64,000 nucleotides of DNA from a bacterium (GTDB lineage Bacteria; Pseudomonadota; Alphaproteobacteria; Rhizobiales; Aestuariivirgaceae): NCBI GenBank assembly GCA_022842165.1, contig JALHQC010000015.1, positions 12,030 to 76,029 of the forward strand. The letters run 5' to 3'. The number at the start of each line of letters is the position of its first letter. Position 1 is the first letter of the stretch. Below are positions 1 to 64,000 of this stretch, piece by piece. Below the pieces are notes generated by a model. That model was not told the origin of the DNA, searched no databases, and saw nothing but the letters and a program-made list of their open reading frames with translations. A program made the translations under genes and the position numbers.

Positions 1-375
1 CTCGCGGATGGGCTTGCCGTTGTCCATCGTCTCCAGCACGGAAAGAAAGCGTTCGCGCTTCTGGATCAGGCGGGCGATCGCATAGAGATGGGTGGCGCGG
101 ACATGGCCCGCCAGCCTCGACCATGTGTTGAAAGCCTTGCGTGCCGCTTTGACCGCGGCATCGACATCGGCGGCGGAACCTCGTGCCACGCGAGCCAGCC
201 TTTCGCCATCGGCTGGATTCATCACGTCGAAGGTGGCGGATGAGGCCACGAAAGCACCACCGATGAAATGGCCGAAGCCCCTCTCGTGCGACTGCAGCCA
301 GTTGGTGATGTGGCTGCTGGCTTCCGGCGCCGGACCGTATTCCATGGTGTCGAGTATCTCTTTGACGCTGGGCAT
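1..375 (-). CDS. Aldehyde dehydrogenase family protein, N-terminal part (runs off the window edge)
   Basis: Manual translation, absent from the track: MPSVKEILDTMEYGPAPE...FDVMNPADGERLARVARGSAADVDAAVKAARKAF...LETMDNGKPIRE, a typical ALDH N-terminus. Starts 9 nt after the deoC stop. Confidence 0.9.
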   Translation of the reverse strand, partial: MPSVKEILDTMEYGPAPEASSHITNWLQSHERGFGHFIGGAFVASSATFDVMNPADGERLARVARGSAADVDAAVKAARKAFNTWSRLAGHVRATHLYAIARLIQKRERFLSVLETMDNGKPIRE

Positions 376-384
376 CGGATTTCC

Positions 385-1374
385 TCAGGCGAGAGCGTGA
401 TGGGTGAGGGCCGCGTAACGCCCAGTGACGTGGTGCTCGAGCTGGCGTTCGATGTCGGCCAGCATCGAGGACGCACCAATGCGGAACAGGTCAGGCTCCA
501 GCCAGCGGCGGCCCAGTTCTTCCTTCATCAGGATCAGCCAGCTGATCGCATCCTTTGCGGTTTTCAGTCCGCCGGCGGGCTTGAAGCCGACCTTGAAGCC
601 TGACAGTTCGCCATAGTCTCTCAGTGCACGGACCATGGTGAGGCTGACGGGCAAGGTGGCGTTGACATCCTCCTTGCCGGTGGAGGTCTTGATGAAGTCG
701 GCACCTGCCTGCATTGCCACCATCGAGGCCTTGTAGACGTTGCGGAGCGTTTTCAGGTCGCCAGTCGCCAGAATGGCCTTCATGTGGGCTTCGCCACAGG
801 CCTCGCGCATGGTGGCGACTTCATCGTAAAGCGCTGCCCAGTCTTGCGTGAGGACCTGCGCGCGGTGGATGACGATGTCGATTTCCTGCGCGCCCTCGCC
901 GGCCGCATAGCGGATTTCCGCGAGGCGTTGCGGCAGGGGCGTGAGGCCGGCGGGGAATCCGGTGGCGACGGAGGCCACAGGTATGCCGGAGCCTTCCAAT
1001 GCCTTCACAGCCGGAGGAATCATGGCAGGATAGACGCAGACGGCGCCCACTTTTGGCGGTGCATCGGCGAGACCCAGCGCTTCCACGATGTCGTCACGCA
1101 GCGGGCGCCTGGCCTTGGCGCAGAGGCGGCGCACGCGGCCCGGCGTGTCATCTCCCGCAAGCGTGGTGAGGTCGATGCATTGCAGCGCCTTCACCAGCCA
1201 GGCGGCCTGATAGTCCTTCTTTACCGTGCGGCGCGTTCCCAGGGTAGCGGCGCGGCGTTCGGCGGCCGACAGATTGACCTGCACATCCTCAAACCAGTCG
1301 CGGTTGAGCTTTGTGCCCGGGTTGCGCTCGACGGGCGCGAAGGCGGCACCCTTGACGGGGCGAAGTTCATTCAT
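385..1374 (-). CDS. deoC: Deoxyribose-phosphate aldolase
   Basis: IDLTTL, EIDIV, ADFIKTSTGK and GFKPAGG motifs; GAGGAGG RBS upstream. Confidence 0.92.
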   Translation of the reverse strand: MNELRPVKGAAFAPVERNPGTKLNRDWFEDVQVNLSAAERRAATLGTRRTVKKDYQAAWLVKALQCIDLTTLAGDDTPGRVRRLCAKARRPLRDDIVEALGLADAPPKVGAVCVYPAMIPPAVKALEGSGIPVASVATGFPAGLTPLPQRLAEIRYAAGEGAQEIDIVIHRAQVLTQDWAALYDEVATMREACGEAHMKAILATGDLKTLRNVYKASMVAMQAGADFIKTSTGKEDVNATLPVSLTMVRALRDYGELSGFKVGFKPAGGLKTAKDAISWLILMKEELGRRWLEPDLFRIGASSMLADIERQLEHHVTGRYAALTHHALA

Positions 1375-1440
1375 GACACATACCTCCTCACGGCGTGTGG
1401 CCGCGAAACTTCAAGCCGACAGCTTACCGGACATTGCCTT

Positions 1441-2274
1441 TCAGGTGAAGGAGATGGCTTTGAAGCGTTTCGTCTGCTCGACCAAAGCCACCTCGGTGGG
1501 AAGACGTTCCATCGAGGACGCACCATAGAAGCCGTGGCAGTTCCTGGTGTTCTTCAGGATATACTCGGCATCATCCGGCATCGAGACGGGGCCGCCGTGG
1601 ACGATGACGATCGCATCCTTGTTCACTTTCAGCGCAGCTTCCGCCCATTCATCGACAAGGGCCGGGCAATCCTTCAGTTTCAGAGCGGTCTTCGAACCGA
1701 TGGAGCCTCCAGTGGTAAGACCCAGATGGCAGACGATGATATCGGCTCCAGCTTCCGCCATCGCTGCGGCTTCCCCCGCGTTGAAGGCATAGGGCGTCGT
1801 CAGCATGGCTTTCGAGTTTGCCAGCCGGATCAGGTCGACTTCCAATCCGTAGGACATGCCGGTTTCCTCAAGGTTGGCGCGCAGGATGCCGTCGATGAGG
1901 CCTACCGTCGGGAAATTCTGGATTCCGGAGAAGCCGATGGCCTTCAAGTCGTCGAGGAACTTGTCGAAGATGCAGAACGGGTCGGTGCCGTTGACGCCGG
2001 CCAGCACCGGCGTGCGTTTCGTGACAGGGAGCACTTCGCGCGCCATTTCCATGACGATGTCGTTGGCATTGCCATAGGCGAGGATGCCCGATAGCGAACC
2101 CCGGCCCGCCATGCGGTATCGCCCGGAATTATAGATCACCATCAGGTCGATGCCGCCTTCTTCCTCGCATTTGGCGGAAAGGCCGGTACCCGCCCCGCCG
2201 CCAACTATGGGGACGCGGCGGCGTTTCATGTCCTGAAATTTTTCCATGAGGGCCTGGCGTTCGAAACGGGGCAA
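1441..2274 (-). CDS. Phosphoenolpyruvate hydrolase family / TIM-barrel signal transduction protein
   Basis: [41 protein letters not shown] and [12 protein letters not shown] motifs; TTG start at 2274 with GGAG RBS chosen over the track start. Confidence 0.85.
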
Positions 2275-2352
2275 GGGAATTCTCCATCGGATAACTGGCA
2301 AGTGGGTTATGGAGCGGACAAGGCCGATCTGCAACCCGCGGCCAGAAACGAA

Positions 2353-2378
2353 GCACCCGGCTGTTTCCAGCCGGGTGC
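2353..2378 (-). terminator. Intrinsic terminator-like hairpin after the APC permease
   Basis: 11-bp stem GCACCCGGCTG/CAGCCGGGTGC, GAAA loop on the minus strand, followed by TTCGTTTCT. Confidence 0.7.
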
Positions 2379-2400
2379 AGCAGTGTTGCGCTGTTGGAAG

Positions 2401-4092
2401 CTAGCCCGGAAGCACGAAGAACCAGTTGGCCCACAGCACGACCACCGCACCGGCGGCAAGCGCCAGGTAGGGCAGGATGCCGGCCTTACGTTCGCCCATG
2501 TCGCCTTCGCTCAAGCCCAGTTCCTCAAGCGCGCCCTTGGGGAACTTGCCGCCATCCTGAATGTAATGGCGGTAGTAGAACACCGGCAGGATCAGCGCCG
2601 CGAAGACGAGTCCAGCCCAGAGTGCCGTGTTGTAGCCCCACACCTTCGCGCCGGCGCCGAGGAACAGCGCGTTGACGAAGGCCAGTACTGTGTTGACGCC
2701 GATCAGCACGGTGGGCGCCTTCCAGGGGCGAGCAATGTGACCGGAGTCGATGCGGTGGATCCAGCCGGCATTGAGGTTCAGGAAGTTGAAGATGAGATAG
2801 CCGACGTTGGAAATGGCGAGCACGTAGAAATAGCCCGTCGCATCCGAGGCCAGAGCCAGCAGGAAGAGGTTGAAGACCAGGTCCGTCCACATGGCGCGGG
2901 TGGGTGCGCCGTGCGCGTTCACCTGGGTCAGGTACTTCGGCAGCCAGCCATCCTTTGAGCCCTGATAGAGAGTGCGCGATGAACCGGCCATGGCCGTCAT
3001 GATCGCCAGGAACAAGGCCAGGATCATGAGGATGACCAGCACCTGGGTTACCACCGTGCCGCCCTTGACCATGGCTGCCAGGGCCTCACCCACGCCCAAG
3101 CCGCTGACCACGCCGGGAGCAGTCATGCCCTCGACGCCGTAGAAACCTTGGAATGAGAATGGAATGAGGAAAAAGAAGACGATGCACAGGAGACCCGAGA
3201 AGAAGATGGCCTTGAAAGTATCGGTCTTCGGGTTTTTCAGTTCACGCGTGTAGCAGACAGCAGTTTCGAAACCATAGGTCGACCATGCCGCGATGTAGAG
3301 CCCTCCGAGGAAGAGCGTCCAGCCGCCGACCGACCATGTGCCATCGGATGTCGGCGGAACGAGGCCGGTGACGTTTGCGGCACTGATCGTGCCAGTGAAG
3401 ATCGGCACCAGTCCGACCAGCAGCAGCGGGACGAGGACGATGATTGCCAGCCACTTCTGTGCAGCGGCGGTCTGCGAGATGCCGCGATGCTGAATCCAGA
3501 AGATGATCAACATCAGGATTGCGCCGATCACGAAGGTCGAGTTGAAGTGCAGCGCGCCCAGGCCCGGAATCTGGATCTGCAGCAGTTCCCAAGTCTGTAT
3601 CCATGGCGTTGCCGCGGCGGTGAGCGCGCTCACGGCATCGGCCGCGGTCTTTCCGGCATTGGCAGGATCGGCGAGCCAGGCCAGAACTTCAGGCGCATTC
3701 TCCGCGATGACCGGAACCGGGAACAGCGCATTCAGGATGTAGCCCGCACCAATGGCACAGCCCAGCGACAGGACGGGCGACCACGCAAACCAGTTGCACC
3801 ACACAGACAGTGGCGCGATGAATTTCGAATAGCGCAGCCAGGCCGTCGCGCCATAGACCGAGGCGCCACCTGACTTGTTGCCGAACATACCGGCCATTTC
3901 GGCATAGGTGAAGGATTGCAGGAAGCCCATGGTCATAGAAATGATCCAGACCAGGAAGGCGAGCTTACCCGTTGTGGCGCCGATTCCGCCGATGGAGAAG
4001 AGGACGAGCGGCGGCACGCCGGCGGCCACCCAGAAGGCCCCTCTCCAGTCCAATGCGCGGACGAGTTCGCCCGAGCCTGATTGAGTTGTCAT
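2401..4092 (-). CDS. tmoP: APC-family permease, probable TMAO permease (TmoP-like)
   Basis: Multi-TM APC transporter (AWSTYGFETAVCY, SSRTLYQ); divergent from tdm, and an APC-type TMAO permease is known to accompany tdm; ATG 4092 with GGAGG RBS. Confidence 0.7.
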   Translation of the reverse strand: MTTQSGSGELVRALDWRGAFWVAAGVPPLVLFSIGGIGATTGKLAFLVWIISMTMGFLQSFTYAEMAGMFGNKSGGASVYGATAWLRYSKFIAPLSVWCNWFAWSPVLSLGCAIGAGYILNALFPVPVIAENAPEVLAWLADPANAGKTAADAVSALTAAATPWIQTWELLQIQIPGLGALHFNSTFVIGAILMLIIFWIQHRGISQTAAAQKWLAIIVLVPLLLVGLVPIFTGTISAANVTGLVPPTSDGTWSVGGWTLFLGGLYIAAWSTYGFETAVCYTRELKNPKTDTFKAIFFSGLLCIVFFFLIPFSFQGFYGVEGMTAPGVVSGLGVGEALAAMVKGGTVVTQVLVILMILALFLAIMTAMAGSSRTLYQGSKDGWLPKYLTQVNAHGAPTRAMWTDLVFNLFLLALASDATGYFYVLAISNVGYLIFNFLNLNAGWIHRIDSGHIARPWKAPTVLIGVNTVLAFVNALFLGAGAKVWGYNTALWAGLVFAALILPVFYYRHYIQDGGKFPKGALEELGLSEGDMGERKAGILPYLALAAGAVVVLWANWFFVLPG

Positions 4093-4366
4093 GTGTTTCC
4101 TCCATTGAACCCGATTTCCATTGCCGCGAAGGCCCTTGTCACCTCTCCGGGTGCTATGGGCCTCACGATGGTAAAAAAGGTCGCGGGAGTGCTGGCACAA
4201 ATGGCACCGGCGCTTCCCCCTCTCCTTATCCCCAGGAAATATTTTTTAATGCCATTATATCGACGGTCAAGCGGAACTGTGAGATATTCCTTTGAAATCG
4301 CCTGCAGGATTGCCAATTCCCGGTCTCAGCGCCTCACGACCCGGCATGTTTGAAAGTTGACAGAGC

Positions 4367-6730
4367 ATGAATGTCTTGCCGCACCGCAGCACGGCCCCTG
4401 CGCCCAGCCGGATCTTACGGCCGGGTACTAGGATGCTACCGCTGGGCCACGAACGTTACATCGTGGCCGGCGGCGGTTCGCTGGTTGCCGATGTGCGGAC
4501 GGGCGACATCGTCACGTTGACGGACATCGAAGGCGGCCAAGTGTGTGAAGTGGCATTCTGCGATGCGCAGGGGCGATTCGATGCCGGTGGCCTTGGCGCC
4601 AGGGCCGAGAGTTCCGGCGACGGGCTGAAAGCGATGCTATCGCGAAACAGCGAAAGCGCGCGGCGGACGGTGGCAGCCCTCAAACGGCGCAACATCGACT
4701 TGGGCCAGGCGCAGACAGTGCGGCTGTTCGGCTCCCACAGCTTGCCGCGCAGTGCCGCGAGCCTTGTTGCCTCGCGCGACGGGGTGTTGATCGTGGCGGC
4801 TCCGGCGCCCGAAATGCTGCCCGATACGCAGGATACGGCAACCGACATCGAACTTCGGATCGCGCGGGCAAACCCCAAGGCGAAATCGTTACTGAGCGAC
4901 TTGCCGGAGCCCCTTGCCGACCCGCTGCAAGACATTCGCGTCAAGGCGGCGACAGCGCGGGCCTATGAGGTGAAGGCGGGTGAATTCATCCAGATCATCG
5001 ACGTTTCCGGACGGCAGATGACGGATTTCCAGTGCTTCTCGGCCAGGAAGCTCGACAAAGGCATCGAGAACGCGCTCGACGCGACAGTGACGCGCACATT
5101 GACGGGCCGTGCCTACCCCACGCCCGGCTTGCCGTCAAAAGCCTTTGGCTTCGATTTCGAGCCGATGGTGGAGGTGATCCAGGATACCTGCGGGCGGCAT
5201 GATGCTTTCGCCACAGCATGCAACTCTCGCTACTATGACGACGTCGGATATCCGGGCCACATCAATTGCACAGATAACTTCAACTATGCGCTGGACCCAT
5301 ACGGCATTGCCAAGCGGCGCGGCTGGGAAGCACTGAACTTCTTCTACAACACGCGGATGGACCACTCGAACGCGATCGTTTCGGATGAGGCATGGTCGCG
5401 CGCCGGCGACTATGTGATGGTACGCGCGCTGACAGACCTCGTGTGCGTCACCTCCTCCTGCCCCGACGATATCGATCCCGGAAATGGCTGGGACCCGACC
5501 GACATTCACGTCCGCACCTATGCGGCAACCGAAAAATTCTCCAGAGCAGTGGCTTATCGCATGACACCCGAAGCAGATGCGCAGATGACGCGCGAGACCG
5601 CCTTCCATCCGCGCTTTTCGGCGCTGACGCGGAACTATACGGAGTATCGCGGCTACTGGCTGCCGAACCGCTTCAACAACGACGGGCCGATCGAGGAATA
5701 CTGGGCGGCGCGCGAGAAATGCGTGGTGCTGGATCTATCGCCCTTGCGCAAGTTCGAGGTGACGGGACCTGATGCCGAGGCACTCTTGCAGTATTGCCTG
5801 ACGCGCGACATCCGCAAGCTTTCCACCGGTCAGGTCGTCTATTCCGCCATGTGCTACGAGAACGGCGGCATGATCGACGATGGCACGGTGTTCCGCCTGG
5901 GGCAGAACAATTTCCGTTGGATCGGCGGAGACGATTATTCCGGCATCTGGCTGCGCGAGCAGGCGGAGAAGATGGGTTACAAGGCGTGGGTGCGCTCCTC
6001 CACGGACCAGTTGCACAATATCGCGGTTCAGGGACCGAACAGCCGCGAACTGATGAAGGAAATCATCTGGACGGCGCCGGCGCAGACCGCGATCGGCGAG
6101 CTGGAATGGTTCCGGTTCGCGGTCGGCCGCATCGGGCATTTCGAGGGGCCGCCGCTGGTTGTTTCGCGGACGGGCTATACGGGCGAACTCGGCTATGAAA
6201 TCTTCTGCCACCCGAAGGATGCGGTGGCCGTATTCGACGCAGTGTGGGAGGCGGGCCAGAAATACGGTTTGAGGCCCATGGGCCTCGAAGCCCTCGACAT
6301 GGTGCGGATCGAGGCCGGATTGATCTTCGCCAACTACGAATTCACATCAGAGACCGATCCGTTTGAAGCTGGCATCGGCTTCACCGTGCCGCTGAAGACC
6401 AAGGCAGATGACTTCATCGGCAAGCAGGCGCTGATCGAGCGGAAGGACCATCCGCGGCGAAAACTCGTCGGACTTGAGATCGATGCCAATGATGCCGTGG
6501 GGCACGGCGACAGCGTGCACATCGGGCGGGCACAGGTGGGCGTCATTACCAGCGGCATGCGTTCGCCCATCCTGGGCAAGAACATTGCACTGGCGCGCGT
6601 CGATGCGCTGAATGCGGACATCGGCACGGAGGTGGAGATCGGCAAGCTCGATGGCCATGCCAAGCGGCTTCCCGCGCGCATCGTGAAGTTCGCGCACTAC
6701 GACCCTGAAAAAAAGCGGCCACGAAGTTAA
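4367..6730 (+). CDS. tdm: Trimethylamine N-oxide demethylase (DUF1989 + GcvT-like aminomethyltransferase)
   Basis: Duplicated DUF1989 region with ACNSRYY, HINCTDN and SSCPDD cysteines, then a GcvT fold (DLSPLRKF, SRTGYTGELGYEI, RIEAG); next to tmm. Confidence 0.85.
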   Translation: MNVLPHRSTAPAPSRILRPGTRMLPLGHERYIVAGGGSLVADVRTGDIVTLTDIEGGQVCEVAFCDAQGRFDAGGLGARAESSGDGLKAMLSRNSESARRTVAALKRRNIDLGQAQTVRLFGSHSLPRSAASLVASRDGVLIVAAPAPEMLPDTQDTATDIELRIARANPKAKSLLSDLPEPLADPLQDIRVKAATARAYEVKAGEFIQIIDVSGRQMTDFQCFSARKLDKGIENALDATVTRTLTGRAYPTPGLPSKAFGFDFEPMVEVIQDTCGRHDAFATACNSRYYDDVGYPGHINCTDNFNYALDPYGIAKRRGWEALNFFYNTRMDHSNAIVSDEAWSRAGDYVMVRALTDLVCVTSSCPDDIDPGNGWDPTDIHVRTYAATEKFSRAVAYRMTPEADAQMTRETAFHPRFSALTRNYTEYRGYWLPNRFNNDGPIEEYWAAREKCVVLDLSPLRKFEVTGPDAEALLQYCLTRDIRKLSTGQVVYSAMCYENGGMIDDGTVFRLGQNNFRWIGGDDYSGIWLREQAEKMGYKAWVRSSTDQLHNIAVQGPNSRELMKEIIWTAPAQTAIGELEWFRFAVGRIGHFEGPPLVVSRTGYTGELGYEIFCHPKDAVAVFDAVWEAGQKYGLRPMGLEALDMVRIEAGLIFANYEFTSETDPFEAGIGFTVPLKTKADDFIGKQALIERKDHPRRKLVGLEIDANDAVGHGDSVHIGRAQVGVITSGMRSPILGKNIALARVDALNADIGTEVEIGKLDGHAKRLPARIVKFAHYDPEKKRPRS

Positions 6731-6763
6731 GAAGCATTCCTCGAGACCAAGAGGACGAAACAA

Positions 6764-6790
6764 AAATGGCCGGGTTTTTCCCGGCCATTT
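6764..6790. terminator. Bidirectional terminator between convergent tdm and tmm
   Basis: Perfect 11-bp inverted repeat AAATGGCCGGG-TTTTT-CCCGGCCATTT. Confidence 0.8.
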
Positions 6791-6811
6791 GCTATTCAGT
6801 AGCGCTGGTCC

Positions 6812-8152
6812 TCAGGCGTTTCTGAGATAGGCTTCCATGGAATCGTCGAGCTCGTCCTTCCATGGCGTGTGATGCTTCGGGCTCATGGTGCCGGTCATCA
6901 GCGAGGCATAGGAATTGTTCCGGAAGCCCATGATGTCGTCCATCTTGTGGTGTTCCCAGACCATGAAGGTCTTGTTCACGGCTTCGATATCGAAGGTCGG
7001 GTAGTCCGTCGCCTCGATCAGTTCCTTCACATAATCGCCCTGGAACCAGATCATCTGCTCGGCATCGGCCAGCTTCTCTTCACGCTTCAGCCACTTCTTC
7101 CAGTCCTTCTTCATGGCGTCCGCCTTCGGCAGCTTGATGCGGCCGAGGATGATGTCGCGAACGTACCAGGCTTGTGCGTCGAACATGTTGAAGGTGTAGA
7201 ACTGGTCCTGCATGCCGATGTAGAAGAACTTCGGATTGTCTTGCCACACCACGCCCTTGTAGAGATTGGGCGGCCACATGCGGTTCGCGGTCTTCAGGCG
7301 GAGGTCTTCCGGCAGATAGGGGAAATAGTGCTGATAGCCGGTGCAGAGGATGATGGCGTCCACGTCTTTCGTGGAACCGTCCTTGAAGTAGGCAGTCTTG
7401 CCTTCGACCTTCTGGAGCAATGGGCGCTCTTCGAAGTTCTTCGGCCACTTGAAGCCCATGGGCTTCGAACGGTAGGTGGTCGTCACCGACTTTGCGCCAT
7501 ACTTCCAGCATTGCGAGCCGATATCTTCCGCCGAATAGCTTCTGCCGACGATCAGGATATCCTTGCCCTTGAATTCCAGCGCGTCGCGGAAATCATGGGC
7601 GTGGAGAACACGGCCATTGAACGTGTCGAGACCCGGGAAGAACGGCACCTGCGGCGTCGAGAAATGGCCTGACGCGCAGATGACGTAGTCGAATTCCTCC
7701 GTCGTCATGATGTCCTTCGGACGGTTGTGCGACGTCACCAGGAACTTCTTCTTTTTCTTGTCGTAGTTGACCATGCGCACTGGCGTGTTGAAGCGGATCC
7801 ACTTGCGTACGCCGGCCTTCTTCACACGGCCGACGATATAGTCCCACAGCACGGCGCGCGGCGGATAGGAGGCGATGGGCTTTCCGAAATGCTCTTCGAA
7901 GGTGTAATCGGCAAATTCGAGGCACTCCTTCGGCCCGTTGGACCACAGGTAGCGGTACATCGAGCAGTGGACGGGTTCACCGTACTCATCGAGCCCGGTG
8001 CGCCAGGTGTATTTCCACAACCCGCCCCAATCATCCTGCTTCTCGAAACAGACGACTTCCGGAATCTTCGCGCCCTTCTTCTTCGCCGACTGGAAGGCGC
8101 GAAGAGCCGCGAGGCCGGACGGACCGGCACCGATCACTGCAACACGAGTCAT
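6812..8152 (-). CDS. tmm: Trimethylamine monooxygenase (flavin-containing monooxygenase)
   Basis: GAGPSG FAD motif, [24 protein letters not shown], FxGxxxHxxxF signature ([11 protein letters not shown]), CTGY. Confidence 0.9.
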
Positions 8153-8188
8153 TTATTCTCCCTCAGTTTATTGTTGTATTGCCTGCCA

Positions 8189-9232
8189 TCATTCCGGAAA
8201 AATGCCAGGGCTGGTCGGCTGGCCGTCATCATATTTCGAAAGCCACTCCACCGTGGTGGGGCGGTAGCGCGTCAGGCCCTTGTAATCGATGAGTTCGGGC
8301 GGCAGGTCGCGCAGCACGCGGTGGAAGCGGCGGCCCCATTTGGGAACGGTAACCAGCTCTTCCATCTTGATCAGATAGCAGCGGATGACGAAAAGGATGG
8401 CATTCGAGCGCGGCAGGCGCCACAGGCTTTGCAGCTCGCAGCGGAGATGCACCTTGTTGCCGACGTTCTCAGGCGTCACCGTCATGCGATCCCTCCCCCA
8501 CTTGTGATAATTCTCGGGAGAGGTGTCGAGGCGGGGATTGATGGTCATCGTCCAGTTCAGCCGCCGGACCGGCTTGCCGAGTTGGAGGTTCAGAAGGAAT
8601 TTCAGCGCGCGGTCGAAAACGCCCATCTCGTGGGCCAGCGGCACGGGACCGTGCCACTCCATGAAATTCATGCCGATGTCGAAATCGAGCGACCAGTCGG
8701 CCTGCGTCGTCACCATGCCGGCATCGCACCAGAGATTGTTGTCGCGCTGGTCGACAATGACGAAATCGCCCTGTGCCTGGCGCGTGATGAATTCCAAAGG
8801 CTCCATCGGCAGCGACGCGGCATCGCCAAAAGTGAATTTCTGGTCGATGCCGAGCGGACGGTTGATCCAGTGCCAGTTGCCGCCATCCTTCGTCAGCGAG
8901 AAATGTTCAGGATAGGAGGCAGCCTGATGCTCCATCAGGAGTTCGAGCGTATCCCACTGCGCCGCCATCATGTGGGGCAGCGCCTGATAGCGGAGCGGGT
9001 CTTCCTTCAGCACCTGCTCCCGGTCGCGCATTTCGGAGACGTAGTGTTCGTCGACATCGATGGGGTTGTTGTAGGCGTGGCCCGGCGGGCCGGCGGGCAC
9101 ATGCGGTTCCATGTTGACGGCATACATGTACTTGTCGTCATGGAAAGGGAAGGGAAAGCGGCGGATCGCTTCCGGGCTATTGCGGAACGTGAAATCGTTC
9201 CTGAAGGTCTCGGTCTTGAAAGTGATGTTCAT
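8189..9232 (-). CDS. dmmC: Dimethylamine monooxygenase heme subunit (DUF3445 / heme-dependent oxidative N-demethylase alpha)
   Basis: EAIRRFPFPF, QADWSLDFDIGM..EWHGPVP and PVRRLNW motifs; last gene of the dmmD-A-B-C order. Confidence 0.8.
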   Translation of the reverse strand: MNITFKTETFRNDFTFRNSPEAIRRFPFPFHDDKYMYAVNMEPHVPAGPPGHAYNNPIDVDEHYVSEMRDREQVLKEDPLRYQALPHMMAAQWDTLELLMEHQAASYPEHFSLTKDGGNWHWINRPLGIDQKFTFGDAASLPMEPLEFITRQAQGDFVIVDQRDNNLWCDAGMVTTQADWSLDFDIGMNFMEWHGPVPLAHEMGVFDRALKFLLNLQLGKPVRRLNWTMTINPRLDTSPENYHKWGRDRMTVTPENVGNKVHLRCELQSLWRLPRSNAILFVIRCYLIKMEELVTVPKWGRRFHRVLRDLPPELIDYKGLTRYRPTTVEWLSKYDDGQPTSPGIFPE

Positions 9233-9245
9233 GGCGGGTCCTCTC

Positions 9246-10211
9246 CTAGAGATCGAGCGTGATCCCGTTGCCCTTGATGCGCGAGACGCAAATCATGATC
9301 TTTCTTCCGGATGCCTTTTCCTCAGGCTCCAGAAAATGGTCATTATGCTCAATTTCGCCATCGCAGGCGATGACCTGGGTTTCGCATTGCCCGCAGGCAC
9401 CGCCACGGCAGAGGTAGGGCGCATCGATACCGGCGGCTTCGACGGCTTCCAGAATGCTCTGGTGAGCGGCGACCTCGATTCCGCGTTTCGATTTCACAAG
9501 CTCTGCCGTGAAAGGCTTGCCAATGGGCGGGGCGAGGAACTCCTCGGAATGAAGGTTCTGCTTCGGCCAGCCCTGCTTCACAGCGGTGCCCAGAACGCCA
9601 TTGATCATGCCGGCGGGACCGCAGACATAGAGATGCGTTCCGAGCGGCTGGTTCTCGAGAATCGATTGGACGGGAATGAAGAGCTTTTCCTCATCGCAAT
9701 AGATCTTTACGCGGTGGGCGCCGTAACGCTGCACGAGTTCCTTCCAGTAGGCGCCGTGAGTGCGGGTGCGCACGGCATAATGGAGTTCGAATACCCTGCC
9801 CTCGCGGTCCATCTGGTCCATCATGGCGATGAAGGGCGTGATACCGATGCCCCCCGCCATCATGATGTGCTTCTTGCCGCGATGATCATAGGCGAAGAGA
9901 TTGACGGGCTGGCTGAGGGTGAGCGTGTCGCCTGCCTTCAGCTTTTCGTGCAGGAAGGCGGAGCCGCCGCGCGACTGCTCAACGCGGAGCACGCTGATTT
10001 CATAGGCACTCGTATCGAGCGGCGAGGACATCAGCGAATAGGGATTGCGGCGCAGCACGCTGCCGTCGCGCATCGAGACGATCACATGCGCGCCGCCCGA
10101 AAAGATCGGCATGGGCTGACCGTCGCTGCGTTCGAAACGGAAGCGCTTCACCTTGTCCGCAACCTGGGTGACCTTCGCGACACGGACCTGCATTTCGGTG
10201 TTGATCGTCAC
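9246..10211 (-). CDS. dmmB: PDR/VanB-family reductase, dimethylamine monooxygenase reductase subunit
   Basis: RNPYSL, GGIGITP, HLYVCGP, [2Fe-2S] CRGGACGQC..C; GTG start at 10211 overlaps the dmmA stop (GTGA). Confidence 0.8.
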   Translation of the reverse strand: MTINTEMQVRVAKVTQVADKVKRFRFERSDGQPMPIFSGGAHVIVSMRDGSVLRRNPYSLMSSPLDTSAYEISVLRVEQSRGGSAFLHEKLKAGDTLTLSQPVNLFAYDHRGKKHIMMAGGIGITPFIAMMDQMDREGRVFELHYAVRTRTHGAYWKELVQRYGAHRVKIYCDEEKLFIPVQSILENQPLGTHLYVCGPAGMINGVLGTAVKQGWPKQNLHSEEFLAPPIGKPFTAELVKSKRGIEVAAHQSILEAVEAAGIDAPYLCRGGACGQCETQVIACDGEIEHNDHFLEPEEKASGRKIMICVSRIKGNGITLDL

Positions 10212-10813
10212 GGGAAAAGCTCCTCCGGCGGGGGGGCCGTGCCCGGCTCCTCGGCATCGATGCACACGCCCTGGAATGCGCCGATGCGGCGGGAGTAGTG
10301 ATCGCGGACCAGAAGCGAAAGGCCACAATGGGTGCAGGTGAAAGGGCTGGTTCTCACGCTGTCGGTGATGCCCTTGCAATGAACGCATTGCACGCGGCGT
10401 GCGGCCGAGCCACGGTGTTCGGTGAAGATCGAAGCCTGGTCGACGCCATGGTTCATTGCCACCTGCATGGCCTGACCGATGAAACCCTCGGTGCCCGAAA
10501 CATACATCCGGGTACCCATCTTCGCCTGCCCCAGCACGGCATTGAAGCGATTGAGAAGGACGGGAATGGTTGGCGCCGTCCACAGATCATGAGGGTTCAG
10601 GGCCGCGAGTTTCCGGTCGTGATCTTCCGCTCTCGAACCTGTCGCGACATAGAGGATTTCCGTCTTCTCGAGAAAGTCCTGCCCGGCGGATTTTACCTGA
10701 TCGAGAAGCGCCAGCGCCCCTTCGCCCTCAAGGGCGAAGAGGTGCCGCCGTGCATTGGGATCGATGTTCAAACCGCTGTAGACCGGACGGCTCTTGATGC
10801 CTGCAACGAGCAT
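10208..10813 (-). CDS. dmmA: Dimethylamine monooxygenase subunit DmmA family
   Basis: IKSRPVY N-terminus; RRVQCVHCKG and CTHCGLSLLVRDHYSRRIGAFQGVC C-terminal CxxC pairs; lies between dmmD and dmmB. Confidence 0.78.
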   Translation of the reverse strand: MLVAGIKSRPVYSGLNIDPNARRHLFALEGEGALALLDQVKSAGQDFLEKTEILYVATGSRAEDHDRKLAALNPHDLWTAPTIPVLLNRFNAVLGQAKMGTRMYVSGTEGFIGQAMQVAMNHGVDQASIFTEHRGSAARRVQCVHCKGITDSVRTSPFTCTHCGLSLLVRDHYSRRIGAFQGVCIDAEEPGTAPPPEELFP

Positions 10814-10822
10814 GCGTGTTCC

Positions 10823-11956
10823 TTAACCGACCGCGGTACGCTTCTTCTTTTCCGGATCATCGAAGCTGATGGTGTGGGCGATGGCCTTGGCCTTCAGGTT
10901 CTTGCCGCGCACCTCAAGCGGTGTTCCCTGCTTGGCATAGGGTACGTCCAGACGGACGATTGCCATGCTCCTCTTGGTGAGCTTCGAATAGCTCGGGCAG
11001 GTAATGACGCCGACTTTTCTGCCATCGGCCCAAAGTTCGTCACCGCCTTCGGCCATCTTGTCGCCCTCGATCAGGAGGCCAAAAATCTTGAAACGCTCCT
11101 TGCCCTTGAGCTTGTAGTGCTCCTCGTGACCGCGGAAGCCGGTCTTTCCCGGCGAGACGGTGAAATCGAGGCCCAGCTCCCAAAGCGAATCGCCGGGGGG
11201 CTGATCGGGGAACGGATACATCTGCGAATTGTCGAAGGGATAGAAGAGAAGATAGCTTTCGACACGCAGGAAATCGAGGGTGGTGAAGGACACGGGCTTT
11301 ATGCCCATGGATTTGCCCTGATCGAGGATCGTGTCCCAGATCATTCCCGCATCCTGCCCACGGCAGAAGATTTCATAACCGCGTTCGCCGGTGTAGCCGG
11401 TGCGCGAGATCATGACGGGTGCGCCGAACAACGTCGTCTGCATGTGGTGGAAATAGCGAAGGTCGCGGATGCCGGGCACGTGCTTGGCCAGGAAGTCGAC
11501 AGCCACAGGTCCCTGCAGAGACAGATCATGGAGATCATCGTCGAACAGCACCGCGCAGTTGCGGCCATAGGCCTGTTTCACGACTTCCTCGTGCGCCGTG
11601 CCCGAGCCGTGGACCAGCATCCAGGAGTTGGGGCCGGTGCGGTAGACGATGCAGTCGTCGGTGAACATGCCACGGTCGTTCAGCATGCAGGCATAGACCG
11701 ACTTGCCGGGATAGACCTTGGTGAGGTCGCGGGTGGTGATATAGTCCAGCACGGCAATGGCGTGGGGCCCAACGAGGTGAACCTTCTTCAGGCCGGACAC
11801 GTCCATGAGGCCGGCCTTGGTGCGGACGGTGGCGTGCTGCTCGACCAGATCGTCGTCATAGGTCCAGGCGGTGCCCATGCCGCTCCAGTCCTCGAGCTTC
11901 GAGCCCAAGGCGCGGTGACGGTCCCCCAGCGCAGAAAATCTCCATGACAACGGCAT
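10823..11956 (-). CDS. dmmD: Aminomethyltransferase (THF-binding), DmmD
   Basis: SWRFSAL..RH, DVSGLKK, SRTGYTGERGYEI, RVESYL; first gene of the dmm operon. Confidence 0.8.
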   Translation of the reverse strand: MPLSWRFSALGDRHRALGSKLEDWSGMGTAWTYDDDLVEQHATVRTKAGLMDVSGLKKVHLVGPHAIAVLDYITTRDLTKVYPGKSVYACMLNDRGMFTDDCIVYRTGPNSWMLVHGSGTAHEEVVKQAYGRNCAVLFDDDLHDLSLQGPVAVDFLAKHVPGIRDLRYFHHMQTTLFGAPVMISRTGYTGERGYEIFCRGQDAGMIWDTILDQGKSMGIKPVSFTTLDFLRVESYLLFYPFDNSQMYPFPDQPPGDSLWELGLDFTVSPGKTGFRGHEEHYKLKGKERFKIFGLLIEGDKMAEGGDELWADGRKVGVITCPSYSKLTKRSMAIVRLDVPYAKQGTPLEVRGKNLKAKAIAHTISFDDPEKKKRTAVG

Positions 11957-12134
11957 TCATCCCTCCCCTTTTTTATTTCCCATGTGGAAACTATTGTTCC
12001 TGACTGTAATGAGATTTTCGTCTCTTGCAAGACAGGATTTTCAGCAATGGGCGTCAATCAGACGATCGTTTGACACATGCTTCGCAGCATTGACCCGAAT
12101 CGCGGCGATGTCACGGTCTGTCCGGATCCCGCCT

Positions 12135-13469
12135 CTACGCAGCCGTGCCGATGCCGTCTCTGAGGCTGACGAAGTAATCGTCTAGCCCGACTTGACCACC
12201 CTTCATGGCGATCTCCAGCCCATCCAGCTGCGGATCGCTGCTGTGAGCAATGCAGAGTGGCGAGCCCGGCGTCGCCTTAAGGGGAAAGCGCAACGTCAGG
12301 GCGAACACGTCAAGCCGGCCCAGGGCATGGCTCGATGTGTCGCCGCCGGCGAGGATGGCGCGGCGCAGTCCGCAGGTCCTGATCGCATCGCCAGCAATCA
12401 TGCCCAGAGCAGCGCCGACGCGATGGCGGCCGCCGGGGATCCGGTCCAGCTCTGTTCCCTTGTCGTTCTTCGGATCCAGCGCAGTGTAGACGATCACACT
12501 CCGGCCTTCCTTCAGATAGGCAATCGAAGCGGCGGTGAGACGCTGGCCTTCCTTCCGGCCTTGATCACCAGCCAAAGCAATGGGATCAGCCTCAATGCCG
12601 GCAAAGCCGTGGTTCAAGGCATGGCGAATCTGGCGTGCCGTCGTGGGTGAGCAGCTGCCTGAAACGGCAATGATGCGATCAACCCTGTCCAATGGCTGGA
12701 AAGACGACCGGCCGGGAATGATGCCAGCCTCCACCCATGCCTTGGCGAGCGCATAGTTCACGCCCGATGACCCCACAATGAAAGGGCCGGTCTTTTCAGA
12801 GAGACGCAGCAGCTGACGCCCGGTTTCGATCTGGGTTGCCGTATCCAGCACGTCGAACAGAACGATGCCGTCATGTCCTGAAACCGCTGCATCAACGGCG
12901 GAAGAGTTGGCACCGGCAAGGATATTGGCCGGAACGAGCGCCGCCGGTACCCCTGTTTGCCGTGAAAGATGAACCCGGAGGTCTGCCTCGTTCATCGGCG
13001 TGACGGGGTGACGGCTCATCACCGGGTGGCGGTCTATGCGGTAGGTTTCACCCTGATAGGCTGCAAAGAGATGACCGAAGGCCGTGTAACGCTTGAGCTG
13101 CGGTGCACCGACCACGAGCGGCGTGAGCTTCTGGCCGAAAATATCGCGTGCAATCTCGACGGCCCTGCCGATGCTGCCAACCGTGGGGCTCGAATCGAAG
13201 GTGGAACAGACCTTATAGTGACAGAACTGTGCGCCGCGGTCCTTCAGCCACCGGAAGTATCGTGGCAGGTGCTCGTCCATCCATTCGGGCGGCTGGCTGC
13301 GGCTGGTGCCTGCAATGCCGATGGCCCGGCAGGCGGAGAAGCGCTGCAGCTGTTCGTCGTTCGGAATGCGTGTGAACAGCGCCGTGTCGATGCCATGAAG
13401 GCTGAGCGCTTCCATCACATCGGTCGAGCCGGTGAAATCATCGCCGTAATAGGACAGGAGAAGCCCCAT
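12135..13469 (-). CDS. oiaK: Four-carbon acid sugar kinase family (DUF1537), OiaK-like
   Basis: YYGDDFTGSTD, YKVCSTFDSS, AGGDTSS and MKGGQVG motifs; coupled to the RuBisCO-like gene. Confidence 0.75.
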   Translation of the reverse strand: MGLLLSYYGDDFTGSTDVMEALSLHGIDTALFTRIPNDEQLQRFSACRAIGIAGTSRSQPPEWMDEHLPRYFRWLKDRGAQFCHYKVCSTFDSSPTVGSIGRAVEIARDIFGQKLTPLVVGAPQLKRYTAFGHLFAAYQGETYRIDRHPVMSRHPVTPMNEADLRVHLSRQTGVPAALVPANILAGANSSAVDAAVSGHDGIVLFDVLDTATQIETGRQLLRLSEKTGPFIVGSSGVNYALAKAWVEAGIIPGRSSFQPLDRVDRIIAVSGSCSPTTARQIRHALNHGFAGIEADPIALAGDQGRKEGQRLTAASIAYLKEGRSVIVYTALDPKNDKGTELDRIPGGRHRVGAALGMIAGDAIRTCGLRRAILAGGDTSSHALGRLDVFALTLRFPLKATPGSPLCIAHSSDPQLDGLEIAMKGGQVGLDDYFVSLRDGIGTAA

Positions 13470-14740
13470 CAGGAGGCCTTGCCGTCGCCGAAGAACTTCA
13501 GCGATGCAGCAAGTTCTGGATGATCCACGGCATAGGTTTCGAGGGCAATCCCCTTGACCGCCGCCTCCCAGGCCTGGCGAACGGCGCGGACGCCCGCTGC
13601 AGGGCCGCCAGGATGGCTGACGATGCCGCCGCCGCAGAGATAGAGGAGATCCTGCGTCTTGCCGGTGCGCTCGTACGTGTCAGGCGCCTGCCCGCCCCAT
13701 TGGCCGGAACCTGCGACGGGGAGCGGGCAATCGGCCCCGGAAAAGATCGGCTGCTGCAGCGCCTTGAAGGAGGCAACGAAGCTTTCATCAGGCTCCCAGT
13801 ATTTCACGCGGATGCCGTTGATCTGGAACTGGTCGACGCCGAGCAGACGCCAGAACTGTTGGTAGACAGAGAAATCCATGCCGAGGCCGGGGTGACGGGT
13901 AAGAATGTCCCAGCCGTTCCGATGGGCATGGAGCACAAGGCCGGAGCGTTTGCGCAAGAACGCCATTCCGCCAAAGCCGATCGAGTTGATGTTGATGACG
14001 GCGCAATTGCCGCCTGCCTTCAACACCATGTCGTGGTTGCGCATCATGATGTCCGGATCGGCATGGCTGATGCCAAAGGCGTACATCACCTTGCGGCCGG
14101 TACGCTGCTCGCGATCGAGGATCAGCGGCATGATGGCCTTCACACGCTCTTCCAGCGGCGAATAGGCAGGGCTCATCAGCTTTTCGTCGTCCTTGATGAA
14201 GTCGACGTCAGCCTCGATCAGGTCCTTCACCAGCTCGGCGGTTTCATGCGGGCGCAGACCCAGAGCGGGCTTTACGATCGTACCGATGATGGGGCGGCCG
14301 TGAACGCCGGTGAGCCTGCGGCTTCCGGCAATGCCGAACTGCGGGCCTGGATGTGCGGCGGCGAAAGCACCTGGCAATTCCAGTCCGGTCACGCGGATAC
14401 CGGTGAAGCCCTTGATCGAATAGATGCCCGCTATGGCGATCGTCATCAGCGCCGAGAGGTCGGTGCCGATGGCATCGAGCGGAAAATCGATATCGGCTTC
14501 GGCGCGGTTAAACGGCCCGTCTTCGCTTGACGGAAAAGACGATTGCTTTACAGGGGCCAGCCGCCGGAGCGCGGTGACGCGCGCAGCCACCCGAGCCTTG
14601 AGTTCTTCCGTCTCTCCGGGGACAGCGACGAAGGTTCCGGTGGATTGATCGCTTGCAATCTTGTCTGCCAGCCTTTCCGGATCACCTGTCGATTCAATGA
14701 GATAGGTCAAGCGGATCATGTTGGAAGCCGGGTTGCGCAT
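13469..14740 (-). CDS. oiaX: RuBisCO-like protein (form IV), 3-oxo-isoapionate-4-phosphate decarboxylase-like
   Basis: ASDQSTGTF, GTIVKPALG, DFIKDDE carbamate motif, HAHRNG; no small subunit or prk; adjacent DUF1537 kinase. True start may be ATG 14719. Confidence 0.75.
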   Translation of the reverse strand: MRNPASNMIRLTYLIESTGDPERLADKIASDQSTGTFVAVPGETEELKARVAARVTALRRLAPVKQSSFPSSEDGPFNRAEADIDFPLDAIGTDLSALMTIAIAGIYSIKGFTGIRVTGLELPGAFAAAHPGPQFGIAGSRRLTGVHGRPIIGTIVKPALGLRPHETAELVKDLIEADVDFIKDDEKLMSPAYSPLEERVKAIMPLILDREQRTGRKVMYAFGISHADPDIMMRNHDMVLKAGGNCAVININSIGFGGMAFLRKRSGLVLHAHRNGWDILTRHPGLGMDFSVYQQFWRLLGVDQFQINGIRVKYWEPDESFVASFKALQQPIFSGADCPLPVAGSGQWGGQAPDTYERTGKTQDLLYLCGGGIVSHPGGPAAGVRAVRQAWEAAVKGIALETYAVDHPELAASLKFFGDGKAS

Positions 14741-14798
14741 GGGTTGTTTACTGGTATGATGAACTGAACTGATGACAAACTAGCAGCCTTGCCGCGTC

Positions 14799-15518
14799 AT
14801 GCAAACCGATCGCATCATCCGCCGAAAACTTTCCGACGAAGTGCTGGAACGGCTGCTCCGCATCATTTCGGAGGGCAATCTCAAGCCCGGCGATGCCATG
14901 CCGTCGGAGCGCGAACTGATGGAACGCTTCGGCGTAGGGCGGCCTGCCATCCGCGAGGCGATGCAATCGCTCAGCAACATGGGGCTGGTTTCAATTTCGC
15001 ACGGCGAACGGGCACGGGTTCAGGAACTTACCGCGCAATCGATCATCCGGCAGGTCGACCAGTCGGCCCATATCATGCTGTCGCGATCCTCCGACTCGCT
15101 CGAGCATCTCAAGAATGCACGGCTATTCTTCGAGCGCGGCATGGTGCGCGAGGCCGCAGCCAAGGCCACGCCTTCCGATATCGAAACCTTACGTGCAACC
15201 GTCGCGGAGCAGCGGGAAAAACTGGGTAAGGCTGAAGAATTCATGACGGCGGATATGCGCTTTCATACGCAGATTGCCGCAATCTCGGGCAATCCCATCT
15301 TTGTCTCGGTGAGCGAAGCAATGCTGGGCTGGCTCAAGGCCTATCACGTGGAACTGCTGTTCTGGAGCGGCAAGGAAACCTTCACGATGGCCGAGCACGA
15401 GCAGATCATCGCCGCCATCGCGAAGGGCGATGCCGATGCGGCCGAAGAGGCGCTGGTGATCCACCTCAAGCGTTCCGCCATTCTTTATGCGCTGAACAAC
15501 CAGAAGGAACAGCCTTAA
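14799..15518 (+). CDS. GntR/FadR-family (NanR-like) transcriptional regulator
   Basis: wHTH PSERELMERFGVGRPAIREA plus FCD domain (DMRFH..IA..SGN); divergent from oiaX. Confidence 0.9.
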   Translation: MQTDRIIRRKLSDEVLERLLRIISEGNLKPGDAMPSERELMERFGVGRPAIREAMQSLSNMGLVSISHGERARVQELTAQSIIRQVDQSAHIMLSRSSDSLEHLKNARLFFERGMVREAAAKATPSDIETLRATVAEQREKLGKAEEFMTADMRFHTQIAAISGNPIFVSVSEAMLGWLKAYHVELLFWSGKETFTMAEHEQIIAAIAKGDADAAEEALVIHLKRSAILYALNNQKEQP

Positions 15519-16345
15519 GCGGCTGCAAGGCCGAGTATCGCGCGCGCCTCGGCGGGGCTCGCGGCATGCCTGTCAAACTCTCCGCAGAGGACGGCAACAC
15601 GCTTCACAAGCTCGGCATTCGATGCCGCAAGACGCGTTTCGTCCCAGCGGATGTTGTCCTCCAGTCCGGTGCGGCAGTGGCCGCCACGCTCGAGGCACCA
15701 GCGGTTCACTTCGAGTTGATGCTTGCCGATCCCTGCCGCGACCCAGGTCGATTGCGGCGAAAGCCTCGTTACTTCATCGACCATGAAATCGAAGGCCTGG
15801 CGGATGACCGGCATGGCGTTCTTGACGCCCATGACGAACTGCACGTGCAGTGGCTTCTTCAACATCCCCTCGTCCGCGAGGCGCAATGCCTGATAGAGCA
15901 TGGAGAGATCGAAAACCTCGATCTCGGGCTTCACGTTGTAGTCCAGCATCTTTTGCGCAAGTTCGCGGACGAGGTCTGGATGGTTCTCGTAGATGATGGT
16001 GGGGAAGTTGCACGAGCCTGTGGAAAGCGAGGCCATGTCGCATCCCAGATGCAGCATGCCGCCGCGTTCCGCGCCCTTGCCGGAACGCCCGCCTGTCGAG
16101 AACTGCACGATCATGCCGCGGCAATGCTTGCGCAGACCCTCCAGCAGCGCCGCGAAACGATCGGGGTCCGATGTCGGAGTCTGGTCGTCTTTCCGCACAT
16201 GCACGTGCGCGATGGTGGCCCCGGCCTCGAAGGCGGCGTGGGTCGATTCCACTTGTTCGGCAATGGTGATCGGAACTGCTGGGTTGTGCTCCTTCCGCGG
16301 AACGGAACCCGTGATGGCGACGGTGATGATACAGGGCTTTGTCAT
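15515..16345 (-). CDS. Beta-keto acid cleavage enzyme (BKACE / DUF849)
   Basis: IITVAITG, AHVHVR Zn motif, KPEIEVFD, RTGLEDN. Confidence 0.88.
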   Translation of the reverse strand: MTKPCIITVAITGSVPRKEHNPAVPITIAEQVESTHAAFEAGATIAHVHVRKDDQTPTSDPDRFAALLEGLRKHCRGMIVQFSTGGRSGKGAERGGMLHLGCDMASLSTGSCNFPTIIYENHPDLVRELAQKMLDYNVKPEIEVFDLSMLYQALRLADEGMLKKPLHVQFVMGVKNAMPVIRQAFDFMVDEVTRLSPQSTWVAAGIGKHQLEVNRWCLERGGHCRTGLEDNIRWDETRLAASNAELVKRVAVLCGEFDRHAASPAEARAILGLAAA

Positions 16346-16357
16346 GAGCGATGCGGA

Positions 16358-18004
16358 TCAGGCTTCGGCGTAGTGTTTCATTTCATTGCGCTCCCATTCC
16401 AGAACGGCGGCCGGCAGCAGCGGCTTTCCGGCGATGAGGTCTGACGCTTTCTCGCCAATCATCGTGGTGGGCGCATTGGTGTTCGAGGAGTTGATGAATG
16501 GCATGATGGAACTGTCGCAGACGCGCAAGCCTTCGAGGCCATGAACCTTGAGGTCGGTGCCAACGACCGACATCGCATCATGCCCCATCTTGCAGGTGCC
16601 GACGGGATGATGGTCGGTCTTTGCCATGCGGCAGGCATATTCGAAGATCGCTGCGGGGTCGCTCACACCCGGCAGCACCTCGCGTTTCACGAAGGGTTTC
16701 AATGCCGGTTGCGACATGATCTCGCGCGCCATCTCAAGGCCGCGGAGGGAAATTTTCAGATCATAAGGGTCCGACCAGAAGTTGGGATCGATCAGCGGCG
16801 CATCTGTGATGTCAGGCGAAGCAAGCCTTACCGTACCGCGTGAGCGCGGGCGCATGAAGGCAGAGTTGAGGGTGACGCCTGCGTTGTCGAGCTTGGCGAT
16901 GCCGGCCTCGATCCCCGAGCCCTGTCCGAAGTGAAACTGGATATCAGGCGAGCGCGCATCCGGATCGGCATACCAGAAGGCACCCGTCTCGAAGAGCGAG
17001 GAGACCACCGGGCCCGACTTGAACAGCAGATACTGCAGGCCCGCCATCACCATGCGATGCGGCTTCTGCAAACCGTCATAGGAATGATCGCCCGTGCATT
17101 CCGAAAGCACGCAGATATCGACATGATCCTGCAGGTTCGAGCCGACGCCCGGCAGATCGTGCACGACATCGACGCCAACGGACTTCAGATGATCCGCCGG
17201 GCCAATCCCCGAGAGCATCAGGAGGCGCGGCGAACCAATAGCGCCCGACGTGATCAGCACTTCCCGCGTTGCACGGTATTCCGTATCTTTGCCATCGACG
17301 CGTACCTTCAGCCCCACGGCCCTGCCCTTTTCGACCATGATGCGGGTGGCGAGCGCCCCCGACATGACGGTGAGGTTCTTGCGCGGCCTGGCGGGATTGA
17401 GAAAGCCGGTGGCCGCCGACGAACGCCGCGCATTCTTCTGCGTCAACTGATAGTAACCCACGCCGCGCTGGTAGCGGCCATTGAAATCCGGATTGTAGGG
17501 AATGCCGGCCTGCTGGGCGGCGCGAATAAAGGCGTCGCACACCGGAAGCGCGCTTTTCGGCATCGTCACGCCAATGGGGCCATCGGTTCCGTGATAGTCG
17601 TCGCTGAAGCGTTCGTTTCCTTCGGCGCGCTTGAAATAGGGGAGAATGTCGCGGTACCCCCAGCCTTCGCATCCGCCCTCATCGCGCCAGGCGTCATAGT
17701 CCTTGGCATTGCCGCGCGTATAGACCTGGGCATTGATGGTAGAGCCGCCGCCCACGACCTTCGCCTGCGTGTACCACAACACGCGGTCCTTCATGTGGCG
17801 TTGGGGAACCGTGGACCAGCCCCAGGACGCGATGCCTTTCGTCATTTTCGCGAAGCCAGCAGGCCAGTGAAACAGCAGACTTGAATCGGGTCCGCCAGCT
17901 TCGAGGAGAAGAACCGAAACATCCGGATCCTCGGTGAGGCGGCTTGCCAATACGCAGCCGGCGGTTCCCGCGCCCGAGATGATATAATCGAAGGTGGTGG
18001 ACAA
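16358..18004 (-). CDS. GMC-family FAD oxidoreductase
   Basis: FDYIISGAGTAGCVLA, GGGSTINAQ, VGSNLQDH, HHPVGTCKMG, SSNTNAP; TTG start with GGAGG RBS. Confidence 0.9.
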   Translation of the reverse strand: MSTTFDYIISGAGTAGCVLASRLTEDPDVSVLLLEAGGPDSSLLFHWPAGFAKMTKGIASWGWSTVPQRHMKDRVLWYTQAKVVGGGSTINAQVYTRGNAKDYDAWRDEGGCEGWGYRDILPYFKRAEGNERFSDDYHGTDGPIGVTMPKSALPVCDAFIRAAQQAGIPYNPDFNGRYQRGVGYYQLTQKNARRSSAATGFLNPARPRKNLTVMSGALATRIMVEKGRAVGLKVRVDGKDTEYRATREVLITSGAIGSPRLLMLSGIGPADHLKSVGVDVVHDLPGVGSNLQDHVDICVLSECTGDHSYDGLQKPHRMVMAGLQYLLFKSGPVVSSLFETGAFWYADPDARSPDIQFHFGQGSGIEAGIAKLDNAGVTLNSAFMRPRSRGTVRLASPDITDAPLIDPNFWSDPYDLKISLRGLEMAREIMSQPALKPFVKREVLPGVSDPAAIFEYACRMAKTDHHPVGTCKMGHDAMSVVGTDLKVHGLEGLRVCDSSIMPFINSSNTNAPTTMIGEKASDLIAGKPLLPAAVLEWERNEMKHYAEA

Positions 18005-18083
18005 AGAACGCCTCCGGATCGCCGTCGCCCGTTTCAAGAGCGAGTTCGCCGCTGCCGCGAAACAGCGAGAGTCTTGCCATTTG

Positions 18084-18097
18084 TAACCACTTGGTTA
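18084..18097. promoter_or_regulatory. Palindromic operator TAACCA-CT-TGGTTA (probable TetR site) between divergent sigma70-like promoters
   Basis: Perfect 6-bp inverted repeat between TTGCCA (18074-18079) and TATCAT (18096-18101); an opposite-strand TTGACA at 18117-18122. Resembles the RutR-type TTGACCAnnTGGTCAA box. Confidence 0.7.
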
Positions 18098-18136
18098 TCA
18101 TCAGGCGGGTTTCAAATGTCAAGCCGGGGTACAGCA

Positions 18137-19156
18137 ATGCCAGCCATCGGAAAACGCAAGTTCGGGCGCGTTGACCTCGAAGTGACCGACATGGGCTTTG
18201 GCGCCGCACCCATCGGCAATTTCCTGCGGCCTATCAGCGAAGAAACGTCCCACGCCATGGTGCAAAGGGCATGGGACCATGGCATGCGCTATTTCGATAC
18301 GGCACCTTACTACGGGCACGGGTTGTCCGAGGCGCGCCTCGGACATTCGCTGCGCTGGAGACCGCGCGGAGAATTCGTCATATCGAGCAAGGTGGGACGT
18401 GTGCTGACGCCAGCAAAGCGCTCGGCCATCAATTTCGCGCCATGGGTGGATGCGCTGCCCAACGTCTGCCGTTTCGACTACAGCTACGACGGTACGATGC
18501 GGAGCTTCGAGGATTCCCTGCAGCGACTTGGCCTCGAACATGTCGATATTCTCTATATCCATGATGCCGACGTGTTCACGCATGGCGAAGCGCAGCAGAA
18601 GGTCTATTTCCGGCAGGCGATGGAGGGCTGCTACCCCGCGCTTTTCAAACTCCGTGAGCAGGGCGCGGTGAAGGCGATCGGCGTTGGTGTCAACAATTGG
18701 GAAGTGATGCTCGATTTCATGAAGGCCGGTGACTTCGACTGCCTGCTGATGGCCGGCCGCTATACCCTGCTGGAACAGGAACCGCTCGACGAACTGATGC
18801 CGCTTTGCGAACAGCGCGGGGCCGCGATCGTCATCGGCGGCGGTCTGAACAGCGGCATCCTGGCGACCGGCGCCGTTCCCGGTGCCAAGTACAACTATGC
18901 CCCCGCCCCAGAACCCATCATGGAGCGTGTCCGGCAGATCGAGGCCGTGTGCAAGGCGCATAATGTGCCATTGCCCGCGGCCGCCCTGCAATTCCTGCTG
19001 GCCCATCCTGCGGTCGCATCGCATGTGCCCGGCACCCGCACAGTCGAGCAGATGGACCAGAACGTGGCATGGGTCAGCCATCCGATCCCTCAGGATTTCT
19101 GGGCCGAGTTGAAGCACCGGGGGCTGCTCCGGCAGGATGCGCCCGTTCCGGCATGA
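18137..19156 (+). CDS. Aldo/keto reductase (aldose/pyridoxal dehydrogenase-like subfamily)
   Basis: GFGAAPIGN, YFDTAPYYG..SE, SSKVGR, FDYSYDG, AGRYTLLEQ. Confidence 0.88.
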   Translation: MPAIGKRKFGRVDLEVTDMGFGAAPIGNFLRPISEETSHAMVQRAWDHGMRYFDTAPYYGHGLSEARLGHSLRWRPRGEFVISSKVGRVLTPAKRSAINFAPWVDALPNVCRFDYSYDGTMRSFEDSLQRLGLEHVDILYIHDADVFTHGEAQQKVYFRQAMEGCYPALFKLREQGAVKAIGVGVNNWEVMLDFMKAGDFDCLLMAGRYTLLEQEPLDELMPLCEQRGAAIVIGGGLNSGILATGAVPGAKYNYAPAPEPIMERVRQIEAVCKAHNVPLPAAALQFLLAHPAVASHVPGTRTVEQMDQNVAWVSHPIPQDFWAELKHRGLLRQDAPVPA

Positions 19157-19830
19157 TGGCGGGCAAATTGCCATCCGCCGTCCGCTCACGCGACCCTGAC
19201 GCAACGCGGCTCCGCATCCTCGATGCCGCAAAGAGCGAATTCGCGAGAAAGGGGCTGGGCGGCGCACGGGTGGACGACATCGCCGCCAAGGCAAAGATCA
19301 ACAAGCGGATGCTGTATCACTACTTCGGCAACAAGGAAGAATTGTTCCGGCGTACGCTGGAAGATGCCTATGGCGCCTTCCGCGCCGCGGAAGCCGAACT
19401 CAGGATCGAGCAGGACGAACCCATCACAGCGCTGAAGCGGCTGATGACGTTCACCTGGGAATACTATCTTTCAAACCCCGAGTTCATCACGCTGGTGAAC
19501 AGCGAAAACCTGCACAAGGCGCGGCACATCCGGAAGTCGGAAAAGATGGATGCCATGAACAAACCCTTCGTCGCCAGGATGAAGACATTGCTCGAGCGTG
19601 GCGTGGCGCAGGGCCAGTTCCGGCCGGATCTCGACGCTGTCCAGATATTGATCGCCCTCTCCGGGCTTGGTTTCCACTATCTCAACAACCGGCATACGGG
19701 CGCCATCGTCTATGGCCGCGACCTGATGAGCCCGGAGGCGAAGACGGCGCGACTGAGGTTCAACATCGAGGCGATATTACGGATCGTTTGCAGGCCGGAG
19801 ACACTCATGAAGCTGGAGAAGCTCCAATGA
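19153..19830 (+). CDS. TetR/AcrR-family regulator (RutR/NicS-like)
   Basis: RDPDATRLRILDAA..EFA..GLGGARVDDIA..A.INKRMLYHYFGNKE. Confidence 0.9.
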   Translation: MMAGKLPSAVRSRDPDATRLRILDAAKSEFARKGLGGARVDDIAAKAKINKRMLYHYFGNKEELFRRTLEDAYGAFRAAEAELRIEQDEPITALKRLMTFTWEYYLSNPEFITLVNSENLHKARHIRKSEKMDAMNKPFVARMKTLLERGVAQGQFRPDLDAVQILIALSGLGFHYLNNRHTGAIVYGRDLMSPEAKTARLRFNIEAILRIVCRPETLMKLEKLQ

Positions 19831-20588
19831 ACGGCCAAGCACTGGTGACGGGCGCGCGGCGCGGAATCGGCAAGGCCATCGCACTGGCGCTGGCGGATGC
19901 GGGCTTCGACCTGGCCGTGTGCGACCTGACCGTGTCGGATGAACTCGCCGGGCTTGCGGCCGGGATCGAAGCCAGGGGCCGCAAGGCGATTGCGATCGCC
20001 GCCGACATCTCCGAGATTGCCGGCCATGCACAAGTTCTTGACAAGGCGGAAGCCGCACTTGGTCCCTTGACGACGCTCGTCAACAACGCCGGTGTCTCGG
20101 TCATGGTGCGGGGCGACCTCCTCGATGTGACGGCGGAGAGCTACGACCGCTGCCTCGACGTGAATACGCGCGGCACGTTTTTTCTCACCCAGGAGTTCGC
20201 GCGCCGCGTCCTGAAGGTCCGCGGCGGAGCGCATCGCTCGATCGTCACCGTGTCTTCCGCCAATGCCGTGGCGCCGTCCATCGCACGGGGAGAGTACTGC
20301 GTCTCGAAGGCCGCGGTCTCGATGGTGTCGAAGCTGTTCGCGGCGCGGCTTTCGAACGATGGCATCGGCGTTTACGAAATTCAGCCTGGCTTCATCGAAA
20401 CCGATATGACAGCCCCCTCGAAGCCCCGTTATGATGCGCTTATCGAGGGCGGCCTCACAGTCATCAAGCGCTGGGGTCAGCCAGAGGAAGTGGCGCGCAT
20501 TGCCGTGACATTGGCGACAGGACTACTTCCCTATACCAGCGGACAGATCATCCAGGCCGATGCCGGGCTTCTGACAGTGAGATACTGA
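19827..20588 (+). CDS. Short-chain dehydrogenase/reductase
   Basis: TGARRGIG, NNAG, YCVSK catalytic motif; ATG overlaps the TetR stop. Confidence 0.9.
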   Translation: MNGQALVTGARRGIGKAIALALADAGFDLAVCDLTVSDELAGLAAGIEARGRKAIAIAADISEIAGHAQVLDKAEAALGPLTTLVNNAGVSVMVRGDLLDVTAESYDRCLDVNTRGTFFLTQEFARRVLKVRGGAHRSIVTVSSANAVAPSIARGEYCVSKAAVSMVSKLFAARLSNDGIGVYEIQPGFIETDMTAPSKPRYDALIEGGLTVIKRWGQPEEVARIAVTLATGLLPYTSGQIIQADAGLLTVRY

Positions 20589-20592
20589 ACCC

Positions 20593-21747
20593 ATGAAAAT
20601 CAAACTGCCGAAGTCCGATGGCTCCACCGAAACCTATGTTCTCGAGGGCGAACCGCTGCCGGCGCGAAAGCCGCGCGCGCCTTTCAACCGCGTGGCCCTT
20701 GCCGCCGCGCATGTGGTGGCAGATCCCCTTACCGGTGCGGACCCATCAGGCTCCCCCGCCATAGACTGGGAGAGAACGCTGGCCTTCCGCTCCCACCTGC
20801 TCGACCTCGGCTTCGGCATTGCCGAGGCCATGGATACCTCGCAGCGTGGCATGGGGCTCGACTGGCCGCGGGCGCTCGAGCTGATCGGGCATTCGCTGAA
20901 ATCGGCCGGCAAGCGCGCAGGGATGATCTATTCGGGCTGCGGAACCGACCAGTTGCCGATCGCCGAAGCCCGCACGCTCGACGATGTGATCCGCGCTTAT
21001 CTGGAGCAGTTTCATGCGGTACAGAAGCGCGATGGCCGCGTGATCATGATGGCCAGCCGCGCGCTACTGCGGGTTGCGCGCTCGCCAGACGATTATGTGA
21101 AGGTCTATTCGCGTGTTCTGGCCGAAGCCGATCGTCCGGTGATCCTGCACTGGCTGGGCGGCATGTTCGACCCGGCGCTGCACGGATATTGGGGAACGGA
21201 TGACCTTGGAGCGGCCATGGAAACCTGCCTCGCGGCGATTGCCGGAAACGCGGCAAGGATCGACGGTATCAAGATCTCGCTGCTCGACGACGCGAGGGAA
21301 ATCGCAATGCGGCGGCGTTTACCCGAGGGTGTCAAGATGTACACCGGCGACGACTTCAACTATCCAAAACTCATTGCCGGAGACGATCAAGGATACTCGC
21401 ACGCCCTGCTTGGAATATTCGATGCAATCGCGCCTGCTGCCTCCGCGGCGCTGTCCGCGCTCGCCCGTGGGAACATGACGAAGTACGAGGCGCTGATGGC
21501 GCCGACCGTGCCGTTGTCACGCCTGATTTTCCGCGCGCCGACCCAGTACTACAAGACGGGCATCGTATTTCTCGCCTGGCTCAACGGCCATCAGAATCAC
21601 TTCGTGATGGTGGGCGGCGCGCAGGCGATGCGGCCACTTCCCTATTTCACAGAAATCTTCAAGCTTGCCGATCAGGCAGGACTTCTGGCCGACCCGCCGC
21701 GCGCTGCCAGACGGATGAAGCAGATGCTTTGTCTCTATGGCGCGTGA
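20593..21747 (+). CDS. DUF993 / dihydrodipicolinate synthase-like protein
   Basis: AAAHVVADPL, AEAMDTSQRGMGLDW, ILHWLG, GIKISLLD, YTGDDFNYP, SHALLGIFD. Confidence 0.8.
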   Translation: MKIKLPKSDGSTETYVLEGEPLPARKPRAPFNRVALAAAHVVADPLTGADPSGSPAIDWERTLAFRSHLLDLGFGIAEAMDTSQRGMGLDWPRALELIGHSLKSAGKRAGMIYSGCGTDQLPIAEARTLDDVIRAYLEQFHAVQKRDGRVIMMASRALLRVARSPDDYVKVYSRVLAEADRPVILHWLGGMFDPALHGYWGTDDLGAAMETCLAAIAGNAARIDGIKISLLDDAREIAMRRRLPEGVKMYTGDDFNYPKLIAGDDQGYSHALLGIFDAIAPAASAALSALARGNMTKYEALMAPTVPLSRLIFRAPTQYYKTGIVFLAWLNGHQNHFVMVGGAQAMRPLPYFTEIFKLADQAGLLADPPRAARRMKQMLCLYGA

Positions 21748-22601
21748 TGCGCGATCTCGGGAAACATCCGGAGGCCTGTTCCATCAACACCGCCACACTC
21801 GGGTTTCAGGCACCCATCGAAACCGTCATCGACGCCGTTGCGCGCGCCGGGTTCGGCGGCATCGCACCATGGCGAAGGGAGGTGGAGGGCCATGACGTAT
21901 CAGCAATTGCGCGCCGCATCCGCGAGGCCGGGCTGACGGTTTCAGGCTATTGCCGCAGCACGTATATTCCTGCGCTGACTGAACATGACTACAAGGCGAA
22001 TGTCGCGGCAAACCGGCGCGCCATCGATGATGCAGCTGCACTTGGATCGCCGTGTTTCGTAATGGTGGTCGGCGGCCTGCCGGAAGGATCGAAGGATATC
22101 TCAGGAGCGCGGCGGCAGGTGGCGGAAGCTACCGCCCTGCTGCTCGATCACGGTAAGAATGCCGGCGTGAAAATCGCGTTGGAGCCCCTGCATCCCGTCT
22201 ATGCGGCGGAGCGGTCCTGCCTGTCGCTGCTGTCGGAAGCGCTCGATCTATGCGCCCTGATCGAAGGCAATTGCAGCGATCCCTGGCTTGGCACAATTGT
22301 CGATGTCTATCATTTGTGGTGGGATCCCAATCTTTCGCGAGATTTGGCGCGTGCGGGACGGGAAAACCGCATCCTCGGCTTTCACGCTTGCGACTGGCTC
22401 GTGCCTACTTCGGACATTCTCAACGACCGCGGCATGATGGGCGATGGCGTTATCGATGTGCCGCAGATCCGTCAAATGGTGGAAGACAGTGGCTACGAAG
22501 GGTCCGTCGAGGTCGAAATCTTCTCCGTCAATAACTGGTGGAGACGCCCGATCGACGAGACTCTGAGGACTTGCCGCGAGAGACTGGCCACCTCTACTTA
22601 G
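21747..22601 (+). CDS. Sugar phosphate isomerase/epimerase family TIM barrel
   Basis: SINTAT, ALEPLHP, DVYHLWWD, FHACDW, DRGMMGDGVID, EVEIFS. Confidence 0.85.
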   Translation: MRDLGKHPEACSINTATLGFQAPIETVIDAVARAGFGGIAPWRREVEGHDVSAIARRIREAGLTVSGYCRSTYIPALTEHDYKANVAANRRAIDDAAALGSPCFVMVVGGLPEGSKDISGARRQVAEATALLLDHGKNAGVKIALEPLHPVYAAERSCLSLLSEALDLCALIEGNCSDPWLGTIVDVYHLWWDPNLSRDLARAGRENRILGFHACDWLVPTSDILNDRGMMGDGVIDVPQIRQMVEDSGYEGSVEVEIFSVNNWWRRPIDETLRTCRERLATST

Positions 22602-23437
22602 TCCCAGCGCCCGTTCATCCAGGACGGACTGACAAGTCGGCCACCGCGCGTGCCGAGCGACGAAAGTGCCGTCATGTCATGGCCGGACAGTTCAAAACCC
22701 GTGGCATTGAGGTTCGACAGCGCATTGCCGCGCTTCGTGGTCATCGGAATTGCGGCGACGCCTTGCTGAAGGATCCAGCGCAACACGATCTCGGAAGCCG
22801 GCCGGCCGTATGCCGACGCCATGGCCCGAATAAGTTCTGCCTGCAGGGCCTTACCGCGTGCAAGCGGGCAATAGGCGGTGAGAGTGATGCCAAGGTCTCG
22901 TGCTTCTTTCAAAACCTCCCGCTGGTCGAGCAGCGGATGGAATTCAACCTGATTTGCAATGATCGCGCCCTGAGCGACGGTCTGCGCGCGGCGCATCATG
23001 GCAGGCGTGAAGTTGCTCACGCCGATGGCGCGGGCCATGCCCTTGTTCTTTTCCTCGACCAGACGCCCGACAACGGCATCAAGGTCTTCATCCGGAGGCG
23101 GCCAATGAATGAGCAGCAGATCGGGCGGACCGCCGAGGTCTTCCACCGAACGCGCGACCGATGCCGCGAAGCGGGATTGGGACAGATTGGAGGGATCGAC
23201 CTTGGTGACGACATAAACCTGTTCGCGAGGAATGCCCGAGGCGCGCAGCGCCTTTGCCACATCCGCCTCGTTAGCGTACATTTGTGCAGTGTCGATGTGG
23301 CGAAGGCCGATCTCCAGCGCCATTGCCACGGCGCGGGTCGCGTCGTCGCCGCGAAGCGGAAAGGTGCCTAGGCCAAGCGCCGGAATCCCATTCGGCAGGA
23401 TCGGAATTACAGGTGCTGCCGGCATTTGTGTTTCCAC
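22598..23437 (-). CDS. Aldo/keto reductase (2,5-DKG reductase-like)
   Basis: LGLGT, HIDTAQMY.NE, VTKV, DLLLIHWP, IGVSNF, NQVEFHP. Confidence 0.88.
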   Translation of the reverse strand: METQMPAAPVIPILPNGIPALGLGTFPLRGDDATRAVAMALEIGLRHIDTAQMYANEADVAKALRASGIPREQVYVVTKVDPSNLSQSRFAASVARSVEDLGGPPDLLLIHWPPPDEDLDAVVGRLVEEKNKGMARAIGVSNFTPAMMRRAQTVAQGAIIANQVEFHPLLDQREVLKEARDLGITLTAYCPLARGKALQAELIRAMASAYGRPASEIVLRWILQQGVAAIPMTTKRGNALSNLNATGFELSGHDMTALSSLGTRGGRLVSPSWMNGRWD

Positions 23438-23454
23438 GGCATTTGATGTTTACT

Positions 23455-23468
23455 GAACCGACTGGTTA
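23455..23468. promoter_or_regulatory. Second, degenerate copy of the TAACCAnnTGGTTA operator
   Basis: GAACCG-AC-TGGTTA (2 mismatches) in the divergent intergenic region between the AKR and acyl-CoA dehydrogenase genes. Confidence 0.55.
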
Positions 23469-23543
23469 CTTCATTGCCAGCGCCTGTCAAGCGCACCGCG
23501 GGGCCTGCCGCAGCGCAATCGATGCAACGCCGCAGGATCGTTT

Positions 23544-24710
23544 ATGACCACGACGCCCTTCTTCATCCCGACGTCGAAGCTTTCTTCCGATGTTTACGCA
23601 CAGATACAGGATACGGCGCGCCGCTTCGCTGCGGACAGAGTCAGGCCGCATGCAGCGGAGCTCGACGAAAGCGAGCGCTTTCCCGCCGAAATCTATGCCG
23701 GGATGGCCGAAGCGGGGCTATTCGGCATTACGGTGCCCGAAGCACTCGGGGGCGCGGGGCTCGACACCCTGTCATATGCGCTTGTGATGGAGGAATTGTC
23801 CCAGGGCTATGCCTCGGTTGCGGATCAGTGCGGGCTGGTCGAACTGATCGGCACCCTGCTCTCGGTTCACGGTTCGGACAGCCAGCGGACGCAATGGCTG
23901 CGCGATGTGCTGTCGGCGCGCAAGCGTGTGGCCTACTGCATCACCGAAGCCGAGGCTGGCAGCGATGTCTCGGGCGTCAAGACGACTGCCGTCCGCGACG
24001 GATCCGGCTGGCTGCTGTCTGGTTCGAAAATCTGGATTCACAACGCGCCGGTCGCGGATGTCGCGTTCGTCCTGGCACGAACCGACCCCGCGTTAGGACA
24101 CCGGGGCATGTCGATCTTCATCGTCGACCTCGCAGCCGAGGGGGTCTCGCGCGGCAGGAAGGAATCCAAGATGGGGCAGCGTGCGTCGCCGGTGGGCTCA
24201 CTCCACTTCGAAAGTGTGAGGCTCGGTGGTGATGCCATTCTGGGCGAGATGAACCGGGGCTTCCACATCATGATGAGCGTACTCGACAAGGGCCGTATCG
24301 GGATCGGCGCGCTGGCTGTGGGCATTGCGCAGGCGGGACTCGACGCCGCCGTTGGCTATGCAAAAACCCGCAGGCAGTTCGGCAGGCCTGTAGCCGAGAA
24401 CCAGGGGCTGCAGTGGCTTCTTGCCGACATGAAGAAAGATATCACCGCGGCCCGCGCACTCGTTCAGCGGGCGGCAATGATCATGGATGCGGGTCTGCCC
24501 GCGACAAGCGACTGCTCGATTGCCAAATGCTTTGCCAGCGATGTGGCGGTGGCACATGCCGCCAATGCCGTACAGGTGTTCGGCGGCTCGGGCTATATCC
24601 GGGGTTTCGAGGTCGAGCGGCTCTACCGCGACGCCAAGATCACCCAGATCTACGAAGGCACAAACCAGATCCAGCGGACGATCATTGCACGCGAATTGCT
24701 GAAAGACTGA
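23544..24710 (+). CDS. Acyl-CoA dehydrogenase
   Basis: YCITEAEAGSD, GSKIWIHN, KMGQRAS, FGGSGY, IYEGTNQIQR. Confidence 0.92.
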   Translation: MTTTPFFIPTSKLSSDVYAQIQDTARRFAADRVRPHAAELDESERFPAEIYAGMAEAGLFGITVPEALGGAGLDTLSYALVMEELSQGYASVADQCGLVELIGTLLSVHGSDSQRTQWLRDVLSARKRVAYCITEAEAGSDVSGVKTTAVRDGSGWLLSGSKIWIHNAPVADVAFVLARTDPALGHRGMSIFIVDLAAEGVSRGRKESKMGQRASPVGSLHFESVRLGGDAILGEMNRGFHIMMSVLDKGRIGIGALAVGIAQAGLDAAVGYAKTRRQFGRPVAENQGLQWLLADMKKDITAARALVQRAAMIMDAGLPATSDCSIAKCFASDVAVAHAANAVQVFGGSGYIRGFEVERLYRDAKITQIYEGTNQIQRTIIARELLKD

Positions 24711-24711
24711 C

Positions 24712-25152
24712 ATGCTCGAGGCGCTGAATGCAAGTGTCGGACAAAGCGTGACGTGCTCCAAGACCGTGGGCGAGAGCGACGTCTATCTCTTTGCCGGCAT
24801 AACAGGAGACCTGTCTCCCAACCACGTGGACGAAGCCGCCATGAGCAGGACGACCTATGGACACCGCATCGCTCACGGCGCCCTGCTGGTGGGCTACATG
24901 TCGCGGGCTTCGACCATGATCTGCGACGCCTGCGGGCCGCTGATGGCGACGCATCTACCGGTGTCGCTGGGTTATGACCGGGTCCGCTTCGTAAGGGCTG
25001 TGCTCATCGGCGACACAATCACGATCGATTACAGGATCAGCGGGATCGATGCCGGCAAGCTCAGAACGATGGCCGACATAGAGCTGCGCAACCAGAGCGG
25101 GGCTGTCTGCGCTGTCGCGGTGCATGTCATGCAGTGGATACTGCGAAGCTGA
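24712..25152 (+). CDS. MaoC-family (R)-enoyl-CoA hydratase-like protein
   Basis: FAGITGDLSPNH.D and IAHGAL hydratase-2 motif. Confidence 0.85.
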   Translation: MLEALNASVGQSVTCSKTVGESDVYLFAGITGDLSPNHVDEAAMSRTTYGHRIAHGALLVGYMSRASTMICDACGPLMATHLPVSLGYDRVRFVRAVLIGDTITIDYRISGIDAGKLRTMADIELRNQSGAVCAVAVHVMQWILRS

Positions 25153-25175
25153 ACACCCCCCTGCCGCAACCCGGT

Positions 25176-25200
25176 GGAACCTTTGCCGCCCTGTAGCATT
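25176..25200 (+). promoter_or_regulatory. EcfG/sigmaT-type promoter for the AI-2E gene
   Basis: GGAAC-N16-CATT. Confidence 0.7.
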
Positions 25201-25289
25201 TTAGGGTTGTATCGGCATACTTCGCATCCAGCTCACGCGGGAGTGCCGCATCCTTCATAAAGCCCTGAGCGGCATCTTCGAGGAACAGA

Positions 25290-27098
25290 ATGAGGCCTTT
25301 GCCCGCCGTGGTCTACCGCGAACAGAGCCTTGGCCCAGCGCCTGGACAGGCGCTCGTCAATGGTCTCTTCATATTTCTCGGCATCTGCGCCATTCTGTAC
25401 TTCGGGAGCGACATTCTCATTCCCGTGGCGCTTGCGGTTCTGCTGTCCATCCTGCTGGCGCCCGTCGTTTCGCTGTTGCAACGCTTGCGCCTGCCGAAAA
25501 CGCTTGCCGCCCTCACAACGGTATTTCTCGCGTTTCTGGTGCTCTCCGTGGTCGCTGCGGTTGTGGCCTCCACCCTCACCAACCTGGCTGCGGATCTCCC
25601 AAGTTATGAATCCAGCCTGCGGGAGAAAGCCCAGAACCTGAAGCAGATGACGTCGGGTAGCGGCACGCTGGAGCGCGCCGCGAATGTGCTGGAGGATCTT
25701 CGCACCGAGCTCGAAACGCAGGGGCCAGGCGCGGCGGGCACTGCCGCAGTACAGAAACCGATTCCGGTCGAGGTTCGGGAGCCAGGATATGGGCCGTTCG
25801 ATTCGGTCTTCGCAATTCTTGGCATTCTGATCCATCCGCTGACGCAACTCGGCATCGTGGTGCTTATGGTGACGTTCATCCTCATCTACCGCGAGGATTT
25901 GCGAAACCGTCTCATCAGGCTTGCAGGCACGGGTGATCTTCACCGCACCACGACGGCGCTCGACGAGGCGGGCCACAGGCTGAGCCGCCTGTTCGCAACC
26001 CAGCTGATGATCAACGGGCTGACCGGAGCCTTCATCGGAACGGCACTGTTCTTCATCGGCGTGCCGGGAGCGATATTGTGGGGCGTCCTCACCACCGTCC
26101 TGCGCTTCGTGCCCTATGTCGGTACCTTCCTCGCCTCGATATTTCCCATCATCATCGCCGTTGCGGTCGGCGACGGGTGGACGCTCGCCTTCATGACGCT
26201 GGGCGTGGTGCTGGTGACCGAAACCCTCGTCGGACACGTGCTAGAGCCTCTGTTCTTCGGTAAAACCACCGGGCTTTCTCCAGTTGCCATCGTGGCCTCC
26301 GCGGCGTTCTGGACGGCATTGTGGGGCCCTATCGGACTGGTCCTGGCAACGCCCATCACCATCATGCTTCTGGTGGTCGGCCGCCATATCGAGGCCCTTC
26401 AGTTTCTCGAAGTGCTGCTGGGATCGACGCCGGTGCTGACGCCGGATCACGCCTTCTATCAAAGAATGCTCGCCAACGATCCCATCGAGGCGGCAGAACA
26501 TGCGGAGACCTATCGCGAGGCAGGCGAACTGGACAAGTACATGACCGATGTGGTCATTCCCGGACTGCAGCTCGCGCAGTTCGACAAGGACCGGAAGGTG
26601 CTGACGCCGGAACGCGAAGTGTCGGTCGTGTCCACCTACTCGCGCCTCCTTGACGACATCTGGCCCGAGAATGACGAGGCAGAGGATGCGGCGTCCACGG
26701 TGTTTCTGATCTCGGCGCATGGCGCGTTGAACTTTGCGGCGACGCTCTCGGTTTCGGCCTATCTGAGGCTGAAGAATATTCCGCACCGCATGCTGCCGGA
26801 AGATGCCATCATGCCGGGCAAGTTTCCTGAGGACGCCGCGGCAGACGCTGCCTATGTGTGCCTCTGCTATCTGCAATCCCCCTCCGCGGCGAAGTATTCA
26901 TATCTCGAGAAGCGCATCGCGGCGCGGCTGCCAGATGCGAAGATTCTCGGTCTCGCGTGGGTCGATACCGAGGGTGGGCGCACCATGATCAACCCTGAGC
27001 ATGCCGCGGGCCTGTTGCCGTCCGCCGCCAGCGGCAGCAGCGAAATGATAGAGAACACGGCTCAGGAATCGCTTGATCTTTCTACCGTAACGTCTTGA
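25290..27098 (+). CDS. AI-2E family transporter with C-terminal soluble extension
   Basis: LIPVALAVLL.ILLAP, LRFVPYVG, EP..FG.TTGLSP.A, GPIGLVLATP. Confidence 0.88.
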   Translation: MRPLPAVVYREQSLGPAPGQALVNGLFIFLGICAILYFGSDILIPVALAVLLSILLAPVVSLLQRLRLPKTLAALTTVFLAFLVLSVVAAVVASTLTNLAADLPSYESSLREKAQNLKQMTSGSGTLERAANVLEDLRTELETQGPGAAGTAAVQKPIPVEVREPGYGPFDSVFAILGILIHPLTQLGIVVLMVTFILIYREDLRNRLIRLAGTGDLHRTTTALDEAGHRLSRLFATQLMINGLTGAFIGTALFFIGVPGAILWGVLTTVLRFVPYVGTFLASIFPIIIAVAVGDGWTLAFMTLGVVLVTETLVGHVLEPLFFGKTTGLSPVAIVASAAFWTALWGPIGLVLATPITIMLLVVGRHIEALQFLEVLLGSTPVLTPDHAFYQRMLANDPIEAAEHAETYREAGELDKYMTDVVIPGLQLAQFDKDRKVLTPEREVSVVSTYSRLLDDIWPENDEAEDAASTVFLISAHGALNFAATLSVSAYLRLKNIPHRMLPEDAIMPGKFPEDAAADAAYVCLCYLQSPSAAKYSYLEKRIAARLPDAKILGLAWVDTEGGRTMINPEHAAGLLPSAASGSSEMIENTAQESLDLSTVTS

Positions 27099-27148
27099 TC
27101 TTGCACATTGAATTTGGCGGACTGTCGCGTGTCGCGGCGGGCATCCTT

Positions 27149-27173
27149 GGAACTCCGATGTGGTTTGGCCGTT
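27149..27173 (+). promoter_or_regulatory. EcfG-type promoter for csbD
   Basis: GGAAC-N16-CGTT, perfect consensus. Confidence 0.85.
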
Positions 27174-27241
27174 TAAGTTTGCGATGGCGCTGCCAAGTGC
27201 CAACAGCATTTCGACTTCAACTTTTTTAGAGGAGAGCAATC

Positions 27242-27439
27242 ATGGATTGGGATCGGATCGAAGGAAGCTGGAAGACGTTCAAAGGCAAGGCCAAGACCCA
27301 GTGGGGCAAACTTACCGATGATGATCTCGATGTCATCGAAGGCCGCCGCGATGAACTGGAAGGCCGGTTGCAGAGTGCGTATGGGTATGAAAAGGATCGC
27401 GCCCGCACGGAAGTCGATAGCTGGATGAAATCGCTCTAG
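27242..27439 (+). CDS. csbD: CsbD family general stress protein
   Basis: MDWDRIEGSWK.FKGK.K.QWGKLTDDDL..IEGRR. Confidence 0.92.
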   Translation: MDWDRIEGSWKTFKGKAKTQWGKLTDDDLDVIEGRRDELEGRLQSAYGYEKDRARTEVDSWMKSL

Positions 27440-27655
27440 CGGACACTTCTCATCGGCGATCAGACAGAGGAAAACTGATCATGCGCTTCGTTACAACCAC
27501 TGCTATGGCGGTATGTCGGTTTGCAGCCTTGCCGTTCGCCGGAAGTCTGGCCAAGGACGCATTGCAGAAGAGCCGCATTTCTATCGATAGGAACAGGCTC
27601 GTAAGCAGGTACCGCCTATAAGTCTTTTGCACTGCAATCACTTGTATCATGTTAT

Positions 27656-27687
27656 AAGGGCCCGGACATTGCATCCGGGCCCTTTTT
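27656..27687 (+). terminator. Intrinsic terminator (probably bidirectional) between csbD and DUF1328
   Basis: 11-bp stem AAGGGCCCGGA/TCCGGGCCCTT followed by a T run. Confidence 0.75.
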
Positions 27688-27703
27688 CCGTTCTGCGAAA
27701 CTG

Positions 27704-27883
27704 TCAAGCCTTTCGTACAGCGCTGATGATGAACGACAGGATGGCAATCACGATCGCCACCCAGAACACGATCTTGGCGCCTTCCATCGCAGTGCCTGCG
27801 ACGCCGCCAAAGCCCAGAAGTGCGGCGATGATGGCCACGACCAGGAAGATGATCGCCCAGTGAAGCAAGTTGGAAAAATTCAT
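27704..27883 (-). CDS. DUF1328 small membrane protein
   Basis: [27 protein letters not shown]. Confidence 0.88.
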
Positions 27884-27933
27884 GATCTTGTCTCCGTCAA
27901 AGGATGGCAGACAGCTGGCATCCGTGCGTTGAC

Positions 27934-27958
27934 AATGTGGCGGCGACGGCGAAGTTCC
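27934..27958 (-). promoter_or_regulatory. EcfG-type promoter for DUF1328
   Basis: Minus strand GGAAC-N16-CATT. Confidence 0.75.
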
Positions 27959-27973
27959 CCTCGACCGCAACAC

Positions 27974-28573
27974 TCATTCGACAGTGCTGCGCACGGCCAA
28001 CGCGGCCTGGACGCGCGGCTCCACTCCGAACTCCGAAGTATCCTTCAGGTGCAGCAGCTCCCCGAGCTTGACACGCGCACGATTGACGCGGCTCTTGATC
28101 GTGCCAACCGCGACTCCGCATATCGCTGCCGCTTCCTCGTAGGACATGTCATTGGCGCTGACCAGAAGCAGCGCTTCGCGCTGATCGACCGGCAGCAGGC
28201 CAAGGGCAACCCGCATGTCGCTCAAATCCATGTAGCTATGCTGGGCCGGGTGAACGCCGACGTTGGCCGCGATAACGCCATCGGCGTCCTCGACCTCGCG
28301 CTTGCGTTTCCGGAATACAGTGTAGAACTCGTTCCGCAGGATGGTGAACAGCCATGCCTTGAGCTTGGTACCCGGTTCGAAGCTGGACCGGTTGGCCCAC
28401 GCCTTCATCAAGGTTTCCTGCACGAGGTCATCCGCGCGGTCGACCTTGCCAGTGAGCGAAATTGCGAAGGCCCTGAGCGGAGGAATAAACGCAATGAGAT
28501 CGTTCTTGAACTCACGATCGCTCATGGGAGACAAAACACTCCGGCCTGCGAATGACTTGACAACCTCAGTCAA
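27974..28573 (-). CDS. ecfG: ECF sigma factor EcfG/SigT (general stress response)
   Basis: LRAFAISL, ADDLVQETL.KAW, AWLFTILRN, GTIKSRVNRAR; downstream of nepR. TTG start overlaps the nepR stop; alternative ATG at 28525. Confidence 0.88.
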   Translation of the reverse strand: MTEVVKSFAGRSVLSPMSDREFKNDLIAFIPPLRAFAISLTGKVDRADDLVQETLMKAWANRSSFEPGTKLKAWLFTILRNEFYTVFRKRKREVEDADGVIAANVGVHPAQHSYMDLSDMRVALGLLPVDQREALLLVSANDMSYEEAAAICGVAVGTIKSRVNRARVKLGELLHLKDTSEFGVEPRVQAALAVRSTVE

Positions 28574-28743
28574 TCTTCACGCTCATCTGCCTTGTCGAGA
28601 TCCTGAAGGAGATCCAAAAACCGCTGCGGCACTTCCTGCCGGGAAATATCATCGTAATAGGCTCTGAGCTTTGTGCTCACAGCCTCCTTGACCACATGCT
28701 GGGCAGCAGAGGCCCTTGTCTTCTTCACTGGTTTGTCGCTCAT
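28570..28743 (-). CDS. nepR: Anti-sigma factor NepR
   Basis: KLRAYYDDI..QEVPQRFLDLL motif; lies between phyR and ecfG. Confidence 0.88.
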   Translation of the reverse strand: MSDKPVKKTRASAAQHVVKEAVSTKLRAYYDDISRQEVPQRFLDLLQDLDKADERED

Positions 28744-28797
28744 TTTTCCGATTTCGCGCGTACCCACCGCCGTCCGGGCAGCGGTCTGATGTTATAA

Positions 28798-28822
28798 AAT
28801 GCATTCAAACGCATCTTGTTCC
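28798..28822 (-). promoter_or_regulatory. EcfG-type promoter for nepR-ecfG
   Basis: Minus strand GGAAC-N16-CATT. Confidence 0.8.
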
Positions 28823-28841
28823 AATAAACTTGAAAAAATGT

Positions 28842-28866
28842 GGAACCGGACGATAAGTTTGGCGTT
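28842..28866 (+). promoter_or_regulatory. EcfG-type promoter for phyR
   Basis: GGAAC-N16-CGTT. Confidence 0.85.
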
Positions 28867-28923
28867 ATTGCATGACAGTCTCTATCAGGGAGGGCCGTGG
28901 CGTCAAGCCATGCCGTTGAATTC

Positions 28924-29718
28924 ATGAGTTTATCTGCCTCTGTTGCGCCGCACCTGCCTTTCTTGCGGCGCTTTGCGCGGGCTTTGACCGGTACCCAGGC
29001 GAGTGGCGATACCTATGTCGCTGCGGTGCTTGAAAGCTTGATTGCCGATCCGTCAATCCTGACGGGCTCAAGCAATCCCAAAATCACCCTCTATCAGACG
29101 CTTTGCACCTTGTGGGGATCGCTGCCGGTTAATGGCGGAAGTGACGTTGGTCAGCCAAGCTGGGAGGCAACAGTTCAGGGCCGCCTCGCCCATCTTCCGG
29201 GACCAGCCCGCCAGGTCTTCCTTCTATCGGCGGTTGAGGGATTCGATCGCCGCGATATCGCGAGGATCGTCAAGCAGACTGACAGCGAGGTCGATGCTCT
29301 CTTCGAGGAAGCCAACCAGCAGATCTCCGAGATGATCGCAAGCGACATTCTCATCATCGAGGACGAGCCGCTTATCGCGCTCGACATCGAAGACACGATT
29401 ACTTCACTTGGCCACCGGTCGGTCGGCATCGCGCGCACGCACAAGGAAGCTGTGAAGCTGGCGCGCGAGACGAATCCGCAGCTTGTACTGTCGGACATTC
29501 AACTCGCCGACGGCAGCTCCGGGATCGACGCCGTCAACGACATACTCCAGAGTTTCGATGTGCCGGTGATCTTCATCACGGCTTTCCCCGAACGTCTGCT
29601 GACCGGCGAGCGCCCTGAACCGGCGTTCCTCATCACCAAACCATTCTCGCCTGAAATGGTAAAGGCCCTCATCGCGCAAGCTTTGTTCTTCGACCTGCGC
29701 TCCAAAAAAGCGGCATAG
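28924..29718 (+). CDS. phyR: PhyR anti-anti-sigma response regulator
   Basis: N-terminal sigma-like domain (LPFLRRFARALTG) plus receiver (IEDEPLIALDI, SDIQLADGSSG, FITAFPERLLTGERPEP). Confidence 0.95.
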   Translation: MSLSASVAPHLPFLRRFARALTGTQASGDTYVAAVLESLIADPSILTGSSNPKITLYQTLCTLWGSLPVNGGSDVGQPSWEATVQGRLAHLPGPARQVFLLSAVEGFDRRDIARIVKQTDSEVDALFEEANQQISEMIASDILIIEDEPLIALDIEDTITSLGHRSVGIARTHKEAVKLARETNPQLVLSDIQLADGSSGIDAVNDILQSFDVPVIFITAFPERLLTGERPEPAFLITKPFSPEMVKALIAQALFFDLRSKKAA

Positions 29719-29735
29719 CAAGCCTTTCGACATGC

Positions 29736-29760
29736 AAAAGGACCCGGCGTGACCGGGTCC
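29736..29760 (-). terminator. Intrinsic terminator for the micropeptide gene (may also serve phyR)
   Basis: 8-bp stem GGACCCGG/CCGGGTCC with AAAA on the plus strand (U tract on the minus strand). Confidence 0.7.
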
Positions 29761-29796
29761 GGTATGGTTCTTTCCGTGTGCCGTTCCTGAATCGTC

Positions 29797-29868
29797 TCAG
29801 AACAAGAGGTAGATCAGGATGATAACGGAGATCGGAACGCCAAGAAGCCACAAAACGATGCCTTTCAT
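29797..29868 (-). CDS. 23-aa hydrophobic micropeptide MKGIVLWLLGVPISVIILIYLLF
   Basis: Below the track cut-off; AGGAGG RBS, own EcfG promoter and own terminator. Confidence 0.8.
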   Translation of the reverse strand: MKGIVLWLLGVPISVIILIYLLF

Positions 29869-29898
29869 GAAATCCTCCTGTCATTGACATGCTGAGGC

Positions 29899-29923
29899 AA
29901 TGCCGCCGGGTGCGCATGGTTCC
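29899..29923 (-). promoter_or_regulatory. EcfG-type promoter for the micropeptide
   Basis: Minus strand GGAAC-N16-CATT, 30 nt upstream of the ATG. Confidence 0.78.
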
Positions 29924-29959
29924 GCAATCTGTATTGAAAGGGAGTCGGCGCGTTCCGAT

Positions 29960-30982
29960 ATGGAAGAAACGATGGCAGAAATGACGATACAGCCGGCTTC
30001 GGCCGGAACGGCTCCCAAGCCTGAAACTCGTGCGCACACAGGGCGGACGGCGGTGCTGATCAATGCGCAATCCGGCACAGTGCGCAGCATGGGTGTCGAT
30101 GCCGCTCGAGCACTGGTCGAGTCCGAGCTTTCGAAATGGCCTGCTCCGGCCGAACTCCACATCCTGTCCGGCGCAGAAATCGATAGCACCGTTCGCGACA
30201 TGATCCGTTCAAAGACAGTCTCGGCCATAGTGGCAGGAGGCGGCGACGGCACGATCGCTAGTATTGCCGGGCACCTTGCGGGCACGGACATTGCGCTTGG
30301 CATGCTGCCGCTCGGCACCATGAATCTCATGGCCAAGTCGCTCGATATCAGCCAAGACCTGACTGAAGCGCTGTCGCAGCTCGGCAACGCGACGACACAA
30401 AAGATCGATGTCGGGCGCGTGGATGGCCGCGTGTTCCTCCATCATGTGTCACTCGGCATCCAGCCCCGCATGGTGCGCATCCGCGAAAGACTGGGCTACA
30501 GTTCGCGCTGGACCAAGATGCTGGCGGGAGCGCGCGCCATGCTTTCGGTTATCCTGAAGCCGCAGTCGATGCGGCTGAAAGCCGTTATCGACGGCCAGCC
30601 AAAGGAGATGAAGGCGCCGGCGTTCGTCATCAGCAACAATCGCTACGAGGATTCGGGGTGGATGAAGCACAAGCGCCTCGATGAAGGAGTTCTGGGTGTT
30701 TATGCAGTGAAGCCGATGTCGACCTTGGCTTTTCTGAAACTCGCGATGGACATGCTGCGCGGCCGCTGGCGTGACAACCTGAACGTAGAGGAAGGCAGCG
30801 CGCATGAGGTACGGCTGGAGAAACGGAGAAGGTTTGGCGGCAAGAGCCGGGCGTTGCTTGGTTCGCTGGACGGTGAAGTTACCCTGCTGAGGTCTCCCGT
30901 CGAGATTCGCATCGATCGCAGCGCGCTGAATGTACTGATTCCTCCGGTGGAGAATGCAGGGAATGGGCAGGAACTTTCGTAA
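29960..30982 (+). CDS. Diacylglycerol/lipid kinase family (YegS/BmrU-like)
   Basis: LINAQSG, GGGDGTI, LPLGTMNL.A, IDVG, LDGE; exact start uncertain (29960 or 29972). Confidence 0.85.
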   Translation: MEETMAEMTIQPASAGTAPKPETRAHTGRTAVLINAQSGTVRSMGVDAARALVESELSKWPAPAELHILSGAEIDSTVRDMIRSKTVSAIVAGGGDGTIASIAGHLAGTDIALGMLPLGTMNLMAKSLDISQDLTEALSQLGNATTQKIDVGRVDGRVFLHHVSLGIQPRMVRIRERLGYSSRWTKMLAGARAMLSVILKPQSMRLKAVIDGQPKEMKAPAFVISNNRYEDSGWMKHKRLDEGVLGVYAVKPMSTLAFLKLAMDMLRGRWRDNLNVEEGSAHEVRLEKRRRFGGKSRALLGSLDGEVTLLRSPVEIRIDRSALNVLIPPVENAGNGQELS

Positions 30983-30994
30983 ATCGACGACGTT
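30970..30994 (+). promoter_or_regulatory. EcfG-type promoter for the Pro/Thr-rich protein, overlapping the kinase stop
   Basis: GGAAC-N16-CGTT. Confidence 0.8.
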
Positions 30995-31035
30995 GGGTCG
31001 GTAACGCGGAAAGTTGCATTCAATTCGAGGAGAGC

Positions 31036-31488
31036 GTGAACATGGCCGACAATATTGAGAACCAGTACAATCAGAAAACCACCAGGCCCGCAGGCACAAC
31101 GCCGGTTGGCCAAAGGACATCAACGTCTTCTTCGTCGACGGGCTGGATTCTCGGCGCGGTCATCGCCTTGGCGGCAATCGCGGCGATCTGGTATTACGGC
31201 AGCATGAACAATGTCGATACCGTCGACAACAACGTGAATGTCGAGCAGCCTGCAGTCGTTGCCCCGGGAACGCCGCCAGCCGACACTTCGACGACAGCCA
31301 CGACGCCCCCCGCCGATACGAGCACGACGACCACAATAACGACGCCTCCGGCAGACACGACCGGTACGACAACCCCGCCAGCTGACACGACCGCAACGCA
31401 GCCTGCGGCGCCTGCAACCGACACAACGACGACGGCACCGTCTGCAACCGAAACTACGCCTGCGGTTCCGCCCGCGACGAACCAGTAG
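31036..31488 (+). CDS. Single-TM protein with a Pro/Thr/Ala-rich repetitive C-terminal stalk
   Basis: One TM (WILGAVIALAAIAAIWYY), four TPPADT repeats; GAGGAG RBS. Confidence 0.8.
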   Translation: MNMADNIENQYNQKTTRPAGTTPVGQRTSTSSSSTGWILGAVIALAAIAAIWYYGSMNNVDTVDNNVNVEQPAVVAPGTPPADTSTTATTPPADTSTTTTITTPPADTTGTTTPPADTTATQPAAPATDTTTTAPSATETTPAVPPATNQ

Positions 31489-31510
31489 CCGAACCAAAGG
31501 CCAAGAGAGT

Positions 31511-31540
31511 ACAGGCACCCTTACCGGTGCCTGTTTTTTT
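31511..31540 (+). terminator. Intrinsic terminator
   Basis: Stem ACAGGCACC/GGTGCCTGT followed by a T run. Confidence 0.8.
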
Positions 31541-31571
31541 GTGCGCCAGACGCAAAGAGAGAAGGCGGAGT

Positions 31572-32333
31572 TCAGTCGCGCTCTGTTTCAGTGGGGTATA
31601 CGCCTTTGAGAACCGTCTCGAAGTGCCCCTTGATCACCTCGTGGCATCCACAGGCCCGGGCGCGCAGCCGCTCTTCATCCCGCACGACGAAGTGACCCCG
31701 GCGCACCGCCAGCGTTCCATCTTCCTTGAACGTGCCGACAATGCGGCTGATATAGCTCCTGCCCACGCCTAGCATACCGGCCAGCCGTTCCTGCGTGAGC
31801 GGCACTTCCCGCGATCCCGAGCGTTCGATGGCAGCGCCGATCCATTTTGCCGTCCGCTGCTCGATGGTATGGGCCGCGTTGCAGGCCGCAGACTGGAAAA
31901 GCTGCGCCATGAGGCAATCGGCGTAGCGCGCAAACAGGTTTTCCACTGCCCGGGATTTTGTCTTGCCCTCGTCAAGAACATTGACAGGCAGGGCCAGCAG
32001 TTCGCCTTCGGTTTGAACCAGGATCTTCGAGAAGGCGGGAAGGCTCCCCTGGCTGACGATCCCTCCCACCGCGCCCTCGCGGCCGACGAGCAGAGCTTCG
32101 ACGGCGCCGCCGTCATCAGTGGAAACCAGGAACGACACGAGGGTCTGGTTGCACGGAAAATAAACAGTCTGCACAGTCTCGCCCGGATCGTAGAGGACGG
32201 CGTTCGGCTCATGACGAATGGCCCGCAAGTGAGGGCGCAACAAGTCGAGTTCCGATGGCCGCAGGACCGACAAAAGGTTGTTCCCACCCAGCAATGTATT
32301 CACCAAGGCAGAATTCTCAGAATGTGAGGACAT
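31572..32333 (-). CDS. Crp/Fnr-family transcriptional regulator
   Basis: cNMP-like domain (VYFPC, VGREGAVG) plus CNAAH.IEQR and LTQERLA.MLGVGR.YI HTH. Confidence 0.88.
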   Translation of the reverse strand: MSSHSENSALVNTLLGGNNLLSVLRPSELDLLRPHLRAIRHEPNAVLYDPGETVQTVYFPCNQTLVSFLVSTDDGGAVEALLVGREGAVGGIVSQGSLPAFSKILVQTEGELLALPVNVLDEGKTKSRAVENLFARYADCLMAQLFQSAACNAAHTIEQRTAKWIGAAIERSGSREVPLTQERLAGMLGVGRSYISRIVGTFKEDGTLAVRRGHFVVRDEERLRARACGCHEVIKGHFETVLKGVYPTETERD

Positions 32334-32475
32334 GTGTTCACCAGTGGACAGACAATGGACGCAGCGATGTGTAACGTTCCATTCCAGATCGAAGGCGGGT
32401 GCGCGAATGCGACTCACCTTTCTGCTTTGCGGCGCTCCACCTGAGGCTGCGGAGTTCAGCGGGAACGATTCTTTC

Positions 32476-32500
32476 AACGCTGCTGGGAAGTGTTTGTTCC
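32476..32500 (-). promoter_or_regulatory. EcfG-type promoter for the Crp/Fnr gene
   Basis: Minus strand GGAAC-N16-CGTT. Confidence 0.75.
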
Positions 32501-32545
32501 GGGAAACCGGCCGCTCTGTATTTCACACAAGGGTTCGCGACGGCC

Positions 32546-32971
32546 ATGACGCAGTTTCAATCGCTCGAAACGGTGATTCCGCTTCTTCAACCTTGTATTG
32601 TAGTCGAGGACGATGCGATTATCCTGCTCGACATCGAGCATACGTTGCGTCATCTCGGCTTCAGCGATATCCGCACCTCGACCACACTGGCAATTGGCTC
32701 GAAGCTGGCCGATGCGCCGGACATCCGCCTTGCCCTGCTGGATTTCGAACTGGGCCGAACGGTTACCAGCCTGGCACTGGCCGAGGCCCTTCTGCAGCGC
32801 GGGATTCCGATGGTTTTCCTGACCGCATATGGCGCGGACTTGCAGCTCCCCTCCTCGCTCGCCCACATTCCGATCATCGCGAAGCCATTCACCACCGAAA
32901 CGCTTGCTGCCACGCTTGCTGGCCTGACGCGAGTTGGCGCGGCTGCGAAGAGCCCGTGCGTCTGTAGCTGA
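32546..32971 (+). CDS. Single-domain response regulator (MrrA/SdrG-like)
   Basis: VVEDD, ALLD, PMVFLTAYG (FATGY-like), KPF. Confidence 0.8.
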   Translation: MTQFQSLETVIPLLQPCIVVEDDAIILLDIEHTLRHLGFSDIRTSTTLAIGSKLADAPDIRLALLDFELGRTVTSLALAEALLQRGIPMVFLTAYGADLQLPSSLAHIPIIAKPFTTETLAATLAGLTRVGAAAKSPCVCS

Positions 32972-33174
32972 AGCCTAGGCGTTGGCCCGCATGGCGGTGC
33001 TGACCGCGGTCAAGGGCGAATTCAGTCGATTCCACTAGCCCGGATGGCGCGACGACAGCGGAGCGCCATGCAGCAGGTGGCCATGCCACGTGCGGCTGCC
33101 GCAGCCGCGCGGCACTCGACGGCGCGGTAAGCGAGGCGATAAGGTCTGGCAGGCATGGGTGGAGGCGGCATCGA

Positions 33175-34092
33175 ATGAACAATACAGCGGCACGTCGCGT
33201 AGGCGTAATCGGGCTCGGGTCGATGGGGCTCGGCATGGCGCAATCGATGGTGCGCAAGGGATTGAAAGTCCGTGGCTTCGATCTCAACCCTTCAGGCATC
33301 GCCCGGCTTGAAGCCGCGGGCGGAGAAGCTGCGGCAAGTCTTGAAAACGCTGCCGCGGATGCGGATATCCTGGTCAGCGTCGTCGTCAATGCCGCGCAAA
33401 CGGAGAGTGTTCTGTTCGGCGAGAATGGCGCAGCCAGAAGCCTGGCGCGCGGCGCCGTGATCGTGTCCTGTGCCACCATGTCTCCGGACGATGCACGGCG
33501 ACTCGAAGCCAGGGCACAGGCGGCGGATCTCCATTACCTCGACGCGCCGATCAGCGGCGGAGCTGCCAAGGCTTTATCGGGACGGCTGACCGTCATGGCG
33601 TCGGGATCGGCCGCAGCATTCGCGAAGTCGCGGCCGGCACTCGATGCCATGGCCGAGACAGTCTATGAGCTTGGCGACAAGGCCGGCATCGGGGCATCCT
33701 TCAAGATGGTGAACCAGCTGCTTGCTGGCGTTCACATTGCGGCGGCCTGCGAGGCGGTGACTTTCGCCAAACGTCTCGGACTGGACCTCGACCAGGTCTA
33801 CAAGGTGATCACAGCCTCGGCGGGGAACTCCTGGATGTTCGAAAACCGCGTACCGCATATTCTCGAGGGCGATTATACCCCGCGCAGTGCGGTGGAAATC
33901 TTCACCAAGGATCTCGGCATCGTCAGCGACATGGGACGGCGGGAAAAATTTCCTTTACCCGTCGCGGCGACGGCGCTTCAACTGTTCATCATGACAGCAG
34001 CAGCCGGAATGGAGCGCGACGATGATGCGTCGGTGGCGCGCATGATCGCAGGACTGACAGGGCTGGAACTTCCAGCCGCCAGAAAGGACTAG
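33175..34092 (+). CDS. ltnD: L-threonate dehydrogenase-like beta-hydroxyacid dehydrogenase
   Basis: GLGSMG.GMA, DAPISGGA.KA, KMVNQLLAGVHIAAACEA, ENRVPHILEGDYTPRSAVEIF.KDLGIV. Confidence 0.8.
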   Translation: MNNTAARRVGVIGLGSMGLGMAQSMVRKGLKVRGFDLNPSGIARLEAAGGEAAASLENAAADADILVSVVVNAAQTESVLFGENGAARSLARGAVIVSCATMSPDDARRLEARAQAADLHYLDAPISGGAAKALSGRLTVMASGSAAAFAKSRPALDAMAETVYELGDKAGIGASFKMVNQLLAGVHIAAACEAVTFAKRLGLDLDQVYKVITASAGNSWMFENRVPHILEGDYTPRSAVEIFTKDLGIVSDMGRREKFPLPVAATALQLFIMTAAAGMERDDDASVARMIAGLTGLELPAARKD

Positions 34093-34099
34093 ACCCATC

Positions 34100-34867
34100 A
34101 TGCCAAGATTTGCGGCTAATCTCTCCATGATGTTCACCGAATGGAGCTTTCTCGATCGCTTCGCGGCGGCGGCCGATGCGGGCTTCACGGCCGTCGAATA
34201 TCTGTTTCCCTACGCCTTCGATGCCGACGACATCGCCGGCCGGCTTTCCCGCAACGGGCTGACGCAGGCGCTCTTCAACCTGCCGCCCGGCAACTGGGAC
34301 GCAGGCGAGCGCGGGCTTGCGTCAAACCCTGCGCGGGCGGAAGACTTTCGCGCCTCCATCCAGACGGCGCTGCCCTATGCCATGGCGACCGGAGCGAAGC
34401 GTTTGCATCTGATGAGCGGACACGGCGACCGTCGCGACGCGCTGGCGCTGGAAAGCTACAAGACTGCCATCCGCCATGCCTGCGATGCGGCAGCACCCCT
34501 CGGGATCGACATTCTCATCGAGCCGATCAACGGGCGGGACATGCCGGGTTATTTTCTCAACGACTTCACATTTGCAGCGAACCTCGTCGCCGAAATGGGT
34601 ATCGTCAATCTGAAGCTTCAGTTCGATATCTACCATCGCCAAATCCTCCATGGCGATGTCATGAAGAGTCTGGAGGCGCTGATGCCAGTCATCGGCCATG
34701 TGCAGGTGGCGTCAGTGCCAGGGCGCAACGAACCTGGCACTGGAGAACTCGACGATGCACGCATATTCCGTCGCCTCGACGCGCTGGGATACCAGGGCTT
34801 CGTGGGTTGCGAGTATCGGCCAGCCGCCGGCACCCTGGAAGGGCTGGGCTGGATGCGCGGCCTCTGA
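34100..34867 (+). CDS. otnI: 2-oxo-tetronate isomerase / hydroxypyruvate isomerase family
   Basis: MPRFAANLSMMFTE, LIEPIN.RDMPGY, FDIYH.Q, HVQVA.VPGR.EP, GCEYRP. Confidence 0.78.
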   Translation: MPRFAANLSMMFTEWSFLDRFAAAADAGFTAVEYLFPYAFDADDIAGRLSRNGLTQALFNLPPGNWDAGERGLASNPARAEDFRASIQTALPYAMATGAKRLHLMSGHGDRRDALALESYKTAIRHACDAAAPLGIDILIEPINGRDMPGYFLNDFTFAANLVAEMGIVNLKLQFDIYHRQILHGDVMKSLEALMPVIGHVQVASVPGRNEPGTGELDDARIFRRLDALGYQGFVGCEYRPAAGTLEGLGWMRGL

Positions 34868-34986
34868 ACCCAACTGCGCATGTCATGCGCGGCGCGAGCA
34901 ACGTACGTGCAACGCCGGTTCCTAAGAATATTGATGCCCGCGCGGTGAGGGTTCACCCCGCGAGCATTGTGTGGCGAATGCTCGGG

Positions 34987-35487
34987 CTAACGGCGGCTGC
35001 GGCCGCCGCTACGGCCGGATGAGGCCGTACCGAACCGGTTCATGCGGCCAAGCGGGCTCGGCAGCATCAGGCCGATCATCGCGCCGATCCCGAGGCCGAT
35101 GGCGCCGAGCATATAGGGGCGCTCGTCAGCCAGTTTCTGGACCATGCGCTGATCGGGAATGCCGCGAGCGGCGAGCGGAAGCGCCCGGCTTGCGCCTTCG
35201 GCGGCCCATTCATAGGCGCCACCCGCAGCACGTTTGCCGCGGCGCAAAAGCCGGGTCGCCGCGCCGGCATATCCGGTTCTTGCCGCAGCGGATTTCTTGG
35301 CGGTATTGCGCCCGCTACGCTTCGGGCCGGCTTTCGCGGCGCTCTTTGTGGCGCGCGAACCCGCCGCGGCCGCTGCCGGCTTCCGTTTTGCCGCGCCCCT
35401 GCGGGCGCCGGCCTTCCGCGCGCGATTCTTCGGCTGTGGCGACGTCGAGGTCACGCCATTCGCTTCCACTGATTTTTCCGCTGTCAT
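34987..35487 (-). CDS. Highly basic Lys/Arg/Ala-rich protein with a C-terminal YqjD/ElaB-like membrane anchor
   Basis: AAKRKPAAA...AAKAGPKR...AKKSAA N-terminus; ERPYMLGAIGLGIGAMIGLMLP anchor; AAGGAG RBS. Confidence 0.7.
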   Translation of the reverse strand: MTAEKSVEANGVTSTSPQPKNRARKAGARRGAAKRKPAAAAAGSRATKSAAKAGPKRSGRNTAKKSAAARTGYAGAATRLLRRGKRAAGGAYEWAAEGASRALPLAARGIPDQRMVQKLADERPYMLGAIGLGIGAMIGLMLPSPLGRMNRFGTASSGRSGGRSRR

Positions 35488-35797
35488 TGTTGTTCTCCTT
35501 TGAGGTTGCTCTTGGTGGTACGGGATCAGGCTCCCGCGGGCTTCGCGGCTTGTCCTTGTTGCGGCGGGGAGCGCCCACCAGCCAGCCAGCGCCTGCCAGC
35601 ACGGCGAGGCTAAGCAGCCTGTGTCTTCCAATGCTCGACCGGATACGGCCAAGCAGCGTCAGATCAGGATCGAGAAATGACATCACGTCCTCGGCAAGCT
35701 GCGGCGGGCTGACACGGGCCTTGAGCTCGGCAACCGTATCCAGGAGTGCCCTGCGGCTCGCGGCGAGTTCGGCCAAGGCTTCGGGCTTTGCTGTCAT
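35315..35797 (-). CDS. DUF3618/YqjK-like protein
   Basis: ELAASRRALLDTVAELKARVSP; TM LLSLAVLAGAGWLVG; ATG overlaps the holin-like stop. Confidence 0.65.
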   Translation of the reverse strand: MTAKPEALAELAASRRALLDTVAELKARVSPPQLAEDVMSFLDPDLTLLGRIRSSIGRHRLLSLAVLAGAGWLVGAPRRNKDKPRSPREPDPVPPRATSKENNNDSGKISGSEWRDLDVATAEESRAEGRRPQGRGKTEAGSGRGGFARHKERRESRPEA

Positions 35798-36195
35798 CGT
35801 CCAGTATCCATGCCGGAACCGCGCGTGAACCAACGGAAGAAAATGCTTTCGGTTTGCCAGGAGAGTGTCTTCCGCATCGCCATGATGGCGATGGCGGCGA
35901 TCGCCAATAGCAGCCCCGTTACCACCAAGGCTGCAAGCCCGGTGCTGCCAAGAACGGGTGTGAGCAGAGCAATCCCCGCCTGCGACAGAGCAATCAATGC
36001 GCACAGGCCAGAGGACAAGGCCAGCATCGCCCATGCCGCTGCGCGAATGACCCGGTTCTTCAGGTCCACGAGTTCGAGCTTGGCCACTTCCGACTCGGCT
36101 GAAGCCCACCTGCGGCCATCGGCCATCAATTTTTCGATAAGCCGGCTGATTTCAATTCGAGGATTGGGGTTCGCGCCGGTCGCACCTTTCAGCAT
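35794..36195 (-). CDS. Phage-holin-superfamily (YqjE-like) membrane protein
   Basis: SAESEVAKLEL..LK followed by two TM helices; start set at ATG 36195 because the promoter overlaps the track start. Confidence 0.7.
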   Translation of the reverse strand: MLKGATGANPNPRIEISRLIEKLMADGRRWASAESEVAKLELVDLKNRVIRAAAWAMLALSSGLCALIALSQAGIALLTPVLGSTGLAALVVTGLLLAIAAIAIMAMRKTLSWQTESIFFRWFTRGSGMDTGR

Positions 36196-36268
36196 CTGGA
36201 AGACATCACTCGCTTGCTGCCGTGACCTGGCATGTGAAGCCGGATATTCATTTTCCGTTACGGGCTGG

Positions 36269-36293
36269 AACGTCACTGCTTCGCAATAGTTCC
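36269..36293 (-). promoter_or_regulatory. EcfG-type promoter for the yqjE/K/D-like operon
   Basis: Minus strand GGAAC-N16-CGTT. Confidence 0.8.
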
Positions 36294-36348
36294 ACGTTGT
36301 GCTACAACCCCACCTTCACTCCGGCAAACCATCCCTGCTGCGGAGGGT

Positions 36349-36377
36349 AAAAAAAGACCCCGTCGGTACGGGGTCTT
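36349..36377 (-). terminator. Intrinsic terminator after the 36438-36935 gene
   Basis: Stem AAGACCCCGT/ACGGGGTCTT preceded on the plus strand by an A run. Confidence 0.75.
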
Positions 36378-36437
36378 CAAGGTGCAGGCAGCCTATGGGG
36401 GAGGGAGACACTGCCCGGGGACTGATAAATCGAAAAG

Positions 36438-36935
36438 CTACTCTTGCCGCAGAAGCGCGGTCTCCTCCTCCGGCGAACGCGCTCTGCGGGCGCGGGCCTT
36501 GCGCGGACGCGCCGCCGCGCGTGGTGATGGAGTGCGCGGCGTCCGCATGGCGGAAGTTCTCGCTTGCACCAACTGCGTGATGACAAGTCCCGCAACGATG
36601 CTGCCGCCCAGCGTCATCAGCGGGTGGCGATGTGTGAATTCGCGCGCATCCGCGGCGATTTCAGACAGATCGCTCTCGGTGACATAAGCCGCGAGGTCTT
36701 CGAGGGTATCGGCTGCCGCCTCGGCGTAGGCCTTCATCGTCGGAATTTCAGGCATGGCATCGGTGAACTGGCGAACCGAGTCTGCAACATTTTCAAGCTG
36801 CGCCGCTGCATAGTCCTTGCGGCTGCTGGCAAGGCTGCCGGCCATGTTCAGGATATCGTCGAAAAAAGCCGGACCGTTCCGGCCATCACGATCCCGGACG
36901 CGGCCTCGGGCCCGGGCCTGGCTATCTGCTGCCAT
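36438..36935 (-). CDS. ElaB/YqjD-like stress protein with C-terminal TM and basic tail
   Basis: Helical body then AREFTHRHPLMTLGGSIVAGLVITQLV and an Arg-rich tail. Confidence 0.7.
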   Translation of the reverse strand: MAADSQARARGRVRDRDGRNGPAFFDDILNMAGSLASSRKDYAAAQLENVADSVRQFTDAMPEIPTMKAYAEAAADTLEDLAAYVTESDLSEIAADAREFTHRHPLMTLGGSIVAGLVITQLVQARTSAMRTPRTPSPRAAARPRKARARRARSPEEETALLRQE

Positions 36936-36968
36936 TCATAAAGCTCCTGAAATTCGGGTTCCGTCTAT

Positions 36969-36993
36969 AACTGGACGTTTTCAAGTTTGTTCC
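36969..36993 (-). promoter_or_regulatory. Variant EcfG-type promoter
   Basis: Minus strand GGAAC-N16-AGTT, 33 nt upstream of the ATG. Confidence 0.5.
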
Positions 36994-37009
36994 CTTGGGA
37001 ACATCTCGA

Positions 37010-37372
37010 TCAATGGCCCCAGTAGGGCGGGACCTGATAGTGCCGATGCACATCGTCTTCCCATTTGCGATTGTCCCAGGAATCATCGCCAAATGCCGGG
37101 GAGTCCTTCAATTGTTCCGCCGCGACACCGGTGATGAAGCCACCGGCGGCCGGATCGTAGCTGAGCTTCGCCCAGGGCAGAGGAAAGTGGCTGTGGCCAA
37201 GCCCCAGGAATCCGCCGAAGCTGATGACGGCATAAACAACGCGGCCCGACCGCTTCTCGATCATCAGATGATCGACCTCGCCGATCGCATTGCCGCTCCC
37301 GTCATAGACGACACAGCCTTCGACATCTTCGCTCGATATGAAGTCGCGGTTCGGATGCACGGTATTTTTCAT
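37010..37372 (-). CDS. PRC-barrel domain protein
   Basis: VEG..VYD..G..IGEVDHLMI.K.SGRVVYAVISFGGFLGLG..HFPLPW..L.YD. Confidence 0.9.
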   Translation of the reverse strand: MKNTVHPNRDFISSEDVEGCVVYDGSGNAIGEVDHLMIEKRSGRVVYAVISFGGFLGLGHSHFPLPWAKLSYDPAAGGFITGVAAEQLKDSPAFGDDSWDNRKWEDDVHRHYQVPPYWGH

Positions 37373-37420
37373 GTTTCCGGCCTGTTTCGGGTTGAGGCCG
37401 CTGACGGACCTGCCGTCCCG

Positions 37421-37445
37421 AACGCCCGATCAGTGCGGCGGTTCC
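37421..37445 (-). promoter_or_regulatory. EcfG-type promoter for the PRC-barrel gene
   Basis: Minus strand GGAAC-N16-CGTT. Confidence 0.82.
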
Positions 37446-37461
37446 AGGTACCTGCGCTTCT

Positions 37462-37486
37462 GGAACGAAGAGTTTGCAGGGCCGTT
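37462..37486 (+). promoter_or_regulatory. EcfG-type promoter for the SLC13 permease
   Basis: GGAAC-N16-CGTT. Confidence 0.82.
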
Positions 37487-37525
37487 GTGGCGCAAGGGCT
37501 GACCGCCACCGGGGACATCACATTC

Positions 37526-39319
37526 ATGGAACTGACCGCAGACATCATTACCTGCCTCGCTATCCTAGTGTCGGCGATCATCCTGTTCTCATGGGACCGG
37601 ATACCATCGGATGTCGTCGCCCTGGGCGTGCTGCTTGCGGTGGTGGCAACTGGCCTCGTTCCGGCGGAGCAGGCCTTCCTCGGCTTCGGAAGCGGTACGG
37701 TCATCATGATCCTCGGATTTTTCGTGATGACGGCCGCCCTCTCGCACACGGGCATCGTCGATACGGTCGGCATGTGGATACTCTCGCATGTGGGGAACAG
37801 GCCATCGGTTCTCCTCGCGGTCATCATGGTGTCGGTTTCAACCCTGTCGGCCTTCATCAGCAACACCGCCGCCACGGCCTTCTTCATACCCGTCGTGCTG
37901 GGCCTGGCGCTGCGGAACAACACCAGCCCCTCGCGCCTGTTGATGCCTTTGGCCTTCGCCGCCATCCTCACGAGCTCGGTTTCGCTGATCAGCACATCCA
38001 CCAACATGGTGATCAGCGAGTTGATGGTGCGCGGCGGGCAAGCCCCCATGGGCATGTTCGAACTGGCGCCCGCCGGCATACCAGTCGCTATTGCTGGGCT
38101 CGTCTACATGCTGACCATCGGGGTACGGCTCATGCCGAACCGGAAGGCGCAGGAAGCCACGCAGGAAGAGGTTGGAGATCGCAGTTACAATGCCGATCTC
38201 GTCGTACCCGACGACTCGCCGCTGATCGGGGTTCCGCTCGCTCAGTCGCCTGTGGGAACCGATTCCGGCTTCAACGTCGTAAGACTCGTCCGCGATGGCA
38301 AGTCGCTGGCGGACCGCGCGGAGGCTACGCTCGAGGCCGGCGACGTCATCGTTGTCGAAGGCCGGCGCCGCGACCTGATCCGCGTCAAGGATATCAGCGG
38401 ACTCGACATCAAGGCGGATGTCCATCTTCCCGACGAAACGGAGGAAGACGGCGAGGAGCCCTCGATCGTCGAGGGCGTGCTGATGCCGAACTCGCCGCTG
38501 ATCGGACACTCGTTGCGGAGCGCCGAATTCTTCGACCGATACGGTCTCAAGGTCCTTGGCCTCAACCGCGCCAGCCTCACCCGGCCCAGACCCTTGAGCC
38601 AGATCCGCTTGCGGCTTGGCGATGTGCTGTTGCTGCAGGGCAAACCCGAAAACGTCAAGGCACTGGAACGCGGCAACCTGTTCAACATTTTCGGCGGCGT
38701 CCCCACCGAACGGCTCAACACCACTCATGCGGCGCTGGCGGTGGCAATTTTCGCGGCGGCGCTGATCGCCGTGAGCTTTGGCATCGTGGCGATGCCGGTG
38801 GCGGCGATCGGGGGCGCCTTCCTCATGATGCTGACGCGCTGCATTTCCCCCGACGAGGCCTATCGCAAGGTCGAGTGGAAAGTGTTGATCCTGATCGGGT
38901 CGTTGCTGTCGCTGGGTGCTGCCATGGAAGCCAGCGGCGCGGGACAATACCTGGCTGCCATGTTGATCCAAGTTGTCGGCGACCAGAGCCCGCTGCTGGT
39001 TCTGGGCTGCTTCTTCGTCTTGACGGTGGCACTGACACAGCCGATGTCGAACCAGGCCGCAGCAATCGTCGTGGTGCCGATCGCCTTCGAGACGGCCCGT
39101 CAGCTCAACCTCAACCCGCGCAGCTTTGCGATGATGATCGCCATCGCTGCAAGCTGTTCGTATCTGACGCCGCTGGAGCCTTCGAGCCTCATGGTCTATG
39201 GCCCAGGCAAATACCGCTTCATGGATTTCGTGCGCGTCGGCTTCCCTTTGACGTTTCTGATTTTCGCGATCGCCATGATTCTGGTGCCGATCATCTGGCC
39301 GCTGTCGGCACCGGCTTAA
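37526..39319 (+). CDS. SLC13/DASS-family permease with two TrkA-C (RCK-C) domains
   Basis: SAFISNTA, STSTNMV, two RCK-C-like repeats, MSNQAAA, YLTPL, GPG.YRFMDF.RVG; ATG 37526 follows the promoter. Confidence 0.88.
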   Translation: MELTADIITCLAILVSAIILFSWDRIPSDVVALGVLLAVVATGLVPAEQAFLGFGSGTVIMILGFFVMTAALSHTGIVDTVGMWILSHVGNRPSVLLAVIMVSVSTLSAFISNTAATAFFIPVVLGLALRNNTSPSRLLMPLAFAAILTSSVSLISTSTNMVISELMVRGGQAPMGMFELAPAGIPVAIAGLVYMLTIGVRLMPNRKAQEATQEEVGDRSYNADLVVPDDSPLIGVPLAQSPVGTDSGFNVVRLVRDGKSLADRAEATLEAGDVIVVEGRRRDLIRVKDISGLDIKADVHLPDETEEDGEEPSIVEGVLMPNSPLIGHSLRSAEFFDRYGLKVLGLNRASLTRPRPLSQIRLRLGDVLLLQGKPENVKALERGNLFNIFGGVPTERLNTTHAALAVAIFAAALIAVSFGIVAMPVAAIGGAFLMMLTRCISPDEAYRKVEWKVLILIGSLLSLGAAMEASGAGQYLAAMLIQVVGDQSPLLVLGCFFVLTVALTQPMSNQAAAIVVVPIAFETARQLNLNPRSFAMMIAIAASCSYLTPLEPSSLMVYGPGKYRFMDFVRVGFPLTFLIFAIAMILVPIIWPLSAPA

Positions 39320-39379
39320 GGCGCAGCCAGCAGCAAGCTTCCAGCAGATCGTGTCAGAGGTGCGGGCGGGGCGCATTCC

Positions 39380-39404
39380 GGAACTTCGGCTCCGACCAGC
39401 GGTT
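39380..39404 (+). promoter_or_regulatory. Variant EcfG-type promoter for yciF
   Basis: GGAAC-N16-GGTT. Confidence 0.55.
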
Positions 39405-39483
39405 GCTGATCCGGATCGCAAATGGCAACGCAACATCAAGCCGCGAAGCCCGTTCTGCAATATTTAATGGCGAGGAGCCTAAC

Positions 39484-39975
39484 ATGGCCGTGCAAACACT
39501 ACAGGATCTGTTCATCGAGACGCTCAAAGACCTCTACTATGTGGAGAAGACGCTGGTGAAAAGCCTGCCCAACATGGCCCGCAAGGCGTCATCCCCCGAT
39601 CTTCAGGCGGCGATCGAAAGTCACATCGCGGAAACCGAGGCCCAGGTCGGAAGGATCGAACAGATTTTCGAACTGCTAGGCGAGCGCGCGGCGGCCAAGA
39701 AATGCGAGGCACTGGAAGGCCTGTTGAAAGAAGCCGACGAAGTGACGCAGCAAATCAACGACAGGCAGACCCTCGATGCCGCCATCATCGCGTCGGCGCA
39801 GACGGTCGAGCACTACGAGATTGCGCGCTACGGTACGCTGGCCTGCTGGGCCGCTGAAATCGGCCAGGCCGAGATAGCACAACTCCTCGAACAGACGCTG
39901 GATGAGGAACGGGCCGCCGATGACAAGCTCAGCATGCTGGCAGAGAATTCTGTCAACCAGCAGGCGGTTGCCTGA
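39484..39975 (+). CDS. yciF: Ferritin-like DUF892 / YciF stress protein
   Basis: LKDLYYVEK, H..ETE.QV.RIEQIF, KCEALEGLLKE, VEHYEIARYGTL; GAGGAG RBS. Confidence 0.9.
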   Translation: MAVQTLQDLFIETLKDLYYVEKTLVKSLPNMARKASSPDLQAAIESHIAETEAQVGRIEQIFELLGERAAAKKCEALEGLLKEADEVTQQINDRQTLDAAIIASAQTVEHYEIARYGTLACWAAEIGQAEIAQLLEQTLDEERAADDKLSMLAENSVNQQAVA

Positions 39976-40072
39976 CCCTTCTGCACATCGGCAGCTGAAG
40001 CAGGACAATGCCCGCAGGCCATATCCGCTCGCGGGCAGTTCCGTATCTAGTGTTTCAGTGGTTGTGAGGAAC

Positions 40073-41167
40073 TCAAGCGTCCGGAACGCTGTGCGTATGA
40101 GGAGAGCGCGGCGTTGCCGAAGGGTCGCCCTCAAGCCCGTATATCGCGGCGTGGATGCCCCAGTAGCTTGTGGCGAAGAGTACCAGTGCAAGCGCGAGCG
40201 ATGCCGGCACCATCGCGATCGCCCGCAGGCTTGCCTGGGCCTGCGGCGCGGCCTTCGTCTGATCCGCGGCGATGGCGATGATGATGGCCATGATCAGGGC
40301 ATGACCGATCAGATCGACCCGGCCAAAGGGATAGACCGCAGCAGTGAAGATGACGAGCAAGGCGATGGCCGAAAGCCGGCGCACCAGCGGGGTCCACAGC
40401 ATGCCGAAACCCAGCGTGAACTCCGCCACCCCCGCCATGGGAATGAAAACATCGCGCGGCAGGCCAAAGGTGAGGAACGGCTTTTCCACCACCAGGGGAT
40501 AGAACCAGTCAGGATAGGCGAATTTTTCCAGGCTGGACCACATGAGGGCGATCGCGACACCCCATCGCAGCACGGAGAACCGGTGCTTTCGCCAGGTTTC
40601 GCGACTGGATGACTCCATGACGAGATAGGCGGCGACGGCAACACCGAGAGCCAGATAGTCGAGCAGGTGGAAAAAGGCATAGTCGCGCAAGGCGACGACC
40701 CACAGCAGGATGATCAGGCCCGCGGCAATGAACTGCGTGGCGCGGAAAAAGACGAGAGCGGCAATCAGCAGCTGAAGCCATGAGACCCACTCGGCGGGTG
40801 TCCGCAGGTCCGGCGTCAGATAAACGCCGCCGACCGCGAAGACAGCGACAAAGAATGCGGCAATGACGGCGCGGACAAAGTCATCGAGCCGCGAACCGAT
40901 GGGCTCGGTCACCCGGTTCAGCCCGGCGAGAGCGGTCTGCCCGAGGCGCGACTGCTCGACAAGATACGTGGCGATGAAGAAAACAATGACGAGCGCCAGT
41001 CCGGTCCAGAACCATGGATCCTCAAGAGTGCGGATGACGGGCTGTGGTGCTGCCTCCACGATATAGGGCGCAAACCACTTCACATGTGCGGAAGCCGGCA
41101 CAGCCATGCACCCGCTCCAGACGGAAACGGCAGCGAATATGGAATTGATCGCTCTGGCTCTGCTCAT
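40073..41167 (-). CDS. DoxX-family membrane protein (AHVKWF type)
   Basis: Signal peptide ending ASA|HVKWFAPY; duplicated DoxX-like halves; SSLEKFAYP, DLIGH. Confidence 0.7.
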   Translation of the reverse strand: MSRARAINSIFAAVSVWSGCMAVPASAHVKWFAPYIVEAAPQPVIRTLEDPWFWTGLALVIVFFIATYLVEQSRLGQTALAGLNRVTEPIGSRLDDFVRAVIAAFFVAVFAVGGVYLTPDLRTPAEWVSWLQLLIAALVFFRATQFIAAGLIILLWVVALRDYAFFHLLDYLALGVAVAAYLVMESSSRETWRKHRFSVLRWGVAIALMWSSLEKFAYPDWFYPLVVEKPFLTFGLPRDVFIPMAGVAEFTLGFGMLWTPLVRRLSAIALLVIFTAAVYPFGRVDLIGHALIMAIIIAIAADQTKAAPQAQASLRAIAMVPASLALALVLFATSYWGIHAAIYGLEGDPSATPRSPHTHSVPDA

Positions 41168-41199
41168 GCTCCACCATCACCGGCAGGTGTCCGGAGCGG

Positions 41200-41224
41200 A
41201 ACGGCGCAAAACTGGCAGGGTTCC
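41200..41224 (-). promoter_or_regulatory. EcfG-type promoter for the DoxX-like gene
   Basis: Minus strand GGAAC-N16-CGTT, 32 nt upstream of the ATG. Confidence 0.82.
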
Positions 41225-41248
41225 CATCAGGGTGACGGCGGCCAGACG

Positions 41249-42304
41249 CTAGTCGTAACCGGTCATCTCGATATAACCGCGCCCGGCATGGGTCCCCTCG
41301 AAACGCACCGGTCCTTCCCAATACGACACTTGTGTCGCCATCCAGGCTTCGGGGTTGAGCGCCCGCGTTTCGACGCGAAATCCCTTCGCGGGAAGTTCCA
41401 CCCTCCAGCGAGTCGGGACTTCGCGGCCTGCGACTGTTTCGGTTTCGAGCGGGGTGACTGCAAGGGCAGCGGGGGGCTGGGGCTCGGGAGTTCCGTCCGG
41501 TGCGATCCAGGTGGCAGACGTAAACCCGCCGGTTTCATCGCGCAGCCGGAAGCCCATCAGTTTCTCGCCCGATTCGAGGTGGAAGGAAAACCAGTCCCAC
41601 CCGGTCTGGCTGGGTGCCAGGGGCTGCGACGACCATTCATGGTCGAGCCAGGCCTGCCCCTCGACCGCAACGTCACCGCCGGGGAGCGACAGCGTGCCGC
41701 TGACGGCATAGAAGGGCTGCGAATAATAGAAACTTGCCTGGCCTTCAGCCGATTTCACCGAATATCCCTGTTGCCCCTGCAGCACAGGCGGGCGCTGGGC
41801 ATCGAGCTTCAGCTTATAGGAGAACTCCTTGCCCGACGCCGAAAGGTCGATTTTCGAAATCTGGTCCACGCCCCCGGCCGCTGAAGATGCCATGCGCCAG
41901 TCGTCGATCCAGGCGGCGAAGGGTTCCGCCGTAACGCCTGCCTGCCCGATGCCGCCACGCGACATGCGCTCGGCCACGAAATGACTCGTTGCCGAGGTCA
42001 CCGCAGCGTGACCCATCCACAGTTGCGGGCTGTCCCATCCGGCTTTCTCCTGCGGCGCCAGCGCCGAACGGAACAGGGTCCACTGCACGCCGTAATCCTC
42101 GCCGTCGGCGCCCTTCAGGTTCGCCGTGAGATACCACCATTCGATGCGGTACTCGGGATGCGGGCCGTGGTCCCTGGGAAAGATGATCGCACTGCCGGGC
42201 TGCGGAACGGCGAAGCCTTCGGCGTCCGTTCCCAGGCCAGCAAACCCCTGGGCCAGGGCTGGAACGGCGAGGAAGAGATAGATCAGAAACGCCCTAACGC
42301 TCAT
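41249..42304 (-). CDS. Secreted lipocalin-like / AttH (CrtC-like) protein
   Basis: Signal peptide; FPRDHGPHP.YRIEWWYLTANL, YYYSQP-like SFYYSQP, WLDHEWSSQ, GWDWF, YWEGPV. Confidence 0.82.
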   Translation of the reverse strand: MSVRAFLIYLFLAVPALAQGFAGLGTDAEGFAVPQPGSAIIFPRDHGPHPEYRIEWWYLTANLKGADGEDYGVQWTLFRSALAPQEKAGWDSPQLWMGHAAVTSATSHFVAERMSRGGIGQAGVTAEPFAAWIDDWRMASSAAGGVDQISKIDLSASGKEFSYKLKLDAQRPPVLQGQQGYSVKSAEGQASFYYSQPFYAVSGTLSLPGGDVAVEGQAWLDHEWSSQPLAPSQTGWDWFSFHLESGEKLMGFRLRDETGGFTSATWIAPDGTPEPQPPAALAVTPLETETVAGREVPTRWRVELPAKGFRVETRALNPEAWMATQVSYWEGPVRFEGTHAGRGYIEMTGYD

Positions 42305-44708
42305 GGGCAAAGACTTTCAGCAATACGGCGGGCCGCAGATTGAGCAAGCGCAGCGCAGGCAGGAGGGCAGCGGCGCCGGCCGCGGCAAGCGACAGCGCGC
42401 CGAGCAAAGCCCAATCGGCCGGGAAGACGTAAAGCGGCAGGCGCCAACCGAAGGCTTCGACATTGATGACCGCGAGCAGCACCCATGCGAGGCCAAGACC
42501 GGCTGGAATCGCGAGCAGCAGGGTCAACGCCGCAAGAGAAACGCTGCGGGCGAGTTCGAGCGCGGCGAGGTGCCGGCGTGTAAGCCCCATGGCCCATACC
42601 GGCGCCAGTTGCGGCAGGCGCATTCCCGCCAGTGTCAGCAGGCTCGAGAGGATCGCCAGGCCCGCGACGGCGAGGGTCAGAACGTTGAGTGCCGCGGTTA
42701 CCGCAAATGTCCGCTCGAAGATCTTCAACGAGAAGGATTTGATGCTGGCCTGATCGACAACATTTTGTGCCGGGAGACCGAATGCGGTGAGAAGGTCTTC
42801 CCGGAGTTTTCCGGCCTTCTCCGGATCGATCCGGACGGCATATCTCAGGCGGCCGATATCGGGATAAAACCTGACGAGGGTATCGTTGCCCAGAATTACC
42901 TGGCCCTTTGGGTTTCCATAGTCGGAAAAAATTCCAGCGACCGGCAGGCGATGGCCCCCCGGCAAGGTCACGTCCGCTCCCAGCCGCAGCGACAGGCGCC
43001 GGGCCAGCTGTTCGTTGACCATCAGGGCTTTTCCTTGTGCAACGAAGTCCCACACCTGCGGATCGGCGGTAAGTAGCGGCCACTTCTCCCGATATGTCGC
43101 GTGATCGAGGATGCCGAAGATCTGGACTTGCTGATTTGCAATTTGCCCCTCGGTACTCCAGATCGGCAACACCGCATCGCTGCGCGGTGAAAGCCAATTG
43201 CGCAATGCTGCGGCTTCTTCCTCGGTGCGGGCCGTGACGTAGAGTTCGGAGGTCAGGCGCTGATCGAGCCAGCCGACGAAGGTGAGGCGGAAACTCGACA
43301 CCATCGTGCCGACGCCGATGTTCGTTGCAAGCGCCAGAAGCAAGGCCATGAGTGCGAGCGAAAGACCCGGAAGCTGCTGGCGCGTATCGGCCCAGAACCA
43401 TTCCCCCAGAGCGGATGAAGAAACCCGCGCGCCGCCGGCGATGAGCCAGGAGAGCAGCAACGGCAGCAGCAGCGCGGCACCGAGAAGCATAGCCGCCAGC
43501 AAGGCAAAACCCGCAGCGAGTCCGGTGCCGAAATGCGCAAGCAGCAGCGCACCCGCCAGCAATGCCGCTCCGGCGATTGCCTGCAGCCGCATGTGGCGCT
43601 CGGAAGCCCTTGCCCATGCGCGCGGCTGGGCCGGGGCAAGCAAAGTCATGCGGGACACCTGCCAAAGTCCCCGCCCCGCCGAGAGAAAGGTCCCGGCGAC
43701 CGAAATCGCCACGCCCGCAAGCCACACCGCCGGGCGGATCGAAAGCGAACCCGGCACTTCGGCGCCATAGAGTCCGCGCAAGCTTGCTGCGACGTCGGGC
43801 AGCAGCAAGGATGCAATCCAATATCCCAGCACGACGCCCGCAAATCCGGCGATGAGAGCGAACACCGAAAGCTCGGCAACAAGCAGAAGGGTCAGCGCGC
43901 GGGCGGGCAATCCGAGCGCGCGCAGGGTGCGGAATACTGGCCGGCGCTGCTCGAAGGCCAGACCGATGGCCGCGTGAACGATGAAAAGCCCAACAGCGAA
44001 GGCCAGGAATCCGAAGGCTGTGAGGTTAAGGTGAAAACTGTCGGTCAGCCGGGACAGGTCGCTTTCCGCCGCTGGCGTCCTTACCTCGAGTTCCGGCGCG
44101 AGAATGGACAATGCGGCGCGGTCGATGAGCTGGTCCGGCGGCAGAAGAAGCCGCGACAGCCGTGGCCCGACGCCTAGAATGTCCTGGGCGATGCCAATAT
44201 CCGTCAGCGCTGTGCCGGCGGGAAGACTGTCGACAATCCGCAAGGGTGGTGCCGCATGCCCGGCAAGCCGCCGGGCGGTTTCCGCCGACACGAAGAACAA
44301 GCCAGGCGGAGCGATGAAGGCCCCAAGCCCGCCTTCGGCGGCCATGACATCGATCTGACGCGCCACCGGCGGCAGGGTGAGCGGGTCAATGCCGATGATC
44401 TTCACCCGCTGCTCGCCATACCGCTTTTCTCCTTCGACTACTGGCGAGACCAGCCAGCCATTCCGGCGCAGCGTGACGAACAGCTGTTGATCGAAGCGGG
44501 CTCCATCGGCGCGGGCAAGGCTTGCAAGCCTGTCCTGTCCCAGAACCGCCGCGGCCCGGGCGTAGCTCGCGCGCGCTTCGCCATTGATGGCCTGTACCGC
44601 GGACCATAGCCCCGTGGCGAGCGAAAGCCCCAGCAGCAGCATGGCAAGCTGAAGCGGCTTGCGCCGCCAGTGAGACAAGAGCGCCGCAAGGCCAGATCGC
44701 CACATCAT
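42294..44708 (-). CDS. FtsX-like ABC transporter permease (AttG-like)
   Basis: SHWRRKP.QL, FHLNLTAF, SFR.TF..WL.QRL, IFERTFAVT, AFGWRL. Confidence 0.85.
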   Translation of the reverse strand: MMWRSGLAALLSHWRRKPLQLAMLLLGLSLATGLWSAVQAINGEARASYARAAAVLGQDRLASLARADGARFDQQLFVTLRRNGWLVSPVVEGEKRYGEQRVKIIGIDPLTLPPVARQIDVMAAEGGLGAFIAPPGLFFVSAETARRLAGHAAPPLRIVDSLPAGTALTDIGIAQDILGVGPRLSRLLLPPDQLIDRAALSILAPELEVRTPAAESDLSRLTDSFHLNLTAFGFLAFAVGLFIVHAAIGLAFEQRRPVFRTLRALGLPARALTLLLVAELSVFALIAGFAGVVLGYWIASLLLPDVAASLRGLYGAEVPGSLSIRPAVWLAGVAISVAGTFLSAGRGLWQVSRMTLLAPAQPRAWARASERHMRLQAIAGAALLAGALLLAHFGTGLAAGFALLAAMLLGAALLLPLLLSWLIAGGARVSSSALGEWFWADTRQQLPGLSLALMALLLALATNIGVGTMVSSFRLTFVGWLDQRLTSELYVTARTEEEAAALRNWLSPRSDAVLPIWSTEGQIANQQVQIFGILDHATYREKWPLLTADPQVWDFVAQGKALMVNEQLARRLSLRLGADVTLPGGHRLPVAGIFSDYGNPKGQVILGNDTLVRFYPDIGRLRYAVRIDPEKAGKLREDLLTAFGLPAQNVVDQASIKSFSLKIFERTFAVTAALNVLTLAVAGLAILSSLLTLAGMRLPQLAPVWAMGLTRRHLAALELARSVSLAALTLLLAIPAGLGLAWVLLAVINVEAFGWRLPLYVFPADWALLGALSLAAAGAAALLPALRLLNLRPAVLLKVFAHER

Positions 44709-45385
44709 GCCAGGCGTCCATTGCGCAGATGCACGCGACCATCGAGCCGGGCCGCCAGCCGCGTCGAATGGGTGACCATCAAGAGGGACGCCCCGGTTTC
44801 GGCCTGGAGCGACAGCATCAGATCGAGCACGGCATCGCCGGTTGCCTCGTCGAGGTTGCCAGTGGGTTCGTCCGCGAGAATCAACCGCGGCCTGACCGCA
44901 AGCGTACGGCCAATGGCGACGCGCTGCTGCTGGCCGCCGGACAGTTGTTCCGGGTAACGCGCGAGGAAGGGTTTGAGGCCAAGGCGTTCAGCCAGTCCCG
45001 CCGTCCATGCCGGATCGAAGCGGCCGGCGAGCCGGGCCTGAAATGCAAGATTTGCCGCCACGTCGAGCGAGGGGATCAGGTTGAACTGCTGAAACACCAG
45101 GCCCACCGTTCCCCGGCGAAGAGCTGCGAGCCCAGCATCGTCGAGCGCTGCGATATTCTGCCCATTGAGAACGATGCTGCCAGAATCCGGCGTATCCAGT
45201 CCGGCCACAAGATGCAGAAGCGTACTCTTTCCGCTGCCGGATTCGCCCGTGAGCGCAATGCTCTTGCCCGGCTCCAGCGACAGGTTCACGTTTTTCAGAA
45301 CCTGAAGCGGCCCTTCGCTGGTGGCAAAGGCCTTGCTGACATCGTGGAGACGGAGAAGCATTCGGTCTTTCTTGATACGCGGCAT
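44705..45385 (-). CDS. ABC transporter ATP-binding protein (LolD/MacB-like)
   Basis: GESGSGKST, LSGGQQQRV, ILADEPTGNLD. Confidence 0.92.
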   Translation of the reverse strand: MPRIKKDRMLLRLHDVSKAFATSEGPLQVLKNVNLSLEPGKSIALTGESGSGKSTLLHLVAGLDTPDSGSIVLNGQNIAALDDAGLAALRRGTVGLVFQQFNLIPSLDVAANLAFQARLAGRFDPAWTAGLAERLGLKPFLARYPEQLSGGQQQRVAIGRTLAVRPRLILADEPTGNLDEATGDAVLDLMLSLQAETGASLLMVTHSTRLAARLDGRVHLRNGRLA

Positions 45386-45445
45386 TGATCCCTGATTACG
45401 CAGGACGGCGCAACACGGACCGGGGTTCCATCAGTAAGCAGGATG

Positions 45446-46213
45446 CTACTGCGCTTCAGTCATCCACGTGAGCATTTGCTGCCAGAGGCGGCGATAGCCC
45501 TGCCAGGCGCAAAATTCGGCCGACAGCCAGTGCGGGCCGATATCGGACGTCCACGCAACGGTGCGGCCTTTGCCATAGGTGCCGGCTACGAGCAGCGGGT
45601 GGCCGCCCTGATCCGCAGGCAGTGTGGCGATCACCTCGGCTCCGGGCTTCGGCCGCACCTCGTTGACGCCGAGCACCGGCGGCCAAGGCCCTGAAATCTC
45701 CTTAACGATGGCGTGGTTCGGCAGTTTCACCACTGCCGAAGCGCCTTCCGGCATCTCGATACGGTCGTCATAGGCCAGGCACTCGACAGGCAGTGCTTCC
45801 TCTACAGCCGTGCCACGCCAGCGCGCGCGGCCATCAATGCCCTGGAAGCTCAAATAACCGCCTATCATGGCCAGGCTACCGCCCTGTCCGACCCAATCGC
45901 GGATAAGCTTCACGCGGTTCGGAAAGGTTTTGGACCGCAGCCAGACGTCCGGATGCAGCAGGATCGAATTGGCGCCGATATCGGACAGCAATACGGCGTC
46001 GTATGACGACAGCGCCTCCATGGTGGCAGGGAACTTCTCGGGCGCATCGTGGCCCGTCATGTAATCTAGGTCAAAGGGGCTGTCTTTCAGCGCAGTCACG
46101 AGCGGTTCGGCTCCCAAATGAAAGGTGACGCTGCTGAATTGGTCAAACCCCTTGAAATGAGTGGAGGCCGAAACCCAGCTCTCGCCAACAAGCAAGACCC
46201 TTTTCTGCGGCAT
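45446..46213 (-). CDS. DUF1355 class I glutamine-amidotransferase-like protein
   Basis: LLVGESW, YDAVLLSDIGANS, MIGGY.SFQGI.G, WTSDIGPHW. Confidence 0.8.
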   Translation of the reverse strand: MPQKRVLLVGESWVSASTHFKGFDQFSSVTFHLGAEPLVTALKDSPFDLDYMTGHDAPEKFPATMEALSSYDAVLLSDIGANSILLHPDVWLRSKTFPNRVKLIRDWVGQGGSLAMIGGYLSFQGIDGRARWRGTAVEEALPVECLAYDDRIEMPEGASAVVKLPNHAIVKEISGPWPPVLGVNEVRPKPGAEVIATLPADQGGHPLLVAGTYGKGRTVAWTSDIGPHWLSAEFCAWQGYRRLWQQMLTWMTEAQ

Positions 46214-46294
46214 GTGCTGTTCCTCTTTGCGCCTCGATCCGGTTGACCACAAGTTAGAACAGGCAGACAGTCAGCCGCCACTGAAAACTCGGGC

Positions 46295-46320
46295 GGAACA
46301 GGGCCGGCTCCATGAACGTT
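46295..46320 (+). promoter_or_regulatory. EcfG-type promoter (17-nt spacer) for the secreted protein
   Basis: GGAAC-N17-CGTT. Confidence 0.55.
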
Positions 46321-46341
46321 GCGGCTGAGATGCGACAGCTC

Positions 46342-47049
46342 ATGAAATCCTGGCCTTTGGCGCTGGCACTAATCGCCATTGCGGCGTCTTGCACGCCGGC
46401 AAGGGCCGATTTCGAGTCGGCGCGACGCTCTTTCAATCAACTGTCAGACACGTCTCGGACGTCGATCACCCTGGCGCTGATTGCAACGGGCGACTTCGAC
46501 GGATTGATCGACTTTGGTTTCACGCGGCGCTTTTTCAACTCCATCCGCAGTTTCGAGCGGCGCGAGAAGCTGCGCGCGGACGGCGTTCTCGACGACGGAG
46601 AATTGCGGAGATTGAAATCCATCGCAGACGCCGTCTACGCCAGGCTTGGCAATCGCTACTACACGCACCCCGTTACGGGTGCAAAGCTGCTGGTGCCGCG
46701 TGAAATGTTCGACCGTGAAGAAGAAACGCCGGAAGGACTGGTATTCAGCCGCGATGACAAGAACCTGTCGCTAAGCTTTGTATCGTTTTCCGAGGCAGCA
46801 CGGCGCTTCGACGAGCTTTATGCGACGCTGACCGCGGGCACGGCAGACCGTAACGTGACCTACAAGCGAAAACTTGCTTCTTATTTTGTGGCGACCGGCA
46901 CCTTCAAAGGCCGGAAGTTCTATACGTGGATAAGCAGAACCGGCGACAGCTCAACCGGATTTACGGTATCATGGAGCAATGCCTGGGACGATACAGGCCG
47001 GAAGATCTCATCGCTCCTGGCAAATTCCTTCCTGGCGGAACCTCCTTAG
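46342..47049 (+). CDS. Secreted protein with a degenerate peptidoglycan-binding domain
   Basis: Signal peptide MKSWPLALALIAIAASCTPARA; ALIATGDFDGLIDFGF...IRSFE....LRADGVLD resembles PG_binding_1. Confidence 0.6.
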   Translation: MKSWPLALALIAIAASCTPARADFESARRSFNQLSDTSRTSITLALIATGDFDGLIDFGFTRRFFNSIRSFERREKLRADGVLDDGELRRLKSIADAVYARLGNRYYTHPVTGAKLLVPREMFDREEETPEGLVFSRDDKNLSLSFVSFSEAARRFDELYATLTAGTADRNVTYKRKLASYFVATGTFKGRKFYTWISRTGDSSTGFTVSWSNAWDDTGRKISSLLANSFLAEPP

Positions 47050-48023
47050 AGTCCAGCTTTCGCGCGGCGAAGCCTCACGCCTGCAAGACCTTTCGGCAAG
47101 AGGATTACGAAGACTGCGAGAACAAGGCCCAATCCGATGTCGCGCCAGTCTCCCACCTCGCGCATTCCCTCGTCAGCCAGCATCAGAAGGGCGGCACCCA
47201 GGAGTGGGCCCCAGATCGTTCCCATGCCGCCGACCACGATCATCGACAGCAGGAAGAGCAGCATGGCGATCGAGAACACGATGGGGCCGACCACGCCGAA
47301 CTGCGCGGCATAAAAGGCTCCCGCCAGACCCGTGAAAAAGGCTGAGAGCCCGAAGACCCAGAGCTGATACTTGAACTTGCTGATGCCGCGCGACATGGCA
47401 TAGCCCGGATTGTCGCGGAGCGCCTTGAAAGCAAGCCCAAGTGGTCCCCGTATGATGGCGATCGAGAACATGACCGCCAAAACCGCCAGGCTCAAGCCGA
47501 CATAGTAATGCGCCACATAGAACTTCGAACCGAGGAGTGCGCGGAAGCCAAGGTCGCCGAAGCGCGAGAAGCCACGCACGCCGCCGAAGAGCGGCAGGCA
47601 GCCCGATGGCGGATTTGTGAAGCACGCCGTGTCATTGACTACGACAAGATAGATGACCTGCGCGATCGCTAGCGTGAGCAGTGCGACATAGGGTCCACGC
47701 AGGCGGAGGCAGGCGGCGCCGATGACAAGGCTTGCCGCAACGGTGATCAAGGCCGCAGCCGGCATGGCGACGATGACGGGGATCGCGAAGTAGTATGCCA
47801 GCATCGCGGTGGCATAGGCGCCAACCGCGAAGAGCGCCATTTGGGCAAGCGAGAAGATGCCGGCAACGCCAAGAACCAAATTCCACTGGGTTACGACAAT
47901 GGCCCAGATGAAGAATAGCGTCATCTGCGTGATGATGTAGCGCGTGCCAATGACCAACGGCACCAGCGCCAGAACGATGGCGAGGCCGATGCAGACCAGG
48001 ACGTCGCGTTTTGCCGGGCTCAC
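47046..48023 (-). CDS. Branched-chain amino acid (Liv-type) ABC permease, LivM-like
   Basis: FSLAQMALF.VGAY, LRGPYVALLTLA, GGMGTIWGP. Confidence 0.88.
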   Translation of the reverse strand: MSPAKRDVLVCIGLAIVLALVPLVIGTRYIITQMTLFFIWAIVVTQWNLVLGVAGIFSLAQMALFAVGAYATAMLAYYFAIPVIVAMPAAALITVAASLVIGAACLRLRGPYVALLTLAIAQVIYLVVVNDTACFTNPPSGCLPLFGGVRGFSRFGDLGFRALLGSKFYVAHYYVGLSLAVLAVMFSIAIIRGPLGLAFKALRDNPGYAMSRGISKFKYQLWVFGLSAFFTGLAGAFYAAQFGVVGPIVFSIAMLLFLLSMIVVGGMGTIWGPLLGAALLMLADEGMREVGDWRDIGLGLVLAVFVILLPKGLAGVRLRRAKAGL

Positions 48024-48904
48024 ATGCGCACCACTTGGGTGCGCCCAAACAGGCCCGCCGGACGCCAGATCAATACGGCGATCACCAGCATGAGCAGGAT
48101 GGCGAAGCTGTATTGCACGCCAAAGACATATTGGATGAGCGATTCGAGAAGGCCCAGCACGATCGCCGCCGCCACGGCCCCATAGACATTCCCGAGACCC
48201 GCAACCACGCAGATGACGAAGGCTTTCAGCATCGGATCTCCGCCCATGTTCGGCAGCAGTCCGGAAAGCGAGGAAATCATGATGCCGGATACCGCTGCCA
48301 GGGCGCCCGAGATCATCAGCACCTGGGCATAGACCTTGCCGATGCGGATACCCATCAGTTGCGCCGCATCGCGGTTCTGCGCGGTGGCGCGGATGGCGCG
48401 GCCCATGCGTGTGCGATTGAGGACGAAGGCGACCACAGCCATGAGCAAGACAGCAACGCCGAGGATCAGAATATTCTGGTTCGGCACATAGACGCTGCCG
48501 ATGATGACGGCGCCGTCAACCTTCAGGGGCTGGGCGACGGGCTGGGGTCCGAATACGCGAAGGATGACATTTTCGAGCACCGCGCCGATGCCGATGGTGG
48601 CGATAAATATCTGGGTTTCGAAATTGCGCGACGCCAGCATGGGACGAGCAGCCAAGTGATAGATGAGCAGCCCGGCAATGCCGCACACCGCCATGGCCAT
48701 GGCGACGCCGGCAACAGCGGGAAAGCCCAGCACCGTCATCGCATAGAGGCAGACATAGCCACCCAATGCCAGCAAGGCGCCATGCGCCATGTTCAGCATG
48801 TTGAGCGAGCCGTAAACCAGCGCCAGCCCGATGGTCGAGATCGCATACATGGCGCCGAGCGTCAGGCCGGACGCGATGATCTGAACCAGAACATCCATCA
48901 TCAT
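48020..48904 (-). CDS. Liv-type ABC permease, LivH-like
   Basis: GL.LG.MYA, NMAHG, GRAIRATAQN.DAA.LMGI. Confidence 0.88.
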   Translation of the reverse strand: MMMDVLVQIIASGLTLGAMYAISTIGLALVYGSLNMLNMAHGALLALGGYVCLYAMTVLGFPAVAGVAMAMAVCGIAGLLIYHLAARPMLASRNFETQIFIATIGIGAVLENVILRVFGPQPVAQPLKVDGAVIIGSVYVPNQNILILGVAVLLMAVVAFVLNRTRMGRAIRATAQNRDAAQLMGIRIGKVYAQVLMISGALAAVSGIMISSLSGLLPNMGGDPMLKAFVICVVAGLGNVYGAVAAAIVLGLLESLIQYVFGVQYSFAILLMLVIAVLIWRPAGLFGRTQVVRM

Positions 48905-49614
48905 GCTCCGAGATAGGTTGCGATGATTTCGGGGCTCGACAGGAAATCGCTGCCGCTGCCCGACCAGGCGAAGGAGCCATTGTCCAGAAGGTGCAGCACA
49001 TCCGCCATCTCGGCGATGCGGGTGGCATTCTCCTCGACGATGAGTATGGTGCGGCCCGAGGATTTCAATGACTGGATGACGGCGTAGATCTGGTCGATGA
49101 CGATGGGAGCGAGGCCGAGCGATGGCTCATCCAGCATCAGGATGTTGCCGCCCGCCATCAACCCCCGGCCGATGCCAACCATACGGCGCTCGCCGCCCGA
49201 AAGCGTGCTTGCGAGCTGTGCTTGACGCTCTTTCAGCTTGGGCAGAAGTGCGAAGACCTCCTCGAGGCGCTGTGACTCCCGTTGTGCGGCATCGGGCAGA
49301 TAGGCGCCCATGCGAAGGTTCTCCAGCACCGTCATGTCCGGAAACAGGAGATCGCCCTGCGGCACGTGGATGATCCCGGCAGCGACGGTTTCGTCGGGGC
49401 GTAGCGTTTCGATGCGCCGCCCGCGGAACGAAACCGTTCCCGACCTTACGCGGACGAGGCCCGAAATTGTGCGGAGCAATGTCGTCTTGCCGTGGCCGTT
49501 GGGGCCGACCAGCGCGGCCAGCGTTCCCTCCTCTACCCTCAGAGAGACATCGCGGATGACGAGATGGTGGCCGTAGCCCGACGATACGCCGGCAAGATCG
49601 AGGACCGCGCTCAT
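48901..49614 (-). CDS. Liv-type ABC ATPase, LivF-like
   Basis: GPNGHGKTT, LSGGERRM, LDEPSLGLAP. Confidence 0.9.
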   Translation of the reverse strand: MSAVLDLAGVSSGYGHHLVIRDVSLRVEEGTLAALVGPNGHGKTTLLRTISGLVRVRSGTVSFRGRRIETLRPDETVAAGIIHVPQGDLLFPDMTVLENLRMGAYLPDAAQRESQRLEEVFALLPKLKERQAQLASTLSGGERRMVGIGRGLMAGGNILMLDEPSLGLAPIVIDQIYAVIQSLKSSGRTILIVEENATRIAEMADVLHLLDNGSFAWSGSGSDFLSSPEIIATYLGA

Positions 49615-50405
49615 GATTGGCCGGCCTCCATCAACTTGCCCAGGCGCTCCGATGCGCCTTCGCCCAAGTAGACGTCGATGACAGTGCGATCCTTCGCGAG
49701 GCCTTGCGGCGGGCCTTCGTAGATGCTTTCGCCATGATGCATGATAAGTACGCGCGTCGAAAGCTGTACGAGAAACCGCATCACGTGCTCGATCAGGACA
49801 ATGGTGACGCCGCCCTGGGCGATGCGGCGCACGGCGTCCATCATGTGGTCGATCTCTCTTGGGCTCAGGCCGCCGACGGGCTCATCCATCAACAGAAGCC
49901 TGGGCTTCGTGGCAATGGCGCCTGCAAGCATCAGAAGCTTGCGGTCCAGCACGGGGAGTTCGCCGGCAATCAGATGGTCCTTGCCGGCAAGGCCCACGGC
50001 TTCCAGCGCGGCGGTGGTCTGCTCCTCTACATCCGGGCCGACTTTCAAGCCCGGATAGGCGCGGTTCTCCCGCCCGAAATAGGCGGCAACGCGAACATTA
50101 TCGCGGACGCTCAGAGATTCGAAGCTGGCGTTCAGTTGAAACGTCCGCGCGATTCCCGCATGGCACACGGTTTCCGGTGGCAGCATGGAGATGTCGCGGC
50201 CCTGGAAGATCACGCTGCCGCTCGTCGCCTGGTTCAAACCGGAGATCACTTCAAATAGCGTCGTCTTGCCGGCGCCGTTCGGTCCCCCGATTCCCAGCAC
50301 GTCACCGGGATAGACATCGAAGCTCAGATTGTTGACCGCCGCCAGCGCGCCAAAAAACTTCGACACTCCCTTGCAGGAGAGCAATGGCTCGCGAGCGGCG
50401 GTCAA
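49611..50405 (-). CDS. Liv-type ABC ATPase, LivG-like
   Basis: GPNGAGKTT, GIARTFQ, LMDEPVGGL, IEHVM. Confidence 0.9.
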   Translation of the reverse strand: MTAAREPLLSCKGVSKFFGALAAVNNLSFDVYPGDVLGIGGPNGAGKTTLFEVISGLNQATSGSVIFQGRDISMLPPETVCHAGIARTFQLNASFESLSVRDNVRVAAYFGRENRAYPGLKVGPDVEEQTTAALEAVGLAGKDHLIAGELPVLDRKLLMLAGAIATKPRLLLMDEPVGGLSPREIDHMMDAVRRIAQGGVTIVLIEHVMRFLVQLSTRVLIMHHGESIYEGPPQGLAKDRTVIDVYLGEGASERLGKLMEAGQS

Positions 50406-50420
50406 GTTACTAGCCCTGCC

Positions 50421-51746
50421 TTATGCCTTCATCCAGGGCGGCAGCTTGAAGGTGGTCGTGTCGTAAGGGGTCGGCGCGATCAGCAGTCCGCTCCTGGTGT
50501 GGTCCTGAATCTGCAGGAACTGGTGCGGCATGCCGAGGGAGGAGTCCTTCGTCTGCGTGGGGTAGGTATAGGCCGACTGCTCATCCGTCACGAAACGGGT
50601 GGTGCCGCAGACGCCGCGCCAGATCATCGAACGCATGCGGTCCGCCACCTTGCGGTTCTGCTCCTCGTTGCCAGGCTCGCCGGAGCCGCCTGCCAGTGCT
50701 GCGGCGGTTGCCCATACCCAGGCGCCATCGTAGGATTGCGCACCGGAATTGTGGCCGGCGTTTTCGCCGAACTTCGCCTTGTAGCGCGTCTCGAAGGCGG
50801 TGCCGATCTCATCCTGCAATGCGCCGACTACCGTGGCATAGACAACGCCATTCGAGGCCTCCTTGGCGATATCGCGGAAGGCGGGGATCGAAGGACCGTA
50901 TTGCATGTAGACGAGGCTGTTCGTGGGGTTCGGCACGAACTGAACCATGAACTGCGCCAGATCGGCCGGCAGGAAATGCGTGACGCAGATGACGGCCGGC
51001 GGGTCCTGCCGGATCTTCGCCAATGTCGGGCCCCATTCCGAAATCGGAACGTTCACGGTTTCGAAGAGGCTGATTTCCCAGCCATACTCGCCGGCCTTTT
51101 CCTTCACGGCGTTGGCGATGTTGGCAGCATAGACGCCAGCAGAAAGGATAACGGCCATCTTGTTGTTGGCGCGCTTGTAGGATCCCAGTTCCTCAAGCTG
51201 CGCCACGAATTTCAGGAAGCCGGGGCCGTACCAGTATTCCGCCGGGTCGCCCTGGAAGGAACCGAAGTAGCGGTTGGGGTCCGACTTGATGAGGTTGTTG
51301 TGGCCGATCGTCGTGTCGTAGTGGACATAGATGATGCCCGCATCGGCGATCACGTCCTGGATGGCGCCGCCGGAGCCGATGTTGTAGCCGTTCAGCACGG
51401 CATGCACCGAATGCCGGTCGATCAGGCGCTGCACGGCCTGAACATTGGTGGCATCGCCCATCTGCTTGGTGTCTTCGAAATAGGGCTCGAGCGGACGGCC
51501 GAGAATGCCGCCCAGCGCGTTGATTTCCTCGCAGGCAAGCGTCAGCCCGTTCTTGAACTCGACGCCGTCGGCGGCGGCAAAGTCGGTCAAGGGCGCGGCC
51601 TGTCCCACGGGTATCGGGTCTCCGGCCGCGCGCGCGCCGTCATTGAGGCTCGCAAGCATCGCCGCACTTCCGCCCAGGGCGGCGGCGCCTTTCAGGAAAT
51701 TGCGGCGGCCCGGAATGATGTTCGGCGTCGAAAGCTTCTTGTCCAT
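50421..51746 (-). CDS. Tat-exported Liv-type ABC substrate-binding protein
   Basis: GRRNFLKGAAALG twin-arginine signal; EINALGGILGRP; start set at ATG 51746. Confidence 0.85.
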   Translation of the reverse strand: MDKKLSTPNIIPGRRNFLKGAAALGGSAAMLASLNDGARAAGDPIPVGQAAPLTDFAAADGVEFKNGLTLACEEINALGGILGRPLEPYFEDTKQMGDATNVQAVQRLIDRHSVHAVLNGYNIGSGGAIQDVIADAGIIYVHYDTTIGHNNLIKSDPNRYFGSFQGDPAEYWYGPGFLKFVAQLEELGSYKRANNKMAVILSAGVYAANIANAVKEKAGEYGWEISLFETVNVPISEWGPTLAKIRQDPPAVICVTHFLPADLAQFMVQFVPNPTNSLVYMQYGPSIPAFRDIAKEASNGVVYATVVGALQDEIGTAFETRYKAKFGENAGHNSGAQSYDGAWVWATAAALAGGSGEPGNEEQNRKVADRMRSMIWRGVCGTTRFVTDEQSAYTYPTQTKDSSLGMPHQFLQIQDHTRSGLLIAPTPYDTTTFKLPPWMKA

Positions 51747-51787
51747 CTGTCTCTCCCTCGATTGTCGTGATGTTATGAATGCACGGA

Positions 51788-52888
51788 TCACTTGATATTG
51801 TTGACGAGTTTCGCGGCCTCGGAGATCGCCTGTTCCTGATGCGGCTGCAGCGATTGCTGGCCCCATCTTGCCATATGCGGTCCCCACGGGTCCTCGACAC
51901 CGGTGCGGATGCCGCTCATTTCCTCCATCACGGCGAGGCCGCAATAGGGCACATACATGGGCGAATAGCCACCCTCGTGCGACATCACCAGCCTACCGCC
52001 GCAGAGGTCGTCCGCCGCCTTCAGCAGCAGTTTCGTCATGCTGCGATAGCCCTCCGAACTCACCATCATGCGCCCCAGCGGATCGACGCCCGAGGCATCG
52101 AATCCTGACGGCACCACGATCAGTTCCGGCTTGAACCTGTAGAGTGCCGGAATCACCACGCGCTCGAATGCGGCGACATAGGCGCCATCGCCACAACCGG
52201 GAGGCAGGGGAATGTTGAGATTGTAGCCCCTGCCCGCGCCTTCGCCATTCTCCTCGGTGCCGCCTGAATCCGCCGGGAAGAGATTGTCCTGGTGAAGCGA
52301 GATCGTCAGCGTCGTGGGGTCGGAATAGAATGCCGATTGCGTGCCGTTGCCGTGGTGAACGTCCCAGTCGACCGTGGCGATGCGGCCCAGCTTGTGGGCG
52401 GCGCGGGCGTGCATGACGGCGACCGCGACATTGCCAAACAGGCAGAAACCCATGCCGACATTGGCCGTAGCATGGTGGCCGGGCGGGCGCACCAGGGCAT
52501 AGGCGTTCTTCACCTTGCCAGTGATGACGGCGTCGAAGGCTTCCATCGTGCCGCCGGCAGAGAGCTGCGCGATCTCGAAACTGCCTTTGCCGAATGGGGT
52601 GAGCACGCTCGCGTCGCCGCCGTTCTCGGCACTCATGGCCTTGATGCGGGCGATGTGTTCACGCGTATGGAAGCGGGCGAGTTCGTCCTCCGTCGCATAG
52701 CGCGGCTTGATGGCGACAAGCTGGTCGAGAAGGCCTGAAACTTCCAGCAGGTTGCGGAAACGGCGCTTGGTTTCGGGATTCTCGGCATGCTCGCCGGGCT
52801 GGATCGTGAGGCTCGGCGCGAAGACTTGCGCCCAGTTCCATGTGTTGTGCCACATGTAGAGTTCGTGACAGACAAATCCAGTCGCCAT
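51788..52888 (-). CDS. Class II histone-deacetylase-like amidohydrolase
   Basis: HAENPETKRR, RPPGHHA, DWDVHHGNGTQ, GFDASGVDPLG, HEGGYS; start ATG 52888. Confidence 0.9.
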   Translation of the reverse strand: MATGFVCHELYMWHNTWNWAQVFAPSLTIQPGEHAENPETKRRFRNLLEVSGLLDQLVAIKPRYATEDELARFHTREHIARIKAMSAENGGDASVLTPFGKGSFEIAQLSAGGTMEAFDAVITGKVKNAYALVRPPGHHATANVGMGFCLFGNVAVAVMHARAAHKLGRIATVDWDVHHGNGTQSAFYSDPTTLTISLHQDNLFPADSGGTEENGEGAGRGYNLNIPLPPGCGDGAYVAAFERVVIPALYRFKPELIVVPSGFDASGVDPLGRMMVSSEGYRSMTKLLLKAADDLCGGRLVMSHEGGYSPMYVPYCGLAVMEEMSGIRTGVEDPWGPHMARWGQQSLQPHQEQAISEAAKLVNNIK

Positions 52889-53187
52889 GAGTGTTCCTCT
52901 GCTTTGCCGCTCCAGACGATGGGCAGCCTCATTCTTCAGGCGACAATAAAGGCACAAAACCGGCCGTCATGCGAGAGGGTTGGCAGCGAATATGCGGCAG
53001 CCATTCACTGACTGTACTGCAGCCATGCCAGATGCGGGGGACGCAAATCCCATGGATGGTTCCGCCGCAGGTTTCGATCTCTTTGCCCTGGCCGGCTACG
53101 CGCAGCGGCAGGGGACGTGTCGCGCCCCGCTACCGGCTGCGGCGACGAACCAATCTGCAGATCGGCGCATGGAGTCGCGGCTGCCGG

Positions 53188-53212
53188 GGAACCACGCTGA
53201 TCGTCACACGTT
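53188..53212 (+). promoter_or_regulatory. EcfG-type promoter with no convincing downstream gene
   Basis: GGAAC-N16-CGTT, perfect consensus, in a 450-nt intergenic region. Confidence 0.5.
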
Positions 53213-53337
53213 TTCCGGACGCGCACTCCATGTGTCAACCAGACGCGATGGCATAGGGAATGATCCGGTTTTTCTGGTTTCCCGCGTCAGCCGACGAATT
53301 GGCAGCCGAGCCCTTGTCCCATCCGTGGAGTCCGCAA

Positions 53338-54183
53338 CTATTCTGGCACGCCGGGGTGCGCAGCCACCGCTTCCGGCGTCACTCCGATCACCGCCTTCAC
53401 CGGCAGGTGATCGGACGCGATTCGTGAGAGGTCCGTCATCACCGCATACATCTCATAGACCGTGACATGCTTGTTGGTGAGCACGCGGTCCAGCGGCCAG
53501 ATTGGAAACCGCGAAGGAAAACTGGCGATCGCCATGTCCACATCGGCAAGGTGCGGATCGAAGGTGCTGAGAGTCGACTTTTCGCCAATGCGCCATTCAT
53601 TGGTATCGCCCAGCAGAATGACGGCACGGTCATGCACTGGGTGTGCCGCGTGCAATATCGCCTCAACCTGCTTCGCGCGCGAACGGCGCAGGAGCCCCAG
53701 ATGAGCGCCAATGATGCAAAGCGGAACGCCCTCGACCTCGAAATCGACCAGAACCGCCCCCCGCGGCTCAAGCCCGGGCAATGTCAACTTGTCGGCCGCG
53801 GTAACGATGCCTTTCCGGTAGAGGACGACGTTGCCATGCCATCCATGGCTCAGCTTCCGGGAGCCCATGTCGAGGACCGAACGGTAGCCCCCCTTGGAGT
53901 ACAGCGCATCGAGGTTCAGCAAGCCGCGCCTGCTGCCGAAGCGTTCATCAGCCTCCTGCAAGGCGATGATGTCGGCATCGAGTTCCAGCAGCACATTGAG
54001 AATGCGATCGGGATCGAAACTGCCATCCGTGCCTACGCACTTGTGCACATTGTAAGAGGCGACCGAAATCGACAGAGCCGGAATGGGAGTATCCGATCGG
54101 TAGCGCTTCTGGCCAACCGGAGCCGGAGGCCGCATGGCCTTACTTGTAAGATTCCGGCGAAGAGCCGGAACGATATGCTTCAT
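53338..54183 (-). CDS. Endonuclease/exonuclease/phosphatase family (YbhP-like)
   Basis: ASYNVHKC, ALQEAD, AHLGL, LGDTNEW, LDRV, ASDHLPV; start uncertain (54135-54213). Confidence 0.88.
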   Translation of the reverse strand: MKHIVPALRRNLTSKAMRPPAPVGQKRYRSDTPIPALSISVASYNVHKCVGTDGSFDPDRILNVLLELDADIIALQEADERFGSRRGLLNLDALYSKGGYRSVLDMGSRKLSHGWHGNVVLYRKGIVTAADKLTLPGLEPRGAVLVDFEVEGVPLCIIGAHLGLLRRSRAKQVEAILHAAHPVHDRAVILLGDTNEWRIGEKSTLSTFDPHLADVDMAIASFPSRFPIWPLDRVLTNKHVTVYEMYAVMTDLSRIASDHLPVKAVIGVTPEAVAAHPGVPE

Positions 54184-54332
54184 GTTGCATTCAACCTTAT
54201 CGGCCTTCCGCAAGTGGCGGCCGGAACTGATGTATTATCGAATCGACAAGGTGCATAGTCTGCTGCAAGGGTTCAAGTGTTTTTCCGGGCCATAAGGCAG
54301 CCGCGTAACTTTCGGGTCATTCCCTGACATAC

Positions 54333-55874
54333 ATGCTCACTGGACTTCTGATAGTTGCCGCCCTGATTGCCAGTGTGGGCTTTGTCTATTTCTACGGGAA
54401 TTCCGCGCAAAGACGCAGAGGCCCGAATTCATATGCCTTGCCGCAAAGCGATGGCGGCGGCGCGCTTGACCGGGCCCTTGCTCCGCAAGAGGCCGCGCAT
54501 CCGGGCGAGACCGGCCTTCACATCATGCCAGACAATATGGAAGCTTTTGCTGCGCGCTGGCAGACGCTAAAGCTGGCGGGCCGCAGCCTCGATCTTCAAT
54601 ACTATTACTGGAAAGGCGACCTGACCGGGCGCCTGCTCTGCCTCGGGCTGATCGAGGCCGCGGACCGCGGCGTACGGGTGCGGCTTCTGCTCGACGACAT
54701 CAACAACTACGGTTTCGACAAGACCTACCTGGCGCTCGACAGCCACCCCAACATCCATGTCCGCCTGTTCAACCCGAGCCGCAGCCGGGAAGATCCGTTC
54801 CGCCGCGGCATTGAACTCATCGTCAAGTATTTCACCGCCACGCGCCGCATGCACAACAAGTGCTGGATCGCCGATGGCCGGATTGCGATCGCCGGGGGCC
54901 GGAACATCGGCGACGAATATTTCGACGCGTCCGAAACCGCGAATTTCCAGGATATCGACGTTCTCGCGGCGGGCAAGGCGGTCAAGGACGCCGAAGCGAT
55001 TTTCGACAGGTACTGGAACAGCGAGGCGGCCTTGCCCATCCGGCAGTTGCACCGCATCAGGAAGCCAAAGCTCGGCAAATTGAGATTGAAGCTCATGGCG
55101 GACTGCCGCAGCGATCGCGCGGCGCGTTTTCTCGCCATGGCCAAGTGCACGCCCGGTGAGGCATCTCTCGTGTTACCCATCTCCAGATTTCACTGGTCCG
55201 CCGAAGCGAAAATGATCGCCGATCCGCCGGAGAAGGCATCCGGCGAAGCGCGGTCGGAATGGATGGGCGAGCGGATCATCGAGCTCATAAAGTCGGCACG
55301 GACGAGCCTGGCTATCGTTTCGCCCTACTTCATCCCCGGCCAGACCGGCGCCAGAACGATGGCCGGGCTGGCCGCGGATGGAGTGAACATCCGTGTGCTG
55401 ACGAATTCGCTTGCCGCAACCGACGTGATAGCCGTTCATGGCGCCTATGCGCGGTATCGCGAACTTCTGGTTAAGAGCTCGGTGAAACTGTTCGAGCTGA
55501 AACCCGAACCGAGACGGCATCGGGCCTCGCTCTTCGGCTCCACCACGGCCAGCCTGCACACGAAGGCCCTGATGGTGGATGGCGGCGTGGGCTTCATCGG
55601 CTCCTTCAATCTCGATCCCCGCTCGCGGTCGATCAATACCGAAATGGGCATCCTGTTTCGCTGCCCCGTTCTGGCTCGGCAGTTGCGAGCGATTTTCGAG
55701 AGCCAGATTTCGCCCGAAATCAGCTACCGGGTGAGCGAGAGCGGGGGAAACCTGCAGTGGGCGGACGTGCGTGACGGCAAGAGCCGCACTCACACCAGCG
55801 AGCCCGATGCGCCACTGCGGCGGATCATCCCGGCCACCATCATCGCGTGGCTGCCGATTGAATCGCAATTATAG
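54333..55874 (+). CDS. Phospholipase D family, cardiolipin synthase ClsC-like
   Basis: Two HKD motifs (RMHNKCWIAD, LHTKALMVD), GGRNIGDEYF, TNSLAATDV; N-terminal TM. Confidence 0.88.
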   Translation: MLTGLLIVAALIASVGFVYFYGNSAQRRRGPNSYALPQSDGGGALDRALAPQEAAHPGETGLHIMPDNMEAFAARWQTLKLAGRSLDLQYYYWKGDLTGRLLCLGLIEAADRGVRVRLLLDDINNYGFDKTYLALDSHPNIHVRLFNPSRSREDPFRRGIELIVKYFTATRRMHNKCWIADGRIAIAGGRNIGDEYFDASETANFQDIDVLAAGKAVKDAEAIFDRYWNSEAALPIRQLHRIRKPKLGKLRLKLMADCRSDRAARFLAMAKCTPGEASLVLPISRFHWSAEAKMIADPPEKASGEARSEWMGERIIELIKSARTSLAIVSPYFIPGQTGARTMAGLAADGVNIRVLTNSLAATDVIAVHGAYARYRELLVKSSVKLFELKPEPRRHRASLFGSTTASLHTKALMVDGGVGFIGSFNLDPRSRSINTEMGILFRCPVLARQLRAIFESQISPEISYRVSESGGNLQWADVRDGKSRTHTSEPDAPLRRIIPATIIAWLPIESQL

Positions 55875-55877
55875 GCT

Positions 55878-57254
55878 TCAGCCGATTGACGGCGTCGACA
55901 GCAGCCACAGGCCGAAGGCCGTGTAGACTACCATGGCCGCAGCGAGCGGGGCTTCGAGCTTCCAGGCCGCTTGGCGTGTCAGGCCGCTCCGCATGGCGAT
56001 CGAATGGGCGACCGCGACACTGACGATGTGGCCCAGAACGATTGCCGTGGTCTGGGCCGCGAAAATGGCCGCAACGCCCGATGCGTTGTTGAGGAACGAG
56101 GCAGTTACATGCTGGCCCCGAAGGCCCAAGAGATCCGCGCCCGTGCCGAGAGGATCGTTCGCGGCAAGAGCGAAATACTGGATGTTCACCAGCGCGTCGC
56201 CAAGATAATGGGCGAAATGATAGGCAATCGAGATCGGGATCAGCGCGTAGACGAAGCGGCCGGCGTGCAAGCGCAGGACGCCCGGCTTGCCCGCCCAGAG
56301 CCAGCCGAGCGCCATGCTGGCGAAATAGAACGCCGCCAGAACTCCGAATGACGCGGCCAGCCCCAACGTGTTGGCGGCAACAAGCGCCGTCCGCCCGGGG
56401 TGATCCAGCGGATTGATGCCAATTGAAGACAGCCACAAGAACGTGTTGGCGAAGCCATCGAAGGAAATCGTGCTCAAGGTGAGCAGCACGAAAACGCTGC
56501 CCGCGACGGGAAGAGCCGGCCGCACGGCAAGGCCCGCGCCGGGAAGGCGGAGCACCAGGCGCCCATTTACTCCGACCGGCGCCGCAGACGAGAGTTGGGA
56601 AAGGAAAATGGCGAATGGATCGCCCCGCCCCAGCCAAGCCTCAGCGCCGAAAACGATCATGGCCGCCAGCGTCATCACGGCATAGGTGGAGACGGCCATA
56701 GCGAGACGTTCCGGATCCTCGGGGGATGGGTAAACGAGCTGGAACCACGCGAAAGCCGCAAAGATGACGACTGCGGGCACGTAATCCATCCAGGGCGGAA
56801 ATCTCAGCAGCGGTTTCAAGCCTGAAGCCGCGTAAATTCCCCTGAACGGGTTGAGCGCCAGCCACAGGTTTCCGAAAACCGGATGAAGCAGCACGATGAC
56901 GACCCACCAGATCGTCCAGATCGCGAGGGGCAGAAGATTTTCCGCGGGATCGTGCGGGCCGATGAAGCCGATCGATATCAGCGCGGCGAGAATCACCAGG
57001 CTCGCGAGGCTGACCGCGACCGTCAGCTTTGCCGGAGCTTCACCAAGTTTCTTCCGGGCCGCCGTCAGGGTTTCGAAGTAGCGATCGGGCAGGACCGAGA
57101 CGATCGCGAATGTGGCGAGCACGGCGAGAGCTCCGCCCATGATGACAAGGCCCGTCGGCAGCAGGAGCACGAACCCCCGCGCCGAACTGTGCGCGGAGGC
57201 CGGAGCCGCGGTTGCAAGCGCCACCACGGCAAGTGCCGCGGCGAAGCGCATCAT
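55878..57254 (-). CDS. Conserved polytopic membrane protein (FedB / 'fenitrothion hydrolase'-annotated family), function unknown
   Basis: Signal ASA|HSS, WTIWWV, LIPISIAYHFAHY, DPLGTG.DLLG, GHIVSV.VAH. Confidence 0.6.
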   Translation of the reverse strand: MMRFAAALAVVALATAAPASAHSSARGFVLLLPTGLVIMGGALAVLATFAIVSVLPDRYFETLTAARKKLGEAPAKLTVAVSLASLVILAALISIGFIGPHDPAENLLPLAIWTIWWVVIVLLHPVFGNLWLALNPFRGIYAASGLKPLLRFPPWMDYVPAVVIFAAFAWFQLVYPSPEDPERLAMAVSTYAVMTLAAMIVFGAEAWLGRGDPFAIFLSQLSSAAPVGVNGRLVLRLPGAGLAVRPALPVAGSVFVLLTLSTISFDGFANTFLWLSSIGINPLDHPGRTALVAANTLGLAASFGVLAAFYFASMALGWLWAGKPGVLRLHAGRFVYALIPISIAYHFAHYLGDALVNIQYFALAANDPLGTGADLLGLRGQHVTASFLNNASGVAAIFAAQTTAIVLGHIVSVAVAHSIAMRSGLTRQAAWKLEAPLAAAMVVYTAFGLWLLSTPSIG

Positions 57255-57952
57255 GTTCCGACACCGACGTAGCGGTCAATCATCTGGCGGCTGGCCTTCA
57301 ACTCGCCGACGGCCACGGTCGCGGTCACCCGGCCATTCTCCACGAAGGCGACGCGATCCGCGACCGGGAGCACTGCGTCGACACGCTGTTCCACCAATAT
57401 GGTGGTGACCCCTTGCGCCTTCAGGTCGATGACGGATTGCCGGATGCGGGCGATCATCGCGGGCATCAGGCCTTCGGTCGGTTCATCGAGCAGCAGCACT
57501 TTGGGATCGATGCAGAGTGCTCGCGCCATGGCCAGCATCTGCTGTTCACCGCCGCTCATGGTGCCGGCGCGCTGGCCAAGACGTTCCTTCAGCAGCGGGA
57601 AGACTGCCAGCGCGCGGTCTAGCACCTGCGGCCCGGAATTTCGTGTCATCAAACCGATGCGCAAGTTTTCGATCACCGTCAATTCCGAGAAGAGCCTCCG
57701 GCCCTGCGGCACGTAACCGATGCCGAGGCGCGGAACCTGATGGGCGGCAAGCTTCCCCAAATCCGTGCCATCGAAGAGGATTTGCCCGCTCTTCGGCGGC
57801 ACGAGGCCCATGATGGCCTTCAGCGCTGTGGTCTTTCCGGCGCCGTTGCGGCCCAGAAGGCAGAGGATTTCACCGGCCTCCAGTTTCAATGCAAAGGCAC
57901 GGAGCACCTGCGCCGCGCCGTAGAAGCAGTCGATATCGCGAATATCAAGCAT
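57251..57952 (-). CDS. Liv-type ABC ATPase, LivF-like
   Basis: GRNGAGKTT, MSGGEQQM, LDEPTEGL. Confidence 0.9.
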   Translation of the reverse strand: MLDIRDIDCFYGAAQVLRAFALKLEAGEILCLLGRNGAGKTTALKAIMGLVPPKSGQILFDGTDLGKLAAHQVPRLGIGYVPQGRRLFSELTVIENLRIGLMTRNSGPQVLDRALAVFPLLKERLGQRAGTMSGGEQQMLAMARALCIDPKVLLLDEPTEGLMPAMIARIRQSVIDLKAQGVTTILVEQRVDAVLPVADRVAFVENGRVTATVAVGELKASRQMIDRYVGVGT

Positions 57953-58655
57953 CGGCAGTTCCCAGATAGGCGTTCTGCACGGCGCGATTGGCGCGGATAT
58001 CCTCCGGCGCTCCCTCTGCCAGGATCTGTCCGCGGTCCAGCACCGTGATGCGGTGGGCGAGTTCCATCACCACGGGCATGTTATGCTCGATCAGCAGGAC
58101 GGTGGCGGTTTTCGACAGCGTGCGGACGAGTTCGATGAAATTCGTAATCTCGGAATCGGAGAGACCTTGCGTCGGCTCGTCGAGGATGAGGAGCTTGGGA
58201 CGAAGTGCCAGTCCCATCGCGACCTCGAGAAGACGCTGATGGCCATAGGCCAGTGTTCCGGCAATCTGCGCGGCTCGGCCGGCGAGGCCGACTCGCTCGA
58301 GATATTCAAGGCTCGATTTCGCACCAGGTTGATGCGCGGCGAGTGCGACGTTTTCCGCCACCGTCAGGTTTCCGTAGATGCTGGTGATCTGGAATGTGTA
58401 AGCAATGCCAAGCCGTACGCGCTTAAAAGCGGGAAGCCTGGTGATGTCGTCGCCTTCGAAGAGGACAGCGCCGGAACTGGGCGCGAGCCGGCCCGAGACA
58501 AGGCTGACGAAGGTCGTCTTGCCGGCGCCATTGGGGCCGATGACGGCGCGTATCTCTCCGACCTCCAGCGTGAAATTCACATCCGACACGGCCTTGAGGC
58601 CGCCGAAACTGCGCGACAGGTTGCGGGTTTCCAGAAGCGGGCTCACGGCAGCCAT
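57945..58655 (-). CDS. Liv-type ABC ATPase, LivG-like
   Basis: GPNGAGKTT, LAYGHQR, LDEPTQGL, IEHNM; start set at ATG 58655. Confidence 0.88.
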   Translation of the reverse strand: MAAVSPLLETRNLSRSFGGLKAVSDVNFTLEVGEIRAVIGPNGAGKTTFVSLVSGRLAPSSGAVLFEGDDITRLPAFKRVRLGIAYTFQITSIYGNLTVAENVALAAHQPGAKSSLEYLERVGLAGRAAQIAGTLAYGHQRLLEVAMGLALRPKLLILDEPTQGLSDSEITNFIELVRTLSKTATVLLIEHNMPVVMELAHRITVLDRGQILAEGAPEDIRANRAVQNAYLGTADA

Positions 58656-59593
58656 TTCCAGTAGCGCTCGCGGATGGTGCCGAGAATGCCCTTCGGGAAG
58701 AACAGAACCAGCAGGATCAGCACGACGCCGATCATCAGCAGATTGGCGTTGGTGTAGCTCGAAGCGAGATCGACCAGCACGAACATCAGGCCAGTTCCAA
58801 GCACCGGCCCCAGAACTGTGGATGCGCCGCCAAGCAGGGTCCACAGCAGGGGATGGATCGAGTACTGGATCGAGGCCAGCGTCGAGCCTGCATAGGCGAA
58901 CATCAAGGCGTAGCAAGCGCCCGAAAATGCCGACAGCGTGCCGGACATGACGAAGGCCGCCAGCTTGTAGCGCTGGACATCATAGCCCAGCATGGACGTA
59001 CGCGTCTCGTTCTCGCGGATGGCAATCAGGATGTGGCCTATCCTCGAGCGCACGATCAGGAGGCTGAACGCAATAGCGCAACCGAGGAAAGCAAGCGCGA
59101 GATTGTAGCGGAGGACCGCGTTGGCGAGATCGACATCGAACCCAAGGAACGCAAACTTCCGGATCGTATCAGGGATGACGATGCCTTCATCACCCCTCGT
59201 ATACTCACCGAAATAGAGAACGGTAAGGAAGGCGGCCTGGCTGAACATCAGGGTCACGATCATAAAGGCAACGCCGCTGGCACGGAGCGTGATGACCCCC
59301 ATGACGAGCGAGACGGCAAGGCCCGCGAGAACAGCGAAGGCGAAGGCAGCGGGAACCGTGAGACCCATCAGCGTGGTGCCGAGGGCTGCTGCATAAAGCC
59401 CGGTGGCAAAGAACATCGCATGGCCAAGGCTCAGGAGGCCGGTGTAGCCGAAGAGCAGGTTGTAGCCGATGGCAAAGATCGCCAGCACCATGATGCGCGT
59501 GAGCATGAGCACGATGTATTCGCTGGCCGCGAACTGCGCGAGAAAAAGCGCGGCGATGACGGCGAGGTGGAGAAACATCACGCGCACGCTCAT
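58643..59593 (-). CDS. Liv-type ABC permease, LivM-like
   Basis: NLLFGYTGLLSLGHAMFF, AIRENE.R..MLGY, LLGG..T..GP. Confidence 0.88.
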   Translation of the reverse strand: MSVRVMFLHLAVIAALFLAQFAASEYIVLMLTRIMVLAIFAIGYNLLFGYTGLLSLGHAMFFATGLYAAALGTTLMGLTVPAAFAFAVLAGLAVSLVMGVITLRASGVAFMIVTLMFSQAAFLTVLYFGEYTRGDEGIVIPDTIRKFAFLGFDVDLANAVLRYNLALAFLGCAIAFSLLIVRSRIGHILIAIRENETRTSMLGYDVQRYKLAAFVMSGTLSAFSGACYALMFAYAGSTLASIQYSIHPLLWTLLGGASTVLGPVLGTGLMFVLVDLASSYTNANLLMIGVVLILLVLFFPKGILGTIRERYWKWLP

Positions 59594-60471
59594 CTTGCGG
59601 TTACACCGAAGAGGCCTTGCGGGCGCACCACCAGCACCAGCGCCACGGCAAGCGTTGCGATGATTGAGGCAAGTGTCGGGGAGAAGAAGACCGAGATGAT
59701 GCCATCGGCCATGCCGATAATGAGGGCCGCGATGACGCTGCCCTTGATCGAACCCAGCCCCCCGATGATGACGACGATGAAGCTCATGAGCAGCGGGTCG
59801 AGCCCCATCAGGTAGTGTGCCTGCTGGATCGGCACGATCAGGACGGCAGCGACGGCAACCAGCGCGGCTCCGGCCACGAAGACGGCGGAATAGACCGTGT
59901 TGACCGGAATGCCGAAGGCGGTGGCGGTCTCACGGTCGAACTGGGTGACCCGCATGATGAGGCCATAGCGGGTGCGGGCCAGAACCCACCATACTCCAAC
60001 CAGGATGAAGACAGAGGCCACGACGACGAAAAGCTTGTAGCCGGAATAGCCGAACCACGGGAAGGCAATGCGATAGGTGAAAGGTGCCGCGACAGGCTTG
60101 GCATCCGCTCCGAACAGCGACAACGCCAGTTGCTGGATGACGAACAGCAAGCCGATGGTGGCGACGATTGTGGCTTCGGGATCGTACTTGATGCGGCGGA
60201 GCAAAAGCCGCTCGGTAAGAAAGGCAAGAAAACCGACCGCGGCCGGTGCGACGACCAGCGCGGCCATGAAACCCGCGAGCGGCCCCCCCGGCACCATTTT
60301 CGCCGTCCACCACGCCAGCATGGCACCCAGCATGAAGAATTCGCCATGCGCGACATTGACGACACGCATGACGCCAAAGACCAGCGACAGCCCGAGGGCT
60401 GACAGCGCCAGCACGGCGGCGGCCACGGTGCCCTCAAGTATCGCCAGGAAGAGGTGAGGAAGAAAGGACAC
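59590..60471 (-). CDS. Liv-type ABC permease, LivH-like
   Basis: GLSLVFGVMRVVNVAHGEF, IIGGLGSIKG, RPQGLFG. Confidence 0.88.
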   Translation of the reverse strand: MSFLPHLFLAILEGTVAAAVLALSALGLSLVFGVMRVVNVAHGEFFMLGAMLAWWTAKMVPGGPLAGFMAALVVAPAAVGFLAFLTERLLLRRIKYDPEATIVATIGLLFVIQQLALSLFGADAKPVAAPFTYRIAFPWFGYSGYKLFVVVASVFILVGVWWVLARTRYGLIMRVTQFDRETATAFGIPVNTVYSAVFVAGAALVAVAAVLIVPIQQAHYLMGLDPLLMSFIVVIIGGLGSIKGSVIAALIIGMADGIISVFFSPTLASIIATLAVALVLVVRPQGLFGVTAR

Positions 60472-60540
60472 GGCGCTGAGATGCTCGATCTGTGTTTGCC
60501 GGACGTCTCCTCCCCGGCAGAACCGGAGAGGAGGCGAGTG

Positions 60541-61848
60541 TCAAAGCGCCATCTTGGTGTAGTCGCCTTCCGGCTCGTAGAGGCCCTCCTCGATCGTGGT
60601 GCGATAGACAACTTCGGCGACGCCCGATTTCACCTGCGTGATGTTCTGGTGGCCGAAGCACTGGTGGATCTTGCCGTTGAACTGCTTGTCGCCTTGCGGG
60701 TGCTCGTTGCCTTCCGCAAAGCTTGTCATGGCTTCGGTGGCCTCAATCAGTTTCGCCTTGTCGGCCGGGCCCTGATAGCCGGCAGACTCCATCGCCCTCT
60801 TCAGGATGAAAAGCGTCTCCCAACAGCCGAACATGTGGGAGAAGGTCGAGATGTCGGCGGCATCCGAGACGCTGGCGCCATTGGCATCAACGCCGACCTT
60901 CTCGCGGTAGAAGGTGTCATGCGGCTTCGGCGATGCGCCGGCAAAGCGCGGGTAGGCTTCCCAGAGATAGGAGCCTTCGAGGAACTCGAGTCCCGGGCTC
61001 TTGAGATCGACCGCCTCGAGGCTGTCGATGAAGCCGAAGAGCGCGGGGTGGCTCGAGCCGAAATGCTCGCCCAGTTCCTTGACGAAGGTGAGAACGGCGG
61101 GGCCGACCATCACGTGATAAATCACTTCCGTATCCGCCGGAATTTGCGGGAAGTATCGCGTAAAGGATGACTCCGTCGGCGGGATCGGGATCAGGGCGTT
61201 AACGTCGCCACCCTGAGCCTTGATGGCGGCGGAAAAATAGTCGCGATGATCGTGGCCGAAAGCAAAGTCCGGATAGATCATGCACACCTTCTTGCCGACG
61301 TTCTTGGCAATCCACGGCGCCATGGCGATGACCTGGCTTTTCACATCCGTGATGCCGGGCTGGAACGTGTAGCGGTTGAGGCCGGTCGAAGCCACGTGAT
61401 GGCCTTCGGAGACGACATAATAGGGCAGCTTCAGCTCGCCTGCGCGGGGTGCCGATCCCATCACCACATGGCTGAAGAGCGTGCCGAAGCCCACATCGCA
61501 CTTGTGCTGGGTTGCGAATTTCTCGACCACTTCGGCGCCGCGTCCTGGGTCCGTCCCGTCATCTTCCGCAATGATCTCGACCTTGCGACCGTTAATGCCG
61601 CCCTGTTCGTTGATGAGCGCCGCGGCGGCGGTCGTCGTACGCTCGTACCAGCGGCCATAGGCGGCGCCGATGCCGGTGCGATGGACCTGGAAGCCGATGC
61701 GGATGGGCTCGGAGGACTGCGCCTGCGCATAGCGCACGAAACCCGGGCCGGCGGCGAGGCCTGCCGCAGCGCCGGCGCCCATGAGCTTGATGGCCTTGCG
61801 GCGGGAAAGGCCGGGCTTTTTCGGAACTATCAGCTTGGAACCGTTCAT
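60541..61848 (-). CDS. Tat-exported Liv-type ABC substrate-binding protein
   Basis: LSRRKAIK twin-arginine signal, INEQGGINGR.VE...EDD; start ATG 61848 preferred. Confidence 0.85.
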   Translation of the reverse strand: MNGSKLIVPKKPGLSRRKAIKLMGAGAAAGLAAGPGFVRYAQAQSSEPIRIGFQVHRTGIGAAYGRWYERTTTAAAALINEQGGINGRKVEIIAEDDGTDPGRGAEVVEKFATQHKCDVGFGTLFSHVVMGSAPRAGELKLPYYVVSEGHHVASTGLNRYTFQPGITDVKSQVIAMAPWIAKNVGKKVCMIYPDFAFGHDHRDYFSAAIKAQGGDVNALIPIPPTESSFTRYFPQIPADTEVIYHVMVGPAVLTFVKELGEHFGSSHPALFGFIDSLEAVDLKSPGLEFLEGSYLWEAYPRFAGASPKPHDTFYREKVGVDANGASVSDAADISTFSHMFGCWETLFILKRAMESAGYQGPADKAKLIEATEAMTSFAEGNEHPQGDKQFNGKIHQCFGHQNITQVKSGVAEVVYRTTIEEGLYEPEGDYTKMAL

Positions 61849-61958
61849 CGCATCATCCTCCTGGTGTTTTTTGGGCCGGTTGTCGGCCATGTCCTTCCTG
61901 AGACGGAAGGCATCATAGCAAAAACGGAAACACAGGATAGAGGTAGCGGACCTTGGTC

Positions 61959-62420
61959 TCAGGCGATCTCGCGAAGCAGCCGCAACAATTCGGCGCGCTC
62001 GGCCGGGCTCAGGTTTTTCAGGGTTTCTTCGGTCACGGCCATGGCGGCAGGCAATCGCCGCACGATCACCTCCCTGCCCTGCGGCGTGATCTCGATCAGG
62101 TTGCGGCGGCTGTCATTGGGGTCGGCATGGGTGGTCAGGAGGCCGCGCCGGATCAGCCGGTCGACGACGCCCTTGATGGTCGCAACATCCATGGCCGTGT
62201 CGCGCCCCAACTGGTTCTGCGACACGGATTTCAACTCCGCCACCTTGACGAGGGCCGCCCACTGCGTAGGGGTGAGATCATCATCCATCCCACGTGCGAA
62301 GATCGCCGCGTGGCGCTGACCAGCCCTCCGGAGATAGAAGCCGACCTGGTCCTCAAGACGGTAGTTGCCGAGATCGATACCGGCGGCAGGCGGTTTGGGA
62401 TTGAGAGTGCGAAAGCTCAC
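61959..62420 (-). CDS. MarR-family regulator (NicR-like)
   Basis: YRLEDQVGFYLRRA.QRH..IF, LTPTQWAAL, MD.ATIKGVVDRL, D.RR. Confidence 0.88.
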   Translation of the reverse strand: MSFRTLNPKPPAAGIDLGNYRLEDQVGFYLRRAGQRHAAIFARGMDDDLTPTQWAALVKVAELKSVSQNQLGRDTAMDVATIKGVVDRLIRRGLLTTHADPNDSRRNLIEITPQGREVIVRRLPAAMAVTEETLKNLSPAERAELLRLLREIA

Positions 62421-63217
62421 CGTTCCACGAAGGCCTTCTCGATCACGTAGCTGCCGGGCTCGTTGCTGCTGCCTTCGATGAAGCTGCGGGCGCGCAGGAG
62501 TTCGGTGATATCGGAGAGGAAGGCCGGGCTGCCGCAGACCATAACGCGATCCTGCGTTGCTTCGAGTGGCGCGAGGCCTAGCGTATCAGTCAGCTTGTTG
62601 GAGGCCAGTGCAGCAGTGATCCGCCCGCCGTTGCGGAAGGGCTCGCGCGTGATTGTCGGATAGTAGAGAAGCTTGGCGCGGATTTCCTCGCCCAGCAGCT
62701 CATCGTTCGGCAGGCTGTTTTCGATCTCGTCCGCATAGGCGAGTTCATTGGCGAAGCGACAGCCGTGGACCAGCACGATCTTGTCGAAGCGCTCATAGGC
62801 AGCGGGATCCTTCGCGATGCTCAGGAAAGGCGCCAGGCCGGTGCCAGTGCCGAGGAGAAACAGGTTGCGGCCCGGAAGCAGGTTATCGATCAGCAGCGTG
62901 CCGGTCGCTTTCTTGCCGACAAGCACCTTGTCGCCAACTTTCAGGTGCTGAAGCTTCGAGGTCAGCGGCCCTTCCTGCACCTTGATCGACAGGAATTCGA
63001 GCTGTTCGGCATAATTCGGGCTGACGAGACTATAGGCTCGCAGCAACGGCTTCCCGTTGACGGGCAAGCCGATCATCGTGAACTGCCCGTTCTCATAGCG
63101 GAATGAGGGGGACCGGGTCGTGGTGAAGCTGAACAGCCGGTCAGTCCAGTGCCGGACTTTCAGGACTTCTTCTTCGAAAAGCGCACTCATGAAAGGGTCC
63201 GAAACTGGGGTTGTCAT
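62417..63217 (-). CDS. fpr: Ferredoxin--NADP+ reductase (bacterial FPR)
   Basis: VRHWTDRLFSF, RAYS, GPLTS.LQ, GTGTGLAPF, CGSP, EKAFVE. Confidence 0.92.
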   Translation of the reverse strand: MTTPVSDPFMSALFEEEVLKVRHWTDRLFSFTTTRSPSFRYENGQFTMIGLPVNGKPLLRAYSLVSPNYAEQLEFLSIKVQEGPLTSKLQHLKVGDKVLVGKKATGTLLIDNLLPGRNLFLLGTGTGLAPFLSIAKDPAAYERFDKIVLVHGCRFANELAYADEIENSLPNDELLGEEIRAKLLYYPTITREPFRNGGRITAALASNKLTDTLGLAPLEATQDRVMVCGSPAFLSDITELLRARSFIEGSSNEPGSYVIEKAFVER

Positions 63218-63221
63218 AAAG

Positions 63222-63241
63222 ATCGTTCGTATACAAACGAT
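63222..63241. promoter_or_regulatory. 20-bp palindromic operator, probable MarR site
   Basis: ATCGTTCGTATACAAACGAT (one mismatched pair), 4 nt upstream of the fpr ATG. Confidence 0.7.
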
Positions 63242-63374
63242 AACTAGGAATGCCGGATGGTGTTGTCAACGGCGGAGGCTATGAACTTTAGGCGGAATGC
63301 CATGCCTCAGGATGAGGTTGGAAGTGCTCATCCCGAAGGTCTATCACTTGCCATCCGTCACTCTTGAGGTTCAG

Positions 63375-64000
63375 ATGAAAGCCCTGCGTTTCCACCAGGC
63401 TCGCGATCTGCGGATCGATCATATCCCGCAACCAGACAAGCCGGTGGGCGATCAGGTGCTGATGCGGGTTTCCTACTGCGGCATTTGCGGCACTGATCTC
63501 CATGAATATCTGTCGGGACCGATCATTCTGCCGGTCAAGCCTCACCCCGAAACCGGCGCCAAGGTGCCAATCATTCTGGGCCACGAGTTTTCCGCAGTGG
63601 TGACGGATACGGGACCGGACGTCTCGGACGTCAAGGCGGGAGACCGTGTCGCCATAATCCCGCACCTGATCAAGGCGGGCGACTATTACACCCGCCGCAA
63701 CCTCGGGCAGTTCAGCCCGGCGACAGGCCTTGTCGGCCTAACCTGGCACTGGGGCGGCATGGGAGAACACGCCATGGTGCCGGAGCAGAATGTCGTGAAG
63801 CTTCCCGACACCGTGAGCGACGAACAAGGCGCATTGCTGGAACCCGCCGCGGTGGCGGTAAACGCCGTCGACTATGCAGGGGTCGCGGCTGGCAGCACGG
63901 TTCTGATCACCGGAGCCGGGGCCATTGGTGCCTTGACGGCACTGGCAGCGCTGGCCGCAGGCGCTACGAAGGTGTTCCTCTACGAACCCAATGCCAGCCG
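63375..64000 (+). CDS. Zn-dependent medium-chain dehydrogenase (2,3-butanediol dehydrogenase-like), N-terminal part
   Basis: Manual translation: MKALRFH..RDLRID, CGICGTDLHEY..GP, GHEFS, LLEPAAVA, GAGAIG; runs off the window edge. Confidence 0.85.
   Translation, partial: MKALRFHQARDLRIDHIPQPDKPVGDQVLMRVSYCGICGTDLHEYLSGPIILPVKPHPETGAKVPIILGHEFSAVVTDTGPDVSDVKAGDRVAIIPHLIKAGDYYTRRNLGQFSPATGLVGLTWHWGGMGEHAMVPEQNVVKLPDTVSDEQGALLEPAAVAVNAVDYAGVAAGSTVLITGAGAIGALTALAALAAGATKVFLYEPNAS

Follow-up and report, generated by a model that had tools for sequence, protein, structure and literature searches.

An operon that joins a ferredoxin-NADP+ reductase (FPR) and a MarR-family regulator to an ABC importer and a membrane protein raises two questions: what does it take up, and which enzyme receives its electrons? 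We followed up such an operon in a 64,000-nt window (the whole stretch of DNA analysed) from an Aestuariivirgaceae genome, where a preliminary description had proposed an inducible uptake-plus-redox unit for an unknown ligand. Comparison with related loci supports the idea of such a unit, and the operon quite probably provides regulation, uptake and electron supply for reductive, THON-type nicotinate degradation in Alphaproteobacteria.

Gene order, presumed operator and candidate promoter

All eight genes lie on the minus strand: fpr, marR, five genes of a Liv/Urt-type ABC importer, and a gene for a 458-aa membrane protein, here called MEM. The features are:

62417-63217, minus strand: fpr, bacterial subclass-I ferredoxin-NADP+ reductase (Pfam FAD_binding_6 and NAD_binding_1)
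61959-62420, minus strand: marR, BpsR-like repressor (Pfam MarR, 35.5 bits)
60541-61890, minus strand: SBP, periplasmic, with a Tat signal (Peripla_BP_6); presumed from context to bind nicotinate
59590-60471, minus strand: ABC permease, LivH/UrtB-like (Pfam/profile matches)
58643-59593, minus strand: ABC permease, LivM/UrtC-like (Pfam/profile matches)
57945-58646, minus strand: ABC ATPase, LivG/UrtD-like; its GTG start overlaps the permease stop
57251-57952, minus strand: ABC ATPase, LivF/UrtE-like (Pfam/profile matches)
55878-57254, minus strand: MEM, polytopic membrane protein of 458 aa, with a signal peptide and an invariant N-terminal His
63223-63240, no strand assigned: 18-bp operator core, TCGTTCGTATACAAACGA; presumed MarR binding site
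63241-63269, minus strand: candidate promoter, TTGACA at 63269-63264, a 17-nt spacer and TAGTTA at 63246-63241

From 5' to 3', fpr and marR overlap by 4 nt, gaps of 68 and 69 nt follow between marR and SBP and between SBP and the first permease gene, and neither gap holds a terminator-like site; the remaining genes overlap by 4 nt (permease/permease), 4 nt (permease/ATPase), 8 nt (ATPase/ATPase) and 4 nt (ATPase/MEM). Coordinates and junctions thus confirm the earlier picture of eight same-strand, mostly overlapping genes headed by fpr and served by one palindrome. The palindrome had also been placed 4 nt before the fpr ATG; this holds for the ATG of the longest frame, but translation probably begins at another ATG, at 63190 and 31 nt downstream, since solved FPRs and the gene of a sister species align with the protein from residue 10 onward. 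The divergent dehydrogenase gene that the palindrome was said to face is real and encodes a Zn-ADH, with a start that probably lies near 63375 rather than at 63297.

The full palindrome is 20 bp long (63222-63241), its arms differing by one mismatch. It occurs once in the window, against 0 expected from shuffles, and the 4.3-Mb genome has no other strong site; the second-best weight-matrix site (19.1 bits, contig C23) falls in apparent coding sequence. Read directly from the sequence, the TAGTTA element abuts the operator. Because a consensus promoter scanner did not list the TTGACA/TAGTTA pair and the -10 is weak, we infer this promoter only.

That the palindrome is the MarR operator, as had been suggested, gains support from the related loci. 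The consensus TYGTTNGT-NN-ACNAACRA has 27 sites (at most 1 mismatch) in 1.47 Mb from 80 species loci, where our own count of the pattern's degeneracy gives about 0.85 expected; all 27 are intergenic, at nicotinate-gene promoters, and flank hnr, fpr, marR, SBP, hyuA, an FAD subunit gene or the MEM gene. It is also present in loci L023, L026, L032 and L042, and a Sulfitobacter island carries 4 sites against 0.09 expected. The palindrome is presumed to control the fpr operon. The upstream regions of hnr, the enamidase-like gene and pncA in this genome score below zero with the operator weight matrix, so the nicotinate pathway is not one regulon here; and since hnr, the Mo-hydroxylase and the enamidase-like genes have no operator, the repressor would control only its own operon in this strain.

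A BpsR-like regulator and the candidate nicotinate genes of this genome

The preliminary description took the MarR for a NicR-like regulator; similarity to BpsR and gene context support one of the nicotinate type. The protein matches PDB 2nnn at 133 bits and BpsR (6pcp/6pco) at 92 bits (6pcp: 91.8 bits, E 4e-25). BpsR contacts 6-hydroxynicotinate (6-HNA) through Tyr15, His23, Arg26 and His32 (PMC6837509); the equivalents here are Y20, F28, R31 and H37, so that three of the four are kept and His23 is replaced by Phe. These three residues (Tyr, Arg, His) are conserved in 18-21 of 22 MarR orthologues. Judged by sequence, this is a BpsR-like regulator, probably of the 6-hydroxynicotinate type. BpsR of Bordetella bronchiseptica (6PCP/6PCO), listed with NicR of Pseudomonas putida as the closest known regulator, is a 6-hydroxynicotinate-responsive MarR repressor of nic genes, and the two share three pocket residues (Tyr, Arg and His) and a position adjoining nicotinate genes; BpsR governs the aerobic maleamate (nicC/nicX) route, whereas the MarR described here would serve the reductive one.

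The genome carries candidate enzymes of the pathway on other contigs. The hnr gene (C55:2737-4365) encodes a protein 81% identical to one from Aestuariivirga litoralis that NCBI names 6-hydroxynicotinate reductase (Hnr), and a Cys-rich 505-aa protein has been given this name by both NCBI and JGI. A Mo-hydroxylase made up of an FAD subunit and a 2Fe-2S/MoCo subunit (C55:4191-7834; Pfam FAD_binding_5, Fer2_2 and MoCoBD_1/2) adjoins hnr, and a putative enamidase-like hydrolase (C1:189601-190839) shares 71% identity with the amidohydrolase from the nic island of Sulfitobacter. Importer and enzyme genes lie on different contigs in this genome; 29 of the 80 related loci have them linked, as does Sulfitobacter, whose plasmid P3 holds FNR, amidohydrolase, MarR, Hnr, Mo enzyme, MEM and ABC genes in one island. 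Within 10 kb of MEM, the 80 loci contain SBP/ABC genes (72-73), Hnr (29), MarR (27), a nicotinamidase-like gene (23), Mo-hydroxylase (18), FPR (13) and NAPRTase (11).

According to PMC3511419, which cites Alhapel 2006, nicotinate clusters modelled on the Eubacterium barkeri nic cluster occur in Azorhizobium caulinodans ORS571 (AZC_2790-2804), Bradyrhizobium japonicum (blr3818-3830) and Rhodopseudomonas palustris HaA2 (RPB_1658-1671), and a Bradyrhizobiaceae Hnr homologue is reported to be 42% identical to the E. barkeri enzyme. [quoted passage not shown] By this analogy, the ABC genes in the window would be the transporter so described in the reductive (THON) cluster of Azorhizobium and Bradyrhizobiaceae, and MEM is very probably one of its conserved unknowns. 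Unlike those clusters, the set here is split over at least 3 contigs, the window holding regulator, importer, FPR and MEM only, and FPR is absent from the parts that the excerpted text gives for the cluster (PMC3511419).

Electron acceptor, ligand and competing readings

The acceptor missing from the operon is not an oxygenase; most likely it is the ferredoxin-dependent Hnr. In sister Aestuariivirga species, hnr and fpr are divergently oriented with this operator between them, giving the order Hnr, operator, FPR-MarR-ABC-MEM. The suggestion that the acceptor lies beyond the window fails for the last 3 kb of the contig, where Zn-ADH, a small ORF and an aminotransferase are the genes present; the likely acceptor, Hnr, is encoded on contig C55 of the same genome. 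The FPR scores 355-288 bits against the solved subclass-I enzymes 4f7d, 1a8p and 2bgi, and no ferredoxin gene is found in the operon. In each of the genomes G000, G081, G009 and G193 it is the single FPR, always within a nic neighbourhood. Another genome (G094) encodes Hnr but lacks such an FPR, so Hnr does not strictly depend on it. The FPRs of Azotobacter vinelandii (1A8P), Rhodobacter capsulatus (2BGI) and Burkholderia (4F7D) have the same two-domain architecture and are regarded as general or stress-related, whereas the gene here appears to head a nicotinate-regulated operon and sits beside hnr in related species.

The importer contains the full HAAT set, as in LivJHMGF/UrtABCDE: one Peripla_BP_6 SBP, two BPD_transp_2 permeases and two ABC_tran ATPases. 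It differs from known HAAT systems in the Tat signal of its SBP and in the translationally coupled 458-aa polytopic protein. Across all related loci the SBP orthologues show 62-87% identity, and the best solved relatives, which match at only 54 bits, bind aromatic acids or amides. The gene neighbourhoods of about 95 loci indicate that the ligand is nicotinate or 6-hydroxynicotinate, which replaces the earlier "unknown"; for the SBP itself, we infer nicotinate from context alone.

In the mechanism that we propose, a dimer of the BpsR-like MarR would, when inducer is absent, occupy the palindrome abutting the -10 and block transcription of the operon. Nicotinate, or its first product 6-hydroxynicotinate, would free the DNA of repressor, and the Tat-exported SBP and the Liv/Urt-type transporter would then import nicotinate, with MEM as an obligatory importer partner whose His/Asp/Met cluster faces the periplasm. 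FPR would pass electrons from NADPH to a ferredoxin, or straight to the Fe-S domain of Hnr (EC 1.3.7.1), which may convert 6-hydroxynicotinate to tetrahydro-6-oxonicotinate; Hnr and the Mo-hydroxylase would be supplied from C55 and the enamidase-like hydrolase from C1, all from genes that carry no operator.

Other readings have to be weighed against this one. The importer might serve NAD salvage, bringing in nicotinamide or nicotinate for PncA/PncB with FPR as a passenger: NAPRTase heads the MEM-SBP-ABC operon in Mesorhizobium-type loci, and the nicotinamidase-like neighbours counted above adjoin in 23 of 80. Most of the loci with NAPRTase or nicotinamidase-like genes, however, have Mo-hydroxylase and hnr within a few kb, while the operon here includes fpr and a BpsR-type repressor and its genome a complete ndh-hnr set, and we regard salvage as unlikely to be the explanation. 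Salvage and catabolism of nicotinate are uses that do not exclude each other. Still less probable, in our view, is that fpr has a housekeeping or oxidative-stress role and is controlled by a MarR that senses stress (OhrR/SoxR-like logic), beside an importer for an unrelated amide or amino acid and with an incidental nic linkage. The window has no nic enzyme gene, the permeases and ATPases give their top profile scores, below the cut-off, with urea transporter models, and fpr is the only FPR gene of its type in this genome and therefore may also serve general needs. Yet the MarR is far closer to BpsR (92 bits) than to OhrR (only about 26-27 bits), and in several orders the operator, MarR, SBP and MEM co-occur with hnr, Mo-hydroxylase, pncA and pncB.

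That MEM itself is the acceptor, a membrane redox enzyme reduced by FPR, had been raised in the preliminary description and seems very improbable. Four membrane-embedded His residues (H346, H349, H409, H417) are invariant or nearly so, and Met and Tyr residues accompany them, but the His spacing (3 and 8 residues) is unlike that of a di-haem bundle. Hydropathy, charge and the helices of a model place most of the conserved polar residues towards the periplasm, on the opposite side of the membrane from a cytoplasmic flavoprotein, and MEM tracks SBP (15/15) and not FPR (13/80).

The terminal membrane protein and what the operon means

The MEM family comprises at least 6,000 clusters at 50% identity and is found in Bacteria and haloarchaea. 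Neither MEM nor 24 homologues match Pfam or NCBIfam, and a PDB sequence search with MEM returned no match. Its AF2 model (pLDDT 89.7) gave TM-scores of at most 0.2 in a Foldseek search of the PDB and, in a wide VIA-align comparison, Z of at most 6.4 to helical bundles only, which does not show a new fold. Comparison of the family by hhalign, with small alignments (4 and 7 sequences), gave probabilities of 1.1% against CopD and 0.1% against FTR1, and the fused long forms (P0337, P0369, P0365, P0393, P0329) carry only TPR or nothing. Automatic names alone link MEM to FedA, the characterised "fenitrothion hydrolase" of Burkholderia sp. NF100, for which tblastn of plasmids found no sequence and the literature searched gave no description. 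PCuAC-like neighbours, a link to copper, do occur but in few loci (2 of 80 in a tblastn search, and also L031, L032, L034 and L042), and we draw no conclusion from them. We suggest, tentatively and with more doubt than confidence, an undescribed, very large 10-helix family in which an invariant His at the mature N-terminus and His/Asp/Met/Tyr residues near the outer face form a periplasm-accessible metal site, possibly for copper, and one proteobacterial branch of which has become indispensable to a vitamin-B3 ABC importer as its sixth component.

Apart from this last gene, the operon is on this reading an ordinary part of an already described bacterial route for the breakdown of vitamin B3 (nicotinate). 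For a seemingly orphan operon we can now name both a likely ligand and a likely electron acceptor, and the consensus of the operator offers a means of annotating nicotinate regulons in Alphaproteobacteria. The ferredoxin-dependent ring reductase, 6-hydroxynicotinate reductase, was originally described in an anaerobe; an FPR dedicated to it and regulated together with it is a possible explanation of how aerobes feed it. MEM is the only part with real discovery potential, as a large unnamed family tightly coupled to a vitamin importer, and if our suggestion is right it might act as a pre-processing enzyme in the periplasm or as an accessory transporter subunit of a new type.

The operon and its operator

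The preliminary description had placed eight genes behind one palindromic operator; the operon is real and was delimited correctly, and the operator is real as well. The operon belongs to a catabolic system that is already known, here in split form, and its genes are as follows.

Genes of the operon (coordinates in the window; from the ORF listing, Pfam and NCBIfam)
62417-63217, minus strand: fpr, ferredoxin-NADP+ reductase (FPR), FAD_binding_6 and NAD_binding_1
61959-62420, minus strand: marR
60541-61890, minus strand: SBP, the importer's binding protein, Peripla_BP_6 with a Tat signal
59590-60471 and 58643-59593, minus strand: two BPD_transp_2 permeases
57945-58646 and 57251-57952, minus strand: two ABC ATPases
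55878-57254, minus strand: MEM, hydrophobic terminal membrane protein of 458 aa, without a family match in Pfam or NCBIfam

Five of the junctions are overlaps of 4-8 nt (the GTG start of the first ATPase overlaps the permease stop), and the two gaps, of 68 and 69 nt, contain no terminator-like hairpin. A PLD/cardiolipin-synthase-like gene (54333-55874, plus strand) converges on the MEM end; it is also retained in the sister species (locus L022), and so reflects genus synteny and does not belong to the operon.

The palindrome (63222-63241), whose arms mismatch at a single position, occurs only once in the window, versus 0 expected from shuffles. Immediately before it on the coding strand, 5' to 3', stand TTGACA, a 17-nt spacer and TAGTTA, a candidate promoter read by eye and absent from the consensus scanner's list; because TAGTTA abuts the palindrome, a bound MarR dimer would cover the -10/+1 region. 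The palindrome had been placed 4 nt before the fpr ATG, which holds for the longest frame, but the alignment of solved FPRs and the sister-species gene begins at fpr residue 10, so that translation more likely starts from the ATG at 63190.

A probable nicotinate regulon in related genomes

A 505-aa Cys-rich protein without a Pfam family is a recurrent neighbour of MEM and the ABC genes; its name at NCBI and JGI is 6-hydroxynicotinate reductase (Hnr). The gene order around hnr is Mo-hydroxylase (FAD and 2Fe-2S/MoCo subunits), hnr, UPF0280 and two AA_synth proteins, and Shettigar et al. (PMC3511419) describe exactly such a cluster in Azorhizobium caulinodans, Bradyrhizobium japonicum and Rhodopseudomonas palustris, where it is reported to encode the three initial steps by which nicotinate is degraded via tetrahydro-6-oxonicotinate. 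The same vitamin is indicated by two further neighbours: a nicotinate phosphoribosyltransferase gene, first in the MEM-SBP-ABC operon of Mesorhizobium-type loci, and an isochorismatase-family (nicotinamidase-like) gene, which adjoins in 23 of the 80 further species loci (1.47 Mb in total) that we retrieved around MEM homologues.

Those 80 loci contain 27 sites matching the degenerate operator pattern TYGTTNGT-NN-ACNAACRA with at most one mismatch, versus about 0.85 expected by chance from our calculation based on pattern degeneracy; all 27 are intergenic and flank hnr, fpr, marR, SBP, hyuA, the FAD subunit or MEM. The motif lies upstream of fpr in genomes G009 (L032) and G193 (L026), in which fpr comes after the ABC genes or MEM, not ahead of them. 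The degenerate pattern is found also upstream of SBP in genome G094 and, in G193, both upstream of hyuA-hyuB-SBP and between marR and the next operon. On plasmid P3 of Sulfitobacter mediterraneus, the nic island carries four sites versus 0.09 expected, located between FNR and an amidohydrolase, ahead of the hydroxylase operon and ahead of SBP. MarR, encoded in 27 of the 80 loci, is the only regulator that travels with the sites. Judged by these sequence comparisons, the palindrome is the operator of a regulon.

The MarR protein matches 2NNN at 133 bits and, at 92 bits, BpsR (6PCP/6PCO), a Bordetella repressor responsive to 6-hydroxynicotinate that contacts its ligand through Tyr15, His23, Arg26 and His32 (PMC6837509). 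The equivalent residues here are Y20, F28, R31 and H37; the Tyr, Arg and His are thus shared with BpsR, whereas Phe replaces His23. Among 22 orthologues, the Tyr and the Arg are each kept in 21 and the His in 18, and 18 have Phe at the remaining position.

Several accessory genes recur in these clusters. The UPF0280 protein, with a weak ApbE-like match, always follows hnr (L024:17240-18154; L040:1823-2740; L042:5124-5984) and may be a maturation factor for Hnr, possibly acting in flavin attachment. A hydantoinase pair (HyuA, HyuB), often with its own operator upstream, occurs in nic clusters (L026:667-4503; L074, L078, L080, L089, L103, L120), its best NCBIfam match being caprolactamase, below the cut-off; since an enamidase homologue is found in just 4 of the 80 loci, the presence of this pair suggests an alternative, ATP-dependent ring opener. 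Directly upstream of SBP in L063, L072, L077, L084, L091 and L096 (at about 4.2-5.2 kb in each), which belong to Arenicellales, Parasphingorhabdus and other gammaproteobacterial or unclassified organisms, lies a SAM-dependent methyltransferase gene, whose product could act on the pyridine nitrogen in trigonelline-type chemistry.

The terminal membrane protein

MEM is the one part of the operon that still poses a problem. Its closest homologues are in organisms named Aestuariivirga, and a profile search (E <=0.001) returned 6,073 cluster representatives; among them are actinobacterial and haloarchaeal proteins, all of which carry the annotation hypothetical. The label "fenitrothion hydrolase" (FedA) stems from automatic naming only. 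The protein keeps close company with the importer: among 201 sampled genomes of the order, orthologues of SBP and of MEM occur in exactly the same 15, and in 61 of the 80 loci MEM shares its strand with the ABC genes and lies within 300 bp of them, as first or last gene.

The AlphaFold model (pLDDT 89.7, pTM 0.88) gave no convincing match in a comparison with PDB structures, and profile comparison with small CopD and FTR1 alignments, of 4 and 7 sequences, was negative. Judged from hydropathy, the distribution of charges and the helices of the model, MEM would have ten helices with both termini outside, which would place most of the conserved polar residues near the periplasmic face. In every homologue a signal peptide ends in A-x-A and an invariant His comes next; D102, N106, N135, D266, H346, H349, Q359, D367, H409, H417, M441 and Y444 are invariant or nearly so. 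Of our two leading ideas, one is that MEM may be a metal-dependent enzyme that faces the periplasm and readies the substrate, the other that it may be an accessory subunit of the importer. A few family members adjoin PCuAC-like, cupredoxin-like or P19-like proteins or a P-type ATPase. On Haloferax mediterranei pHM500 (L043, 5261-10807), a distant homologue sits amid a P19-like/DUF7350 protein, an 85-aa ORF and a heavy-metal P-type ATPase, neighbours which hint at a role of the wider family in metal-ion handling.

Apparently divided control and the probable electron acceptor of FPR

In the source genome the other pathway genes lie elsewhere: hnr, the Mo-hydroxylase, UPF0280 and AA_synth on contig C55, an enamidase-like hydrolase on C1 and a nicotinamidase-like gene on C13. 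A weight matrix trained on related sites and run over the 4.3-Mb genome found one strong operator, that ahead of fpr (29.9 bits); the second-best site (19.1 bits) falls in apparent coding sequence. No operator was found upstream of the C55, C1 and C13 genes, whose promoters score below zero, so the repressor appears, as far as predicted sites tell, to control just uptake, electron supply and itself, and another regulator must control the C55 genes. On C55, ndh-hnr-UPF0280-AA_synth share a strand-run (L040:713-12872, minus) with an amidohydrolase, three ORFs without a Pfam match and OHCU decarboxylase, a marker of purine catabolism.

By sequence comparison FPR is of the typical subclass-I bacterial type, and it is the only FPR in this genome. 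The sole good homologue sits in the nic neighbourhood in G081, G009 and G193, and within 20 kb of MEM in G177; G094 has hnr and lacks an FPR of this type. In Aestuariivirga loci hnr and fpr are divergent, with the operator between them. An acceptor for FPR beyond the window had been envisaged; the window is C15:12030-76029, and the remaining 3 kb of the contig provide none, holding the remainder of a Zn-ADH, a small ORF and a class-III aminotransferase. The electron donor of 6-hydroxynicotinate reductase (EC 1.3.7.1) is reduced ferredoxin, from which we infer that electrons would pass from NADPH to FPR, (ferredoxin) and Hnr; such a chain would account for an fpr with no oxygenase. This inferred link from FPR to Hnr is a modest new point, as is the restriction of the repressor in this strain to the genes of uptake and electron supply.
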